From contig CAWGYA010000001.1 of the NCBI GenBank assembly GCA_963826715.1, positions 36,715 through 100,714 on the forward strand: 64,000 bases of DNA, given 5' to 3'. Both the position numbers and the translations under genes were made by a program. The stretch comes from Candidatus Bathyarchaeota archaeon. Lineage in GTDB: Archaea > Thermoproteota > Bathyarchaeia > Bathyarchaeales > Bathycorpusculaceae. The notes under the pieces are model-generated. The model saw only the letters and a program-made list of their open reading frames with translations, was not told the origin of the DNA and ran no database searches. Of this stretch, positions 1-64,000 are shown piece by piece; the first letter of the stretch is position 1, and each line of letters begins with the position of its first letter.

Positions 1-201
1 GGATTTGACATCCAAGACAAAGTTTGGACCGCCTGCAAAGTCAACGCAGTTACAAGAGGTGATTTCGTAGACTAATTTGCCCCGACAATCTTCTGGGAGA
101 GAGGGTTTAACAAACGGATACTTCGTAGTGGCGGGTTTAGTGAAGAGATGCGATATTGCACGTTTAAATATTGGGGATATGCGTGACTTCTTTTTAGCCA
201 T
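1..201 (-). CDS. 4Fe-4S subunit (NuoI/EchF-like) of energy-converting hydrogenase, 3' end outside window
   Basis: Not in ORF track. Manual translation from ATG at 201: MAKKKSRISPIFKRAISHLFTKPATTKYPFVKPSLPEDCRGKLVYEITSCNC...; T-x-x-Y-P...RG is the NuoI N-terminal pattern; directly follows the NuoH-like gene. Confidence 0.8.
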   Translation of the reverse strand, partial: MAKKKSRISPIFKRAISHLFTKPATTKYPFVKPSLPEDCRGKLVYEITSCNCVDFAGGPNFVLDVKS

Positions 202-205
202 CTTG

Positions 206-1213
206 TTACACTCCGATTCCGAATGGATGATAGACCCATGTTACCAATGCGATAGTCACCATAAGCGAGATTAGTGCAGCAGGTAAGAGTATCTTCCAAT
301 TGCCCGAAAGAACTTGGTCGATACGAAGGCGGGCAACAACTGTTGTGATATACTCGCTAATGATTACAACCACCAGTAGCTTAAGCACAAACCATAAAGT
401 AAAGAAGAACCAGTCTAATCCAAAGAAAACTGGACCATTGGGACCGCCTAAGAACAGCTCAACAACCAGGGCTGAACCAAAAACAACTTGGACGTCGCGT
501 GTTAAATGAAGAAAAGCCAGTTTGGCGCCTGTGTATTCTGTTTCTAAACCGCCAACCAACTCGGATTCTGAGTGAGGCACGTCGAAGGGGTCTTTTTCCA
601 GCTCTGCTTGCAGGGTGATTATGAAGAGCACAAACGCCCATGGAGCTAGTAAAATGAAAGGCAAGGGGGCGTTTGCTATTTGGGATATTGTTATGCTTCC
701 TGCTATGAAAGCGGGAGATAAGGCAAGCAGGAATAAAGGAATATCGTAACCGAGGAATTGGGTTAAAACGCGGGCTGAGCCAATTGTACCGTATGGGTTA
801 GAGGATGCCCATCCTGCAAGAAACAATAGGAAGTTTGCTATGGTCGAAAATGCCAAAATAATGATTAAATCGCCAGTGAAGCCACCTGATGAGAGCACAC
901 TTGCACCATCTATAGGTAAAAAACACATCGCAAACATCATAATACTGAATGCCGTTAAAGGCGCAAATCGAAAGACGAGTTTTTTGGTATCTCGAGGTTC
1001 GATGTCTTCTTTAGTTAAAAGTTTAATAAAATCAGCCAGGGGTTGAAGGATTCCGGCAGGTCCAGCAACCATCGGTCCAACTCGGTTCTGAATACGGGCT
1101 TCAAATTTGCGTTCTAACCAATCACAGAACAAAGTTAGAAATAGAATAAAGGTGAAGCCTGGAAAAACAAGTATACGAAAGATTAGCAGGAAATAGTCAA
1201 TCATGAATATCAC
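206..1213 (-). CDS. NuoH/EchB-like membrane subunit of group 4 hydrogenase
   Basis: ERKFEARIQNRVGP, GILQPLADFIKLLTKE and PFDVPHSESELVGG..EY motifs; hydrophobic helices. Confidence 0.93.
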   Translation of the reverse strand: MIFMIDYFLLIFRILVFPGFTFILFLTLFCDWLERKFEARIQNRVGPMVAGPAGILQPLADFIKLLTKEDIEPRDTKKLVFRFAPLTAFSIMMFAMCFLPIDGASVLSSGGFTGDLIIILAFSTIANFLLFLAGWASSNPYGTIGSARVLTQFLGYDIPLFLLALSPAFIAGSITISQIANAPLPFILLAPWAFVLFIITLQAELEKDPFDVPHSESELVGGLETEYTGAKLAFLHLTRDVQVVFGSALVVELFLGGPNGPVFFGLDWFFFTLWFVLKLLVVVIISEYITTVVARLRIDQVLSGNWKILLPAALISLMVTIALVTWVYHPFGIGV

Positions 1214-2784
1214 CTATCTGTGCATGAGAAACAAGGGTCTAAGCTGACAAAGTTGGAGGGCACATCAGCAATGCTCTCACCTATAGCTGTCTTAAGGAAT
1301 GAAGGTATGTTAGCAAACGTCGGTGTACGGATTTTAACTCGGTAAGGCATATCAGTTCCGTTGCTTCGGACGTAATAGAAAAGTTCACCCCTGGGCGCCT
1401 CAGAGGAGCATACAGCTTCACCTTCAGGCACACTTCTTGGAAGATCAACTCTTATCGGTCCCGCTGGAAGATGGTCCACAACATATTCAATGATATCAAT
1501 GCTTTCTTCCACTTCGTCAAGGCGAACGTTCATTCTCGCCCAAACGTCACCATCAGTGTATACAATTTGCTTGAATGGAATTTCTTTATAGGCAGAGTAT
1601 GGTATAGTTTTGCGAATGTCCATATCCACGCCGGACCCTCTTGCCACTGGACCGACAACCGAGAGCTTGAGGGCATCTTCGCGACTTAAAGTCCCAACAT
1701 CTTTCATGCGAAGTCGAAGCGTTGGTTCATCCAAGTACATTTTGCGATAGAAGGGCAGTTTACCTCGCAAATCTTCAAGCACAGTTTTGATTTTGGGAAC
1801 ATGCTCAGGGTTTAAGTCTCGTCTGACACCGCCTATTGTAATTAATGACCCATATACGCGGTTACCACTTGTCAATTCTATTAGGTCCATTATGGGTTCC
1901 CGATCTCTCCAAAAATACTGAAAGAGGGTTTCATACCCGATTTCTAAGCCTGCATGTCCTAAAGTTAAGAGATGGCTGTGTAAACGGTTAAGTTCTAAAG
2001 CGATAACCCTCAGATACTCCCCTCGTTCAGGAACAGATGCTTTATGTATTTTCTCAACCGCGCCAACGAAGGTATATGCATGAATTGCGTTGCAAATCCC
2101 ACAGACACGCTCCACCAAATATGTATCTTGCAGATAAGTGCGTGATTCAGTAGTTTTTTCGATACCCCGATGAACATAGCCTATGCGGGGTTCAACCTTT
2201 GTAACTGTTTCACCGTCAACAGTAACTGAAAACTTTTCCGGCTCTAGCAATGCAGGATGCTGAGGACCTATGATGATTTTTACTTCTCTGCCTTCAGCTG
2301 CTGTATTGGCTTCTCTTTCGGGTGTTGGAACAAGTTTCACTTTTGTTGGGTCAACGTCTTTACGTAAGGGATAAACTCCGTCAGGCCAGTTCTCGGAAAG
2401 TACAAAATGACCGTTGAATTCATTTCCTTCGAATACGACGCCTAAAAGGTCAGTTACTTCAAGCTCATGGAATGCTGCACCGGGGTGGATGTCAACAACA
2501 GTTTTAATTTTCGGATTCTCTTTAGGCACTTCTGCCTTGATAGTGAGGAAGGGATCTGATGTATGCACATGATAGTAAACACCTATAGTTGCACCCAGAT
2601 CTATGCCTGTTATGGCTGTTATGCCTGTCTTCTCATCCGCGTCTATCATAGCTTTTAAGACATCATAATGTAAACCGTTATTGGCAGTAATTACAGCCGC
2701 CTCTAGATTGCCTCGTTGAACTTTGATTTTTTCGCCGAATTTTGATTCAACTAAACTAATGACATCAACTTTACTATCGGACAT
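1210..2784 (-). CDS. Group 4 [NiFe]-hydrogenase large subunit fused to an N-terminal NuoC/EchD-like domain
   Basis: NuoC-like N-terminus (ELEVTDLLGVVF...PLRKD); GPQHP, GYVHRGIEK, RVCGIC (L1) and DPCFSCTDR (L2) motifs. Confidence 0.93.
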   Translation of the reverse strand: MSDSKVDVISLVESKFGEKIKVQRGNLEAAVITANNGLHYDVLKAMIDADEKTGITAITGIDLGATIGVYYHVHTSDPFLTIKAEVPKENPKIKTVVDIHPGAAFHELEVTDLLGVVFEGNEFNGHFVLSENWPDGVYPLRKDVDPTKVKLVPTPEREANTAAEGREVKIIIGPQHPALLEPEKFSVTVDGETVTKVEPRIGYVHRGIEKTTESRTYLQDTYLVERVCGICNAIHAYTFVGAVEKIHKASVPERGEYLRVIALELNRLHSHLLTLGHAGLEIGYETLFQYFWRDREPIMDLIELTSGNRVYGSLITIGGVRRDLNPEHVPKIKTVLEDLRGKLPFYRKMYLDEPTLRLRMKDVGTLSREDALKLSVVGPVARGSGVDMDIRKTIPYSAYKEIPFKQIVYTDGDVWARMNVRLDEVEESIDIIEYVVDHLPAGPIRVDLPRSVPEGEAVCSSEAPRGELFYYVRSNGTDMPYRVKIRTPTFANIPSFLKTAIGESIADVPSNFVSLDPCFSCTDR

Positions 2785-2785
2785 C

Positions 2786-3274
2786 TTATTTTACCTCTTG
2801 ACCAACTGGGACCTCTACTGGAGAAGCCTCAACCTTGGTTTTTTTCTGTTTTGGTGGATTAATCGCGTTTAGAAGCTTCACAACTCCATCGATTATTGCT
2901 TCAGGTCGCGGTGGACAACCGGGTATATACGCGGAAACTGGAAGAATCTTGTCTACTCCGCCAACTACATTGTAGTTACCTTCAAAAACGCCGCCGCTAC
3001 AGGCGCATGCTCCAATCGCTACAACGAATTTAGGTTGAGGCATCTGATCGTAAACTCGCTTTAATCGTTCAGCACATTGCTGAGTTACACAGCCCGTCAC
3101 TAGAAGCACGTCAGCATGGCGAGGGGATGGCTCAAGTTTTATGCCGAATCGCTCAACATCATATTTTGGCGTAAGCAACGCAACAATTTCAATGTCGCAA
3201 CCATTGCAAGCACCCGAGTTAAAATGCAGAACCCATGGAGATTTTACGCGAGCCCATGTTTTTGTATCTGTCAT
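2786..3274 (-). CDS. Hydrogenase small subunit (NuoB/EchC-like)
   Basis: CNGCDIE, PRHADVLLVTG, GACA and PGCPPRP motifs; start moved to ATG 3274, which overlaps the upstream stop (TAATG). Confidence 0.93.
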   Translation of the reverse strand: MTDTKTWARVKSPWVLHFNSGACNGCDIEIVALLTPKYDVERFGIKLEPSPRHADVLLVTGCVTQQCAERLKRVYDQMPQPKFVVAIGACACSGGVFEGNYNVVGGVDKILPVSAYIPGCPPRPEAIIDGVVKLLNAINPPKQKKTKVEASPVEVPVGQEVK

Positions 3275-3606
3275 TATTCTTTTCCTCCTCCATCTAGGAG
3301 CACTAAACCTGCGGCAAGGATAATACCGAGGTAGAGAATTAATAGAAGCCAATTTGTGCTTGCCAACGCAAACGCAGCGAAGGCAAGAACCAAAACAGAT
3401 GAATCAAATACTACGAAGTAAATGAGATATTTATAGAGAGATACGTTGATTTTTAATCCTTGAAAAGTAACTTTTTCTCCGCAAGCATAAGCCGATTGCT
3501 CATTTTCGCTTAGGACGGTTTTGGGAGCTGAACGTTTACCAATAACAAAGATTGCTAGTGAAGCAATGAATATCAAGAAAAAGGCAATGATAGCTTCAAC
3601 AATCAT
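3274..3606 (-). CDS. NuoA-like membrane subunit
   Basis: Three TM helices, YACGE loop, Y.IYFVVFD motif; first gene of the operon. Confidence 0.88.
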   Translation of the reverse strand: MIVEAIIAFFLIFIASLAIFVIGKRSAPKTVLSENEQSAYACGEKVTFQGLKINVSLYKYLIYFVVFDSSVLVLAFAAFALASTNWLLLILYLGIILAAGLVLLDGGGKE

Positions 3607-3966
3607 TCGGTTTTTTCCACTCCATAAATTTAAATGTTCTTTTAGTCAAGGCAACATCAAGGATTGAGCCGAATCGGCGTTTATTATATCCAACAGCGTC
3701 GATACAACCGTATTTAAGTCTATCTACATTATAACTGGGCAAATGAACAAAATTTTGGCAACCTTTCAAATGATTAGCAAATGAGTAGCGGTCGATTTTA
3801 CTTAAGTTGCCTAGCATAGTCTCTCCCATTGCTTTTCTCTCCTATACTGCCCCGAGATAGTTCACTAAAAACACTACACTTGCATTTAAATTTTAAGAAA
3901 CAGAAAGTGAAAAATTTCATGATTTTTCACAATATTATCTGAAGTTTTCTGTGAGTAATATTTTCT

Positions 3967-5070
3967 TTAAACCGATATTTCATCACTCAACCCATTCTCA
4001 GGATACGGGAATAAATGAGTTTTCTCAAGCGGATACGTAATTGTGATTTCCTCACCGACAGAAACCCAATCCTCCGTCAACGAAGGACGATTAATCACAA
4101 AGTGATCACCATTATCCAGTCTAATATCATAGCGGACAATTGTACCCTCAAAAGTAGTTTTATCAATTTTTCCAAATAGGGCATTATTGGCAACAAGATG
4201 CCCACGATGCATTTCGCAGGTTTCAGGGCGAATCGCTAATACAATACGTTCCTCTTCTTTGATATCTCGCTCGTTAAAAGCCTTAATTTTAAGGCCCTGC
4301 CGCAATTCTATTTCAGAGAAGTCGCCTTCATTTCGGGTAATGTAGCCCTCCAAAAAGTTTGATTCACCAATAAAATGTGCAACAAACAAGCTGCTAGGAT
4401 GCACATACAGGTCTTTAGGTGAACCAATTTGAATAATTTTTCCTTTTTTCATAACGGCGATTCTATCCGAAATAGACATTGCTTCAGCTTGATCATGAGT
4501 AACATGAATAGCAGTTAATTTTAGGTCCTTTGCCATGCGACGAATTTCATATCGAATTTCATTACGGACTTTAGCGTCCAATTGACCCAGAGGTTCATCC
4601 AAAAGTAAAGTTTTAGCTCCCGCAGCCAACGCGCGTGCTACCGCAATTCGTTGCATCATCCCCCCGCTGAGCTCACTCGGATAGGCATCCAGACGTTCAC
4701 TAAGTTTTACGAGTTCAAGAACTTCATGCCCAATAGTTTCAGCTTGCTTGGCATCGTAGTTTTTGACTTTGGGACCATAAATCACGTTACTCCAAGCAGT
4801 CATGTGAGGAAAAAGCGCAAAAGTTTGAAAAACAAAGCCTATGTCCCGATCTTCCGGAGGGTCTTTGTCAACACGGCGCTCACCTATGTATATTTCACCA
4901 CTATCAGGGTCAATAAGTCCTGCGATAACTCGCAGCAGAGTCGTTTTACCGCATCCACTTGGACCCAGTAGCGAAAAATATTCTTGATCGCGAATAGTTA
5001 AACTGACGTGATCCAGTGCGTAGACGTTACCATATTTTTTTGTGACGTTTACAATTTTGACATCGGGCAT
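3967..5070 (-). CDS. ABC transporter ATP-binding protein (PotA/CysA-like, C-terminal TOBE)
   Basis: GPSGCGKT, LSGGMMQR, LLLDEP and HVTHDQ motifs. Confidence 0.93.
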   Translation of the reverse strand: MPDVKIVNVTKKYGNVYALDHVSLTIRDQEYFSLLGPSGCGKTTLLRVIAGLIDPDSGEIYIGERRVDKDPPEDRDIGFVFQTFALFPHMTAWSNVIYGPKVKNYDAKQAETIGHEVLELVKLSERLDAYPSELSGGMMQRIAVARALAAGAKTLLLDEPLGQLDAKVRNEIRYEIRRMAKDLKLTAIHVTHDQAEAMSISDRIAVMKKGKIIQIGSPKDLYVHPSSLFVAHFIGESNFLEGYITRNEGDFSEIELRQGLKIKAFNERDIKEEERIVLAIRPETCEMHRGHLVANNALFGKIDKTTFEGTIVRYDIRLDNGDHFVINRPSLTEDWVSVGEEITITYPLEKTHLFPYPENGLSDEISV

Positions 5071-5118
5071 GTTTAGTTTTCTCCTCTTGAAAATTTTTTG
5101 GTACTTTTTGTTATCATG

Positions 5119-6807
5119 TTATTCTTTTCCTTTTTTGGTTAACAGCCTCAACCCGAACAGAATAATGAAGCTGAAGAGAATAAGCAACCCACAGGCTAAA
5201 CCGACCGTTAAAGTGCTGACACCGGTTATTGGAGCAATTACACCTCTAACCGAATTCACCCAGTTAACGATAAGAACAGGCGCCGTGGTCAAGTTGTCCG
5301 TTACCGCTAAGGAAGCTCCAGTTTCACTTACGCTACGGGTAAATACAATTATTGCCCCCGATAATATAGAATATTTGGTAAGCGGCAGAACAATACTTCT
5401 AAACACCGTAAAAGGTTTAGCGCCTAAAGTTTTTGCAGCTTCCTCCAGATCAAGGTTGATCCGGTCCATTGCCGCAGACATTGACCTCACAAAGTAAGGG
5501 TAAGTTATTGCTAAATGGGCAAAAACTAACAATAAAAAGTCCGGGATACCTGATATACCCTGCCAGAAAAACTTGAGCGAAACACCCAAAGCAATAGAAG
5601 GTACAATAATTGGCACATTTATTAGAGAATCAATTATAGCTGAAGGGAGTTTGCCAAAGGTTTTGCGAGTAATAAAGATAGCCATAGGAATGCCTGTAAT
5701 AATTCCTAAAACAGTAACAATACCCCCTAATCCGTAAGAGAGAAGCAAACTTTGCCAAAAACTGGACCAAATACCCGCTCCAGTGAAAGCATCAAACAAA
5801 TTAGTTCCAGTGAAAACAGCCTGGAAAGCCGGCAAAGCAACGAAAACCGATGGAAGCAAAACTAAGAGTAAGAAAACAGCCAATGCTATGCTATTACGTG
5901 ACCAAACGCCCCCTTTGTAGCTTATTTTTTTCTCAAATAAAGGCAAGCCCTTGCCGAATGGAAGTTTGATACGGTTTCCTATTATGCGAATTAGAGCAAA
6001 GAGAACTAAAGAAACAATAATTAAGATAAGACTGGCAAAAACGGTTCCGCCCTCATAAGCTGCTTGGGAAATTGTGCCCGAAGCTAGATTGTTTTTTAGA
6101 TCTTGTATGAATACCGGACCGTTCTGAAAAACAAGACCTGCCACAATAAAGGTAGCGCCTGTTTCGGAAAGCGACCGGGCAAAAGCCAAAGAAAACGCAG
6201 CAATAAGAGATGGCTTTATAATGGGGAACGTTACCGTTCGGGCGGCTGTCATCGGTGGAGCACCCATGGTTCGTGATGCTCGTTCATACTCCATTTTATA
6301 GTCCATCATTGCCCCAACCACAACACGAACAACAACAGGGAATGAGAAAGTAAAGTGCAGAAGCATAACCAAAAGCCAACCCGGAGAAACAAGAGAATAT
6401 CCGAAAAGCCCTGAAATACCGCTGCTTGATCCCCAGAAAAGCAGAAGCGAATATCCTAAAGCTGCTGTAGGAACTATGAAAGGTAAATCAGCCAAAGTAT
6501 CTAAAATTCTAATCCATCTTGAGTTGCTACGGGTGATGAGCCATGCCAAAGGGACTCCCGCCACCAAGTCCAAAGCGGCAACGATTAAACCAATTGTAAA
6601 AGAGTTTAAGATAGCTGTGAGCGCAGCTTGGGTAAGTTGAGGATTCTCCAGAAAACTTTGCATCGCTGGAGCTTTGATTAGGATTCCTATAATTGGTGGC
6701 ACGAGAATAATAACCAAAAAGATGATGATTGCGGAGAGGTAGAGGGTGTACTTTAGGGGTTTTTTAGAGGATAAACCATTGAGTGTTTTCCAGACTTTAC
6801 TGCTAAT
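5119..6807 (-). CDS. ABC transporter permease with two fused TM domains (Fe3+/thiamine/molybdate-type)
   Basis: Two EAA loops (ERASRTMGA, EEAAKTLGA); start proposed at in-frame ATT 6807 (track uses TTG 6717). Confidence 0.85.
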   Translation of the reverse strand: MSSKVWKTLNGLSSKKPLKYTLYLSAIIIFLVIILVPPIIGILIKAPAMQSFLENPQLTQAALTAILNSFTIGLIVAALDLVAGVPLAWLITRSNSRWIRILDTLADLPFIVPTAALGYSLLLFWGSSSGISGLFGYSLVSPGWLLVMLLHFTFSFPVVVRVVVGAMMDYKMEYERASRTMGAPPMTAARTVTFPIIKPSLIAAFSLAFARSLSETGATFIVAGLVFQNGPVFIQDLKNNLASGTISQAAYEGGTVFASLILIIVSLVLFALIRIIGNRIKLPFGKGLPLFEKKISYKGGVWSRNSIALAVFLLLVLLPSVFVALPAFQAVFTGTNLFDAFTGAGIWSSFWQSLLLSYGLGGIVTVLGIITGIPMAIFITRKTFGKLPSAIIDSLINVPIIVPSIALGVSLKFFWQGISGIPDFLLLVFAHLAITYPYFVRSMSAAMDRINLDLEEAAKTLGAKPFTVFRSIVLPLTKYSILSGAIIVFTRSVSETGASLAVTDNLTTAPVLIVNWVNSVRGVIAPITGVSTLTVGLACGLLILFSFIILFGLRLLTKKGKE

Positions 6808-7321
6808 CCTTGTGCCGCTCCTGTTTCCAAGGGTAATTTAGCTCAAAGGAGAATTAATTTAGTGTTCAAGTATATTAGCTGTTACATAGTACTGGAGCCT
6901 TTTTCAATATTTTTCTCTTAAAATACATAGTTAATGGTAAACGATGATAACTATAGAGAATCGACTTCTAAAACTGGATTCATTAAGAATCTTTTTTAAC
7001 AATTAATCGGCCAACCATAATTCACCTAAAAAGACCCGAATTATGGAGCAACTTAAAGGCATAAAACTCAAATATCGACCATATTAATGCCCTTAACAAT
7101 ATTTTGAGTCAATAAAATTTGAGATAAAAAGCTTGGACAACTAATCGGAAATAATCATCATCCAAAGTCTAAGAAAACAATGCAGAAAAAATAGTAATGA
7201 AAACTATTTTATCATCCGAGATGATATCTCAAAATTCTGGAGTGTCTTTAGCAAAGAAAAAAGATTGAATCTTCGAATATATGTTTCAAACAATAGAAAA
7301 ACATAAAAATGGAGACCATTT

Positions 7322-7972
7322 TTAGGCTTCCAAACTACTTCTTCTATTAACAGGTTTTTCAGATGAAACCTCAGGAAAACGTTCCTTGAGTCTGCTCTCA
7401 GCAGCCACCTCGGCTTCTTCCAAAATCTGCAAAGCATCAGCACTTGCCATAACCGTATCAACAGGCGAATCACCGCTTTGGTTGGTTGAAACTACAATAT
7501 CCGAAAGCAAATTGCCAATATTTCCAAGCTCCTGACTTGCCTCAGGTAGAATACTACACATCTCTGTCCTCACATTACTTAGAAGACTCCTTGCAGGCGC
7601 CAGCACCGTCACTAAATCTCCAAGCTCAGAAACCGTGTTTAGACGCATTGAAACACTTTGCAGAGCAAGAGAAGCATGAGAAAGCATTCTTTCAACTTTT
7701 CGGATTTCTGAGAGTTCTGTTGCGAGTATATTTGCCCGAGCTTCATCCCTCTGAGTCATAGCTTTTACCACACGATTAAAAATTTCAGCATCTCTGCCTT
7801 GAAAACGCGAAACCGCCTGGTCAAGCGTCTTAGTTTGTATGTCTAAACGCTGAGTAACCTGCATAATTTGCTCTTTCAAATTCTCCGATGGCTTACCAAC
7901 ATTAGCTATTTTGGAAACAATTGATTGATCTTTTGGCTTGCTGTTCCACCGGTCCACAAAATGTCTAACCAA
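7322..7972 (-). CDS. Snf7/ESCRT-III family protein (CdvB paralog)
   Basis: Helical core with RANILATELSEIRK and RLNTVSELGD, typical of crenarchaeal-type CdvB homologs. Confidence 0.85.
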   Translation of the reverse strand: MVRHFVDRWNSKPKDQSIVSKIANVGKPSENLKEQIMQVTQRLDIQTKTLDQAVSRFQGRDAEIFNRVVKAMTQRDEARANILATELSEIRKVERMLSHASLALQSVSMRLNTVSELGDLVTVLAPARSLLSNVRTEMCSILPEASQELGNIGNLLSDIVVSTNQSGDSPVDTVMASADALQILEEAEVAAESRLKERFPEVSSEKPVNRRSSLEA

Positions 7973-8027
7973 AGCTATTCCTCAAGCTTCTCTAAGGCGC
8001 CTTTAATAAAAGAGTGTTCGACTCAAT

Positions 8028-8046
8028 TAAGTTAAACGTTAACTTA
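8028..8046. promoter_or_regulatory. Palindrome TAAGTTAA-ACG-TTAACTTA upstream of the CdvB-like gene
   Basis: Perfect 8-bp arms in the intergenic region; AT-rich context lowers significance. Confidence 0.35.
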
Positions 8047-8307
8047 CTATCATGTAGTTTTTTATATTAAACTATAAAGTGCAAAAGATTTTTTAGAGGT
8101 TTTCTACATGAAATTGAATGCTTTTTAATAGAAAAGGGTTTTGAGAGTATTTAAATGAGTTTTTGGAGTAATTACAAGCCAATGATTTTAAGACTAAATT
8201 AGGTAACTTTCAACCTCAAACCAAGATTCTTTTAAGATAAAGTGGAAATGGAAGAAAAACAAAAATTATATTAGTGGTTTAACGAGAGATTAAATATATC
8301 TTTTGGA

Positions 8308-9318
8308 GTGGACAATTTGGAAACTCTTTTGTTAACGGATGAACAGGTAAAGAAACTTCTTTCAATATCTGAAGTTATCAAGGCTGTCGAATTAGCCTTC
8401 GTACAAAAAGGAAATGGTCGAGTTCAAATGCCCGCTAAGGTTTACTTGTACTTCAATAAGTACAACGGCGATTTAAGAACCATGCCCAGCTACCTTGAAG
8501 ACCTAGAAATATCAACCGTTAAAATAGTAAATGTTCATCCAGACAACCACGTCAAATACAAGCTACCCACAGTCATGGCAATTATTACCCTGATTGATCC
8601 ATCAAACGGATTCCCACTTGCCATAATGGGAGCCACAACTTTAACAGATATGAGAACAGGCGCCGCAGGGGGAGTGGCCGCGAAATTCTTAGCCAAGAAA
8701 GATCCCCGGATTGTTGGTTTGGTGGGTGCAGGCGCCCAATCAAGGACGCAGCTAATGGCGTTATTTGAAGTATATAGTAAACTCGAAGAAATCAGAATTT
8801 GGAGCCGACACCCAGAGACAGAAAGCACCTTTTTAACTGAAGCAGAAAAAGCTTATGGGCATTCGTGCAAGTTTATTTTGGAACCAAGCGTAAGAAAAAC
8901 CGTAGCAAATGCAGACATTGTGGTAACTACTACACCATCAAGACAACCCCTTGTTATGGATGATATGATTTCTCCAGGTATGCACATTAACTGTATTGGA
9001 GCCGATGCATTTGGGAAAGAAGAACTTGACCCACTCATTTTGAAGAGGTCAAAAATGGTGGTTGATGATTGGGAGCAAGCATCTCATACAGGTCAAATAA
9101 ACATACCCTTGATGTTGAGGGATAAAATAATAACTAAAGAGGACATATGGGCAGAAATCGGTGAAATAGCCGCTGGGTTAAAACCTGGACGAACATCTGA
9201 AGACGAGATTACGGTATTTACTTCAACTGGATTAGCGGTTCAGGATGCTGTTACTGCTAAAATTGCATATGATAAAGCGTTACTAAATCGTATTGGAAAG
9301 TTTATCAAGATTGTTTGA
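8308..9318 (+). CDS. ala: Alanine dehydrogenase (ornithine cyclodeaminase/mu-crystallin family)
   Basis: GDLRTMP, KIVNVHP, RTGAAG, GAGAQ and STGLAVQD motifs. Confidence 0.88.
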   Translation: MDNLETLLLTDEQVKKLLSISEVIKAVELAFVQKGNGRVQMPAKVYLYFNKYNGDLRTMPSYLEDLEISTVKIVNVHPDNHVKYKLPTVMAIITLIDPSNGFPLAIMGATTLTDMRTGAAGGVAAKFLAKKDPRIVGLVGAGAQSRTQLMALFEVYSKLEEIRIWSRHPETESTFLTEAEKAYGHSCKFILEPSVRKTVANADIVVTTTPSRQPLVMDDMISPGMHINCIGADAFGKEELDPLILKRSKMVVDDWEQASHTGQINIPLMLRDKIITKEDIWAEIGEIAAGLKPGRTSEDEITVFTSTGLAVQDAVTAKIAYDKALLNRIGKFIKIV

Positions 9319-9396
9319 AGAAAAGTAACTTAGTTTGCAAAGAATACGCATTTAGAAACATCGAATTGTAAATTCTTACTTAAAATAAAAAACTTA

Positions 9397-9852
9397 TTAT
9401 GTCAGTGCGTTTAACGCTTCTTTTGCGTGCTTATTGAATTTGAGCTGCGACACGAAAATATGCTTCACGATACCGTTTTTGTCTATAACGAAAGTTACTC
9501 TGCCTGGAATGCCCAATGTGGCGGCAACCCCATATAATTTTCGAACACTATTATTGGCATCGCTCAACAGGATATAGGGCAAATTATGGTGAGAAATAAA
9601 TTGTTTATGTGACTCCACAGTTTGGGAACTAATGCCTATAACCTCTGCATCTTTCTCTGTGAAGGCTTCATAGCTATCCCTGAAAGACTTCGCTTCCTTG
9701 ACACAAGTCGGTCCTTCATCTCTCGGGTAGAAAAATAAGACAATATTCTTTTTTCCGAAAAATTGTGATAGAGTAATATTTTCGCCGTTGCTTGCTGGAA
9801 GTGTGAAATCCAGGGCTTTGTCACCAATCTTTAATTTAGTCATATTTTTCAC
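9397..9852 (-). CDS. bcp: Peroxiredoxin (BCP/PrxQ), single Cys
   Basis: FFYP...PTCVKEA and GRVTFVID motifs; no resolving Cys. Confidence 0.9.
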   Translation of the reverse strand: MKNMTKLKIGDKALDFTLPASNGENITLSQFFGKKNIVLFFYPRDEGPTCVKEAKSFRDSYEAFTEKDAEVIGISSQTVESHKQFISHHNLPYILLSDANNSVRKLYGVAATLGIPGRVTFVIDKNGIVKHIFVSQLKFNKHAKEALNALT

Positions 9853-10109
9853 TCTAAAGATTAAAGGTGTTTTTTCCGGATTTTAATCTAATCTAATTTT
9901 GAAATTCTGCTCTTAATACTTTGTCAGCGTGGTATTATTAGGAATGTAGTAGATGTTTTGAAGCAGCCTCCAATAGATGACTTTTTTATGGAATCCATAA
10001 ATCCGGATGACAACAAAAGCGCACATATGCACATCTCTTAATTCCAACCTAATATCTGATTTGGTTGCGCTAAACGATGTATATTAATTTTTTTTATTAA
10101 CAGAAATGC

Positions 10110-10853
10110 CTATTCGCTGAAGTATTCAACGAAAATGTTACCATTAGCTGTGGATAACTTCAGATCAAGAGTACCTGAGCCATATGTTGTAATACCGTTT
10201 AAGTGAGTTGATGTTTGAATATTTGAGTTGATAGCTATGCCTTGGTAGCTTACCTGTCCATTCGCGGTTGAAGCGTCAATTTTAAAAAGTGTCCCTTCGA
10301 GCAAATCGATGTTTATGTTACCGTTTAAGCTTGATGCTGCTATAGATGTAGCATTATTGTCTTTTATCTCGATTCTGCCGTTATTAGTGGTTGCAACCAC
10401 CGTTATATCGTTTAGCAAAGGTTTGATAATATTTCCATTTAATGTATTAAGGGTCAAGTTGTATTGGCTATTGTTAGGTAATTTGATCACGATACTAGCT
10501 TTGTAGTTAACTTTTATTTCGGTAGAATCTTTGATTTTTGCTTCAGCAATTATTAGGGCGCTCTCACCTTGGGTCTGATTTGTTGTATCAACTATTAATT
10601 GGTTGATGTGCCCTTCTGGAGCTTCGAGCATGTAAGTGATTTCTATGAGGCGGTTATCGGTTGTTTGGATTTCGATGTCTCCGTTGAAGGTTGCGGCTTT
10701 GATTTCTACATTTTGCATAGGAGAAAATGACGATGTCTCTTGTTTTTGCTCAAGGCGGGCTAAGGCACTATTCAGAAAAGAATAACCACCAATTATCAAA
10801 ATACCTACCAAAATAATTGCAGCGCTAATTATGAGTTTATTCTCAAAGTTCAT
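10110..10853 (-). CDS. Membrane-anchored DUF4097-type beta-strand repeat protein
   Basis: N-terminal TM helix; repeated T-x-NG-x-I units. Confidence 0.75.
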   Translation of the reverse strand: MNFENKLIISAAIILVGILIIGGYSFLNSALARLEQKQETSSFSPMQNVEIKAATFNGDIEIQTTDNRLIEITYMLEAPEGHINQLIVDTTNQTQGESALIIAEAKIKDSTEIKVNYKASIVIKLPNNSQYNLTLNTLNGNIIKPLLNDITVVATTNNGRIEIKDNNATSIAASSLNGNINIDLLEGTLFKIDASTANGQVSYQGIAINSNIQTSTHLNGITTYGSGTLDLKLSTANGNIFVEYFSE

Positions 10854-11167
10854 TCTTACCGCACCTACAGTTTGTTCCCATTTGTATGTCGACTAATAGT
10901 AGTTATAAGATTTTTCATCGCGCAATATACTTCTTAGAAAAAAAAATTCTAATTAAAAAATATCTTGGGAAAATTTCGAGAAAACCCAACTTCAATGTTT
11001 CTTCGGATAAAACTATTTTGATAGAAATTTGGTAGACAAATATTAAACATTAAACCCTAACTCCTTTTTTATTCGTCCGTTTTTAATCCAAAAATTATGA
11101 GTAAACAAAGTGCGCTTTCCGAAAAATATATCAACAAAAACGTGAGCTTTTTCATCGGCAACAAAAG

Positions 11168-12262
11168 ATGACCACAACAGAACGGATTTTTGTAAAAAAA
11201 GCTACAAAAAAGAGGGGGAGCCGAGAAAGCCGCAAAGCAAGTTTCATTTTTTACCAAGCTCTCTATGGGCCATTCGTTTTTCTTAGGGCAATTTATCGCC
11301 AAGTAATTATCCTTGCAACAATGTTCATTTGGGGTGCTATAATTTTCTCTATTTATGAGCAGCTTCCACCCCTTAGTGCCCTTCTTGCTTCCGTTTCAAC
11401 AATAACCACAATCGGATTTTATGTTCCCAACGGAGGCAACTACTTCACTATGAATCCAAGCGAATCGGTGCTCTTAATTATAATGATCGTTATATCGGTA
11501 GGAGCAGGGGCGTCTATATTGCAAAGTAGCATTAACACAATTGTTAAAGGAGATTTAGCTAAAAGTCAAGCAGAAAAAAGGCTTATCAGCAAACTATGTC
11601 AGCATGTTATCGTTTTAGGTTACACCCATTGGGGACGCTACGTTGCTGAGAAGCTTGAAGAACTAGGTTTAGACAACGTTATCGTCACTCAGGATCTCCG
11701 AACTTACGAAGAATTGCTCAAAAAAGATGCCTTCGTTGTTTTTGAACAAGCGACACAACCAATGGAATCATTAAAAGCTGCAGGCATAGAACGAGCCTTA
11801 ATCGTTGTTAGCGCACACCAGAAAGACGCTGATAACATGCTTTCTGTCCTTAGCGCTAGAAAGCTTCGTCCAGATATTAGAATAATAAGCGTTGTTCATG
11901 ATCAATCCCTAATTGAGACTGCAAAAAACGCTGGCGCTGATATGGTTATACCTTCCTCAGTGACAGTTGGTCATCTACTTGCACTTTCTGCTGTAACCCA
12001 GAATTTAGTAGGTGTTGTATTCTCGGAGCGCATAGGTACGAAAGAGATTGCAGAGTTCTCGGTTTTTAAATCATCGCCTCTTATCGGCAAGTCATTATCC
12101 GAGATTTCAAGTTGTGTAACTATTATAGGACTTGTTCGAGAAGGAAAGGTAATAAAAAATCTCTTCGACCCATCACTGCGGATAAATGAAGATGACACAT
12201 TACTCGTTTTTGGCGATCCTTCATGCACCGTATCGTTAGAAGAACAAGCAAAAGCGCTTTAA
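11168..12262 (+). CDS. Two-TM ion channel with TrkA-N/TrkA-C (RCK) domains
   Basis: Pore helix STITTIGF, Rossmann HVIVLGYTHWG, C-terminal TrkA-C; true start may be downstream. Confidence 0.85.
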   Translation: MTTTERIFVKKATKKRGSRESRKASFIFYQALYGPFVFLRAIYRQVIILATMFIWGAIIFSIYEQLPPLSALLASVSTITTIGFYVPNGGNYFTMNPSESVLLIIMIVISVGAGASILQSSINTIVKGDLAKSQAEKRLISKLCQHVIVLGYTHWGRYVAEKLEELGLDNVIVTQDLRTYEELLKKDAFVVFEQATQPMESLKAAGIERALIVVSAHQKDADNMLSVLSARKLRPDIRIISVVHDQSLIETAKNAGADMVIPSSVTVGHLLALSAVTQNLVGVVFSERIGTKEIAEFSVFKSSPLIGKSLSEISSCVTIIGLVREGKVIKNLFDPSLRINEDDTLLVFGDPSCTVSLEEQAKAL

Positions 12263-12390
12263 CCTTAAGATAAGCCTTCAAAAGTAAATTATAACAAGCA
12301 GTGACAAAGAGCTAATAAATTCGTTAGAACTAACAAACATCACAGCACATCCTAAGACCACTAAAGAATAATAATTTGATAAATTAAGAA

Positions 12391-12482
12391 GAGGCTATAC
12401 CCTAAAGGAATGCCTTGTGCGGTTGTGATCTTGACTGGGAGAACTCAAGCGAGAGCAAACCGATTAATTTTAGCCATCCTCT
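12391..12482 (+). ncRNA. Possible structured RNA (unassigned)
   Basis: Nested complementary segments GGCTA/TAGCC, AAGG/CCTT, CGGTT/AACCG and CTTGA/TCAAG in a more GC-rich patch of an AT-rich intergenic region; strand uncertain. Confidence 0.25.
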
Positions 12483-12630
12483 CAATAGTTTTTGCCGAAC
12501 AGCAATCTGTAAAATTACGATTATTAAAAAACTATGACTGCAAAATTATTAAAAATCGATAACAAATGAATACATTTAAACCCAAATCAAAAAAGTTTTG
12601 AAAAGATTGATCACAATTGTAAAAATTAAG

Positions 12631-12704
12631 TGCGGGAACCGGGATTTGAACCCGGGTCCTAGACTTGGCAAGCCTATGTACTAACCAAGCTGTACTATTC
12701 CCGC
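12631..12704 (-). tRNA. tRNA-Gly(GCC), no intron, CCA not encoded
   Basis: Reverse complement folds as a cloverleaf: acceptor GCGGGAA/TTCCCGC, anticodon arm TAGGC-TTGCCAA-GTCTA, T-arm CCGGG-TTCAAAT-CCCGG. Confidence 0.97.
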
Positions 12705-13178
12705 ATTTAGCGTGTTTGCACGCAACAATCTAAACACACTTCCTAATAAACTATTTTTCTTAGTCTTGAGTCTTTTCTATTTCTAATAAAGTTGACTTAA
12801 ATCCCAGCGAATCATAGCGTCGAAATACCAAAAACTAAAACGAATTCGGTAATTTTCATCAACCACAGTAAAAGATTACAAATAAAGCTGCGGATATATC
12901 AGTAAATTCCATCAATTACTTAATGTTATCCAATTTTAAGAAAGACCAATAAAATATTAAAATGTTATTATTCTTAAAACAGTTCAGTGTTACTGAATTA
13001 TGTCTTTTTTATAATTAGTCATTATACATCAAACTTTTCAGAAATTAAAACCTGAATAGTGGTTAATCTCAAATGTTTCTATGATATAGTTTAGGTTTGA
13101 AACTACTAATTCCCGATTCAGAACTTAAATTCATAAGTCAGTTATAGGGCATAACACAATTTTGCTTACTAATTAAAA

Positions 13179-13376
13179 ATGGAGAAAGTGTGTAGAATGA
13201 AGAATATTGCTGAAAGAAGTAGAAAAGAATTAGAAGCAAAATTTGCCAATGTTTTCGATGAGCAAATTACTAGTTTAGCTACAGAATTGCGGGATATATT
13301 GCTAGATGACATGGTGACAGCCTTCGAAAATAGACTAAAAGTGTTAAATCATGGTCTAGAAAAAACAGCCATTTAG
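13179..13376 (+). CDS. Small helical hypothetical protein
   Basis: Plausible composition (ILLDDMVTAFENRLKV); co-oriented with the downstream regulator. Confidence 0.65.
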   Translation: MEKVCRMKNIAERSRKELEAKFANVFDEQITSLATELRDILLDDMVTAFENRLKVLNHGLEKTAI

Positions 13377-13392
13377 ACGCTAACATGGTTAA

Positions 13393-13410
13393 TAATACTG
13401 ATCAGTAATA
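13393..13410. promoter_or_regulatory. Palindromic operator candidate TACTGATCAGTA upstream of a wHTH gene
   Basis: Perfect 12-bp palindrome 13396-13407 shortly upstream of a TATA-like element; half-site recurs at 12899 and 12983-12997. Confidence 0.45.
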
Positions 13411-13463
13411 CATAAACGATATATACAAAAAAAGATGACATAGACAAAAGAGGAAACAAAAAA

Positions 13464-13757
13464 GTGCGTCGATCTAAACTCGAAATGTATGTTGACATAC
13501 TCACGGTACTTGCTCACAGGGGTCCATTAAAACTAACACATGTCATGTATAAAGCGAACGTAAATTGCAGCGTCCTCAAAGAATACTTGGACTTCCTTAT
13601 GAAGCAGGAACTAGTTGAAGAACGCACCGTCGGTAAACGACGAGTGGTTTTCGCCGTAACTCAACGAGGCATCACGGTTCTAAAATACTTCAAAGAACTC
13701 AAGCAGGTTCTGCCCATAGTCGAAGAAGCAAGAAACCAAGCGCCTGTTCCCTATTAA
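13464..13757 (+). CDS. Winged helix-turn-helix transcription regulator (HTH_45-like)
   Basis: RRSKLEMYVDIL...THVMYKANVN...YLDFL...VTQRG pattern. Confidence 0.88.
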   Translation: MRRSKLEMYVDILTVLAHRGPLKLTHVMYKANVNCSVLKEYLDFLMKQELVEERTVGKRRVVFAVTQRGITVLKYFKELKQVLPIVEEARNQAPVPY

Positions 13758-13959
13758 AACCCTTTCTTAAAACACCTCCTTTCCCCCAATTCTTTAAATA
13801 AGCTTTAACCTAACTTTTTATTTGAATTTTAGTCACTTTCTTGCGTCTGCCCTTAGGCTTAAAAATATGAATTTCAGTATCGCAAGACTTAATAAACAGA
13901 AAAATAGCATATGCTTTAGTATACAACAACTGTACACATGAAAAACAACTCGGGGATAT

Positions 13960-14352
13960 TTGGTGATAAGAAACGATTTATCTAGCAAGAAACCGTTGAA
14001 CATACTTGAAAAGATAGAAGAGAGCCTCGAGAAGTTAAATGACAAAATGGAAGTTATGATTGAGATTCAACGGAATAACAACACCTCAGAAGGTTCGAGA
14101 CCTAAAGCGGCTTTACCTGATGTGTCTTTGGATGTTATGACTTTGCTATCAATGCCCGATCACCTTCGCAAAACCGCCATGACAATTTGCAGAGCCGGTC
14201 GCGCCACAGCTGAAGAAGTTTCGGACCAAACTGAACGAGCAAGGGCTGTTGAGAGCGCCTATCTTAATCAGCTAGTCATTATGGGTTACCTAAAAAAGGA
14301 GCGTAAGGGAAGAAAAGCTTATTTCTACATAGAACGAGAGACAAAGAGTTGA
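13960..14352 (+). CDS. Coiled-coil + winged-helix DNA-binding protein
   Basis: N-terminal heptads; ATAEEVS..T.RARAVESAYLNQL..MGYL.KERKGRKAYF. Confidence 0.8.
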   Translation: MVIRNDLSSKKPLNILEKIEESLEKLNDKMEVMIEIQRNNNTSEGSRPKAALPDVSLDVMTLLSMPDHLRKTAMTICRAGRATAEEVSDQTERARAVESAYLNQLVIMGYLKKERKGRKAYFYIERETKS

Positions 14353-14356
14353 GCTT

Positions 14357-15136
14357 ATGAGCAAAATAATCGCTGTTCACTCCTATAAAGGCGGAACTGG
14401 AAAAACATCTCTATCGGTTAACTTGGCAGCTACGTTTGCCAAAAGCGGAAAAAAAGTTTGCCTATTTGACCTTGACTTTAGAGCTCCCAGCTTATTCGCG
14501 ATCTTGAAAGCGCAAAATGGAGAATACTGGTTCAATGATTACTTGAATAACGCATGTGAAATTAAACAAGCCATGATAGATTTAAGTGACCGCATTTCAG
14601 GGAATGGAAAACTCTATGCTAGTCTCGCCAACCCCGCGACTGAGGCTATTCGTGATATATCGTCTAAAGACCGCAAATGGGAAATGCGTGCGCTGGGTAG
14701 ATTACTTGCTCTTAGGGAAACTTTACTACGCGACGAAAAATTCGATTATTTGGTCTTTGACACCAGTCCGGGATTACAGTATTCCTCGATTAATGCTATA
14801 GTAGCGGCGGACTTTGTGGTAGTAGCAACAACCGGCGACCGTTCAGATGTAGATGGAACTAAACGCATGCTCGCAGAGCTCTATAATCTCTTCGAAAAGA
14901 AAACTGGCTTAGTATTAAACAAAGTACTTGATCCTTCAGCTGCATCTCGAAAGGCTGAGATGCAGAACAAAATCAAAGCAGAATATCAGGTTCCCATGCT
15001 GGGCATGGTACCGTGCTTTTGCGAAATTCTACGTGCAGAAGGCAACTTAATCTTCGTTGAAGATAAACCTGACCACCCTTTCACAAAGATTCTGAACGAG
15101 ATGGCCGGAAAAATTGATAAGAACGAAGTAAACTAA
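14357..15136 (+). CDS. MinD/ParA family ATPase
   Basis: Deviant Walker A KGGTGKT, DLD and DTSPG motifs. Confidence 0.92.
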   Translation: MSKIIAVHSYKGGTGKTSLSVNLAATFAKSGKKVCLFDLDFRAPSLFAILKAQNGEYWFNDYLNNACEIKQAMIDLSDRISGNGKLYASLANPATEAIRDISSKDRKWEMRALGRLLALRETLLRDEKFDYLVFDTSPGLQYSSINAIVAADFVVVATTGDRSDVDGTKRMLAELYNLFEKKTGLVLNKVLDPSAASRKAEMQNKIKAEYQVPMLGMVPCFCEILRAEGNLIFVEDKPDHPFTKILNEMAGKIDKNEVN

Positions 15137-15212
15137 TTTTTTCTTTTCCTATTTTGCTTACAAAAAGGCTTAAACAATACTAATTTGTCATTTTGGAAGA
15201 AAGAGACGGTAT

Positions 15213-15827
15213 TTGATGAATAGATCAGCGATTATTTTAGCAGGCGGTTTATCAACACGATTTGATGGCATCGATAAAGGCATGTTTCTTTTAAATGGCA
15301 AGCCTCTGCTAACACATGTTATTGATGGCATCAATGGTCTTGTTGATGAAATAATCATAGTTACCAACTCATCTATGCGCGCTACGGTTTACTCGAAGAT
15401 TGTTCCCGCGGATACTAAATTTGTCGTTGACATCGAAGAAGCCAAAGGACCTTTAATCGGAACTTTGACCGGTTTTGAAGTTGCCAAAGGCAAGTATTCA
15501 TTGGTGTTACCCTTTGACAGTCCATTAATCTCACGAAATGTAATTTCATTGATGCTTGATTTATGCGAAGGCAAAGCGGCGGCGGTTCCACGTTACCCTA
15601 ATAGGGAAATAGAACCTCTCCATGCAGTTTACGAAACCAAACAAGCGTTGGAAGCAGCGAGAGAAGCTATAGCGGAAGATAAATTTGACATGCATACCTT
15701 GGTTGATAAGCTTCATGGTGTACGTTATGTTTCAACTATGGTTATTGAACAATTAGACCCCGCCCTCAAAACCTTTGTTAATATTAATACTCCAAATGAT
15801 CTGAAAAAAGTGATGTCAGGTAAATAA
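15213..15827 (+). CDS. mobA: Molybdenum cofactor guanylyltransferase
   Basis: ILAGG.STRF...K, GPL.G, EPLHAVY and NINTP.DL motifs. Confidence 0.9.
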   Translation: MMNRSAIILAGGLSTRFDGIDKGMFLLNGKPLLTHVIDGINGLVDEIIIVTNSSMRATVYSKIVPADTKFVVDIEEAKGPLIGTLTGFEVAKGKYSLVLPFDSPLISRNVISLMLDLCEGKAAAVPRYPNREIEPLHAVYETKQALEAAREAIAEDKFDMHTLVDKLHGVRYVSTMVIEQLDPALKTFVNINTPNDLKKVMSGK

Positions 15828-16079
15828 AATCAAATCCAAAAAAAGTCAGTTAAAATGGAAAATGATTTAATGAGATTCCTGCTCTGTCTCATCCATGGCA
15901 CTTGATTTTTAATTGTGGGTTAGGTTTCTATGTTCCAAATAATGTTAAAAAAACTAAGTTTTTACATCTATATTTTCGCGGTCCCATATGGATTTTTAAT
16001 ATATCCAGGAGAACTGCACATAAAAAATATTGAAAGTTAACAATAAAATCACTATCTCTCCTTTTTAAAAAATAACTCG

Positions 16080-17069
16080 TTATATTGGGGGCTTAGCGAT
16101 TTCTGAGCAATTCAGGTTTTTCGTCCATTGATTAAATTCTTCTGAAACGGGGTGGTCTTGGAATAACTTTTTACGATTAGATTCTAATAAGAGATCTTCT
16201 TTACCAGCAAACTCAGCTGCAGTTACTATTTTGTGACCTGAAAATTGTGCTTTCTGGAAGATCTTATCCATTTTGCTGCGCCAAAATTTGTCTCGGAGTG
16301 TGTGATGCTCCAAAACCACCAAGGGAACTACCGAAACAATCTTCTCTAGATTTATCAGACCCAAATCAAGCTGGGACTGCTCAACCCTAAACCCTGCAAG
16401 GTATAGAGGTGGACCTCCAAGCATAATCATAGTGGGTTTAGCACTTATAATGAAGTTTGTCGTGTTCATCGACATCGGGCCTTGCACGTCTGGTGCATGC
16501 ATAAAACGCTCTCCACAACAGTCTATAGTTGTCATGATTACCCAACCTAGAATCCCTCCCTCGACGCCATGTGCCATTGCCCCCGAAAACCGGATTGCTG
16601 TATTGCCAAATTGAAAAGTTTTGTCGTCCGCTTCAACCAATGAATTAGCGTGCTTGCCTCCAGTCTTCATGAACATCAATGCCCGTTGGCGCTGACTGGC
16701 ATTAATGTTCTCTTTGGGGTTTTTGATAAATACCTTTTTCCCTTGATAAATTTGCCTAGCGGTTTCGGATCCATCTGTCCAGTTAACAATCCAATCTGTA
16801 TAGCTTGGAGTGTGGTGGTCGAAGTGGTAATGACTAATCGTGGTGATTGTTGCTTTGTTGGCGGCTTCTGCAATAACTTGTCGGAGATGAGCAATCCTTT
16901 GGAATTCAATAGGGTGGGGCGGCAAGCCAAAACGGTAAGGACAAAGCGATACACCTGCATCGAGCAGTATCACCAGATCAGGTGTCTCTACGAGCGTACA
17001 CATAGAACGTACACCGAAGCTCTCGGCTGCCAGAGGAGTGACCTTAATTTTTTTAAGGGAAAATTCCAT
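16080..17069 (-). CDS. Metallo-beta-lactamase-fold hydrolase (UPF0282-like)
   Basis: AAESFGVRSM, SHYHFDH, DVQGP and EHH.LRD motifs. Confidence 0.88.
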   Translation of the reverse strand: MEFSLKKIKVTPLAAESFGVRSMCTLVETPDLVILLDAGVSLCPYRFGLPPHPIEFQRIAHLRQVIAEAANKATITTISHYHFDHHTPSYTDWIVNWTDGSETARQIYQGKKVFIKNPKENINASQRQRALMFMKTGGKHANSLVEADDKTFQFGNTAIRFSGAMAHGVEGGILGWVIMTTIDCCGERFMHAPDVQGPMSMNTTNFIISAKPTMIMLGGPPLYLAGFRVEQSQLDLGLINLEKIVSVVPLVVLEHHTLRDKFWRSKMDKIFQKAQFSGHKIVTAAEFAGKEDLLLESNRKKLFQDHPVSEEFNQWTKNLNCSEIAKPPI

Positions 17070-17184
17070 GTCAATTTAACCTACATACTCGTTAACTGGT
17101 TGGAGAGTAAAAACTTTCCCACTATTTCCCCGCCGCAAAGCATTAAAGCTTCAGAGCCTAGAGACAAATTATAAGGCTGATTTT

Positions 17185-17751
17185 ATGAGTCAACAACCGA
17201 GAGAAAACAAAAATCTTGAGGTCGCAACATTGGCTGCAGGGTGTTTTTGGTGCACTGAAGCCGCGTTTAGCATAATTAAAGGAGTGGAACACATTGAGCC
17301 AGGCTATACTGGAGGCATGATGCATAGCCCTACCTACGAGCAAGTGTCTACAGGAGAGACAGGACATGCTGAAGCAGCGCAGATTTATTTTGACCCCAAA
17401 ATTATTAGCTACAAAGAAATTCTCGAAATCTTCTTCACAATACATGACCCAACTTCGTGCAACCGTCAAGGTGCGGACGTGGGAACTCAGTACCGCAGTG
17501 CCATATTTTATCATAATCAAGAGCAAGAGAAAACTGCGAAGACCCTAATCGAGGAGCTTAATGCTGAGGGCATTTGGAGCCACCCCATCGTCACGGAAGT
17601 AGTTGAAATCCAACACTTCTACCCAGCCGAAACCTACCACAAAGACTATTATAAAAAGCATCCCAAAGAACCCTATTGCCAAGCTGTGATTACCCCAAAG
17701 ATTGCTAAACTACAGGCGCGTTTCATCGATAAAATCAAGGTTCCCCTATGA
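17185..17751 (+). CDS. msrA: Peptide methionine sulfoxide reductase A
   Basis: GCFWC, GHAE, HDPT..NRQG.DVGTQYRS and AE.YH motifs. Confidence 0.96.
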   Translation: MSQQPRENKNLEVATLAAGCFWCTEAAFSIIKGVEHIEPGYTGGMMHSPTYEQVSTGETGHAEAAQIYFDPKIISYKEILEIFFTIHDPTSCNRQGADVGTQYRSAIFYHNQEQEKTAKTLIEELNAEGIWSHPIVTEVVEIQHFYPAETYHKDYYKKHPKEPYCQAVITPKIAKLQARFIDKIKVPL

Positions 17752-18317
17752 TCCCAGAACCAACTAAGAACAACGTAGACGCTGTTTTGCAAGAGATAGA
17801 AAAAACGGCGCAAGAAAGGGTTTTACCCATAATTGGACCCCAAAAAGGCAAACTTTTGGCGGAAGCAGTGTGCAAAACAAACCCCTTTCATGTTCTGGAG
17901 GTAGGCACATTAATTGGGTATTCGGCAATTTTGATGGGAAAAGAAATGCAGCCAGGTTCAGAAATTGTTACAATAGAAATTCATCCAGATGAAGCAGAAT
18001 TAGCTAGGCAAAACATTCAAAAGGCCCATGTACCGCCCAAAATCAAGGTAATTGTTGGCAACGCCTTAAATGTCATCCCAACTCTACGGGGACCATTCGA
18101 TTTGGTTTTGATTGATGCCGAAAAAACAGGGTACCTCCAATATCTAAAACTCGCTGAACCAAAACTCCATAAGGGTACAGTGGTGTTCGCTGACAATGCG
18201 GGAATCTTCGCCGACCAGATGGCAGATTACATTTCCTATGTGAGAAACAGCGAAAAATACCAAAGCCGCTACATCCAAGTAGAAGAAGATGGGGTAGAAA
18301 TAAGTGTAAAGCTTTAG
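17748..18317 (+). CDS. Class I SAM-dependent O-methyltransferase
   Basis: LEVGTLIGYS, FDLVLIDAEK and ADN motifs. Confidence 0.9.
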   Translation: MIPEPTKNNVDAVLQEIEKTAQERVLPIIGPQKGKLLAEAVCKTNPFHVLEVGTLIGYSAILMGKEMQPGSEIVTIEIHPDEAELARQNIQKAHVPPKIKVIVGNALNVIPTLRGPFDLVLIDAEKTGYLQYLKLAEPKLHKGTVVFADNAGIFADQMADYISYVRNSEKYQSRYIQVEEDGVEISVKL

Positions 18318-18332
18318 TTTTTTAATTTTAAA

Positions 18333-18881
18333 TTAGAATCTTCGAAATCTTTGACGCCCGTTACGTTTGGATTTAGGTTTTCTCAATCGTTCACCACACC
18401 TGGGGCAGTATGCTTTTCCGTCAGATACCACGAGATTTTCACCAGCTGACCAAAAATGGTTGTTTGGACACTGAAGGTCAAAATCGAAGGGTTGAGTTTC
18501 GTAATCTTGGGGGTGGGTAATTATGTCATCTTTGAGAGAACTATTACTTTTTATGATTTCAGTTTTCGGGTAAACTATAGCCGGTGCAAAAGGTTTAGTT
18601 TCTATTGATTTGGGCTCGGTAGCAGCTTTTACCTTGGCGATGACTCTTCTTGAGGCAATGCCATTAGTTACCTTAATTGGCTCAGGAGGAACAATAACTT
18701 TGGATGAAATATTATTTTCGAATTGGATAAATGGCTTTGTGACTTCATTCTGAATTTTGAATGGTTTATGTGCTCGCGGATTTTTGATTTTTATTAGCGG
18801 CGCAGTAGTAGAGGTTCCGCATTGAGGGCACTTTTCGCTGTATTCGACGAGTCTTCGTCCGCATTTTCTGCAAAACGGCAT
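18333..18881 (-). CDS. Double zinc-ribbon protein
   Basis: N-terminal CxxC...CxxC, C-terminal CxxxH...CxxC, basic tail. Confidence 0.75.
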   Translation of the reverse strand: MPFCRKCGRRLVEYSEKCPQCGTSTTAPLIKIKNPRAHKPFKIQNEVTKPFIQFENNISSKVIVPPEPIKVTNGIASRRVIAKVKAATEPKSIETKPFAPAIVYPKTEIIKSNSSLKDDIITHPQDYETQPFDFDLQCPNNHFWSAGENLVVSDGKAYCPRCGERLRKPKSKRNGRQRFRRF

Positions 18882-19004
18882 ATTGTCACTTTAACTTTTT
18901 AGATAAGTGTTGATTTGGCTACCTTTAAACTTTAACCAAGAGGTATAAGCAAAATTGTTTTAAAGTACCTGAATGTTTAAAGGTTGACAACGCAGTTTTT
19001 TTCA

Positions 19005-19131
19005 GGGTGGGCGATGACGAGTCTGGCCCCGCAGACAACTGGATGATGTGGATCTTGAGTGCGAACGACGGTGACGATGATAACTTCAGGCTTGACTTGA
19101 AAGTTTAGCCGCCGCCTCTAAGAGCTCACCT
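19005..19131 (+). ncRNA. Candidate K-turn / C/D-box-like structured RNA
   Basis: TTTAAA about 25 nt upstream; terminal stem GGTGGGC/GCTCACC; C-box-like ATGACGA and ATGATGT; two internal hairpins. Confidence 0.55.
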
Positions 19132-19159
19132 AATGTTGCTCATATAAAAGAAGGAAGTT

Positions 19160-19738
19160 TTATCTTTTTTCCGGCGGGGTTTCCCAAAGCTGCATTTTCT
19201 GTTTTTTGAGCTCAGTACGTTTCTTCTGCAAGTAATTATAAACAGTATGATGTTCGCATCCGTCAATAATCATTTGGACAGCATTGCGTGCAGCGTCAGC
19301 TTGTTCGAAACTACCTATAATTCCGATAGTGTGACCATAAACTACAACATCAGCCTCAGTGAGTTCTTCTATAAGTTTTCTGGTTTTACCTTCGGTGCCT
19401 ATAATTCTACCTTTGATGCGTTTAATATCGGATTCGCTGCGTCCAAAAATTAAACGTAGGTCAATCATGTCATAGATGTCATCTTCATTTCTGATAAGCC
19501 GAAAAGCGGTTTCGGGTGGGAACCCTCTGCCTATGCCTAAAACGACATCTTTAGCTCTAAGGAACAGCGAGGGGTCTTTTGAATTTTCTCTAAGCATAAT
19601 GCCAACGCTGCCTTCCGTTTCGATTTCCATTTTAACGTCGAGTTTATCTTCAATGTACTGTTTGGTTTTGCCGTCTGGACCAATTAAAATACCAACGCGT
19701 TCTTTAGGAATCTTTACAAATGTATCAGGACCAACCAT
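19160..19738 (-). CDS. KH-domain pre-rRNA processing protein (Dim2/Pno1)
   Basis: RVGILIG..G, IGRGF.PE and KGRIIG..GKTR motifs; next to rio1. Confidence 0.93.
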   Translation of the reverse strand: MVGPDTFVKIPKERVGILIGPDGKTKQYIEDKLDVKMEIETEGSVGIMLRENSKDPSLFLRAKDVVLGIGRGFPPETAFRLIRNEDDIYDMIDLRLIFGRSESDIKRIKGRIIGTEGKTRKLIEELTEADVVVYGHTIGIIGSFEQADAARNAVQMIIDGCEHHTVYNYLQKKRTELKKQKMQLWETPPEKR

Positions 19739-20523
19739 TACTTACCTACAACCATCTTATACAATACTTCAACTGGAAATACATCAACATCTAACCGACT
19801 AAAGAACCTATTCACATTTGTTAAATCCCGGCGTAGCATAAAATCTGCGAGTGGATGCTGAATAGAAACCGATTGCGATACATCAAAAACGACTGGTTTT
19901 CCTTTCCACATCATGATATTATATTCACTGAGGTCGCCGTGTACAATTTTAGCTTTCTGGTGTAATCTCTTGAGGTATTTTACAATTACTTTGTAAACTT
20001 TTTCAGGGTCATTGGGGGACTGCTCCTTGAGAGATGGTGCGCTTACACCCTTCTCTCCGATGAACTCCATAACTACGACGTTACTTTTGACGGCTATAGG
20101 TTTTGGCACCCTGACCTTTGCCATGTAAGCTTCTCCTAAATTGCGAAACTCTTTTTGGGCCCAAACAGCAATCAAAGAGCGAGTGTCATGTTTAACGTCT
20201 TTGAAGCGGGGATCGCCTTCAATGTATTTGTGCATCCCCCGCTTGAATTCAGCAGAAGAGGTCAAATAAATTTTTACGGCTAAATCAGTGCCGTCTTTGG
20301 TGGTGCCCCAATAAACTCGTGCCTCCTTACCTGAACTAACAACTCCATTTAACTCGTAAATCATGCCGCTGTTCATTAAATCAAAAACCACCATGCGGGT
20401 AGCTTGGTCGAAAACCTCCTCTACAGTTGCACGTTGGTCGGATCTATTGTTAATTAGCATTTTGTCTCTGCGTTCCACGACCCTTTCGCGATGGGCTAGA
20501 CGTTCTTGGACTTTACGGGACAT
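19738..20523 (-). CDS. rio1: RIO1 family serine kinase
   Basis: SSGKEA.VY, AVKIY, WAQKEFRNL and HGDLSEYNI motifs. Confidence 0.95.
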   Translation of the reverse strand: MSRKVQERLAHRERVVERRDKMLINNRSDQRATVEEVFDQATRMVVFDLMNSGMIYELNGVVSSGKEARVYWGTTKDGTDLAVKIYLTSSAEFKRGMHKYIEGDPRFKDVKHDTRSLIAVWAQKEFRNLGEAYMAKVRVPKPIAVKSNVVVMEFIGEKGVSAPSLKEQSPNDPEKVYKVIVKYLKRLHQKAKIVHGDLSEYNIMMWKGKPVVFDVSQSVSIQHPLADFMLRRDLTNVNRFFSRLDVDVFPVEVLYKMVVGK

Positions 20524-20637
20524 AAATATTCAGGATGCTAATAGATACCGAGTATTTAAAAGCACTCAAAATAACAAGAAAAAAAATAAAATTTACCTTT
20601 GAAAAAGCTTTTAAAACGCTAATATTGAAAAGGAAGA

Positions 20638-20943
20638 TTAAATGGTTAAAAGTCCTTTTCGCCTCAAGTTTTCTGCCTGTGCATGAGTATATCGCCAAAC
20701 CACATCGCCTCTTGTGGCGGTCTGGAAATCCCAGGGAGAAACAATTACGATGTCCCCTTCACGTATCCAAACGCGCCTCTTCATTTTTCCGCGGATGCGG
20801 CAGAGTCGTTCAGCGCCGTCTTGGCATTTTACCATTATCCGATCAAAGCCCAAGAGCTTGGTAACTACGCCCAAAATTTCTCCTTGCCCAGGGTAGGTCA
20901 TCTCGCTGATTGAGCCTTCGTTTAATACTTTTTTCTTTCCCAA
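20638..20943 (-). CDS. eif1a: Translation initiation factor aIF-1A
   Basis: RLCRIRGKMKRRVWIREGD.V.V.PWDFQ. Confidence 0.96.
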   Translation of the reverse strand: MGKKKVLNEGSISEMTYPGQGEILGVVTKLLGFDRIMVKCQDGAERLCRIRGKMKRRVWIREGDIVIVSPWDFQTATRGDVVWRYTHAQAENLRRKGLLTI

Positions 20944-21153
20944 ACAGATGCCTCGGTTATCAGATTTGAAAATAATGTTTTTTCTTGCTTAAAAGCCTGT
21001 TCATTGCTAGTTTCACGTTCAACAGGATAAAAGCATTTTTAATAACCAACTTATTTTCATTCTGAAACAAACCTTAAGCGAAAGAGTCGTTGCAGCGTTC
21101 CACCCAAAGAAATCTTGATTAAATTGTAATAAATTTCCTTAATTCGAGCAAAC

Positions 21154-21828
21154 TCAACTAATAACAGTACCAACATTTTCCCCAGCAATTGCAGAAAGCA
21201 TGTTCTGTGGATCATAGCCGCTCACAATTACCGTTTTGATATGACTCCGCAATAGCATCTTTACAGCTTCAGGGTCAATGATTTGGTGGATTCCCGCCTT
21301 ATGCTCATTATACTCAAAAATCTTAGCTAACTCCTGAAAAGTTAAATGATCTAGCTTTGCAGCATTTGGGTATTTACGTGGATCTTTATTGTACACTCCA
21401 TTTTGGTCGGTGCCCTTCAAGAGCATATCTGCACCAACACGTTCAGCCACTAATGTCGCAACTGTGTCTGTTGTGATTCCAGGTCGAAGACCACCCATAA
21501 CCACGATTTTCTCTTTACTCAAACATTCTGTGGCTTCATCAAGTGACACCACAACTTTACTACATGCTGCTTCACCTAGTTTTTTGACGAATAACTGCGC
21601 AAACAACCGTGAACATGAAATCGCAACTTCATCCTGCGAAATCATATCCAACCCTAATTTCTGTGCAATATCAATAAACTCTCGAGCCAATGCGCCACCA
21701 CCTAAAACCACGGCTACTTGATGCCCCTGCTGCTTGATTGCCGCTATTGTTTGGGCATATTGACTCATTAAAACTGTGTTGATAGGGTTAGCTACAACTG
21801 ATCCCCCTATTCGAATCACGATGCGCAT
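21154..21828 (-). CDS. pyrH: Uridylate kinase
   Basis: IGGSV, GGGALAREFI, PGITTD and GVYNKDPRK motifs. Confidence 0.93.
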   Translation of the reverse strand: MRIVIRIGGSVVANPINTVLMSQYAQTIAAIKQQGHQVAVVLGGGALAREFIDIAQKLGLDMISQDEVAISCSRLFAQLFVKKLGEAACSKVVVSLDEATECLSKEKIVVMGGLRPGITTDTVATLVAERVGADMLLKGTDQNGVYNKDPRKYPNAAKLDHLTFQELAKIFEYNEHKAGIHQIIDPEAVKMLLRSHIKTVIVSGYDPQNMLSAIAGENVGTVIS

Positions 21829-22154
21829 GTCTTGATCTCCATTGTCTTGTATCTATTACTTGGGGGTTAAAAATCTTTAATATCAAATCACTTGCACACA
21901 GATGCAATAATCGCTTAACTTAATGAAAGCAACAACATTGACGGTTGGACTTTATAACTAACCATGCTCCCGGGTATGCATACTTAACTCGTTACCCATT
22001 GATAATTCTGAATTCAGCGGGTAATTTCCGTTTATTACTTTGGCGAAAAATCCATCAAACGAAGGATCACGCACTTTAGCTAAGACCCTGAGAAGAATGG
22101 AGGGAATTAGCAGCATTTTACCACATCATCTCTGAAATCAAATGCATTGGCAGC

Positions 22155-23006
22155 TTAGCTTGTCAAACGCTTCTTCATCAAATTAATACTTAAAATAAAG
22201 AAAAACAACGTCACTACAACTAGCCAAACGAAACTAAAAAGAATCAACAATTCAGGACTCAATCCTAATATAGGTTCCACACTCATCGAAACCAAGCCCC
22301 GAGTAACGTTAACTATGTGGGTTAATGGAAGTACACCCATAGCTAATGCTTGTGCACCCGTAGGAAGTGAAGTAAGAGGGAAAAAGGTACCGCTTAAAAA
22401 AAACATTGGGGTCAAAAATAGAAAAGATGGGTAATTGAAAAAATCGATGTTGGGTGCTGCTGCTGTGAAACACATAGCAATTGAACTAAACATTAAACCA
22501 CCAAAAAAAGCAATAAGCGGAACCAACAGAAATAGCGGTGAGGTAATAAGTGGATTAGCCGTAAAGCTTCCCGCGACTGCAATAACGACCAATACGATGG
22601 AAGCGTTAATAGTGGCTCTTGTTGCCCCCCAAAGAAGTTCGCCCCCAACGACTTCTTCTACGCTCACCGGGGTGGCTATAATAGCATCGAAAGTTTTCTG
22701 AAAGTACATGCGCACAAACGACCCAAAAGTACATTCAAAAAAAGAGCCATTCATGATGGCAATCGCAATCAAGGCCGGAGCGATAAAGTTGACGTAAGGT
22801 TGTCCGTTTATGTTGGGGATGAATCCGCCGAGTCCAAAACCAAACGCAACCAAATAGAGAATGGGCTCAAGCAGAGAGGGCAGAAAGTTAACTTTTATCG
22901 TTTTTAGAAAAACGTCAAGGTTCCTTCGCCAAACTTTCCATACTCGGTAGCTCAAATGTGGCATTGCGAATTTTGCGGGAGATTCACGGATACTGGTTTG
23001 GCTCAC
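22155..23006 (-). CDS. ABC-2 type exporter permease (NodJ-like)
   Basis: EPILYL..FG.GLG and PMFFLSGTFFP motifs. Confidence 0.9.
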   Translation of the reverse strand: MSQTSIRESPAKFAMPHLSYRVWKVWRRNLDVFLKTIKVNFLPSLLEPILYLVAFGFGLGGFIPNINGQPYVNFIAPALIAIAIMNGSFFECTFGSFVRMYFQKTFDAIIATPVSVEEVVGGELLWGATRATINASIVLVVIAVAGSFTANPLITSPLFLLVPLIAFFGGLMFSSIAMCFTAAAPNIDFFNYPSFLFLTPMFFLSGTFFPLTSLPTGAQALAMGVLPLTHIVNVTRGLVSMSVEPILGLSPELLILFSFVWLVVVTLFFFILSINLMKKRLTS

Positions 23007-23938
23007 TCTTCCCTCAGCCCGCGTCCTGTTAATTTAAGAAATACATCTTCTAGGTTGGCGCTACGAATCGATACATTCTGTAGCTGATGATCTGCAATGA
23101 ATGCTTCGAAGACTCCATGAGGCTTGTCTGTAAAGATTTGCATGCGATCACCGAAATGTTCGATGCGTACATCGGAGAGAGTTTCCTTGAGAAGCGGTAC
23201 AAGCGATTCGTCGTAGTCTATCTCTAAAACTTCCTGCCCGACGTGCTTGCGGATAAGCTCAGTTGGGGTACCTTCCTCAATGATTTTGCCACGGTCGACA
23301 ATTAAGATACGATCACAAAGGATTTGAGCTTCATCCATGTAATGGGTTGTTAAAATTATTGTGACTTGCTGTTTTTTTAAATGCCTCACTTCATCCCAAA
23401 CCAGATGCCGTGCCTGCGGGTCCAACCCAGTGGTAGGTTCATCGAGTAGTAGAATCTGCGGTTTATTGATCAGCGCACGAGCAAAAATCAGTCTACGTTT
23501 CATCCCCGTGGAAAGAGCCATAATGGAAACTTCCCTTTTTTCATCAAGCTGGAAAAACTTGAGTAGCTCATCTGCTCGCTTCTCAGCTTCCTCTTTTTGT
23601 ATGTCAAAGTATCTAGCATATACAGTGAGGTTTTTTATGACTGAGAAATCTGGATCTAAATTATCCTCTTGTGGTGCGACACCGACCAATTCTTTAATTT
23701 CTCGGCAATTACTGTGCACACTTTTACCTGCAAGCTTGAGGTCACCAGATGTTGGCAGCAAAAAACAATACATCATGCGTACAGTGGTGGTCTTGCCTGC
23801 ACCATTTGGACCAAGAAAACCAACACATTCACCTCGATAAACTTGGAAGTCAATGTGATTGACAGCTGTAAAATCGTCGAATTCCTTAGTTAATGCTCTA
23901 GCTTCAATAAGCACCTCTCTACTTGCCATAAAGGTCAC
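23003..23938 (-). CDS. ABC exporter ATP-binding protein (NodI/DrrA-like)
   Basis: GPNGAGKTT, LSTGMKRR, LDEPTTGLDP and TTHYMDEA motifs. Confidence 0.93.
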   Translation of the reverse strand: MTFMASREVLIEARALTKEFDDFTAVNHIDFQVYRGECVGFLGPNGAGKTTTVRMMYCFLLPTSGDLKLAGKSVHSNCREIKELVGVAPQEDNLDPDFSVIKNLTVYARYFDIQKEEAEKRADELLKFFQLDEKREVSIMALSTGMKRRLIFARALINKPQILLLDEPTTGLDPQARHLVWDEVRHLKKQQVTIILTTHYMDEAQILCDRILIVDRGKIIEEGTPTELIRKHVGQEVLEIDYDESLVPLLKETLSDVRIEHFGDRMQIFTDKPHGVFEAFIADHQLQNVSIRSANLEDVFLKLTGRGLREE

Positions 23939-24156
23939 ATATCAAATTCAATTGGTGAACTTAAAATTATCTAATCAATGTATGACCAAAGGTTTCGCAT
24001 TAACTTTTAACTTACAATGCGCCCATGTAAGTCCTCGAATAAAATCAGTGAATTCAAGCATAATTTTATGCATTTATTTGGCGGGACATTAACCGAACAT
24101 TTAATTAAAAAGTTTAAAGGCTTTTTTGTTCTTTGTTTTATCTGGCGATTAATATC

Positions 24157-26531
24157 TTGAAAGTTGTTTTTTGGCTTTTAGACATTAACTCTAAAATCGA
24201 TAAGGACAAGAATACGATTGAGTTGTGGCTGTGGGGAATCAATGAGGCGGGTGAGAGAATATTACTTGTAGAACGCGACTTCACCGCATACATCTATGCT
24301 ATCTTGACAGAGAACGCGAATTGCCAAAAAATTTTAGATACTATCTGTAGGATTTATGGCACAGCTATATCTAAGACAGAGGTTGTCTCCCGTAGATTTT
24401 TCGGGAAGCCATACACATCCATCAAGATCAGTTACAAAAATGCAATTTCCCCAGAGAAGATCGCCAAAAAACTTCGTAGCATCGAAGGCATTAAAGATTG
24501 CCTTGAAAATGATATTCGCGCCGCAATGCGCTACCTCATCGATAATGACGTGGTTCCTTGTAGCTGGATTGAAGTCAATGTACTGGAAGAAAAATTAGCC
24601 AAGGGTATAAGGGTTGCCAAAGTTTACACAATCAAATCGCCCCTCAAACAGCTTGAAAGATCTGAAGTGCCGGCACTTAGGATTCTGAGTTTCAATTTAA
24701 TTTGTTACAGTCACAATGGCGCGCCCAAAGCTGATCTTGATCCGATCTTGATGATTTCTACTTCCACCAACATCGGGGAAGAACACCAATTCATACTGGG
24801 CGAAGACAAAAACGATAAAATAATAATCGAAGAATTCATCAATTACATAAAAAGTTTTGATCCAGATGTCATCGCCAGCTATGGTGCCAACAGTTTAGAC
24901 TGGGCTTACCTACGAACTCGAAGCCATAAAAATGGCATTAAAATGATTTTTGATCGTATAGGCATCGAGCCTCATAGCAGCTTTTATGGGCACGTTTCCG
25001 CCACTGGTCTAATCAATTTAGATTTGGCGGATTTTATGGATGTTTTTCCGGAAATCAAAGTACACAATCTCAGAAACTTTGCTGAGCATTTGGACGTTTT
25101 GAAGGAGAGCCGAAGCTTCATTGAAGAGATGGATTTTGCAAATTATTGGGACGACTACGGTAAACGCTACGAGCTTGTTAAGTTTGGATCTGATAGCGCC
25201 TGTAAAGTAAACAGTTTAACAGTTTTACTGTTGGATTTTGCTATGCAACTCTCGATATTAACGAGTCTTCCACTGGATTATGTAATGACAGCAGCTCCGG
25301 GCTTTCGAATAGAGTGGTATCTTATCAAGCGGGCGATGAAGATAGGTGAGCTTATACCGAAGCGAGTTAATCATCCCTATGTGCCTTACGCAGGCGGATT
25401 AGTTCTCTCACCTAAACCAGGCTTACATGAAAACATCGGAGTCCTAGACTTCAAGTCAATGTACCCTAACATTATGCTAAAGTACAACCTTTCGCCTGAC
25501 TCCTACATTGCACCCAACCAGACCATACCTCCCGGTGGTGTTTACATTGCGCCTGAAGTAGGGCATTGCTTTCGTAAATCCCCTCCCGGATTCTACAAAG
25601 AAGCCCTAACAAATTTAATCAAGGTTCGAAACGTCATACGCCAAAAAATAAATACACTAAATCCACAAACAATTGAATATCACGTTTTGGAAGCACGACA
25701 AAAAGCTGTTAAAATCATGACCAATGCCGCCTACGGATACTCGGGATGGGTTGGTGCAAGATGGTACCTTAAACCCGTAGCTGAAGCTGCCTCAGCATGG
25801 GGGAGACATATCATTACCTTAGCAGCGCAGATGGCGAAGAAAGCGGGCTTAGATGTTATATACGGAGACACAGACAGCCTATTCATCCAATTCGATGAAA
25901 GCAAAGTGGAAAAGCTGCGGCATGAAATCGAGAGTAAGTTTAAGATGGAAGTAGAAGTTGACGAGACCTATCGACGAATCTTCTTCACTGAAGCAAAAAA
26001 ACGCTATGCAGGTCTACGACAAAATGATACTTTAGACATCGTTGGTTTGGAGGTTATCCGTGGTGATTGGGCAATGGTGGCAAAGCAGGTTCAAGAAAAT
26101 GTACTGAAGATTATCCTAAAGGAAAAGTCGCCCAAAAAAGCAGAGGAGTATGTTAATAAAGTGATAACTGTTTGCGTAACAGAAAAGTTCCTTTGAGTGA
26201 CTTAATCATCTGGAAAACACTTACTAAGCCTCCTGAGAAATATGCCATCAACACACCTCATGTTGAAGCTGCGAAGATGCTCAGGAAACGGGGCTGGCGT
26301 CTTACAAGTGGTGATAAAGTCGGCTACATTATAGTAGCGGGTAAAGGGAATCTCTTTAACAAAGTAAAACCCTATGTCTTTGCTAAACCAGAAGATGTAG
26401 ATGTAGAATATTACGTTACTAATCAGGTGTTACCTGCTGCTACGAGAATACTTGGTTATTTTAACATAACCAAGAAAGAATTATTGAAAAAAGAAACTAA
26501 TGAAATCCGCAACCTAATGGATTACCTTTAG
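24157..26531 (+). pseudogene. polB3: Family B DNA polymerase (PolB3-type), split by a frameshift near 26170 (real or assembly error)
   Basis: DFKSMYP, K...N..YGY, YGDTDS and KKRYAG in ORF 24133-26196; thumb (LIIWKTL, PHVEAA, YYVTNQVLPA) in overlapping ORF 26172-26531; start at TTG 24157 (MKVVFWLLD). Confidence 0.85.
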
Positions 26532-27715
26532 GCTGGGATAGCATTTTGGAACGTAATAAGTTCCACGTTTAACGCAGGTTTTACAGCTTCTGAAACTCGT
26601 GATGCAACAATGCGGCGGATGTTTTTGTCTCCTGCGATGTCTACAATCCGCTGGGTAATGATGCCGTCAAAAACCACGGTATTAACCCCAGTCATATGCT
26701 GAAGTTTCTCAGCTAACTGGCTAACTGGCAAACGCTCAATTAATTCCAGCTTATCGTTTAAAAGCACACCTTCAAGAGTACCAACCAAGGCTTTTGCAGC
26801 TTGAACGATAGTATCAGGAACTTCGATTTTTGGTCGCTCAGGAACAATGACTTTCTTTTGAACAGGAACAGGTGTTGGAGGCGGCTGCTGTTTCCCAGAT
26901 AATTCATTAACTGGGATCCTATTTTCAAGAGCTTCGTTTATTTCTTTGCAGTTACATTCCTCGATTTCTTTTCCGCGTGGAGCGCGCCCAATGAATTTGA
27001 CGTTTGTGACTTGCAAAAGTTCCTTCTGAATCAAGTCTCCACCCCTATCCCCATCGAGAAGCGCTGTAGCCATACGTTCTTTGGTAATTTTTCGTATAGA
27101 ATCAGGAACCTTGGCGCCTTCTAGCGCGACAGTGTTGAAGAGTCCACAACGCATCAAGTTGATGACGTCAGCGCGACCTTCGACAACGATGATTTCTTTG
27201 GCTCCTTCTAAACCAGGTCCTGCGGGCAAGTCTTCAGGTCCATATTTTTCTACTTTACCCACTTTCATAGTATCGCTGATTTCTTTGTAAACTTCATCAA
27301 CGCTAGGCATTGATTCTATATTCCATCGATGCAAGATTTCTTTGGCACGATCGATAATTACTTTGCGGCGGGCTTCTCGAATATCTTCGATGCGCTCTAG
27401 GGTGACTTTGGCACTGCATGGACCAACTCGATTTATGCTTTCAACACTTGCTGCTATCAGGGCTGTTGAGACACGGTCTAAACTAGTAGGAATAGTAATG
27501 GAACCGTTTGTGCGGTCGTTTTTAGAATGTAAGTCTATTTCTATTCTGCCGATACGCCCAGTTTTTTGCAGTTCTCGTAAATCGAGCTCAGGACCAAAAA
27601 GTCCTTCTGTTTGCCCGAAAACTGCTCCAATAACATCGGGTTTTTCAACTATTCCTTCAATTTCAAATCGAGCGTGTACAACGTACTTAATCGTAAAGGT
27701 TTGGGATGTTCCCGT
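26528..27715 (-). CDS. dnaG: Archaeal DnaG-type primase / exosome-associated protein
   Basis: TOPRIM VVEGRADV and DGDRGG; the frame stays open upstream of the track start through the conserved N-terminus (KY...F..EG.VEKPDVIGAVFGQTEGL.G.ELDLRELQKTGRIGRI); only plausible start is ACG 27715. Confidence 0.92.
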   Translation of the reverse strand, partial: TGTSQTFTIKYVVHARFEIEGIVEKPDVIGAVFGQTEGLFGPELDLRELQKTGRIGRIEIDLHSKNDRTNGSITIPTSLDRVSTALIAASVESINRVGPCSAKVTLERIEDIREARRKVIIDRAKEILHRWNIESMPSVDEVYKEISDTMKVGKVEKYGPEDLPAGPGLEGAKEIIVVEGRADVINLMRCGLFNTVALEGAKVPDSIRKITKERMATALLDGDRGGDLIQKELLQVTNVKFIGRAPRGKEIEECNCKEINEALENRIPVNELSGKQQPPPTPVPVQKKVIVPERPKIEVPDTIVQAAKALVGTLEGVLLNDKLELIERLPVSQLAEKLQHMTGVNTVVFDGIITQRIVDIAGDKNIRRIVASRVSEAVKPALNVELITFQNAIPA

Positions 27716-28120
27716 AAATGTGCAACTCCTGGTAAATTTATATTTATTTGATTATGTTAATCACATTATGCGAATTTTTTCGCAAAGATGAGATTTAATT
27801 CTATTCCGATTAAGAATTTAGGTGCATGCCATCTAATATAACTTGCTGTCTATTGCAAGGTATAACGCAATTGATTCATTTTTCCCTTTTTCCTTTGTTT
27901 GACTGCTGGGTTATTGGTTTTGCCTAAATCTAAAAAGCAATATAGGATAAAACTGGATTATAGTTAAGTAGCTCCGACTGATGTTGTTTCAAAACTGAAT
28001 AAATTTATCCAAAATTATTTATTTTTTCAATAATACTAATGTGTCTGGCAACTCGAAGATAATTCGTTATCTACCCTTGAGCTTAAATAATAATTCGTAC
28101 AGAAAGAAAGATGAAACCAA

Positions 28121-28933
28121 ATGAGCTTGCGTCTGAATCCAATCTATGATAAATTGTTACCTCGAATGTCAGAAGAAGAATTTGAGGAACTTAAAAAATC
28201 TATAGAAACAGAAGGGCAACATTACCCAATTATTGTAAACGAGGACCTAGAGGTACTCGATGGACATCACCGATTTCGAGCCTGCCAAGAGCTAGGACTC
28301 GAACCTGACGTTGAAGTCAAACGTTTCGAGGACAAACTACTGGAAAAAAAATTTGTCATAGAAGCTAACTTACGACGACGGCATTTAAACAATTTCCAGT
28401 TGGTTGAGCTTGCGGTACCTCTTCTAGAAATTGAAAAAACGCTTGCAAAACAGCGACAGTCATTGGGTGGTAAAAATGGTCGAAACACCCAGTTGGGGTT
28501 AGTGCCAGATGACGCTGAGCCTGAACATGAATCTACTTTTAAAGCCAAAGCAGCTGAGGTGGTAGCGAAAAAGGCTGGACTTTCGACGCGGACCTTTGAA
28601 CGAGGCAAAAAAATCGTTGAAGAAGGTAGCGAAGATGACAAACAGAAGCTTCGACAGGGCAAAGTCAGCATAAGCAAAGTTTACCAAGAACTTATTGACG
28701 AAAACAAACCCCGTAAACCAGAAGAAATAGGAGCAACTATACAGCCCACCGAACGGGAACTTCAAAATAAGGCGTCTTTACTTGCGCTTTTGGAGCGTTT
28801 CCAAAAAGAGGAAATATTTTGCCCTGAGTGCTATGCGAAGATTTTCGAATGCAGTAAATGCCATAAGAGTTTTCGAGCACTGCTGAAAGGCTTAGGAGAG
28901 AAAAAGGAATTAAGCAGTGAATTAGACATTTAA
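28121..28933 (+). CDS. ParB N-terminal domain protein with HTH and C-terminal Zn ribbon
   Basis: PIIVN....VLDGHHRFRAC, EANL.RRHL and CPEC...CSKC motifs. Confidence 0.85.
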   Translation: MSLRLNPIYDKLLPRMSEEEFEELKKSIETEGQHYPIIVNEDLEVLDGHHRFRACQELGLEPDVEVKRFEDKLLEKKFVIEANLRRRHLNNFQLVELAVPLLEIEKTLAKQRQSLGGKNGRNTQLGLVPDDAEPEHESTFKAKAAEVVAKKAGLSTRTFERGKKIVEEGSEDDKQKLRQGKVSISKVYQELIDENKPRKPEEIGATIQPTERELQNKASLLALLERFQKEEIFCPECYAKIFECSKCHKSFRALLKGLGEKKELSSELDI

Positions 28934-29005
28934 AAAATAGGAACACCCAGTTTTGTGAATTTTTCGTGATAAACGATATGAACAGCGCTCACAATTAAAG
29001 TTTCA

Positions 29006-29197
29006 ATGAAAGCAATTATAGACGCTCCTAAATGCCTTAGCTGTAATCACTGCAAAGTCGCCAAAGCTTGTCCTGTCAAAGCGGTTTTCCGTATTAGCAG
29101 CGACGAACCGGCAATCATCGATATAAAACTCTGTCACGGTTGCGGACTATGTACCGCTGCATGCCCAACAAACGCTGTGACCCTTAAAGAGGGTTAA
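29006..29197 (+). CDS. 2x[4Fe-4S] ferredoxin
   Basis: CLSCNHC...ACP and CHGCGLCTAACP. Confidence 0.9.
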   Translation: MKAIIDAPKCLSCNHCKVAKACPVKAVFRISSDEPAIIDIKLCHGCGLCTAACPTNAVTLKEG

Positions 29198-29215
29198 CTT
29201 AGTGCTCAATTATTA

Positions 29216-29434
29216 TCAAATTAACCGCTGCTCTGCTTTGCGTAAGTTTTCAACTATCGTTGAATCTATCAAATTTAGCCTTTTTGCAAGTGCCTCAGTG
29301 TTTACTTTTCGTGGAATATCATAATAACCCCGTGTATAAGCGGCAAGTAAAACCTCACGTTGTTTCTCGGTCAGCAAGTTAATTGGCGACATAATGGAAA
29401 AGCTGGCATCTATTTCTTCATTTTGATTTATCAA
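29216..29434 (-). pseudogene. Fragment of an HTH_10 (bacterio-opsin activator-type) regulator
   Basis: LTEKQREVL.AAY..GYYDIPRK...LA..L....ST..E.LRKAE only; N-terminal sensor domain absent. Confidence 0.65.
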
Positions 29435-29690
29435 ATTAAGTTAAACAAAATTAGATAAGTCAAACAAAAAACTTATAGTTAAATTGAATATTTTGTGAAA
29501 AAACAGATAATATGTTTCGCACAACAAATTTGATCAAGGCGTTTTTTAGTAGGATCTGTCGAATTATTAGGTTTTCATCGCTTTTGAATTCACGGAAATC
29601 TATTTTCAAGTACCGTTAGATTAATAAAAAATTGTATTGAAGCGCAAATGATATAGCTGAACAAGCAACAACAATACTAAGTGAAAAGTC

Positions 29691-30914
29691 ATGCCAGAGT
29701 CATATTCACGTTTACTAGGAATTGTTGGAAAACCCAACACAGGTAAATCCACGTTTTTTAGCGCTGCCACCTTAGCCTCAGCAGAAATCGCAAACTACCC
29801 ATTCACAACCATCAAACCTAACCATGGAGTTGGCTATATCCGAACCCCATGCGTCCATAACGAATTTAAGGTCAAGGACGAACCCAAAAACAGCTTGTGC
29901 GTAGATAGTATACGCCTTGTCCCTGTTGAGCTTATAGACATCGCAGGTATAGTTCCCGGTGCATGGGAGGGGCGTGGACTTGGCAACCAGTTTCTCGACG
30001 AAATTCGAAGAGCCGATGCATTAGTCCACATAGTTGATGCTTCAGGTGGAACTGACTGTGAAGGAAAAAGCTGCAAAATAGGAGAACATGATCCCGTAGA
30101 GGATGTGAAGTTTCTAGAAAGGGAAATCACAATGTGGATGGTAACGATCCTTAAGAAAGATTGGTCTCGAATCGCTCGAACCGCTGAGCAAGATAAAAAA
30201 GGAATCACTCACCACCTTGAAGACCGACTCTCTGGACTTAGTATCCGTAAAACCTACGTTAACGAAGCCATCCGTAAAGCAGGCTTAAATATAGAAAAAC
30301 CCGCCACTTGGAATGATGAAGAATTCTATAGTTTCGTTGATAATCTGAGGAAGATTTCAAAACCTCTGCTGATCGTGGCAAACAAGATTGACTTACCCAA
30401 CGCACAGGCCAATGTGGAACGTCTTAAGTCGCTTGGGCACATTGTTATTCCAGTCAGCGCTGAAGCTGAACTTGTACTTAGACGAGCCGCAGAAAGAGGA
30501 TTAATTGACTACAAATCTGGCGATAGTGACTTTAAAATTCTACAGCCTGAAAAGCTTTCGTCCGGGCAGATTCAAGCTCTTGAGCAAGTCAAAGAGAAAA
30601 TCTTGAAGCTCAACGGCTCCACAGGAGTGCAACAAGCTCTTAACACAGCCTACTTTGAACTATTGGACATGATTGTGGTATATCCCGTAGAAGATCTGGA
30701 ACATCTTTCTGATCATAACGGACGGGTTCTTCCCGACAGTTATCTCGTGCCCAAAGGTACCACTGCCCATCAATTCGCATACGTAATTCACTCGGAATTG
30801 GGTGACAATTTCCTCTATGCCATAGATGCACGGGATAAGAGACGTATCGGAGAAGATGCAGTACTCAAAGACAGCGACGTTATCTCTATTGTCAGCAGTA
30901 AAAAACGTTCTTAG
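29691..30914 (+). CDS. ychF: Obg-family ATPase YchF
   Basis: GKPNTGKST, YPFTT, DIAG, NKID motifs and C-terminal TGS domain. Confidence 0.94.
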   Translation: MPESYSRLLGIVGKPNTGKSTFFSAATLASAEIANYPFTTIKPNHGVGYIRTPCVHNEFKVKDEPKNSLCVDSIRLVPVELIDIAGIVPGAWEGRGLGNQFLDEIRRADALVHIVDASGGTDCEGKSCKIGEHDPVEDVKFLEREITMWMVTILKKDWSRIARTAEQDKKGITHHLEDRLSGLSIRKTYVNEAIRKAGLNIEKPATWNDEEFYSFVDNLRKISKPLLIVANKIDLPNAQANVERLKSLGHIVIPVSAEAELVLRRAAERGLIDYKSGDSDFKILQPEKLSSGQIQALEQVKEKILKLNGSTGVQQALNTAYFELLDMIVVYPVEDLEHLSDHNGRVLPDSYLVPKGTTAHQFAYVIHSELGDNFLYAIDARDKRRIGEDAVLKDSDVISIVSSKKRS

Positions 30915-30917
30915 GTT

Positions 30918-31700
30918 TTAAGAGCCATAACGGCGTTTGCGTTTCTGGAAAGTACGTATAGCCCGAAGCAAATCAATAAAACGGAAATCTGGCCAATAAA
31001 CATCTAAAAACGCGAGTTCGCTGTAAGCAGATTGCCAAAGCAGAAAACCACTAAGTCGTTCTTCACCGGATGTTCGGATAATAAGGTCTGGTTCCTGTTT
31101 TTCCATATGGGAGGTATAAAGGTACTTTTCAAAAGTACTTTCATGAATGTCTTCAGGTTCCAATTCACCTGCTTTAACTTTTTCAGCTATGACTCGCGCG
31201 GCATCTACTATTTCGGCCCTTCCGCCATATGCAAAGGCGAAATTTAGAAACTGGTTATCATATTGGGCCGTAGCTTTCTCCACATCCTTAATGAGTTGTT
31301 GGAGATTACCTGGTAACATGTTGGTTCTGCCGATAATTTTAACGTTTACACGGTTTTTGTGAATTCGTTCATCTGTTAGAAGCTTTCGAAATCTTTCTTC
31401 GGCAATTCGCATTATTTCCTCGACTTCCTGAGTGTTACGTACAAAGTTTTCGGTCGAGAATGTATAAAGGGTAACGAATTTGACGCTGAGTTTTAAGCAC
31501 CAATCTAGTAGTTGTTCAACGGTTTCTGCTCCTTTCTCATGTCCTAACCAAGGGTTAAGTTCCTTTGCAGAAGCCCACCGTCGATTACCATCAAGAACAA
31601 TAGCTATATGCTCAACAGGCAAACCATTTTTCACTTGTTGCCAAAGCCATTTCTCATATATTTTGTATATTCCAAGAATAGAGAGAATTCTTGTAAGCAC
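30918..31700 (-). CDS. uppS: cis-prenyltransferase (polyprenyl diphosphate synthase)
   Basis: HIAIVLDGNRRWA, FSTENF.R, YGGR.EI and IRTSGEERLSGFLLWQ motifs. Confidence 0.95.
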   Translation of the reverse strand: MLTRILSILGIYKIYEKWLWQQVKNGLPVEHIAIVLDGNRRWASAKELNPWLGHEKGAETVEQLLDWCLKLSVKFVTLYTFSTENFVRNTQEVEEIMRIAEERFRKLLTDERIHKNRVNVKIIGRTNMLPGNLQQLIKDVEKATAQYDNQFLNFAFAYGGRAEIVDAARVIAEKVKAGELEPEDIHESTFEKYLYTSHMEKQEPDLIIRTSGEERLSGFLLWQSAYSELAFLDVYWPDFRFIDLLRAIRTFQKRKRRYGS

Positions 31701-31801
31701 TCAACGATCCTCGCAAGTTAACGTCATTTTGTCTTTGTCAACAATAGAGAAGTTCTAAAGTTTCAGTTAAAGATTGCCCATGATGAGGGAAAAAGTTTTG
31801 T

Positions 31802-33028
31802 TTAAATGTCATCGGGGTTTTCGCCTTTTTGTTTAAAGAAATCCTTTGAAGACCTGTTAATTATGTATATAAGCAATACAGAGGCTACGCCGATAAGGAT
31901 ACCTACAATTATTGTGAAAAGGAAATTAGCAAACGTTGGATCAGCTATCCCTATTAAAGATGAGGATTTGTCATAGTAGTAAATAATTACGTTAGCGGTG
32001 CCTTCAAGCACCCACCGTGACCACGCAACCGTAACTATTAAGGCAACATTGCGCAGTAATCTCGAATCCCTCTCCATATAGAGCCTTATACTTCGACCTA
32101 GCAAAACGATGATTATTCCAACTACTAAAAGATCCATTATGCCCTTGATGAAATAATAGGCAATCCGCGGGGATATTGCAAGCCAACCTGCAATATCGGC
32201 TGCAGGTGCAACGTTGATGTTTACGCTTGCAAGACCAAGATATACGCTAACAGCAACACTAAGAATGCCTGCGATTACAGTATAATTTGAAATTTGCATC
32301 GGTAGTGGTGGGGGTTCATAATCTCTGGCCCACCTATAGAAATCTCTAGTTGCTTTATCAACACCAAAGCCTTTAAGCAGTAGAAAACCGCCGACTACAA
32401 TAACTATGGCTATACCATACCATAAAATCGCTCCGGGAATAAAATAGTTTATACCCCAAAGGACTCCGAAAATTAAGACTAAAATTCCTGGTAACCCCAG
32501 CGCAATACGAGCGTATCGAGGATTATCAACTAGTAGGCGAATGTATTTCGTAAAAACAGCCGCGGTTTCCTCGATTGATTCATTGTGCTTAATCACAATG
32601 CGACGTACAGATGAAACGGGCACACGGGATTCAACCAACGGTAAAACAGCTTCATCAGAATAACCGTCGGAAACTAGTATTACCTCATTAGCGTTGAATG
32701 TTTCCTGAAGAAATTTTAGTTCCCCGACTAGTTTACGATCAGCGTTGACACCGCCTAAATCTGTTCCTGAAATGGTAGCAACTTCAAAGACTTCATCAGG
32801 TTGTTTTTCTTTTTGTAGACGGTCATATAGGCGAACTGCTTCAAACATTGCGTTTGCGTCGGGTTCCTCAGGGTCTTTAAGTGCAAGAGAAACGGCGCCA
32901 TCAAGGTTGGCAGTTCGACCTAAAAGAGGCGTTTTAACGGCTGCTTTGGTTTCTAAATCGCCATCCCTATCTACGCATAGAATAAGGATACGTTTTTGTG
33001 TCTCCCCTTGCATTTCCCGTTTAGCCAT
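31802..33028 (-). CDS. DUF373 family membrane protein
   Basis: LILCVDRDGDL, DPEEPDANAMF and VSDG.SDE motifs plus TM helices. Confidence 0.88.
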   Translation of the reverse strand: MAKREMQGETQKRILILCVDRDGDLETKAAVKTPLLGRTANLDGAVSLALKDPEEPDANAMFEAVRLYDRLQKEKQPDEVFEVATISGTDLGGVNADRKLVGELKFLQETFNANEVILVSDGYSDEAVLPLVESRVPVSSVRRIVIKHNESIEETAAVFTKYIRLLVDNPRYARIALGLPGILVLIFGVLWGINYFIPGAILWYGIAIVIVVGGFLLLKGFGVDKATRDFYRWARDYEPPPLPMQISNYTVIAGILSVAVSVYLGLASVNINVAPAADIAGWLAISPRIAYYFIKGIMDLLVVGIIIVLLGRSIRLYMERDSRLLRNVALIVTVAWSRWVLEGTANVIIYYYDKSSSLIGIADPTFANFLFTIIVGILIGVASVLLIYIINRSSKDFFKQKGENPDDI

Positions 33029-33063
33029 CGAAATCTCTATCTCATTAATACAGATAATTAACT

Positions 33064-34017
33064 TTAAGCTTGCGTTTTCGAATCATTTTCCTCGTCTTCA
33101 TCACCTATCATCAACGCAAACTCTTCCCAATTGACTTTTTCTCCGCGATTGAGTTTTTCTCGGGCTTCTGAACCAATTTTCTCTTTTATCGCTTGCTCTT
33201 TCACTGCACGCTCTGCTTGCTCAACCTTGCGTTTTTCCTCTTCGGTTCTTCGTCTGACTTCATCTTCGCCTCGGCGTAAATTATATTGGTCTCTTAAAGT
33301 AGAACGGATACCCGTTGATTGACTAATAAGTTGTCTAATTTGTTCGTATACAAGGTTGTTTTGATCTTTGGCTTTAATGAAGGATTGATGAAGACTATCA
33401 GCTTCAGCACGGTCTCGTCTAATGACCTCAATTTTCTCCATCATCACAGCGTGTAAATCTTGGCTTTTTTTCGCAAGTTCGGTTAATTCTTTATGGTATA
33501 CGTCAGCTTGAGCATCAAATATTTTGCGGTGAGAGATTAGGTCCTTGATTTTCTTGTTTTGATTATCAATTTTTTTGAAGCCACTTAGCTGAATTTCTAA
33601 TTCTTTTACATTTACAATAAGCCGTTTTTCTTCCTGTAAATCCAGCGATGTAGTAGAGATTTTCCATTCAATCGCATCAAGCTCTTGCTGTAGATCCCGC
33701 TTGCTGACACGCGGAAGATTCTTTTTAAGCGCATCGATTTTTTCATTGATGGCGGTAATTTCGTCCATTATAGGAGTTACGTTAACTCGGACAGCGTCTC
33801 TTTGCTGTTTTAGCTCCTTAACTTTCCCGTTTAGGGTATCCCTCTCTACCTTGAGCAGGTTTACTTCTTCACGAGCTTTACGTACCTTCTCGTGGAGCTG
33901 ATCTCTTTTTTCGATGAACTTTTTGATTTGAGCGTTTATCTCGCGGGTATTTTCTTTTAGCTTATCGATTTGGACGTTGATGTTTGTTATTTGGCTGGGA
34001 TTCTGTTTCTCGGTCAA
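33064..34017 (-). CDS. Archaeal long coiled-coil protein (COG1340-like)
   Basis: Heptad repeats, EWKI.T..L....EK.L, C-terminal EKL.RGEK..WEE. Confidence 0.8.
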   Translation of the reverse strand: MTEKQNPSQITNINVQIDKLKENTREINAQIKKFIEKRDQLHEKVRKAREEVNLLKVERDTLNGKVKELKQQRDAVRVNVTPIMDEITAINEKIDALKKNLPRVSKRDLQQELDAIEWKISTTSLDLQEEKRLIVNVKELEIQLSGFKKIDNQNKKIKDLISHRKIFDAQADVYHKELTELAKKSQDLHAVMMEKIEVIRRDRAEADSLHQSFIKAKDQNNLVYEQIRQLISQSTGIRSTLRDQYNLRRGEDEVRRRTEEEKRKVEQAERAVKEQAIKEKIGSEAREKLNRGEKVNWEEFALMIGDEDEENDSKTQA

Positions 34018-34172
34018 ATGTTAACCTTCTGCGTTGAAAGTTCTTACTTAGGTTGTAACAACCGAATTAATATTGGTTGCTTTTGTATGCTCACTAAAGC
34101 CCATAGCAACAAGGTTCTTGTTGTTATAATCTTAAATATATGCGCTCACCTTGTTTGAGTGAAGTGGTTACA

Positions 34173-34583
34173 ATGACGTTCAATTATGATGACTTATTAA
34201 AACGCGCCTGCGAACAGATGCCTGAGGTACAAGCCAAAAAGGAACGCCTCGAGCTTCCCCGCATCATGATTCAAACCGTAGGCATGCGCACAATAATTAA
34301 TAATTTCAAAGAAATTGCAGACTCCCTGGATCGAGACCCACAGCACCTGTTAAAATTTTTGACACGTGAAATGGCGACCGCTGCGACTTTCCATGATTCC
34401 CGCGCCATATTCCAGGGGAAATTCAGAGCAGACAGCTTTGAACGCCTTTTGCATCGATATATGGACGGCTATGTAGTCTGCCCCGTTTGCAAACGCCCTG
34501 ATACAAAAATCGTCAAAGAAAAAAGACTTGCGTTTCTAGTCTGCAATGCTTGTGGCGCAAAATCATCCATAAAACAGTTGTGA
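34173..34583 (+). CDS. eif2b: Translation initiation factor aIF-2 beta subunit
   Basis: Y..LL.RA, RTII.NF, CPVCKRPDT and CNACGA motifs; ATG at 34173. Confidence 0.95.
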   Translation: MTFNYDDLLKRACEQMPEVQAKKERLELPRIMIQTVGMRTIINNFKEIADSLDRDPQHLLKFLTREMATAATFHDSRAIFQGKFRADSFERLLHRYMDGYVVCPVCKRPDTKIVKEKRLAFLVCNACGAKSSIKQL

Positions 34584-34593
34584 GCGAACTAAT

Positions 34594-34890
34594 TTGGAAG
34601 TTTACCTAAACATCCGAAAAGTCGGGAACAACGTCGTTCTTGCAATCTGTGACTGCGACCTATTAGGTAAAACTCTTCGGGATGGAAAAATTGTCTTCCA
34701 CGTAAAGGACGAGTTCTACAAAGGCAAAAAGACAACTGTGGAAGAGGCTGTGGGGTTAATAGATAACTCAACTATTGTGAACCTTGTGGGCAAATCCTGC
34801 GTTGAAAAAGCCATCATACAAGGTTATGTTCACCCTGAAGCTGTGATAGAAATCGAAGGTGTGCCGCACGCTCAGATAATGAAATTTTGA
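34594..34890 (+). CDS. DUF424 family protein
   Basis: AICD..LLGK, FYKG, NLVG...V..AI and GVPHAQ motifs. Confidence 0.9.
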   Translation: MEVYLNIRKVGNNVVLAICDCDLLGKTLRDGKIVFHVKDEFYKGKKTTVEEAVGLIDNSTIVNLVGKSCVEKAIIQGYVHPEAVIEIEGVPHAQIMKF

Positions 34891-34921
34891 CATGCTTTTG
34901 GACAAATAGTAAAACTTTTTC

Positions 34922-35065
34922 TTATCTTCTTTCTCTAAATAATTTTGCGTCCCCAATATCACGCACATACTCAAATCCTGTTTCTATGAGTTGTAGCGCT
35001 TCTCCTTAAGTCCTTGCAGTTGTTGCTAAGTATTCCCAGTTTCAGTAGGATCTGAATCGCTGAAT
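34922..35065 (-). pseudogene. Remnant of a tyrosine recombinase/integrase C-terminal tail
   Basis: Manual translation IQRFRSY*NWEYLATTART*GEALQLIETGFEYVRDIGDAKLFRERR*, with two internal stops; resembles the EA..LIE.GFEYV.....KLFRKRK tail recalled from Bathyarchaeia integrases. Confidence 0.55.
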
Positions 35066-35067
35066 AT

Positions 35068-36456
35068 TTACTCGGGTTCATTTAAGAGGTTTCTGCGACT
35101 GAAAATACGTTTCAACTGTGCTTTTGAGAGCACCCCCTTCTCCAAAGCAACCTCTTTTACTGTTCGATTTTCAGCTTGGGCTTGTTTGGCAATTTTAGCG
35201 GCTTCAAGATAACCGATTTTAGGAGCTAAAAGCGTTGCCAATGACGGATTTTTCTCGAGGTACATTTCACAGCGTTTTTCATCCACCTCGATGCCCTCCA
35301 CACATTTTTTGCTGAAAACTGGTAGATAATTGCTCAAGATTCGGATTGAAAAAAGCATGTTATAAGCTATCGCAGGTGTCATCACATTTAGGTCAAGTTG
35401 CCCAGCTTGAACCGCCAACAAAACGGCTGCATCGCAACCAACGACCTGGAAAGCTACCATATCAAGGCACTCAGCCATAACAGGATTAACCTTTCCCGGC
35501 ATAATAGAGGAGCCTGGCTGCACGGAAGGCAAAACAATTTCGTTGAGTCCCGTTGTAGGACCTGAAGCCAAAAGCCGTAGATCGTTGGAAATGCGGATAA
35601 GCTCCAATGCCAGTTCTTTGAGCCCACTTGAAACAGTTTGAGCTGCCCGGTGACTTTGTAAAGCTTCAAAATTATTTTCCGCCGGCTTTATGGGGAACCC
35701 TGTGAGTTTTGCCAGTTCAGCTACGACAAATTGTTTATAGTCAGGGTGACTATTTGCTCCTGTTCCTGTTGCTGTGCCGCCGAGGGCAACGGAGTACAGA
35801 TTCTCCTCCCTTTTGTGCAGTTCCAAAGAGGCATGTTTGATTGCTGAAGCGTAAGCGGAGAATTCCTGCCCAATCGTTAAGGGCAACGCATCCTGCATAT
35901 GTGTCCTTCCAGATTTGAGCACGTCAGCATTTTTTTTGCCTATCATATCAAAAGCATTTGAAAGGTCATCTAAAACAGAAAACAGCTGTTGGAGGGCAAT
36001 AAGAACTGAGACATGCAACGCCGTTGGGTATGTGTCGTTGGTTGATTGCGCCATGTTAACGTGATCATTTGGACTCAACGAGTTGTAATCGCCTCTTAGT
36101 TTACCCTGAATTTCCAGCGCACGGTTAGCGATAACCTCGTTAGTGTTCATGTTAAAAGATGTACCAGCACCAGCTTGGAAAACATCCACCACAAATTGGT
36201 CAATTAGATTGCCGTCAAGCACTTCATCACATGCTTGGACAATGGCTTCGCCGACTTTCTTGTCCAACCAACCCACATGCATATTCGTTAACGCGGCTGC
36301 CTTCTTAATGAGTACATAAGCTTCGATGAACTCAGTGGGGGCTTTGATGCCACTAACGGGAAAATTCTCGGTTGCTCGAAGCGTCTGAATACCAAAGTAG
36401 GCATCTTTGGGGATTAACCTCTCACCCAATGGATCAACTTCTCTGCGCGAACTCAT
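35068..36456 (-). CDS. Class II fumarate hydratase / aspartate ammonia-lyase
   Basis: GTSFNMN.NEV, QSTND, GRTH.QDA and GSSIMPGKVNP signature. Confidence 0.92.
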   Translation of the reverse strand: MSSRREVDPLGERLIPKDAYFGIQTLRATENFPVSGIKAPTEFIEAYVLIKKAAALTNMHVGWLDKKVGEAIVQACDEVLDGNLIDQFVVDVFQAGAGTSFNMNTNEVIANRALEIQGKLRGDYNSLSPNDHVNMAQSTNDTYPTALHVSVLIALQQLFSVLDDLSNAFDMIGKKNADVLKSGRTHMQDALPLTIGQEFSAYASAIKHASLELHKREENLYSVALGGTATGTGANSHPDYKQFVVAELAKLTGFPIKPAENNFEALQSHRAAQTVSSGLKELALELIRISNDLRLLASGPTTGLNEIVLPSVQPGSSIMPGKVNPVMAECLDMVAFQVVGCDAAVLLAVQAGQLDLNVMTPAIAYNMLFSIRILSNYLPVFSKKCVEGIEVDEKRCEMYLEKNPSLATLLAPKIGYLEAAKIAKQAQAENRTVKEVALEKGVLSKAQLKRIFSRRNLLNEPE

Positions 36457-37190
36457 ACTTTATCTTCCTTCTGGCTCTCTTTCTTTTCGGCTATTATCTT
36501 CTTTTTCGTTTTAACTATTGCGGCAGTTACTTTAATGTTCTTTGGACAGACAAGTGTACACATAAAATAGCTTTTACAGCCCCAAATACCATGCGGTTTC
36601 TGAAGAATAGCTACCCGCTCCCCTGAATCCTTATAGCGGGAATCAAAAATGTAGCGTTGCGCTCTTAAAACCGCTGCTGGGCCCAAAAATTCTTGGTCTT
36701 GTTCAGTTAAAACCGGGCAAGCACTATAACAACATCCGCAGAGTATGCATTTGAGGGCGTCATCGTATAGGCTCCGTTCCTCAAGACTTTGCAGTCGCTC
36801 TTTATCTGGGAAACCAAGTGCCGAACCATTAAGAGACCTTGGCCCGATGGAGTTTAAGCGTTTAAAAAAAGGCTTAAGATCAACCACTAAATCCTTAATC
36901 ACCTCAAAATACCTTAGGGGTTCAATAAGAATTTCTTTCTTGAAATCGAACTCTTGGATTAGTTTTTGGCAAGCAAGTGCGGCTTGCCCATTAATGGTCA
37001 AGCCGTCGCTTCCGCATATGCCATGTGCACATGACATGCGGAAAGAAAGCGAGCTATCTTGGGTTTGACGAATACGGTTTATACAATCCAACAAACGCTC
37101 TGTGGGTTGTGCTTCGATTTTGAAAATGTCATAATGAGGATGCTCGTCAGTTTGAGGGTTGAATCGGTAGACTTTGAGACTGATTTGCAT
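36453..37190 (-). CDS. sdhB: Succinate dehydrogenase/fumarate reductase Fe-S subunit
   Basis: SCAHGICGSD, CILCGCCYSACP and C.....C...CP motifs. Confidence 0.93.
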   Translation of the reverse strand: MQISLKVYRFNPQTDEHPHYDIFKIEAQPTERLLDCINRIRQTQDSSLSFRMSCAHGICGSDGLTINGQAALACQKLIQEFDFKKEILIEPLRYFEVIKDLVVDLKPFFKRLNSIGPRSLNGSALGFPDKERLQSLEERSLYDDALKCILCGCCYSACPVLTEQDQEFLGPAAVLRAQRYIFDSRYKDSGERVAILQKPHGIWGCKSYFMCTLVCPKNIKVTAAIVKTKKKIIAEKKESQKEDKV

Positions 37191-37191
37191 T

Positions 37192-38919
37192 TTAGTACCT
37201 CCGAGGCTGGGGTCTAAACCGTGTAATAGAAACTGGTTTATACATTACCGATAAGCCCGCGTGTGTTTCAGCAACTAGTGTATGATTTAGCCATTCGGTA
37301 TCCTTGCGTTCGAGATAATCTATTCGGTAATGTGCGCCTCGACTCTCTTTTCTCTCCAGGGCAGAATAAACAATGCATTCCGCTACCCGCAGCATGTTAC
37401 CTAGCTCAATGGCTTCCTCTAGTTCGTAATTAAAAATCATGCCCTTATTTACTAAACCCAGATTCAAATAGCGTTTTCTAAGAAAACGAATTTCTGCTAA
37501 AGCATTCTCAAGAGCTGCCCCCTCACGGAACACACTACAATTCATCGTCATTAAATGCTGCATTCGCTCACGAAGCCCAAAAACATTTTCTGACCCTCCT
37601 GAATCAAGCAGATTACTGATTTTACACTCTACAACACTTTCAACTTGTAGAGGAAGCGGTTTCTTCTCTTTGCCTTGGACATCATTAATTATAGCTTGTC
37701 CGGTTCTTTTGCCGAAAACCACTAAGTCAATTAGTGAGTTACAACCAAGTCTGTTGGCACCATGAACGCTAACACAGGCACATTCGCCAACAGCATAGAG
37801 ATTAGGCAAAACATTGCCTTCACAATCAAATAAAACATGGCCATCAGTATCAGTTGGAATCCCACCCATCATATAGTGGCAAGTCGGTGCAACAGGAATA
37901 GGCTCGATTGAAGGATCAATACCCAAATATGTTTTTACGAACGAGGTAATTTCGGGAAGCTTTTGGTTGAGATGTTCCCTTCCCAAAGCTCTCAAATCTA
38001 AATAAACATAATCTTTACCGTCAATACCTCTGCCCGCGCTTATTTCTTCTAGTATCGCGCGAGAAATAATATCTCGTGGAGCCAAATCCATAAGCGACGG
38101 CGCATATCGCTTCATGAATTGCTCCCCTAAACGGTTACGCAAAACACCCCCTTCTGCTCGGGCAGCTTCGCTGATTAATATGCCGAAACCATGGATTCCG
38201 GTTGGGTGAAACTGAACAAACTCAATATCCTGGAGCGGCACATGGGCATCCAGTGCCATTGCAAAGCCATCTCCTGTTGATGCGAAGCCATTGCTGGTTG
38301 TTTGATATATTTTGCCACATCCCCCCGTTGCCAACACGACGGCTTTAGTGTGGAAAACATGGGGTTTTGTTGAAACAATGTCATATCCTGCTACACCGCA
38401 ACAAAAGTTACGTGAGAAGAGCAATTTTTGAATGTATATTTCGTTATGGAAAGTTACATCCATTTCGCTACAGCGGTCAAAAAGGGCATCCATGATAGCT
38501 CTTCCCGTTCGATCAGAAACGTAGCAGGCACGTTTTACTGGAGATTTCCCAAAGTTTTTGGTGTGCCCACCAAATTTTCGCTGATCAATTTTTCCTTGGT
38601 CATTGCGGCTAAACGGCACACCCAAATGCTCAAGAGAATAAACCGCTTGTGGTGCTTCTTTTGTTAGCAATTCCACCGCAGTTTGGTCGGCTAGAAAATC
38701 GCTGCCTTTTACAGTATCATAGAAATGCCAGTCCCAATGATCCTCTTCAGCATTACCCAAACTGGCTGCTATACCACCCTGTGCCGCTACTGAATGCGAA
38801 CGAGTTACATGTACCTTGCTAATGACACCGACACGTAATTTGCCTTGCGCAGCAATGTAGGCAGCATATAATCCAGAGATTCCTCCGCCAACGATTACAA
38901 CATCGTATTCATGAATCAT
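37192..38919 (-). CDS. sdhA: Succinate dehydrogenase/fumarate reductase flavoprotein
   Basis: [32 protein letters not shown] and ESRGAH motifs. Confidence 0.95.
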
Positions 38920-38940
38920 TTCTTGGTCCTCAAAAAATAG

Positions 38941-39747
38941 TTATATCTCGAATTTGTGGATTATGCAGTTTTTTTTCTTGCCGGTAATCTCTGCGATTAC
39001 GTGGAAATATTGTTCCAGACCGGACTTTGTTATTCGGGGCTTTAAGAGTTCGTCTATTTGGAAAACGCCTGCGGGGTTGCTCATTTTAATTTTTATTGTG
39101 ATGGGCTTTGACTTGTTTTCAGTTGCTTCCACTTCGACTTTTTCGATGCTAAGAGCAGATACAGAGTGAATGTCGATTTTGCCAGCTTGAAAGGGGATCC
39201 GGGCTCTTCCAGCCTCCATATCTAAAGCGTCTGCGATTCCCACGATGCCTGCTTCCTTGGTTAAGATGCGGGTTGTGGACTCGGTGCTGGGCGGTTGCTC
39301 ATGACAAACAATGGAATGAAGCACTTCTGAAGTGATAATTGCACTTTCCTCTTGGTTGTATATAGGTGTTAAAAGGTCCTTGAGCACGTCCAAAGCGAGA
39401 AATACACTATATTGTTCATGGTTTCTTCGCTGCACAATCATGCCTAAATCATGGAGAATTGCACCTAAAACCACAACGACCTCTGCATCTTCCTTTTGCA
39501 TTTTGTAGTTTTCAACGATACTAGGGGTAATCAAATTTTTCTCTACCAGAATACGCATAAGCTTTAATGATATGTTGGCAACGATTTTAACGTGGGTTGG
39601 CCCATGATCTGTATATCCCATTCGCTCTATTGCCATAACATTAGCGCATTTCCAATAGGTTTGGAGTTTTTTGTTTTCTTTAACTTTTTCCATAACCTGC
39701 TTAAGTTTCAGGTTGCTTCTATACGGTATGTTAAAGATGTAGGACAC
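38941..39747 (-). CDS. HD-domain phosphohydrolase (COG3294-like)
   Basis: DHGPTH, LHDLG and ADALDM..GRAR motifs. Confidence 0.88.
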   Translation of the reverse strand: MSYIFNIPYRSNLKLKQVMEKVKENKKLQTYWKCANVMAIERMGYTDHGPTHVKIVANISLKLMRILVEKNLITPSIVENYKMQKEDAEVVVVLGAILHDLGMIVQRRNHEQYSVFLALDVLKDLLTPIYNQEESAIITSEVLHSIVCHEQPPSTESTTRILTKEAGIVGIADALDMEAGRARIPFQAGKIDIHSVSALSIEKVEVEATENKSKPITIKIKMSNPAGVFQIDELLKPRITKSGLEQYFHVIAEITGKKKNCIIHKFEI

Positions 39748-40086
39748 AGCGGTTTTTGCTCTCCTTAAAAATGTATTATTTTGGATTTACATTTAAAACT
39801 TACAGTCGGAACGTATTTTGTAGGTAAACGTGCATCATTATTTATTACTCTTGCCTTTTTCTCTGTACGGAGTCGCCAGTTCTTGAGCAACTATATAGCA
39901 GCCTACTGTTAGGTAATGCCGTCAATAAAACGTGATTCAGAAGACAGACCCCCCTAAAAAAAAGGAATTTTGAGACATTAATTTTAAAAAAGGAACATAC
40001 CATTACGAAGTGAATCGACTTATTTGACACAGAACGTCTTATTTAGTGCAAATTGTATTGTTTGGATGTTTTGAGGATACAGACCT

Positions 40087-41121
40087 ATGGTTGACGCCGC
40101 ATTTACCCAGCTTCTATTCAATGTGTTAATCATAGGTGTCTCATTTATCATACTCAACTATGCAAGTAGCCTTACGATAAACCATGCAGTAAAGGTTTCC
40201 AATATAAGTCGGCTGGGAAAAACTGCGGTAGGTTTTAGTCTTCTGGCTTTTAGTACTTCTCTTCCAGAGTTAACGGTGGCTTTTACTGCTGCCTTATCAG
40301 GTGGCGCGGCGCTATCAATCGGAAACGTGGTAGGCTCAAACATTGTTAATATTTGTCTGGTTGTAGGCTTAGCTTCTTTTCTTGTCTATTACCAATGTCG
40401 CCGAAAAGCAAAAAAAGCAGGTCTACCAAATTCGCCTGATTGCAACATCATTCCCTCGTTCGCCAAGTCTGAACTTAGCAGCATTTATTTTGGACTCTTC
40501 ATCTCATCCATTATCCCCGTGGTTTTGATTTTCTTTACGACGGCAACGTGGCTTGTTGGTTTAGTTTTAATCGGAATATTTTTGGGCTATATGTATCAGC
40601 TATCAAAGGTACGTATTCCCCAAGAAAGTATTGAGCCCGTTTCTAACGAAGAGAAAAAAAGGTTAAAACGCTACATAATTCTAACTGTTGTAGGAGCATT
40701 GGGTGTTGTTGCTAGTGCATATTTCCTGGTTGAATCAGCTGTTAGCATTGCTATTACTGCGGGTCTTTCTCAACAGATAATTGGCGCAACAGTTATTGCC
40801 ATAGGAACTAGCCTTCCAGAGTTGTCGTTATCATTGAGGGCTATGCTTCGGGGGCAATCTGAACTTGCTTTCGGGAACATCATTGGCAGCAGTTTTGTTA
40901 ACATAACATTGATCTTAGGGGTCACCCTCTTCGTTCCTGCCCTTTTAGGCACAACGATAGCCATGAACATCGTTGTTTTCCAGAATTTGGTACTTTTCTC
41001 TATAATTACTAACATGTTTTTCTGGTACTTCCTTTCACGAGGGCAAATTGGTCACAGAGAAGGCGCAGTGTTCCTCTTTATTTATATCCTTTTTATCTTA
41101 ACCACAATCGGTGCCAAGTAG
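40087..41121 (+). CDS. Na+/Ca2+ antiporter (CaCA family)
   Basis: Two alpha-repeats: STSLPE..GNVVGSN and GTSLPE..GNIIGS. Confidence 0.92.
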   Translation: MVDAAFTQLLFNVLIIGVSFIILNYASSLTINHAVKVSNISRLGKTAVGFSLLAFSTSLPELTVAFTAALSGGAALSIGNVVGSNIVNICLVVGLASFLVYYQCRRKAKKAGLPNSPDCNIIPSFAKSELSSIYFGLFISSIIPVVLIFFTTATWLVGLVLIGIFLGYMYQLSKVRIPQESIEPVSNEEKKRLKRYIILTVVGALGVVASAYFLVESAVSIAITAGLSQQIIGATVIAIGTSLPELSLSLRAMLRGQSELAFGNIIGSSFVNITLILGVTLFVPALLGTTIAMNIVVFQNLVLFSIITNMFFWYFLSRGQIGHREGAVFLFIYILFILTTIGAK

Positions 41122-41202
41122 CAGAAATGATAACCATGGATTGTTATAATTAAGTCCATATAGAAATTAGCACAAAGCATTAATATACCATAATAATTTA
41201 CG

Positions 41203-41520
41203 TTGTTGGGTTTAAATTTGCAGATCTCGAAAGAAATAACTGTTTCTGGCGAAAAAGCTTTAAAAACAGCTGATGCCATCAACGCAACAACTCTTAAGAT
41301 GCTACAAATTCTTGCAACAGAGCACCTTGATGTAACCACTATTTCTAAAAGGCTAAACCTAAGCGAAGCCTACATAAGCGAAGAAGTCCGCCAACTCGAA
41401 GATCTAAATATGATATCTGTAAATTATGAGCGAGGTAAAAGGGGGATCCGAAAAGTCTGCTCTTCAGCAGTTGATAAGATAACGATAATTATTACGCCCT
41501 CAGCAGAAACTCAACTATAG
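41203..41520 (+). CDS. ArsR-type HTH regulator
   Basis: IS..LNLSEAYISEEV..LE..........GKRGIRK. Confidence 0.8.
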   Translation: MLGLNLQISKEITVSGEKALKTADAINATTLKMLQILATEHLDVTTISKRLNLSEAYISEEVRQLEDLNMISVNYERGKRGIRKVCSSAVDKITIIITPSAETQL

Positions 41521-41879
41521 ATATGCGACTTTCAGCGCGTTGAATTCGATTGTGCATTCAGGGAATATAAGTAATTCTTCCTTGCCCAAAGTCCATCAAT
41601 GACCGCCAATTTAGATAAATACAGACTAAAAAAAGAATAAAACTAATTAAAAGAAATAAAAAGTGGCAATTGTCGGGTTCTTTGATGGATTTTCTAAAAA
41701 GAACAATTTGCCTTTTTGCACTTATCAGCTAAACAATAATATCAATAAAAAATCTTTGGAAGCAAATCTAAAAGGCAGGTAACTTAATTGCTGCTGTCTC
41801 AAAGGAGTCGTTGTTTTAACGTTGGTTTCTTTGAAAAGTATTAAAAACCCTTCGCATATATAGCATTCCGCGATGGTAA

Positions 41880-43187
41880 TTGGTCGATACAGTATCTGTG
41901 GCACTGATAATCAGTGCGCTAATAATTCTGATCGGTTTCTTAGGGAACTACCTTTTCAAGAAAACTGGCTTGCCTGATATGCTCATACTTATCTTTCTTG
42001 GAGTCCTTTTCGGACCAATTTTAGGGGTTTTTAGCCCAACAGCAGTAACTAGTTTCGCTCCTTACATAGCCGCTTTAGCCCTCGCTTACATTCTTTTTGA
42101 TGGAGGCATGGGCTTAAACATCCAACGGGTCCTACATAATAGCCCCAGAGCGGTTTTGCTGGCAGGTTTGGGCTTTCTTTTAACTGTTTTATCTGTCTGC
42201 GCCTTCACTGTCATAGTTTTGGGTGTTCCGTTGGTTTACGGTTTTCTCTTTGGAACAATCGTGGGAGGCAGCAGCTCTATAGTTGTGATTTCACTCGCAT
42301 CCCGAATCAAAATCAGCCAAAAGGGATCGATAATTCTCATATTGGAATCAGCTATAACTGATATTTTATGTATCGTAATCAGCCTATCGTTAATTGATGT
42401 AATCGTTACTGGACATGCCGACTTGGGCGGCATTATGTTGGGTATAGCAGGTAAGTTCTTAATCGGTATCGGCATTGGATTGGCATTGGGGTTCGCTTGG
42501 CTTTTTGCCCTAAGAAAAGTTGCGGATATGCCTTTCTCTTATATGTTGACATTAGGCATGGTGTTACTGGGTTATGCTGCTTCAGAGGGGTTGGGCGGCA
42601 GCGGTGCATTAAGCGCTTTGCTTTTTGGGTTAATCTTGGGAAACGAGCGTGAACTCTTTAAGGTGTTTAGAATAAACGAGGATAAAAATGAAGATGAAAA
42701 ACGTATGGTCTCAGTTAGTAAGGGATTAAAGCGTTTTCAAGCTGAAATCGCGTTCTTAATTAGAACATTCTTCTTTGTGTTTCTGGGGATAATTGTATCA
42801 ATTAATAGTATTTTCATCTTAGTTGCGGGCATAACCCTCTCGTTCATTCTTTTCGTGACCCGGTTTGGTGCAGTTTGGATTACTACGCGAAACTCGAGCA
42901 TGAAGGGCGACCAAGAAATAATGACCACAGTTCTGACTCGTGGGTTAGCCGCCGCAGTACTCGCAACCCTTCCAGCACAGTTTGGCTTGCCCTACTCTGA
43001 TCTATTCGTAGGCATAGCTGTAATTGTTATTGTAGCAACTGCCATCATGGCAACAGTAGGAACAATGATCATTGGACACCAAAAGCTTGCCCAGGGAAAC
43101 CAAAAGAAACAGGAAGCGGAAGAGCCCTCAGGTCCCTCCTTCTTCGAAAAAATACAAAAGAAACTGAAATTCAAATATGAAGGATAG
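41880..43187 (+). CDS. CPA1/NhaP-type cation:proton antiporter
   Basis: ILFDGG, LESAITD, FFFV.LG and RGLAAA motifs. Confidence 0.92.
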   Translation: MVDTVSVALIISALIILIGFLGNYLFKKTGLPDMLILIFLGVLFGPILGVFSPTAVTSFAPYIAALALAYILFDGGMGLNIQRVLHNSPRAVLLAGLGFLLTVLSVCAFTVIVLGVPLVYGFLFGTIVGGSSSIVVISLASRIKISQKGSIILILESAITDILCIVISLSLIDVIVTGHADLGGIMLGIAGKFLIGIGIGLALGFAWLFALRKVADMPFSYMLTLGMVLLGYAASEGLGGSGALSALLFGLILGNERELFKVFRINEDKNEDEKRMVSVSKGLKRFQAEIAFLIRTFFFVFLGIIVSINSIFILVAGITLSFILFVTRFGAVWITTRNSSMKGDQEIMTTVLTRGLAAAVLATLPAQFGLPYSDLFVGIAVIVIVATAIMATVGTMIIGHQKLAQGNQKKQEAEEPSGPSFFEKIQKKLKFKYEG

Positions 43188-43414
43188 ATTTTGAATCTCC
43201 AGTATTTACATTTACCAACTATCGTTTATGTCAAATCACAAAAAAATGGTGTCTAAACGACCTGAATATTGGGTTAACTCAATATTGTTGTCGAAAGGTT
43301 TTTTGGCGGTTTAATTACTTACCAAAAAATCGTTCATGCTAAAAGTGAAGCTTATTTTGATTTTCGGATGTGTATATAAAAAAGAACGATTGATATTTTT
43401 TTTCTTTTTAGTGT

Positions 43415-43870
43415 CTATTTTATTGATAAATACGAATTTTTTTTGAAAAGTTTTTCCTTGTTTTTCGCAAAGAATTGCCTAAACGATGAAGTCAAGACAT
43501 AGTCTTCCACTTCATTTAAGGGAACCCATCGAAGTTCTTCAGCATCACTTGCCGCTGCAATATCACCTTGTATCACTTCGACCAGGTAGTCAACGATGAT
43601 GTAGTGGTATTTCACTTTGCCCTCAGCATCACGCTCCACGTTGTCTACAACATCTATGAGTTCAGGGTTTTTGACGGCGAGGCAAGTTTCTTCTTTTGCT
43701 TCCCTAACAACAGTTTCTTGGATTTGTTCGCCCAACTCTACTAAGCCACCGGGGATGCTCCATTTTCCTTTGCCTGGGTCATTCCCTCTTTTTATAAGAA
43801 CGATTTTGCCATTTTGAACTATAATTACGCCTATACCTACAACCGGTTGGTCAGGGTAGAGTCTTTTCAA
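43415..43870 (-). CDS. NUDIX hydrolase
   Basis: Nudix box GGLVELGE......REAKEET. Confidence 0.93.
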   Translation of the reverse strand: MKRLYPDQPVVGIGVIIVQNGKIVLIKRGNDPGKGKWSIPGGLVELGEQIQETVVREAKEETCLAVKNPELIDVVDNVERDAEGKVKYHYIIVDYLVEVIQGDIAAASDAEELRWVPLNEVEDYVLTSSFRQFFAKNKEKLFKKNSYLSIK

Positions 43871-44390
43871 GCATAATACCTTTGGTTTAATGTTAGTTCT
43901 GCCTTAAAGCTTCTATGCAAGACATTTACGAACGTGTGTTTGAGATCTAAGTGTCCAGAAACTCTACGAAGGTCAACTTCGAATTTAGGTAAAGATGATT
44001 GTTCTGGGTATATGAAAAATCCTAAGCCTAATACTTTTGCTGTAATGTAACTTAATTTTATCTAATTAGATGAAATTTATTTGTAACTAAATCAAATGAT
44101 AAATAGCAAGGGTACTGTTTTGAGGCCAAGTAATTAGCGAGGTGTTAATCGTTATGTCTATTTTGATAGAGAGTTATTAGAAGTGATGTTTCTGCAATAA
44201 TCTTTAGGAACAGATGCGGTATATATAATGAAGACTTAGTTGTCCGTTACTTTGCGAAGAGACAGTTAGGAGGACATTAAATGTGAGACGTTCTAATTAC
44301 CAATAATTTACATTGCAAATTATGTTTTAATCAATAAATTTAATTAACGTTGCCAAGTAAAATGCTAGTAAATCAGCTTGAGCTACTCCT

Positions 44391-45746
44391 ATGAAGGAAA
44401 CACTGAAGAAACTGTTCTCTAAACGCGCCTTAACAGTTGTTGTTGCAGCAGTGCTCATATTATCGATTTTAAACACATATTTTATCTTAGATGGGATTCA
44501 CTCCTCTATGACTACAAACGTGGTTAATTATGATTTTGTGCTTTCTCACGATACGGACAGCTACCAGCTAAAAAACATGCGTACTGGTTATGTTTCCGAG
44601 CAAACTCAGAGTGCATCCACTGCCTTAAATGTGGCATTTTCTCAGGGTAAATCCATTTATCTAAACCCCGGAACCTACAGCCTAACAAGCGATGTGCTTA
44701 TTACAAACAAACTAAATGCTAAAATTGTCAGCGATGGCGCAGTGCTTGAAGGGAATGGTTACAGAATCGTGGTGTATGGTGAAAACTACACTGCATCTCA
44801 ATACATGCAAATCTCAGGGTTAACCATAATTGATGGCACTGTGCATGTGGAAAACACTTTTGGCGCAACCATCAGTGATACTAAATTCATCAACTGCACA
44901 ACCGCTTTAGAATTTGCCAACACCAACACTTGGAGTGAATACAATAAAATCGAAAATTGCCAGTTCATCAACGATACCGAGGGCATTGCGTTCCGCACCC
45001 CAATTGGCAAAGAGGCTACAGGTTCTTATGCTAGTTCAACCATCAATCGATGCTCTTTTAATCTAAAAGATAACTCAGTGGGCATAAACGTGGAGCCGCT
45101 AGCGGAATTCTCTGACAGTCAGCTTCAAAATATTCGTTTCTGGTTGGGTGAAAACGATCATTCTAGCCAAACTGCACTTGAAGTTGACGGCTCGATGCGC
45201 CAAACATTGCTTTTTGGGGTAGTTTTTGAATCCTTTAACGACGAACCCATCGAAATGTTTGGAATTGATTTAGGTGAAACCTGTAAAGGCGCCCCCACTG
45301 TTGATGATGGGGTGAGTTTTCTTGGCAACTGGACAGCGCGAATCCATAATCCTTTCGGTATTTGGATTGGCGGTGTCGGCAGTGTTTTTAATCTTGAAAA
45401 TACCGAAGTCCTTGTGGGTACAAGTGGGCAATTCAGTAAAAATATTACTATTGAACTATACGCGACTAATGTCCATACATTCAAACCCAAAATCATTGTC
45501 AACGGCAGTTTCCATAATAATGAAACCATAGTCGTGCGCATCCAAGTTGAATACATCGACAACGTTATCTCAAAGCCTTTAACTAAAACTTTCACTATCA
45601 GCGATTCAGTTTGGCTAAGCGATGACGAAATGTTAAGTCTCTTTCCTTCTCAGAGTATAGTTTGGGCTATAATTATAGATGCAAAAACTGTAGCCAATTC
45701 GACTGATGCCTCAGTTAAAATCAGTGGTTTCGGAACTACAGGGTAA
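44391..45746 (+). CDS. Membrane-anchored or secreted protein, probable beta-helix
   Basis: N-terminal TM helix; IYLNPGTY and repeated I.NC.F units. Confidence 0.7.
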   Translation: MKETLKKLFSKRALTVVVAAVLILSILNTYFILDGIHSSMTTNVVNYDFVLSHDTDSYQLKNMRTGYVSEQTQSASTALNVAFSQGKSIYLNPGTYSLTSDVLITNKLNAKIVSDGAVLEGNGYRIVVYGENYTASQYMQISGLTIIDGTVHVENTFGATISDTKFINCTTALEFANTNTWSEYNKIENCQFINDTEGIAFRTPIGKEATGSYASSTINRCSFNLKDNSVGINVEPLAEFSDSQLQNIRFWLGENDHSSQTALEVDGSMRQTLLFGVVFESFNDEPIEMFGIDLGETCKGAPTVDDGVSFLGNWTARIHNPFGIWIGGVGSVFNLENTEVLVGTSGQFSKNITIELYATNVHTFKPKIIVNGSFHNNETIVVRIQVEYIDNVISKPLTKTFTISDSVWLSDDEMLSLFPSQSIVWAIIIDAKTVANSTDASVKISGFGTTG

Positions 45747-45800
45747 CCAAGAAAGACGAAATCGCTTGAAAAATTCTATAAACATTTTGGAAGTTAGCAA

Positions 45801-46049
45801 CTATTTTTCTCCGAGGTTTTCAAGATAATCCACGAATTTCTCAAGTTCTATCTTATCCATGTTCAAAATAGTGGAGCGTTCAGCTTTAACATATTTTCTA
45901 AAAGATTCCAGGCATTGGCTTGAAGAAACATTTTCTTTGAATGTTCGAACTTGGTCGCGTTCAATTTTTATGCGATAAAGTGTTGCCAAAAAGGTGGCGA
46001 AGACAACCAATGTGTTACTAACGATTACGATTAAGGAAATATCAACCAT
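45801..46049 (-). CDS. Small membrane protein
   Basis: N-terminal hydrophobic helix, 82 aa. Confidence 0.55.
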   Translation of the reverse strand: MVDISLIVIVSNTLVVFATFLATLYRIKIERDQVRTFKENVSSSQCLESFRKYVKAERSTILNMDKIELEKFVDYLENLGEK

Positions 46050-46100
46050 TGAAAGTTCCCTTAGCTAAAAGGGTATATTAGGTTATTTTCCCTTTCGCCT

Positions 46101-47330
46101 CTATCGAGGACCATTGCTTTCCGGCAGAATGTTTAGCATCCGCAGGATTTTTTTGAATTCTTCCTCTTTTAGTGATGCACGTCGCCCGTTTGCGTAGATA
46201 CTTTTAACATGCTCAACTACGGTAGCCACTGTTTGGTCGTCGGGAGTATTGCCTGCAAGCTCTGTGATTTTGTGTTTAATGATGCCTTTTCCGGACTGCT
46301 TGCCGATGGTTAAGCGTCTAACGTTTCCAACTAGTTCCGGTGGATATGGCTCATATGTCCAGGGGTCGTTGAGGACGCCGTGGGTATGGATACCTGATTC
46401 ATGCGCGAAACCATAGTCACCTACGATTGCCTTGTTAGGCGGAACTGTGAACCCTGTTGCTTTGCCTATGAAGTCTGCAGTTGCTTTTAGTTTCTCGGTT
46501 TTACCCTCGAATTTTTTGACGCCATAATGCAAGTAGAGGTTAAGGATGACTTTCTCCGTTTCGGCGTTTCCTGCGCGTTCTCCAATGCCTAGGTAGGTAG
46601 TACTTGCGTAGATCGTGTCCCAAACTCCTGATGCTGCTTTAATGGCTGCCATCGTGTTTTCCACGGCATTACCGAAGTCATCGTGTGCGTGTACTTCTAT
46701 AGCGCGAATGCGGGTTTGCTTCTTTATCGCCAACACCTTAGCGGGGATACCATGCGGCAAAGGCGCCTGAGCATCGGACAAGCCTATGCCAACAGTGTCA
46801 CAGACCCTATAACATTCAGCACCTGCATCGGCAACTGAATTGATGAATTCTGCCTCAAAGTCCCAGTCCGCGCGAGTGCTATCCTCGCCATGTACAAACG
46901 TTCTCAATCCACAGGTTTTTGCGGCGTATTCAGTTACATCAACAATGTTGGATAGTATTTCTTCTCTGGTTTTTTCTGGCCATTTGGCTTTGAAGTGTAT
47001 GTCAGAGACTGGATGAGAGATTCCTACTTCTTTAAATCCACATTGCACTGCGCTGTCAATATCTTCTCTGACGGCTCTGCACCAACCTGCAATCCGTAAA
47101 TCCAGATTGAGCCCGCTGATGAGTTTAGCTGCTTTTTTATCAGGTTCCTGATAATGGAACAACTCAATGCGCTCTACCCCGATCTCGTTTAGCATCTGAG
47201 CAATTTTTGCTGCGTCCTTTGGCGCAACGGCTAAACCGGGCATCTGGATGCCGTCCCGAAGGGTAGTATCATCTATTATAGATTGAGTTTTAAGCCGAGG
47301 CATTTTGAAGAAGTAATCGTTAATGTCCAT
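46101..47330 (-). CDS. DRE-TIM metallolyase (homocitrate/Re-citrate/isopropylmalate synthase family) without regulatory domain
   Basis: DTTLRDG.Q, HAHDDFG, GIGERAGNA and HESGIH motifs. Confidence 0.88.
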   Translation of the reverse strand: MDINDYFFKMPRLKTQSIIDDTTLRDGIQMPGLAVAPKDAAKIAQMLNEIGVERIELFHYQEPDKKAAKLISGLNLDLRIAGWCRAVREDIDSAVQCGFKEVGISHPVSDIHFKAKWPEKTREEILSNIVDVTEYAAKTCGLRTFVHGEDSTRADWDFEAEFINSVADAGAECYRVCDTVGIGLSDAQAPLPHGIPAKVLAIKKQTRIRAIEVHAHDDFGNAVENTMAAIKAASGVWDTIYASTTYLGIGERAGNAETEKVILNLYLHYGVKKFEGKTEKLKATADFIGKATGFTVPPNKAIVGDYGFAHESGIHTHGVLNDPWTYEPYPPELVGNVRRLTIGKQSGKGIIKHKITELAGNTPDDQTVATVVEHVKSIYANGRRASLKEEEFKKILRMLNILPESNGPR

Positions 47331-47506
47331 TTTATGCTCTCCTTAGTCTAGATTTGGTGTTTTCCAAACGTTTTTGTAACGCTAAATAGCGCATATGTGA
47401 TGTTGATAAACATTTCTCTCACGATTTGTAAATTTATTAAATTCAATATATGACTTAAATCAAAAATGTCTTGACACGATGTAAATAGAATCTTTACAGA
47501 AAAATA

Positions 47507-47818
47507 TTAAATATTGGAGAAAAGCGCCTTAAGCGTTCCCGAAATAGCCAACACATGCAAAGATGCCGGTTCACCAGCCACACAAGTTACTGTGGCTAAC
47601 GAAGCTCGAACCGAGGACAATGAAGCAAGAAAAGCCCTAATCACAAACAATTTGCGTTCCGCACTAAAATCAATCAGTGCCAACCCAGTCAAACTTGCGC
47701 CCGTTTCACCGTACATGCGGGAAACAGAAGCCCAAACAGTGTCCATAAACTCGCGCTCAGTGGGCAAGACATCGCATTCAAGTTGAACTGCTAAATATCT
47801 TCGCTTAACCCGCTTCAA
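47507..47818 (-). CDS. rnp2: RNase P protein component 2 (Pop5/Rpp14)
   Basis: KRRYL and SGTLK motifs; next to Rpp30. Confidence 0.88.
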   Translation of the reverse strand: MKRVKRRYLAVQLECDVLPTEREFMDTVWASVSRMYGETGASLTGLALIDFSAERKLFVIRAFLASLSSVRASLATVTCVAGEPASLHVLAISGTLKALFSNI

Positions 47819-48549
47819 ATTACACTGCCCTCCTTGACAACTCGTATGCCGGGGGCTACAAAATTAGAGGTTAACTTTTCTCTATTACGCTCAACAATCG
47901 CTGAGGGAATGGTGGATACTGAATCGAGTGCTTCGGTTTCGCTTAATCCAATTAGGTATGCTATACTTGCTAGGTCTCGAGGCATCCGTGTGTGTTGAAG
48001 CTCGGTGGCTCCGCTTGAAATCACAACTGGTACATGAAACTCTTTTGCAATGGTGACCTCTCGTCGTAAACTCGATAGCAACCTAACCCGGGATGGGCCC
48101 TCTAATACCAAAATTGATTTAGTGTCCACTTCTAACGCAGTATGAGTGCAACTGGCAAGTTCTGCTTCTGCTCGATCGAAAAAGCGTTTATGGTAATCGA
48201 GGCTTGGGAAGTTGATGAGATCTACGCGGTGATCTTTGGCGGCTTGGCGAGATACTTCTTTTTGGTCGCATATTATTGAAATTATTTCGAGTTTTCGTCG
48301 GAACTTGCGCAGAAAGCGCATCAAGTCCTCTTGATTGCGGGGTTTATAGTCTGCGCGTGTAACAAAATCTATGCCTACCTGGTTGCAGGCTGCTTTTAGG
48401 TTTTTTATTTGGTCGTCTATTAGTTCTCCAGTAAAGGGGATGCTAATTTTATGGTACCCAAGAGTGGCCGCCCGCTCTATAGCATTCTCTGTTGCTTTTT
48501 GATCTTTGGGGTTTATTCTAAGGTGCAAATCTGTGAAACTACGGGTCAT
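47815..48549 (-). CDS. rnp3: RNase P protein component 3 (Rpp30)
   Basis: DLH, R.AA....VD.I and SSGA......R.PRDL motifs. Confidence 0.9.
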   Translation of the reverse strand: MTRSFTDLHLRINPKDQKATENAIERAATLGYHKISIPFTGELIDDQIKNLKAACNQVGIDFVTRADYKPRNQEDLMRFLRKFRRKLEIISIICDQKEVSRQAAKDHRVDLINFPSLDYHKRFFDRAEAELASCTHTALEVDTKSILVLEGPSRVRLLSSLRREVTIAKEFHVPVVISSGATELQHTRMPRDLASIAYLIGLSETEALDSVSTIPSAIVERNREKLTSNFVAPGIRVVKEGSVI

Positions 48550-49004
48550 GGCAGCAACCCAGCTTTTTTGATTAACTCTATAATTTGCTGAGCTGTTTTA
48601 TCCTTAAAATGAATTTTTAGATGAATTGGGTCGGTTTGGTTGAATTTAATTGCGCTTGAAAACGCGGCTTGTTTATCAAATCGCAAATAAAGATTGCCTT
48701 TCTCGAGGTGGAGCTTAATGTTCTCGTTTAACTCTTCTTTGTCGAGAGAACTCAATTCTTTACCGATCTTTTCTAGTGTGGAGGGAAGAAGCTTACGGTC
48801 AGTTAGTTTGGCAGTAAAAAGGATAATTGGGTTTGAATAGTGTCCGGTTAGGTTTGTTTTTTGGAAAATTAGGAGTTCTTGGAGGGCTTCTGGAAATAGG
48901 TTTTTAGCGGCAGTTTCCACTTTCTCTGCATTTTCTGTAGCGTGCGCGAAGACCCGGATATCTATGTATCCAATTGATTTGGTTGCGTCAACGTTGTCAG
49001 CCAT
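48546..49004 (-). CDS. RNA-binding protein (COG1325, exosome-operon associated)
   Basis: HATE..EKV, GHY.NPI and LYLRFDKQAA motifs; ATG at 49004. Confidence 0.87.
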   Translation of the reverse strand: MADNVDATKSIGYIDIRVFAHATENAEKVETAAKNLFPEALQELLIFQKTNLTGHYSNPIILFTAKLTDRKLLPSTLEKIGKELSSLDKEELNENIKLHLEKGNLYLRFDKQAAFSSAIKFNQTDPIHLKIHFKDKTAQQIIELIKKAGLLP

Positions 49005-49137
49005 TGAGTATCTCTCTTTCTTGCTGTTACTTCTAACTCCGATCATTTAGAAGTTTTGTTTTTAATGACAAATCTAAATGCACAATCATCACAAAGCGTG
49101 AAATACAGCTATGCCTCGCAGATAACCTCTACATCAA

Positions 49138-50061
49138 TTACTCTATGAATTGTTCAAGGTATTCTACGATTAGCGCATACGCCTGCGGCCCATCAGGACC
49201 AGATCTAACGCCGTTTTCGCACCTAATCAGCATTTCACCTTCAGATTCTGACTTCGGCTCATTGTATTTAATCCGATAAACACAGCCCGTTACCAATTTG
49301 TTATTAATCTGGAATGTCAATAGAGGAAACTTTACGCCGGGTAAAAACAAATCATATTTTTCCCCCGGGCGAGGCTCAATAATAAAGATCTTAAGTTCAC
49401 CGAGTTTGAAAATACTTTCTAAAAGTGAGCTGTTAAATGGTGGAAAAGAAGATTGTGAATTCGACTTAACTTTTTTTGTTACCTGATTTATCATATCTAC
49501 AAGCGTATCTATGCCCCAGAGTTCAATTCCGTTTGATTGAGCGTCGATGGCGGCTTTTTTTGTGAAAAATGTGGTGGCTATAACGATGGATTTGTTGCAT
49601 TCATAGATGTGTTTTGCACTTTGAGCTGTCAAGACGATCGTATCAGAAACAACGAGGTTTCTAGAGTATTTGCGAGCTTGAACTGAGATGCGCTCTCCAT
49701 CTTTGTTGGCAACTAAGTCTATTCCTGAGGCTGTTGGATAACTTTCCACTTCAACCCTAAAACCTGATTCTTGTAGCAGCCACTTTATGAAAAGCTCAAA
49801 TTCTTTTTCTGAGAGAGAATCAATAGCATATCCGGGGGTTTGAGAGGATGCTTCAATGCGGATATTTTTTTCCAATATAGTTCTGAGAGTTTTTCGAGGA
49901 GGATTTTTTGGAAGAAGATATAGTTTTTCAATTCGGCTAGCCAGTTCCTCAGCTTTGAAGATGGGTAATTGTAGTCTGTCCTCCAAAAAATCTACAAGGT
50001 CAATGTTTGGGTACCTTGCAACTATTTCCTTGAGTAAGCCATTAAGGTGTAAATTATCCAT
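49138..50061 (-). CDS. Mrr-like restriction endonuclease domain protein
   Basis: EFELFIKWLL...GF, GIDLVA, VQARKY, FTK.A...A....IELW; extra N- and C-terminal domains. Confidence 0.85.
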   Translation of the reverse strand: MDNLHLNGLLKEIVARYPNIDLVDFLEDRLQLPIFKAEELASRIEKLYLLPKNPPRKTLRTILEKNIRIEASSQTPGYAIDSLSEKEFELFIKWLLQESGFRVEVESYPTASGIDLVANKDGERISVQARKYSRNLVVSDTIVLTAQSAKHIYECNKSIVIATTFFTKKAAIDAQSNGIELWGIDTLVDMINQVTKKVKSNSQSSFPPFNSSLLESIFKLGELKIFIIEPRPGEKYDLFLPGVKFPLLTFQINNKLVTGCVYRIKYNEPKSESEGEMLIRCENGVRSGPDGPQAYALIVEYLEQFIE

Positions 50062-50062
50062 G

Positions 50063-51433
50063 TTAAGTCTCCGTCTTATGTTGGGCGTGTTTAGGGCACA
50101 ATTGTCCCCGAAATTCAGCGGTGTATTTTAAATTGATTTTTGAAAAAACCTTTCCGCAAACACTACATAATCCATAGTGATTGATACAAACGCTTGAGTT
50201 ATCGTGACTACATTTGAATTCAAGTAAACGACTATGTTTTTTTCCACAGACAGAACAGATAAAACCCGAATCTGATTCAATATATTCTTTTAGAGTTTCA
50301 TCTATTGTCAACGTTGCTTTCTTGGAATAAATTTTTTGGGTTTCTATAGATTGCCTAATACAATCAGCGCAGACATATTGCTCATCATATGTTGCATAAC
50401 CTTCTGAGAAGGTTTTTCGGCAAATAGGACAGGTCACTTCTACGTTATGGTTTATTCCTAACATTAGAGAGGAGTGTATAGTTGAGTTGTTGTCGAGGTT
50501 TACTTCAAACTTGATTTTGAAGGTGTTGATTATGAGTAGATTTAGGAACTTTACGGTTATATGGGTTATATAGGATTCTTCTTCGCGTTTTAGAAGTGCT
50601 TCATAATTAGCTTGCCATTTTGGGAAATCAAAATCAATTTTTTTTGATATTGCATGTTCGCGGCGTTCTCGGCTAAGCCTTTTATCGAAGCTTTGAAGTT
50701 TAGCTTTTTTATCTTTATAAAGTGGCAAGTCAAAGAGCACCAGTTTCTCTCTAAGAAGGTTATCCATGCGTTCATCTACAACTGCTTTTAGTTTTTCGAA
50801 AATGTCCACTTTGAGTTTTGATTTATAATCTTCAATAGAAATTGTACAATCGTTTTGAAAAATTTCATCGCTATACTCGCTGACGCGTAAGACGTTGAAC
50901 TTTTCGTTTACTAGTAGGGTAATAATTTCTTGATTTTTTGATCGTAACTTATTTTGAAAATTAGCTGAGAAATAAAATTTGAAAAAACGTACAGGTTCCT
51001 TTTTTACAATGTTTACTGAAGTAATTTTGCCATTATTTACTAGGTGGCAACAGGGCTGATTTTTTACGCAGATGTTGACAGTTTCTTTCTCCAAATGTAC
51101 TTTTTCGCAGTCTATACAAGCAAAAGAGCCTTCTTTGAAGTGTCTTGAGATTAAAGCGGCAGGGTCTTTTGGTTTGAGCAAAACTTGACTAAGCACTCCT
51201 TCTTCTAGGCAGTTATGCAATATCTGTTGAAACGTCTGGCTTCCTATTGCAATAAGAGGTATTTTTTTTTCTTTTGAAAGTGCAAAATTATAGGTGAATT
51301 CTTCAGATGCCGGTTTATCTTGGTAGGTTACTTTGAAGGTTTCGTTTGATAGATTGTTAATTGTGCCTTTTCTAGATTCCACATATTCCTTAATGAAATG
51401 GCGAATTTGTATGTCAGTTGGTTTTGTGTTCAA
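50063..51433 (-). CDS. Hypothetical multi-Zn-finger protein, possibly YqhG-like
   Basis: Several CxxC/CxxH pairs (CIDC, CPIC, CADC, CSVC, CINH, CPKH); overlaps the helicase stop codon. Confidence 0.75.
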   Translation of the reverse strand: MNTKPTDIQIRHFIKEYVESRKGTINNLSNETFKVTYQDKPASEEFTYNFALSKEKKIPLIAIGSQTFQQILHNCLEEGVLSQVLLKPKDPAALISRHFKEGSFACIDCEKVHLEKETVNICVKNQPCCHLVNNGKITSVNIVKKEPVRFFKFYFSANFQNKLRSKNQEIITLLVNEKFNVLRVSEYSDEIFQNDCTISIEDYKSKLKVDIFEKLKAVVDERMDNLLREKLVLFDLPLYKDKKAKLQSFDKRLSRERREHAISKKIDFDFPKWQANYEALLKREEESYITHITVKFLNLLIINTFKIKFEVNLDNNSTIHSSLMLGINHNVEVTCPICRKTFSEGYATYDEQYVCADCIRQSIETQKIYSKKATLTIDETLKEYIESDSGFICSVCGKKHSRLLEFKCSHDNSSVCINHYGLCSVCGKVFSKINLKYTAEFRGQLCPKHAQHKTET

Positions 51434-53418
51434 TCAAGAATCCCTTGGGTGAATTTTTCGGCTAATTCTTCATTTTCTTTTGATATATTCAAGTTGTTGG
51501 CGAGTTTTTCGAGTTCCTTTGTTATGTCAAAGCGAGTGGTGCTTCTGAGCAGAATTTCACCGATGGTTTTTTGTATATCTTGAGAGCCCTCCTTTAAATC
51601 GGCTAGAACCGTTTCCATCTTTCCAACGGTCATTGTGAACAAATCTATTTTTTGATAGAGAATATGCAGCACATAGTCGTCGATTGTGTCTTTAATGCAT
51701 AAGTTAAAGATGGTAACGTCGCGGTCTTGTTTAAACCGGTGTATTCGACCTATACGTTGTTCGATCTTCATTGGGTTCCAATGTAAATCGTAATTAAACA
51801 TTACACAGCAATTCTGCAAGTTTAAGCCTTCAGCAGCAGCATCAGTGGCAACAAGATACCTGATTTCACCAGTCTTAAAGCCCTTAATCACGGTTTCTCG
51901 CTCCTCCTGATTCATATCCCCCAAATAAACAGCAGCTCTTCCGAATTCTTTGGATAGCATTTCCTTGATTTTATGGGCGGTAATTTTTCGCAGACAAAAT
52001 ATTAACGCCTGCTCAGTTGGTGCTTCGTTTAGAACATTTCGAAGCAACTCCATCTTTGCACTCTTGACTTTTCCTGCCATCTTGATTAATTCGTTGGTGG
52101 CTTCTTTCTCGAGGGGGAAACGCTGCTGTCTTTTAGTTAGCGACTCAATGGAGGCAGCTGGGGAACTAGAAAAGGATTGCTGTAGAGTAATTGCTTGAAA
52201 AACCAAAATCGCATTGCTCTGAGATGAGCTAAATTTTCGTGTAGGATTCTCCGCGATGAGAGCCTCAATTGTCTTGAACCTGTTTTGACTCACATCACGC
52301 AAATATTCTGTAGCTTGGTCAATGAATTCTCGTTCTTCAAGGTTTGCTTCGAGCGTCCGAGATTCAACACAGCGTTTTGTAAATGGAATACCTGTTTCTT
52401 CCCTGCGGGTGCGGCACATTACGTCCCGTAGGATTTGCCTCAAGGAGCTAGCTTGATCTTGGCGAAGCACACGGCTTCTTGTATCCTCGGCGAATTGGGA
52501 AATAAAAGCTCGTTCACTTCCCAAAAGTCCCGGCTGAATCAAATCTACAATGCTATACAAATCAGTGAGCTTATTACATAGGGGTGTTGCAGTGAGCAGT
52601 AAAAGATGATTTTTTTGCAGGTTCCCAAGGAATGCTCGGCCTTTGCTGTGGGTGTTTCTAAATGCGTGAGCTTCATCTACCACAACTAAATCCCATGTTC
52701 GGTTTGACAGTTTGTCGAATTTTCTGGTCAAAAAATTATGTGAGCATATAACTCTTTCATCGCACGTAAGGTCAACGTGTTCCTTAGGGTTGTTAGCAAC
52801 TGCGAATGTTTCTCCAAATTTTTCTGCCATTTCAGATTTCCATTGATTTAGCAAGCTTTTGGGAGAAACAATCAGAATTGAATTAATCTCTTCACGGAGA
52901 AGTAATTCTTTCATAATGAGACCTGCCTCGATCGTTTTTCCAAGTCCCACTTCGTCGGCTAGAATCGCATTTGCATTCATTTCGTTGTTTACTTGAAGAG
53001 CTGTCTGCACCTGGAAATTATAAGGAATAAATTTTGCGCGAATAGCATCAAGGGAGACAAGATAGGTGATTTTGCGTGTTTGTTTTAATTGTATTGCAGC
53101 TAAGTTTAGTCTAAATTTTTGGTAAGATGAAAAATGGCTTGTTTGTATCCTTTTTTTAATGTCGTAGGGGTCATTTATCGATAGAAAAAACCGCTGTTTT
53201 TCCTCCTTAGCCCTTTCTTGTTGCGCCTTTCTCATTTTATATATGGAGGTAAGATCAAATTCGAACAAAGAAGGCTTTCCAATTGAGTGATCCTTTAGAG
53301 TAGAGCCTTTTTTTCTAGAAGTTCCCCGTCTCTGAGATTTCTTAGACAGAGAAGATGCTTCTTTACGTGATATCTCAATATTATTGTGTTCCGAACATTT
53401 TTCGTAAGCCTCATCCAT
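51430..53418 (-). CDS. SNF2-family helicase (YqhH/RapA-like)
   Basis: ILADEVGLGKTIEAG, VVDEAH, LLLTATP, EGLNLQ and YDLHWNPMKIEQRIGRIHR motifs; start uncertain (53418 or further downstream; track gives 53565). Confidence 0.92.
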   Translation of the reverse strand: MDEAYEKCSEHNNIEISRKEASSLSKKSQRRGTSRKKGSTLKDHSIGKPSLFEFDLTSIYKMRKAQQERAKEEKQRFFLSINDPYDIKKRIQTSHFSSYQKFRLNLAAIQLKQTRKITYLVSLDAIRAKFIPYNFQVQTALQVNNEMNANAILADEVGLGKTIEAGLIMKELLLREEINSILIVSPKSLLNQWKSEMAEKFGETFAVANNPKEHVDLTCDERVICSHNFLTRKFDKLSNRTWDLVVVDEAHAFRNTHSKGRAFLGNLQKNHLLLLTATPLCNKLTDLYSIVDLIQPGLLGSERAFISQFAEDTRSRVLRQDQASSLRQILRDVMCRTRREETGIPFTKRCVESRTLEANLEEREFIDQATEYLRDVSQNRFKTIEALIAENPTRKFSSSQSNAILVFQAITLQQSFSSSPAASIESLTKRQQRFPLEKEATNELIKMAGKVKSAKMELLRNVLNEAPTEQALIFCLRKITAHKIKEMLSKEFGRAAVYLGDMNQEERETVIKGFKTGEIRYLVATDAAAEGLNLQNCCVMFNYDLHWNPMKIEQRIGRIHRFKQDRDVTIFNLCIKDTIDDYVLHILYQKIDLFTMTVGKMETVLADLKEGSQDIQKTIGEILLRSTTRFDITKELEKLANNLNISKENEELAEKFTQGILD

Positions 53419-53875
53419 ATGCTTAAAAGGCGAAGAATATTTTGGGCTTGCGCCACATTTATCATTGGAGTTCAAAGTCAAGATAATCGCGGCTATAGTC
53501 CATTTCAAATATAAAAAGAGTGAGTTTTCAAACTGTTTATCGTTAAGTTCAATTGTGAGGTTCAAACTTTGATTTGATTGTTTTTAAGATTGTTACAAGC
53601 TCTTAAGAGATTGTTCCCGAATAAAATATTTTGTTTTCAATAGAAGAAATGACTTGGTGGGGGGTTGCTTCTTCTTCTTTCAGGTCAAAATATTTCGTTT
53701 AGGTCTTGATTTTTAGTTTTTTAATGCAGATATTTTTTGTAGCATTATTGGTAGCTCTGCTTGGATCGACTCTACGGTAAAAAGTTTACTGCAAACAAGT
53801 ATAAAATCATGCTCAATGTGACCTTTTTGTAAAAAGGTTTATTTCACTGCATGCACCTTTGATGTGAAATTGCAG

Positions 53876-53920
53876 GCGGACAAACTTGTCCGTTGGGATG
53901 TGGCCGAAAGGCTGAACCGC
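53876..53920 (+). promoter_or_regulatory. Candidate structured 5' leader of rpl15e
   Basis: Hairpins GCGGACA-AACT-TGTCCGT and GGCC-GAAA-GGCT between a TATA-like TTTATT (about 53838) and the ATG. Confidence 0.55.
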
Positions 53921-53953
53921 AAACAAAAAAGAACAACTGGAGAAAAACTAAAA

Positions 53954-54571
53954 ATGGCATATAAATACATCGCCGAAGAATGGGCTAATCCCGAAAAAAG
54001 CTTCGTCGAAGAACTCATGCGCCAACGTCTAATACAATGGCGAAAGCAACCCTCAACGCTTAGAATAGAAAACCCCACACGCCTTGATAAGGCACGTAAA
54101 CTCGGCTACAAAGCCAAACAAGGCTTTGTTGTAGCACGCACTAAAGTCCGTAGAGGGGGATTGCGCAAAAAACGCCCAAGATCAGGCAGACGCCCCAAAC
54201 GTATGGGTGTAGCTAAATTTAAACCCGCGAAAAGTCTTCGTTTAATAGCGGAAGAACGTACCGCCAGAAAATTCCCGAACCTTGAGGTACTTAACAGTTA
54301 CTGGGTAGGGGAAGACGGACGCCACAAATGGTTTGAAGTCATCCTCGTTGATCCAAATGCTCCTACGATCAAAACTGATAAAGACATTGGTTGGATAACT
54401 GAGAAGCAGCACACTAGCCGTGTATTCCGAAGCATGACTAGCGCAGGCAAGAACATACGTGGATTACATCATAAAGGTGCAGGCGCAGAAAAAGCTCGAC
54501 CAAGCCACAGAAGAGGCGCAAGAAAACATAGCGGTGTTAAACTACAACGTAAAGGAGATGGACCTTACTAA
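53954..54571 (+). CDS. rpl15e: 50S ribosomal protein L15e
   Basis: [34 protein letters not shown] and R.FR..TSAG motifs; ATG at 53954. Confidence 0.97.
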
Positions 54572-54768
54572 TGCATCATATTGAAGCGACCATAATAAAA
54601 CCGAACGGCAAACAGAAAAATGGCAAGGGCTTTAGCGTAAATGAGCTTAAAGCAGCAGGAATAAGCAAGCAGCAGGCAAAACAAGCGAAGCTTCCAGTAG
54701 ATCTAAGACGAAAAAGCCAACATGAAGCAAACATAGAAGCGATCAAAGCGCATACTAAAAAAGCCTAA
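54571..54768 (+). CDS. rpl13e: 50S ribosomal protein L13e (short archaeal form)
   Basis: GKGFS..ELKAAG....A.......VD.RRKS....N. Confidence 0.9.
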   Translation: MHHIEATIIKPNGKQKNGKGFSVNELKAAGISKQQAKQAKLPVDLRRKSQHEANIEAIKAHTKKA

Positions 54769-55035
54769 ACTGAAATATTCAGTAAAAATCAACTATTTCT
54801 TTATTTTTTTGTTTTCTTGAATATATTTTAAACCCTGCATTTTTTATTAGACTCTACTAATGAATAAATTGTGGTTTTCATCCTTTAGAAATTCCGTTCT
54901 TGATATTAGAGATTCTACGCTTAAACTCGCTTTGGAATTATGGAATCACCACTTTTAGTAAGGTGCTCCTCAAGACCTAAATCTTCTAAAAAAAAATTAA
55001 AAAAATGATAAACTAATGGAAGGGCAATTTATTTT

Positions 55036-55161
55036 TTAACTGTCTACTAAATGCGCTGTGCCGTCTGGGCAAAAGACTTTTTCGCCGATGTTCACTTTGG
55101 CGTAGCGACGTTTGCATTCGTATGTTTGTCTTTCACATCCGTCACAATCTCGGGATAACAT
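55036..55161 (-). CDS. 41-aa Cys/His-rich microprotein
   Basis: Manual translation MLSRDCDGCERQTYECKRRYAKVNIGEKVFCPDGTAHLVDS; SD-like GGTGAT and TATA-like TATAAG upstream; below the track length cutoff. Confidence 0.7.
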   Translation of the reverse strand: MLSRDCDGCERQTYECKRRYAKVNIGEKVFCPDGTAHLVDS

Positions 55162-55173
55162 AACATCACCAAA

Positions 55174-55189
55174 TATGACATATGTCATA
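55174..55189. promoter_or_regulatory. Perfect 16-bp palindrome TATGACATATGTCATA (operator candidate)
   Basis: Lies between the TATA-like box and the RBS of the 41-aa ORF. Confidence 0.55.
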
Positions 55190-55442
55190 AGTTGCTTATA
55201 CGCCTTTCGAAGCAACCAACACTAAACAGTATGTTAAAAGCAGTCAAAACTTAAAAGAAAGTGAACTAAAATAGTTGGTTTGTGTTTCTGATGATTTCGG
55301 AATTCCATCGGTATTTCAATAGGTTCGTAAGCGGCATGTTTGATTTTCTTGGCATGGTTAAAGCATAGCTCATAATTTTTTTAATGCACATTTAATTCAA
55401 TTCGTTTTCTTCGGACATAATTTTTGCCAGGTTAAGTTTGTA

Positions 55443-55547
55443 TTACTGTTTTTTTGCTGCATCACGCAGTTTCCATACCTTGCAATGTGGTGCGCGGTCG
55501 CATAGCTCTTCGGGTATTCCATTAGGGCATTCTATTTTTTTCATCAT
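55443..55547 (-). CDS. 34-aa Cys-rich microprotein
   Basis: Manual translation MMKKIECPNGIPEELCDRAPHCKVWKLRDAAKKQ; alternative ATG at 55559. Confidence 0.45.
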   Translation of the reverse strand: MMKKIECPNGIPEELCDRAPHCKVWKLRDAAKKQ

Positions 55548-55599
55548 TTTAAGACTCATCCTTTAATCTAATATGCTAATAACAGGGAAATATATCTTG

Positions 55600-55616
55600 C
55601 GGTATTGTCAATACCG
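55600..55616. promoter_or_regulatory. Palindrome CGGTATTG-T-CAATACCG (operator candidate)
   Basis: Perfect 8-bp arms between two divergent genes, each with a TATA-like element nearby. Confidence 0.6.
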
Positions 55617-55657
55617 ATCAATATCATTTATATGTTAGAACAAGCAAAGTAATAATT

Positions 55658-56041
55658 ATGGAAAACTTGGGTCCCCTCACCAAAAAAAGCTCCTCCTGCA
55701 CGGATCTACTCACGTGCCTCTACAACCTTAAACCAACAGACATAGAAGTGCTCTTAGTAGTAGCAAAAAACGAAGACGCAAATCTCGACCTAATCGCCAA
55801 AACAGTAAAAAAAGACCGTAGTACGGTCCACCGCAGCCTCCAAAAACTTGTAAGCACTAACCTAGTAAATAAACAAACAAAATCTCTCAAAGATGGGGGA
55901 TACTACCATACTTACACAATGCTTGACCCGAAAAAAATTAAAAAACATGCACTTGAACGAGTGAAAGAAATAACCGAAAGTCTAGAAGGTCTCTTAGACA
56001 GGTTTGACTCAGACCTACAAAACCAACTAAACCATGTATAA
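55658..56041 (+). CDS. TrmB-like HTH transcription regulator (COG3355-like)
   Basis: C.DLL.C.YNL, IAK.V.KDRSTVHRSLQKL and GGYYH.Y motifs. Confidence 0.88.
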   Translation: MENLGPLTKKSSSCTDLLTCLYNLKPTDIEVLLVVAKNEDANLDLIAKTVKKDRSTVHRSLQKLVSTNLVNKQTKSLKDGGYYHTYTMLDPKKIKKHALERVKEITESLEGLLDRFDSDLQNQLNHV

Positions 56042-56376
56042 AAACAATTGTTAAGTCAGTTCTAAAAAAATAAGTAGATTAAGTGAAATAGATCTCTCTA
56101 TGCCAAATATATGATCGAAATCACAGTTCGCTTCTAAGAAAAGCAGTTTTCGACGATACTTTGGGGGTTATTTGAGTTCTTGCAACATTTGATGTATTAT
56201 TTTCAGAATTAGCTAGTACTTTTTCTGAATTTTTCGGTGTGAAGTCTATTCCTTATTCTTCATCAAACGCTGCAACGATTAGCTGGGTATGACCGTTTTC
56301 TATGTTTATAATTTGAATATTTTGTGTTGCGCCTATATGTCACATTACCCTGATTAGAAAAATGAAAATGGTTTAC

Positions 56377-56607
56377 TTATTGGGTAATTGCTTTAAACAA
56401 TTTTTTAATAAGGTACCGTTCAGATCCCTTATGAAGATTTGAGTGACTTTTGAATGCTCTTGACATTGCAGCTACATTAGGAAGCACTAAAATTTTTTGT
56501 CCGCACGCACATGTAATTATTTTCCATTTTGAAAAACGGACCTTCTCGTAATGAAGCTCTCTTGTTTGATGGTTTTGTTTAGGTCCTGAGCGATACACAT
56601 TTTCCAA
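56377..56607 (-). CDS. Small Zn-finger protein (CxCG...HxxxH)
   Basis: ITCACGQKILVLPNVAAMSRAFKSHSNLH. Confidence 0.6.
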   Translation of the reverse strand: MENVYRSGPKQNHQTRELHYEKVRFSKWKIITCACGQKILVLPNVAAMSRAFKSHSNLHKGSERYLIKKLFKAITQ

Positions 56608-56851
56608 AACTGAAGCCTCTTCTTTTATAATATTATTCTGTCTTCAAAACTAATAAGCCCTTGTTACTGTATCCATACAATCACAATTTTTTATGTAAAT
56701 TATTTTTAGGCGGCAAATTAAAATTGCTAGATTTTTTTTGTTATAGGTCACTTTCATTCGCCCCTCTACTGTTTAGCTATGTCTTTTGAGGGGCATTTTT
56801 AAATATCAAAAAAGCCGCTTTGCAAATCCTTTAAAAACTGGGAGAAACAAG

Positions 56852-57571
56852 ATGATAAGAACCGAGTTAGCAAAACCTACACCCCAATATCTTCTTTCAC
56901 TAAACCTAAGAAAAGTAAACGATTTCTTTCCAGGCTTTACCGAAGGTGAATTTTCATTAATTAAGGGTTCCTCAAGCACAGCCATAGCGTCCTTGTTATG
57001 TGTTAGGGCACAGCTATCAAAGCAGATAGGAGGATTAAGCAGCAACGTTGTGTTTATCGATGGAGGAAATACCTTTGAGCTATACCAGATCTCAAAACTT
57101 GCCCGCATCCATCATTTAGAAGCCAAACAGGTTTTAGACAACATCTTCATATCAAGGGCGTTTACAGCCTACCAAATGGTTGACCTTATAATGGATAAAC
57201 TAAAGTTAGTTATTGAGAAATTAAATTCAAAAATAGCGATTATTTCAGATCTTTCAGGCTTCTTCTTAGATAAGGACATACAAGCATATGAAGCAACCCG
57301 ATTATTCAGCCAAGTTACAACTTACCTTTCAAATTTTGCCAAAGAAAGACAGATCGTTCTAATAGCAACGTATCTTCCTCATCGCAATGAGAAAGTGAAT
57401 AATGATTTTCAAGCGATAGCAGCAACCAGATCAGATGTTGTTTTGTCTCTAAGAACAACAAAGCATGATAGAGTGATTAGTTTAGATAAGCATCCCTATC
57501 TCACTGTGGGTTCGATCGAGTTGCCATCTGGGAATTTGCGTTTAACGGATTTCATTGGAGAGAGCGCATAA
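56852..57571 (+). CDS. RadA/RecA-fold protein with degenerate Walker A (PolB2-associated)
   Basis: VVFIDGGNTF and I.ISRAFTAYQ motifs; GKT absent; ATG at 56852 after GGAG. Confidence 0.85.
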   Translation: MIRTELAKPTPQYLLSLNLRKVNDFFPGFTEGEFSLIKGSSSTAIASLLCVRAQLSKQIGGLSSNVVFIDGGNTFELYQISKLARIHHLEAKQVLDNIFISRAFTAYQMVDLIMDKLKLVIEKLNSKIAIISDLSGFFLDKDIQAYEATRLFSQVTTYLSNFAKERQIVLIATYLPHRNEKVNNDFQAIAATRSDVVLSLRTTKHDRVISLDKHPYLTVGSIELPSGNLRLTDFIGESA

Positions 57572-57837
57572 TGGGCAAGACAGTTGAATCCTATCGCTTG
57601 GCATTGGAAGATGAGATCAGCCGCTGGAGCGGTTTTAAGAAAGCTTTAAGAACTGAAGATAGAGAAGCCTTTGAAGCAGTTATGGATACATGTCGAAGCT
57701 ATGCTTCTGCAGGAAGCAACGCGACTCAACCCATACTATTTGAGCCTATAGTGATTTCGATTTTAGTAGCTCAACAAAAAAAGATACATCGACTAGAGAA
57801 GCGGTTAGATGCAATCTCACAGTCAAAGACGAGTTAG
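57571..57837 (+). CDS. Small helical protein of the PolB2 cassette
   Basis: MGKTVESYR.ALE.E...W..F.KALR.EDRE.F; overlaps both neighbours. Confidence 0.85.
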   Translation: MGKTVESYRLALEDEISRWSGFKKALRTEDREAFEAVMDTCRSYASAGSNATQPILFEPIVISILVAQQKKIHRLEKRLDAISQSKTS

Positions 57838-60100
57838 AGGCTGGCTGTTTGATGTTTATCCTTCTGTCTTTGGAACAATGACTGTTTGGATAATAACTGA
57901 GAATGGTCAAAGAGTACGGTTAACTGATAAGTTTCAGCCAAATATATACATCTCAGGCAAGCAAGGGGATATAGAGCGCTTAGCAAATGATTTCTGCTCT
58001 AACCAAACCATCGCCTCATGGAATTTTGTGTTAAAGTATGCAAATCCAACTGACTTCGAGAAATCCAGAGTCTTAGAAGTAACTTTGAAGGACTGCAGAA
58101 AAATCTCCGCATTTACCAACCAAATCCTACGGTTGGGTGATTACCTTCGCTATAGAGTACATAACTGCGATTTACAGGGCGATAGAATGTACCTATTTTC
58201 CAATGACTTATTCCCCCTTGCTTACTTGGAGGTTGAAAGTGCTAAATTAGAACTCAAGTATCAACTGCTTGACAGCATCGAGAGCATAAATTACTCTATT
58301 CCGCATCTCAGGCTAATGGAGTTAGGATTAAATATTGCAAAAAAAAATAAAATTGCCAGTCTCGAAGATCCTATAGAAAGCCTCCAGGTTACTCAAGACG
58401 GGGAGTCTATAATTATTGATGATGGAGCAGAAGAGGATAAACTTCTTGAGTTGGTTAAAGTTGTTAAAGAATTGGATCCTGACATTGTCTTAACGCGAGG
58501 CGGCGATTCTTTTATTTTCAGCTATTTAATTCAACGTGCTAATCATAAGGGTATTTTGGATAAATTTTTGCTGGGGAGGGATGACACGCCATTTGTGCCT
58601 AAACCAACGGTAGGTAGAACTTTCTTCTCTTATGGGCGCACCTTCTATAAAGCGCCCACAATTAGGTTATTCGGTAGAATTCATGTTGACAAAAATAACA
58701 CGTTTATTTTAAATGAGAGCAGCTTTCAAGGAATGTTTGAAATAGCTCGAACCTGTCGAGTTCCTCTTCATACTGCAGCGCGCTCATCAATCGGTTCTAT
58801 TATGTCCTCGCTTGAGTTTTATCAAGCCTTCAAAGATGATATTTTGCTTCCCAGAAACAAGAGCATCCCCGAAGCATTCAAATCAGCTTATGAATTGCTG
58901 GTGGCTGATCGGGGAGGCTTTGTTTATGAGCCAAAAGTTGGAATACATGATTCAATCGGAGAAGTAGATTTTTCTTCGATGTACCCAAGTTTGATGGTCA
59001 ACAATAACATCTCTGCTGAAACGGTACTTTGCGAGTGCTGCCCAAACTCTAAGCTTCGCATTCCAGAGCTCAATTATAACATATGTGAGAAACGCCAAGG
59101 AGTTGTCCCAAAATCAATCCAGATTATCCTTACTAAAAGGCAGCTCTATAAACGATTAAAAGAGGAAACACACAGCGCTGAGCTTAAGGAAATTTATGAT
59201 AATCGTCAGGTTGCTTTGAAGTGGATTTTGGTTACGTGTTTTGGCTATTTAGGTTATAGAAATGCCAAGTTTGGAACTATTGATGGCCATATTGGTGTTT
59301 GTGCGTTTGGCAGAGATTCTTTTCTTAGGGCTGCTCGCAGGGCGGAGGAAGCAGGATTTGAGGTGGTGCATGGAATTGTTGATTCACTTTGGCTAAAGAA
59401 AGAAAATGCATCTGCTGAAAATTACAAAAGGTTTTGTAGTCATATTAGTGATGAGATAGGTGTTGTTTTAAATTTCGAGGGCAAATACAAATGGATTGTT
59501 TTTCTACCATCGAGAATGCATCCAAATGTTGGGGTGCTAAATAGGTATTATGGAGTTATGGAAAATGGCAAGGTCAAAGCTAGAGGTTTAGAGGTACGTA
59601 AAAGGGACACTCCAAAGTTTGTTTACAATGCTCAAATGGAAATGATTAATGTTTTAGCAGGAGCTGATAATTCAAGCGAATTTATGTATAAAATCCCCGA
59701 AGTTATAGATGTAGTTAGAAAATGGCGCTGTAAACTTTTGGATGGAGATGTGCCCGTCTGGGATTTAATCATTAAAAAGCATTTATCAAAAGATCCTAAG
59801 CACTACAAACAACATGTTAGCCAAGTTATAGCCGCTGAACAGTTAATCAAAGAAGGATCAGAAATACATGCTGGCAACAACGTGGCGTTCCTCTTTACTG
59901 ACGCAAAAAACAAGCAGTATAACCGAAGAGTCTTGGCTAGCCAGTTTGTGGATGAAGATGTAAACGTAGACAATAAGAGGTATCTCATTTTACTTTACAC
60001 TGCGGCAGCTAATTTACTAAGTTTTGAAGGCTATACTGCAAAATCTGTAAGTGAACTTATTAATGGATTGTCAAATAGCAGCATAACACGCTATTTATAG
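57809..60100 (+). CDS. polB2: Family B DNA polymerase, PolB2 subfamily
   Basis: DFSSMYP, KWILVTCFGYLG, HGIVDS in place of YGDTDS, NRYYG. Confidence 0.9.
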   Translation: MQSHSQRRVRGWLFDVYPSVFGTMTVWIITENGQRVRLTDKFQPNIYISGKQGDIERLANDFCSNQTIASWNFVLKYANPTDFEKSRVLEVTLKDCRKISAFTNQILRLGDYLRYRVHNCDLQGDRMYLFSNDLFPLAYLEVESAKLELKYQLLDSIESINYSIPHLRLMELGLNIAKKNKIASLEDPIESLQVTQDGESIIIDDGAEEDKLLELVKVVKELDPDIVLTRGGDSFIFSYLIQRANHKGILDKFLLGRDDTPFVPKPTVGRTFFSYGRTFYKAPTIRLFGRIHVDKNNTFILNESSFQGMFEIARTCRVPLHTAARSSIGSIMSSLEFYQAFKDDILLPRNKSIPEAFKSAYELLVADRGGFVYEPKVGIHDSIGEVDFSSMYPSLMVNNNISAETVLCECCPNSKLRIPELNYNICEKRQGVVPKSIQIILTKRQLYKRLKEETHSAELKEIYDNRQVALKWILVTCFGYLGYRNAKFGTIDGHIGVCAFGRDSFLRAARRAEEAGFEVVHGIVDSLWLKKENASAENYKRFCSHISDEIGVVLNFEGKYKWIVFLPSRMHPNVGVLNRYYGVMENGKVKARGLEVRKRDTPKFVYNAQMEMINVLAGADNSSEFMYKIPEVIDVVRKWRCKLLDGDVPVWDLIIKKHLSKDPKHYKQHVSQVIAAEQLIKEGSEIHAGNNVAFLFTDAKNKQYNRRVLASQFVDEDVNVDNKRYLILLYTAAANLLSFEGYTAKSVSELINGLSNSSITRYL

Positions 60101-60317
60101 AACACCCAAGCATACAAAAATGTAATGTGATTCAATTTATAAAAAATTTTAAAATCACACTATAAAAGATGATTTAAATGCATTCTAAAATTCCATATTT
60201 GAGTCCATTAACAAAAATTTTTTACCCAGTTTTATCCTTAGAAAGTATCAACAATCTTGTCTCTAAGTTAGAAGACTACAAAAACTTTAATTTTAAGTTT
60301 TTATTAACCCTAATTTC

Positions 60318-61067
60318 GTGCAAAAAATTAAATCTAAAATTTTGGTTTCTTATGTCACTTCAGCTATTTTGTCACTTATGGCTTACTTGCTATTCAAGTC
60401 TAGTTCTGCACAGATGATGATGAGCCCAACTCCAACTCCCTCGAATGATTCGTTAGTTTCAAATGTTTTAGTAGTGATAACCATTATTGTATCAATAACC
60501 ATTATTGTGATTTACATTTTCTATTTAAAAAACAAGAATAGAAAAATAACCAGATTTTCTGATTCTACAATCTTGGCAGTCAAAGAAAAACAACCAATAC
60601 TTGAATCAAAAATAGGCTCCAATGACCACGTTACAAAACCTTATGATATCTTTCTGTGCTACAAAAAAAGTTCAGGTAAAGATTACGCAGATCATTTGAA
60701 AACAGGTTTAGAAGAGCTTGGATTCCACACATTTCAAGACTGCCGGGACATTCCGCTAACTGTTGAAACTGATGAAGGATGGGCTTGTTCTCGGGATAAA
60801 GCAGTTGAGGAATGTAAATATTTTATCCTAATTATGACGCCAGGGTTCCAGTTATCTCGCGAAGTAATCAAAGAAATAGCTATGGCAAGAAAACAGGGAA
60901 ACAAGACTTTTATATATTTCAGACATCGAAGCATGGCAAGGAATATCGTGATTAATTTAGGAGATGAGCTTTTAGATGTTGGAAAACTTGAACAGGTGTC
61001 TTTTGAGAGTAAAGAGGAACTTCTGCGGCTTGCTCTTAACATCATTCAAAAGGCTAAAAATCAATAG
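60318..61067 (+). CDS. Membrane-anchored TIR-domain protein
   Basis: Two N-terminal hydrophobic segments, then YDIFLCY...D.A..L...L...G...F.D...FILIMTP.F..S..V.KEI..A. Confidence 0.82.
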   Translation: MQKIKSKILVSYVTSAILSLMAYLLFKSSSAQMMMSPTPTPSNDSLVSNVLVVITIIVSITIIVIYIFYLKNKNRKITRFSDSTILAVKEKQPILESKIGSNDHVTKPYDIFLCYKKSSGKDYADHLKTGLEELGFHTFQDCRDIPLTVETDEGWACSRDKAVEECKYFILIMTPGFQLSREVIKEIAMARKQGNKTFIYFRHRSMARNIVINLGDELLDVGKLEQVSFESKEELLRLALNIIQKAKNQ

Positions 61068-61117
61068 ATAGTTATGAATATAATAACCTTAATTTACTGT
61101 TTTGAGTCTCTTTAATT

Positions 61118-61768
61118 ATGCGAAGATTACATATTTTCCTCACTATTCTAATTGCTTCTATAGCGCTTCTTGTTAGCTTTGTCTTAGTAAGTTTGTATTT
61201 GGCTGCTTCAACGCCTTCTTACTATCAGTCAAGCTGGATTAACCAAATGTGGCAGAGTATGGGAATAGGCACAACACCAGGAAACAACGGTATGGGTGGA
61301 ATGATGGGAGGAGATACTACGGCGACTAATCTTTGGATAATTCCAGTGGGGGTAATAGCTGCAGTAGCAATCGGTTTGATTGGTCTAAGCTTCTATTTAA
61401 TTATTCCAGAAATCAGAAATAATCCTAGAACCTGCACAACCGGAAGCAATGTAAATAGTTCGGCGGCTTCAGTACAAATCTCAGGTTTAAAAAATTCTGA
61501 TTCAAATTCTGCGGTTAATTCTTGTAATGTTCTACTAAAAACAATGAAACCTGAAGAACAAAAAGTGCTGAATGTATTGATTGATCATAACGGAAAGTAT
61601 TTACAGAAATATGTTGGCAAAGAAGCTGGGCTTAGTCGACTTAAAACTCATCGGATTGTTGCTCGTTTTGCGGAACGTGGAATAGTTTCAGTGAAACCGT
61701 TGGGAAATACAAATGAGGTTTCTGTCTCCGATTGGGTTCTAACTAATAGCCCAGAAAAAAGTAGTTAA
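61118..61768 (+). CDS. Membrane-bound wHTH protein (COG2512-like)
   Basis: Two TM helices, Met/Gly-rich loop, GKYLQK......GLSRLKTHRIV.RF.ERG. Confidence 0.8.
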   Translation: MRRLHIFLTILIASIALLVSFVLVSLYLAASTPSYYQSSWINQMWQSMGIGTTPGNNGMGGMMGGDTTATNLWIIPVGVIAAVAIGLIGLSFYLIIPEIRNNPRTCTTGSNVNSSAASVQISGLKNSDSNSAVNSCNVLLKTMKPEEQKVLNVLIDHNGKYLQKYVGKEAGLSRLKTHRIVARFAERGIVSVKPLGNTNEVSVSDWVLTNSPEKSS

Positions 61769-61938
61769 CTTTCACGGGCTGAGGATGTATTACGTTGAAG
61801 AGGATAGGAATTAAAGCTCACCAACTTGTTAACATCACTAACTACTGGTTTACCCTGCTACTTCATTTTTCACACGTCAATTTTCTACAAAGTATCATGC
61901 AAATCTTGAATAATACTTCTCAAAAGATATAGATAGTA

Positions 61939-62832
61939 TTGAAACAGGTGGCGATAATGGAAACTCTCTATAGGGCGGTAACACAAAATGATATTATTCG
62001 TTACAAAGCAATTTGCCAGAGATTAATTACTAAAACACAAGTTGGAAACGATTACAACACCCTAAAAATTCTATTTTTCGATAATAAGTCTTTCCTTGAG
62101 GTTTTTCAACAAGAAATCACTCAAGCATTAGGAAAACAATTCCTGGGTAATTTGCCAGCTCAAGCTCAGGCTTACGCCTCCGAACAAAGTAGAAGTGCAA
62201 TAGCAATTAACACGGATGATTTGAGAAACAAAACAACTGAAAACTGCGAGTTTATTATCCTAGAAGAATTTTGTCGTTTAATAGATTATGCCGCAGTTGA
62301 TTTTGCTCAAAGCGAACAATTTCTTAATTTCAAAAAAGAGTACGCGAGATTTGCTGATTCTAACTTCGCATCTGATGTTGCTGAGAGCCTCAGCATTCAA
62401 TATGATCAATATTATGTTAACAAACTTGTGCTTTCTTTTGATGTAGAAAAATGGATTCAATTCAGGTGTGATTATTTCAGTCAAAACTCAAGAGCCCGAT
62501 TAAGTCGGCTATTTTCTGAAGTTAGAGCAACAAAACCTCCAAAACATTGCCTCGCTGTCATTTCAACAGAAATCCTTAGGATACTCTGTTTTGCTCGTGC
62601 TGTAGAGAGTTTTTTACTTTTCACAGAAATCCCCAAGTTACAGATTCAACAACTAACTGCCTGCAAAGATAATGCACTCGAAACAATAAGATTTGCAGAG
62701 CAAAATGCGAAAACGATTGATATTAGTTACCCATTTACTATTGATTACTTTAGAGAAAGTGATTTTGCCTCTAAAGATAAATTTTTTATTCGAATCAGTC
62801 AATTTTGGAATTATTTTCACTTATTTAGATAA
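61939..62832 (+). CDS. Hypothetical protein
   Basis: 297-aa open frame with no recognisable intact motif. Confidence 0.6.
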   Translation: MKQVAIMETLYRAVTQNDIIRYKAICQRLITKTQVGNDYNTLKILFFDNKSFLEVFQQEITQALGKQFLGNLPAQAQAYASEQSRSAIAINTDDLRNKTTENCEFIILEEFCRLIDYAAVDFAQSEQFLNFKKEYARFADSNFASDVAESLSIQYDQYYVNKLVLSFDVEKWIQFRCDYFSQNSRARLSRLFSEVRATKPPKHCLAVISTEILRILCFARAVESFLLFTEIPKLQIQQLTACKDNALETIRFAEQNAKTIDISYPFTIDYFRESDFASKDKFFIRISQFWNYFHLFR

Positions 62833-62990
62833 AAAATTCAAGAAATTAGCGAAAATCACTTGAAAAATTAGATGTATTTACTCTGCAAATAGTTGGGTCT
62901 ATCACTCGGACTTTTGTTTTATTATGAAGACGACTTACTAATACCCCATTTAATGAAAATCGAATTTTTCTTGATAAGTAAAATTATTTA

Positions 62991-63579
62991 CTAAGAAGAA
63001 TCGTGCTCTTTCAATACCCTAAGTCTAGATCTGTACTCTTCCTCGGTTATTTCTCCATTCGCATACTTTATTTTCAAGTGAACTATTGGGTCATCCGCTG
63101 AAGTAGATTGGTTAGGAGGGGTTCTGTCTAAAGATCATTTCTGCAGGCTTATTAAATTCCCATTCAGACCGCCCTAGTAGTTCACCTTTATGTTGAATTG
63201 ATATTGGTTCAACAGCAATATTATTGACAGCTTTTTCCAATGATTCTATGAACCCAGCTAGTTCGTTTCTACTCACTCTTTCAACTACATAAGAAGTGCC
63301 GTCTTCCATTTTAATTGAAACTTCTCCCCATACTACAGCGCCTCTATGTGCTTTTACTTGGAGCAATTTCTGGAAGGGTAATGATTTAAAAGTAAAACGA
63401 CCTAAATGTTTTTCGTCGAAGTATATCAGACGAAGGTTTGTAAGTACTATGTAGTTCGTTCTTTCAGCCACAACAAAACTGGTTAAATAACTAATAATTT
63501 CTTCTTTGGGTGCAAGGTTTTTTGTCAATCCCTCTGGAAGATTACCAATTACACTTTTGTTGGACTCATCTTGAACCAT
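62991..63579 (-). pseudogene. Bacterial-type PH domain + SHOCT domain protein, frameshifted near 63118
   Basis: PH part (VLTNLRLIYF) in track ORF 63112-63579; SHOCT part DPIVHLKIKYANGEITEEEY continues in a shifted frame to TAG at 62991. Confidence 0.72.
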
Positions 63580-64000
63580 TATTATGCCTCAGAAGATCAA
63601 AGTTCTTAGTAAAGTATATTGTTTATGCATTTGCTTGTCAAGAGAAATTAATCGAAATTCAAAATATGACTATCGCTATAAAGCATCCTCTTGAAGGGAT
63701 GGCCTTTTCTAGTTTTAGACTTGAGTCGATTAAACAATTCTTATCAGGGAAAATCTGCAGTTTAGAAGTTTTTAGGATCAGCTTTCAGAATTTAATTATA
63801 TTAAAAAGGATACTTTAGCAGTTTTATTTTGGGAAAACCATTGTTCGTAAAGAACTATGAAAGGAGAAAAAAGAAATGGTTAGTTGATTTCGGTTATGGA
63901 AATGTGAACGCTGAAAGTGGTTATATCGATGTTTGATGATACCATCAGCCTTAGTACTGCAGTTGTTGAATCTCTTGGGTTGAGTCTTTTAGATTCTATG

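Follow-up and report, generated by a model that had tools for sequence, protein, structure and literature searches.

The question raised by this locus is what kind of machine a soil archaeon, Candidatus Bathyarchaeota, builds from three co-directional minus-strand genes, which encode an SNF2 ATPase, a Cys-rich protein and a protein with an Mrr-type nuclease fold. The locus lies in a stretch of 64,000 nucleotides that was analyzed as a whole (the window). Four DNA data sets, all of one soil study, contain this stretch, and no RNA data set is listed for it. An earlier note had described the genes as tightly coupled and had read them as a translocase-driven, possibly modification-dependent restriction complex, that is, as a candidate defence or DNA-repair system. 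Its description of the genes held up: direct reading of the sequence gave a 4-nt overlap (TTGA) between the SNF2 and middle genes and a 1-nt gap (TAA c ATG) between the middle and Mrr-fold genes. The restriction reading fared less well. We consider it fairly probable that the trio specifies one three-chain, ATP-driven DNA translocase complex of the RapA/YqhH-YqhG type, acting as an accessory DNA-protein remodeller. The features of the locus are collected in Table 1.

Table 1. Features of the three-gene locus, in window positions
Feature	Position	Strand	Description
SNF2 ATPase	51430..53565	-	Longest ORF, 711 aa; ~683 aa from the probable TTG start at 53481
TATA-box-like TTTTTATATTT	53507..53517	-	Inside the nominal SNF2 ORF; candidate operon promoter
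Middle gene, whole	50063..51433	-	456 aa, Cys-rich; TTG start, 4-nt overlap with the SNF2 stop
YqhG-like module, residues 1-312	50498..51433	-	Predicted fold of RapA Spacer plus C-terminal domain (hhalign, AF2, Foldseek, VIA)
Cys-cluster insertion, residues 100-135	51029..51136	-	C106, C109, C122, C128/H130; family alignments, opposite a gap in the YqhG hhalign
C-terminal zinc-finger region, residues 332-449	50087..50440	-	13 invariant Cys/His (family alignment)
Mrr-fold gene	49138..50061	-	307 aa; N-terminal helical part, Mrr_cat fold, C-terminal domain (~200-307) of unassigned fold
Mrr_cat domain, residues 80-191	49489..49824	-	D115 ... Q128-A-R130 instead of D ... (E/Q)xK

The trio is a functional unit that has been conserved: the same gene order recurs in loci of the genus, in Clostridia and on haloarchaeal plasmids, which also bears out the co-occurrence that the earlier note had suggested checking. 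The order was identical in 10 of 10 fetched loci of relatives and in all 19 genus loci whose middle gene is intact. In Clostridia MAGs, all 7 loci that extend far enough have the SNF2 gene (38-47% identity) directly upstream of the middle gene, and an Mrr_cat gene lay downstream. The trio was also found on three haloarchaeal megaplasmids, whose middle protein matched our alignment A5 by hhalign at 99.85% (E 1e-30). Within Bathyarchaeia it was found in one genus only, in 25 of 42 other genomes, three of them with decayed copies (G020, G023, and G443); the SNF2 gene is frameshifted in G010. The middle gene had no match in the other 17 genus genomes, and nothing was found in 45 genomes from other genera of the order or family. 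Among five high-quality genus genomes without the middle gene, three had no match to the Mrr-partner profile and two had weak, Mrr-domain-only matches in other proteins. The nearest relatives of the Bathyarchaeal trio are found in Bacteria and on haloarchaeal plasmids, and the trio tree rejected a YchF-defined clade (p-AU 0.0058). This distribution looks accessory rather than housekeeping, and the trio would have been acquired via cross-domain transfer, passed on mostly vertically within one Bathyarchaeal genus and often lost.

Such a pattern can also be read as the mark of anti-virus or anti-plasmid defence, in which a ZorD-like SNF2 and Mrr enzyme would be split over three genes. The motor would then translocate on foreign DNA, the zinc-finger protein would be a scaffold, and the Mrr fold would either cut, through a non-canonical site with Arg or a neighbouring Lys, or sense foreign or modified DNA. 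The patchy occurrence with decayed and frameshifted copies, the sparse cross-domain spread and the partial incongruence of the trio tree with the YchF tree favor such a role, whereas the terminal clades of the trio tree track the species tree and the Clostridial middle protein had no match in 50,697 phage records. We hold a defence function to be a minority possibility and rather doubtful.

The SNF2 ORF matched Pfam SNF2-rel_dom (2.5e-36) and Helicase_C (2.4e-28), and its GLGKT, DEAH, and QRIGR motifs are intact, as the earlier note had claimed, and align with those of Escherichia coli RapA. By BLASTP, residues 176-653 aligned with RapA 151-642 at 25% identity (E 2e-33), and by this alignment the protein is the counterpart of the motor core of RapA (domains 1A/1B/2A/2B). 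The RapA NCBIfam model NF003426 gave 172.6 bits against a cut-off of 576 and was covered at positions 96-643 of 959 only. In RapA, an N-terminal Tudor-like domain binds RNA polymerase and autoinhibits the ATPase. No counterpart of this domain was detected in the trio by alignment to RapA or by NF003426; the N-terminus of the SNF2 protein is of low complexity and poorly conserved, and the alignment begins at RapA 151 (position 96 in NF003426). As to the start of the gene, relatives have stop codons opposite residues ~19-24 of the nominal ORF and the TATA-like TTTTTATATTT lies within it, so the true start is probably the TTG at 53481 and 53565 merely delimits the longest ORF. A 'FLY' stretch at the TATA-like site is kept in relatives despite their stop-interrupted frame, and TTTTTATATTT may be the operon promoter.

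The top PDB matches of the SNF2 protein were the Sulfolobus Rad54-like protein (SsoRad54, 1z63), which was the best by sequence, and RapA. The former points to a DNA-repair or recombination accessory, which would remodel DNA for RadA in the manner of Rad54 or work on complexes stalled at damage, the Mrr fold being what recognizes branched or damaged DNA. SsoRad54 is reported to stimulate RadA strand exchange (PMC2677860) and a Bacillus thuringiensis yqhH knockout to be UV-sensitive (PMC10054049), both of which are in keeping with such a role; the knockout fits the translocase reading as well. However, the 1z63 match is confined to the conserved first lobe (SNF2 residues 173-365). We judge repair as the specific function to be quite unlikely, although this reading overlaps with the translocase reading that we prefer and is compatible with it.

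The middle protein had no Pfam family above cut-off and no Pfam match at E<=0.1. The abundance of cysteines pointed out in the earlier note takes the form, in the family alignment, of 13 invariant Cys/His at residues 335-449 and a Cys cluster at 106-130. The insertion that carries this cluster lies within the YqhG-like module, is missing from YqhG proper and may bind zinc, with a model pLDDT of 61-66 at this place. In the Clostridial and haloarchaeal relatives, the C-terminal region has grown into long arrays of CxxC pairs, and a PDB profile search with alignment A5 returned only weak RING/B-box-like zinc-finger matches (E 6.5e-4). The lead given by the earlier note, the Bacillus yqhG-yqhH pair, proved sound: hhalign matched alignment A1 of the middle protein with the YqhG alignment at 87% probability (E 4e-6, 244 columns) and alignment A3 at 92.9%. 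Besides, a bridging member of the middle-protein family (P0182) scored 43.8 bits on Pfam YqhG (cut-off 25) and also matched the CxxC arrays of P0158 at 3e-48; the ESM Atlas lead was likewise YqhG, at 0.78 only. The window protein falls below the Pfam threshold of PF11079 (YqhG), and PF11079 was not found in the host genome. By these profile comparisons, it is a distant relative of YqhG that the curated threshold leaves outside the family.

Comparison of predicted folds connected the middle protein with RapA. The AF2 model used had a pLDDT of 84.7 and a pTM of 0.70; a first model of the full-length protein, built on 18 aligned sequences, was of low quality (pLDDT 54.3) and was discarded. The top five Foldseek matches were all RapA (E 7.5e-7 to 1.8e-3), the next match being at 0.16, and VIA aligned model residues 1-307 with RapA 706-968 in five RapA entries (Z 8.5-11.0, 219-236 residues), followed by a next-best match at Z 5.2. 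TM-scores to RapA were low (0.28-0.43), with rmsd values of 6.6-9.1 Å. No RapA likeness was seen at the sequence level when alignments A5 and A6 were compared with E. coli RapA by hhalign (prob 0.08), and a PDB profile search with the YqhG alignment gave chance-level matches only. Thus, residues 1-~310 match the RapA Spacer plus C-terminal domain by predicted fold only. Since the SNF2 protein aligns to RapA 151-642 and the middle fold to RapA 706-968, the two are complementary and cover RapA except for its N-terminal domain, and on this model the two chains together make up one motor of the RapA/YqhH-YqhG type.

The third protein indeed has the Mrr-type domain that had been claimed for it, with Mrr_cat (PF04471) matching residues 80-191 at 3e-19 (69.7 bits against a cut-off of 21) and a profile match to AF1548 (1y88) at E 2e-4; phmmer against the PDB gave no match, and neither did ESM Atlas for residues 196-307. 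The catalytic triad of Mrr-type nucleases is D ... (E/Q)xK, a definition that we compared against the AF1548 alignment and the haloarchaeal copy on a Halocatena plasmid. The window copy keeps D115 and Q128 and has R130 in place of the canonical Lys. This Lys is missing in 34 of the 35 family members examined, the window copy included: it was found in none of the 20 genus, 8 Clostridial, or 4 fused copies and in one of three haloarchaeal copies, the exception being that of Halocatena, with D...QAK. At the E/Q position, 9 of 20 genus copies and 8 of 8 Clostridial copies have a hydrophobic residue. The intact Halocatena motif and the PADLOC matches of the Mrr domain to the C-terminus of ZorD models (4.6e-14) and to PDC-S02 argue for defence; the loss of Lys throughout the remaining copies and the hydrophobic E/Q position argue against it. 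With D115, Q128, and Arg for Lys, the window copy may have residual nuclease activity, but judging from its motif the protein is most likely not a restriction nuclease.

Despite the lost Lys, dN/dS of the Mrr-fold gene was 0.12-0.19, indicating purifying selection, and across pairs the trio genes gave 0.03-0.19, values that are rough, with dS saturated. Four values were uncomputable because dS was saturated and one more because of an in-frame stop, and the SNF2 value of the pair G007-G025 (0.81, dN 2.7) was set aside as an artefact of unequal HSP ranges. The low ratios, together with three intact ORFs, translational coupling and intact ATPase motifs, speak against a decaying relic that is currently functionless in this genome, which is very unlikely even though catalytic residues are lost, copies in relatives are pseudogenized and the N-terminal CxxC...CxxC motif of the relatives' SNF2 proteins is degenerate in the window copy. 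The Mrr-fold protein is naturally fused to the middle protein in P0053, P0157, and P0170. Complex prediction for the middle and Mrr-fold proteins lent weak support, with a score of 0.56 against 0.00 for the best control, at least 66% of contacts shared between runs and partner pLDDT of at least 65. Of 157 solved complexes, 116 came up to this mark, as did 2 of 215 mismatched pairs; among those doing so with scores <=0.60 were only 18 of the 157 solved complexes and both mismatches.

We also examined the genomic neighbourhoods. The trio is flanked on one side by genes for a COG1325-type protein (PF01877), Rpp30, and Pop5 and on the other by Ribosomal_L15e. The statement that these are usually neighbours holds for this genus, since 25 of the 29 relatives' loci have COG1325-rpp30 directly after rpl15e and in the same orientation. 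In the window, rpl15e is inverted and the trio lies between it and COG1325-rpp30-pop5, at a genome-specific rearrangement breakpoint, a setting that would suit defence. So would the haloarchaeal plasmid copies, which have annotated McrC family, AAA ATPase, HNH endonuclease, and giant UvrD-type helicase genes within ~10-15 kb and IS elements nearby. The 10 Bathyarchaeal neighbourhoods, by contrast, are not the defence islands that the earlier note had led one to look for: their 118 flanking ORFs are mostly housekeeping genes, with one PIN protein as the sole defence candidate. In the window, too, the trio has no methyltransferase or other defence gene next to it, and in agreement with the earlier note no methyltransferase domain was present in the 29 window ORFs picked for scanning, few of which lie within 1-40000 and none of which is short. 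Repair genes were found within 8 kb of the trio in 4 of 10 loci, as would befit a repair accessory: an MrfA-like helicase with an RNase_H_2 exonuclease (L011) or an MPG glycosylase (L012), AlkD (L017), and Hel308 directly adjoining SNF2 (L020). The window itself has genes for a Rad51-like protein and for PolB at 3-6 kb from the trio. The ~6-7 repair-type genes among 118 flanking ORFs are nevertheless at most a mild excess, and none is consistently linked.

PADLOC had no model matching the middle protein, and its SNF2 matches were generic, a bona fide YqhH yielding the identical list. The restriction reading is therefore unsupported, because the catalytic Lys is lost, the PADLOC matches are generic, the Bathyarchaeal neighbourhoods consist of housekeeping genes, and SNF2 and its partner rebuild the RapA architecture. 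Of the broader proposal of a defence or repair system, classical restriction probably falls away, while defence by other means and repair keep the modest likelihoods given above, the former ahead of the latter.

In the translocase complex that we propose, the SNF2 protein would be the motor, as the counterpart of the RapA ATPase core, and residues 1-~310 of the middle protein would supply the post-motor module (Spacer plus C-terminal domain) as a separate chain, extended by the Cys-cluster insertion and three to four C-terminal zinc fingers. The Mrr-fold protein would most likely sit on the middle protein and serve to bind DNA or to recognize the target. If it works as RapA does, the complex would move along duplex DNA and displace a protein stalled there; RNA polymerase, or some other complex held tightly on the DNA, is the most plausible candidate. 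We infer the assembly of the chains, the substrate and the physiological role from these likenesses; the substrate is a guess by analogy, because the RapA N-terminal domain has no detected counterpart and archaeal RNA polymerase differs from that of bacteria. A bolder version, which we deem unlikely, would make the YqhH-YqhG-Mrr trio an undescribed, horizontally mobile genome-guarding system of Archaea and Bacteria, in which a zinc-finger scaffold and an Mrr-fold sensor aim the RapA-like motor at foreign or aberrant DNA to strip replication or transcription machinery instead of cutting, while only a few members, the copy on the Halocatena plasmid for one, would still cut.

YqhH and YqhG form a widespread gene pair on whose function there are hardly any data, and the genome-guarding version, if true, would give the YqhG family its first function. 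If the YqhG-like protein is the RapA Spacer and C-terminal domain as a separate chain, the partner gains the role of a docking and regulatory module for a RapA-type motor, and RapA-like machines would exist in archaea, whose RNA polymerase is eukaryotic-type. Furthermore, an Mrr fold conserved without its catalytic lysine would be a nuclease fold recruited as a non-cutting subunit, and the isolated members whose motif is intact would lend themselves to comparison. In the literature searched, which left most subscription journals outside, we found no prior account of the trio or of YqhG as RapA Spacer/C-terminal domain.

Among known systems, the trio matched no named one, as the earlier note had expected. 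Type I Zorya comprises ZorA/ZorB (MotAB-like), ZorC, and fused ZorD, an SNF2 helicase joined to an Mrr-like nuclease. ZorD has the same combination of SNF2 and Mrr-type folds, and PADLOC ZorD models match both window proteins at the domain level; the window genes, however, are unfused, have a YqhG-like gene between them and encode a replaced catalytic Lys, the NCBIfam ZorD score was 71.8 against a cut-off of 1500, and no MotA/ZorA-type gene (PF01618) was found in the 96%-complete host genome, which counts against defence of this kind. DISARM combines DrmD with DrmA/B/C and a methylase. The SNF2 core is shared with DISARM DrmD, BREX BrxH, and Dpd DpdE (PADLOC E 1e-72 to 1e-47), but NCBIfam scores were far under cut-off (DrmD_b, 245.6 versus 950; DrmD, 222.5 versus 610; DpdE, 199 versus 500), and the window ORFs scanned included no methylase or PLD domain and no partner genes of DISARM, BREX, or Dpd.

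E. coli RapA (HepA), an RNA-polymerase-recycling Swi2/Snf2 ATPase, shares the motor and, by predicted fold, the Spacer/C-terminal domain. Unlike RapA, the window system is in two chains, has no detected counterpart of the N-terminal domain and shows no sequence likeness in its rear module; zinc fingers and an Mrr-fold subunit are added, and the partner polymerase, if any, would be archaeal.

The trio also resembles the Bacillus YqhH (HepA)-YqhG pair. B. subtilis YqhH is a poorly characterized RapA homologue said to interact with RNA polymerase (PMC7385302). YqhH is 32-35% identical to the window SNF2 protein over ~560-600 residues, and YqhG appears homologous to the N-terminal ~300 residues of the window partner. 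PF11079 occurred in 20 of 201 sampled Bacillota genomes. At the seven canonical YqhG loci, no Mrr domain was found in four next-gene products, and the other three loci have no same-strand third gene; the third genes at L044 and L045, considered as Mrr-fold homologues, were unrelated, and that at L046 encodes a Helicase_C_3 protein. The window locus thus differs from the pair in its third, Mrr-fold gene, its archaeal host, and the Cys-cluster insertion and C-terminal zinc fingers of its sub-threshold partner. In both, the SNF2 gene is followed directly by a co-directional partner gene, as it was upstream of YqhG in all seven Bacillota loci fetched.

The gene-level observation of the earlier note, three tightly coupled minus-strand genes, was confirmed: as read from the sequence, the SNF2 and middle genes overlap by 4 nt (GAT TGA / TTG), and one base separates the middle and third genes (TAA c ATG). 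The SNF2 ATPase appears intact, as had been noted, with GLGKT, DEAH, and QRIGR aligning with the ATPase motifs of E. coli RapA, and Pfam recognizes the Mrr-type domain of the third protein. Relatives have stop codons opposite SNF2 residues ~19 to 24, and the TATA-like TTTTTATATTT is what they conserve there. Judging from the sequence, the nominal SNF2 start is probably too far upstream and a TTG is the likely start. Besides, a CxxC-x15-CxxC motif lies near the SNF2 N terminus in three loci of relatives (L011, L012, and L014; e.g., in genome G001), and the window protein has lost two of the four Cys (residues ~33 to 57).

Positions of the features discussed (in the window unless a locus of a relative is named)
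Feature	Position	Strand	Description
SNF2 gene	51430-53565	minus	711 aa (longest ORF); SNF2-rel_dom and Helicase_C (Pfam)
Nominal SNF2 start	53565		Probably too far upstream
TATA-like element	53507-53517		Inside nominal SNF2 ORF
Likely SNF2 start	53481		TTG
Middle gene	50063-51433	minus	456 aa; no Pfam family above cut-off
Third gene	49138-50061	minus	307 aa; Mrr_cat, 69.7 bits, residues 80-191 (Pfam)
Flank, one side			PF01877 (COG1325-type), Rpp30, Pop5
Flank, other side			Ribosomal_L15e
Rad51/RadA-like ATPase block	56786-60100	plus	ATPase of 261 aa, 88-aa ORF, family-B DNA polymerase of 763 aa (DNA_pol_B 3e-34, weak exonuclease domain)
Second PolB	24133-26196		687 aa
TIR_2 gene	60318-61067	plus	Predicted membrane protein; C-terminal TIR_2 (4.1e-09)
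DUF7343 ORF	61118-61768		Next ORF after TIR_2 gene
MrfA-like helicase	L011 11983-15581; L012 10-2208		DEAD, MZB/DUF1998, HRQ1 winged helix
Helicase_C_3 protein	L046 101-1708	minus	535 aa; follows SNF2/YqhG-like pair

The flanking domains place the trio between COG1325-rpp30-pop5 and rpl15e, as previously described, and in this genus these are indeed usual neighbors: of 29 rpl15e loci in its other genomes, 25 have COG1325-rpp30 following rpl15e on the same strand. The window carries rpl15e in inverted orientation with the trio interposed, which puts the trio at the breakpoint of a rearrangement peculiar to this genome. Elsewhere in the window, the genes of the Rad51/RadA-like block are tightly co-directional, and the TIR_2 gene may have a signalling or defence-type role. 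Among relatives, two loci have an MrfA-like helicase close to the trio; in L011 it is accompanied by an RNase_H_2 exonuclease-like gene and adjoins the SNF2 gene in divergent orientation.

The trio had been read as a translocase-driven, possibly modification-dependent restriction complex, a reading that the third protein does not support. Mrr enzymes carry D ... (E/Q)xK, and at these positions, fixed by alignment to AF1548 and to the canonical Halocatena copy, the window protein has D115 ... Q128-A-R130. The Lys was found in 0/20 copies of the genus, 0/8 of Clostridia, 0/4 fusions, and 1/3 of Haloarchaea; the corresponding counts were 11/20, 0/8, 1/4, and 1/3 for the polar E/Q position and 16/20, 7/8, 2/4, and 3/3 for the acidic Asp, and hence the catalytic triad is not conserved across the family. 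Despite this loss, the third gene is kept (dN/dS of 0.12 to 0.19 in five pairs, with 0.04 to 0.15 for the middle gene and 0.03 to 0.04 for SNF2, all rough values because dS was mostly saturated). Natural fusions speak for a joint function of the Mrr-fold and middle proteins: P0053 is a 784-aa Bathyarchaeal fusion of the two, and two further relatives of the middle protein (P0157 and, weakly, P0170) are fused to Mrr_cat. A predicted complex of the two proteins gave weak support, scoring 0.56 against 0.00 for the best control; the mark was reached by 116/157 solved pairs and 2/215 mismatched pairs, whereas only 18 of the 157 solved pairs, and both mismatches, did so at 0.60 or under.

The middle protein was not matched by Pfam YqhG; the relation emerges from profiles. 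PF11079 matched in 20 of 201 Bacillota genomes (18 over the cut-off), and in 7/7 enlarged Bacillota loci an SNF2 gene lies directly upstream of YqhG, its product being 32 to 35% identical to the window SNF2 protein. In profile-profile comparison, the Bathyarchaeal alignment matched a 12-member YqhG alignment with 87% probability (E 4e-6, 244 columns; residues 5 to 312 versus YqhG profile positions 3 to 271), and the Clostridial alignment matched YqhG with 92.9%. Furthermore, the two groups are linked by P0182, a protein of 680 aa that reaches 43.8 bits on Pfam YqhG (cut-off, 25) and has the CxxC arrays and C terminus found in the Clostridial middle proteins (BLASTP, 3e-48). The suggested link to Bacillus YqhG was thus borne out as a distant relationship. 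In a Bacillota locus (L046), an SNF2 gene is paired with a 680-aa YqhG-like protein with CxxC arrays and the third gene lacks the Mrr fold, which suggests an exchangeable third position.

An AlphaFold2 model of residues 1 to 330, built from a 43-sequence alignment spanning the Bathyarchaeal, Clostridial, and YqhG-type groups, was confident (pLDDT 84.7, pTM 0.70). Its top five Foldseek matches were all E. coli RapA (E 7.5e-7 to 1.8e-3; next, 0.16), and VIA-align placed residues 1 to 307 onto RapA 706-968 (Z 8.5 to 11.0 over 219 to 236 residues; next match, Z 5.2), although the match is weak by other measures (TM-scores 0.28 to 0.43, rmsd 6.6 to 9.1 A) and profile-sequence comparison of the middle-protein profiles with RapA found no similarity. 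Since RapA 151-642 is the part to which the SNF2 protein aligns, the two proteins jointly cover RapA minus its N-terminal domain. RapA is described as an NTD, core 1A/1B/2A/2B, Spacer, and CTD, with Spacer residue D744 contacting the beta-prime zinc-binding domain (PMC8501970). Published data on the Bacillus homologue YqhH are thin: YqhH/HepA is described as a poorly characterised RapA-like ATPase interacting with RNA polymerase (PMC7385302), and a B. thuringiensis yqhH knockout is UV-sensitive (PMC10054049). No account of the trio, or of YqhG serving as the rear module of RapA, turned up in the partly accessible literature searched.

Within Bathyarchaeia, a first search detected the middle protein in 21 of 36 other genus genomes and in 0/24 genomes representing 20 other genera of the order. 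When 251 genomes from across the class were searched with a profile, the genus was again the sole source (9 of 12 genus genomes drawn, G443 having a gene riddled with stops), with 0/21 genomes in other genera of the family and one weak zinc-finger-only match elsewhere. Pooled, 25 of 42 other genus genomes matched; three copies are decayed (G020, G023, and G443), and the SNF2 gene of G010 is additionally frameshifted. By these counts, the module belongs to a single Bathyarchaeal lineage in which it has not become fixed. The expected co-occurrence held, all three genes being present at 19/19 genus loci with an intact middle gene, and their order was identical in all 10 loci retrieved together with wide flanks. 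The third gene was absent from 5/5 high-quality genus genomes without the middle gene, two of which gave weak Mrr-domain-only matches. The concatenated-trio and YchF trees share the same terminal clades, and the trio tree rejects the 10-genome YchF clade holding the window's genome (p-AU 0.0058), which at most hints at transfer or at rate artefacts, as YchF is a single marker of 406 columns.

Among 1.84 billion representatives, only 48 proteins were related to the middle protein (E<=1e-3), mostly fragments and including 660- to 745-aa proteins, among them P0157 and P0170; a phage collection gave no match. The same arrangement occurs at 8 loci in Clostridia MAGs, with SNF2 (38 to 47% identical to the window's) directly upstream at 7/7 loci with upstream DNA and a ~340-aa Mrr_cat gene downstream. 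It also occurs on three haloarchaeal megaplasmids (Halocatena, Halorhabdus, and Haloferax) as genes for an SNF2 protein, for a large Cys-rich protein (1095 aa in Halorhabdus; unannotated in the Haloferax record), and for an annotated "restriction endonuclease." In Halocatena, the middle protein and the family profile align over their full length (hhalign 99.85%, E 1e-30, 569 columns), and the SNF2 protein shares 32% identity with that of the window across 591 residues. The haloarchaeal trios (L122/L123/L125/L126) share a wider conserved neighborhood: in Halorhabdus and Haloferax, a DEAD/DEAH helicase of ~870 to 950 aa and a hypothetical gene of ~280 aa are oriented divergently from SNF2; an ADP-ribosylglycohydrolase annotated at all three loci viewed; and giant UvrD-domain proteins annotated in Halorhabdus and Halocatena.

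These plasmid copies, one of which (Halocatena) keeps an intact Mrr motif, together with the loss or decay of the trio in many genus genomes, keep a defence-like role open, as does its scatter across domains. The annotation within ~10 to 15 kb of the haloarchaeal trios includes McrC-family, AAA ATPase, and HNH endonuclease genes, besides giant UvrD-type helicases and IS elements. Nevertheless, we regard such a role as rather unlikely. No PADLOC model matched the middle protein, NCBIfam scores were far below all cut-offs, and flanks were mostly housekeeping (118 ORFs at 10 Bathyarchaeal loci), with repair genes near the trio in four of the 10 and TFB adjoining it in two and 3 kb off in a third.

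From the architecture, fold match, motif status, and distribution observed, we infer assembly, substrate, and role, and propose that the trio may be a three-chain RapA-type translocase. The SNF2 motor would travel along duplex DNA, with the YqhG-like module docked on it as the Spacer/CTD is in RapA; binding to DNA or target would come from the zinc fingers together with the non-catalytic Mrr fold, and the output would be displacement of a stalled protein complex. As for known defence systems, the PADLOC matches of the window SNF2 (DISARM DrmD, 2.6e-72; also BrxH, HmaA, and ZorD) arise equally with a bona fide YqhH (6.4e-76), and, unlike Zorya, the genome has no MotA/ZorA-type gene that we could find.
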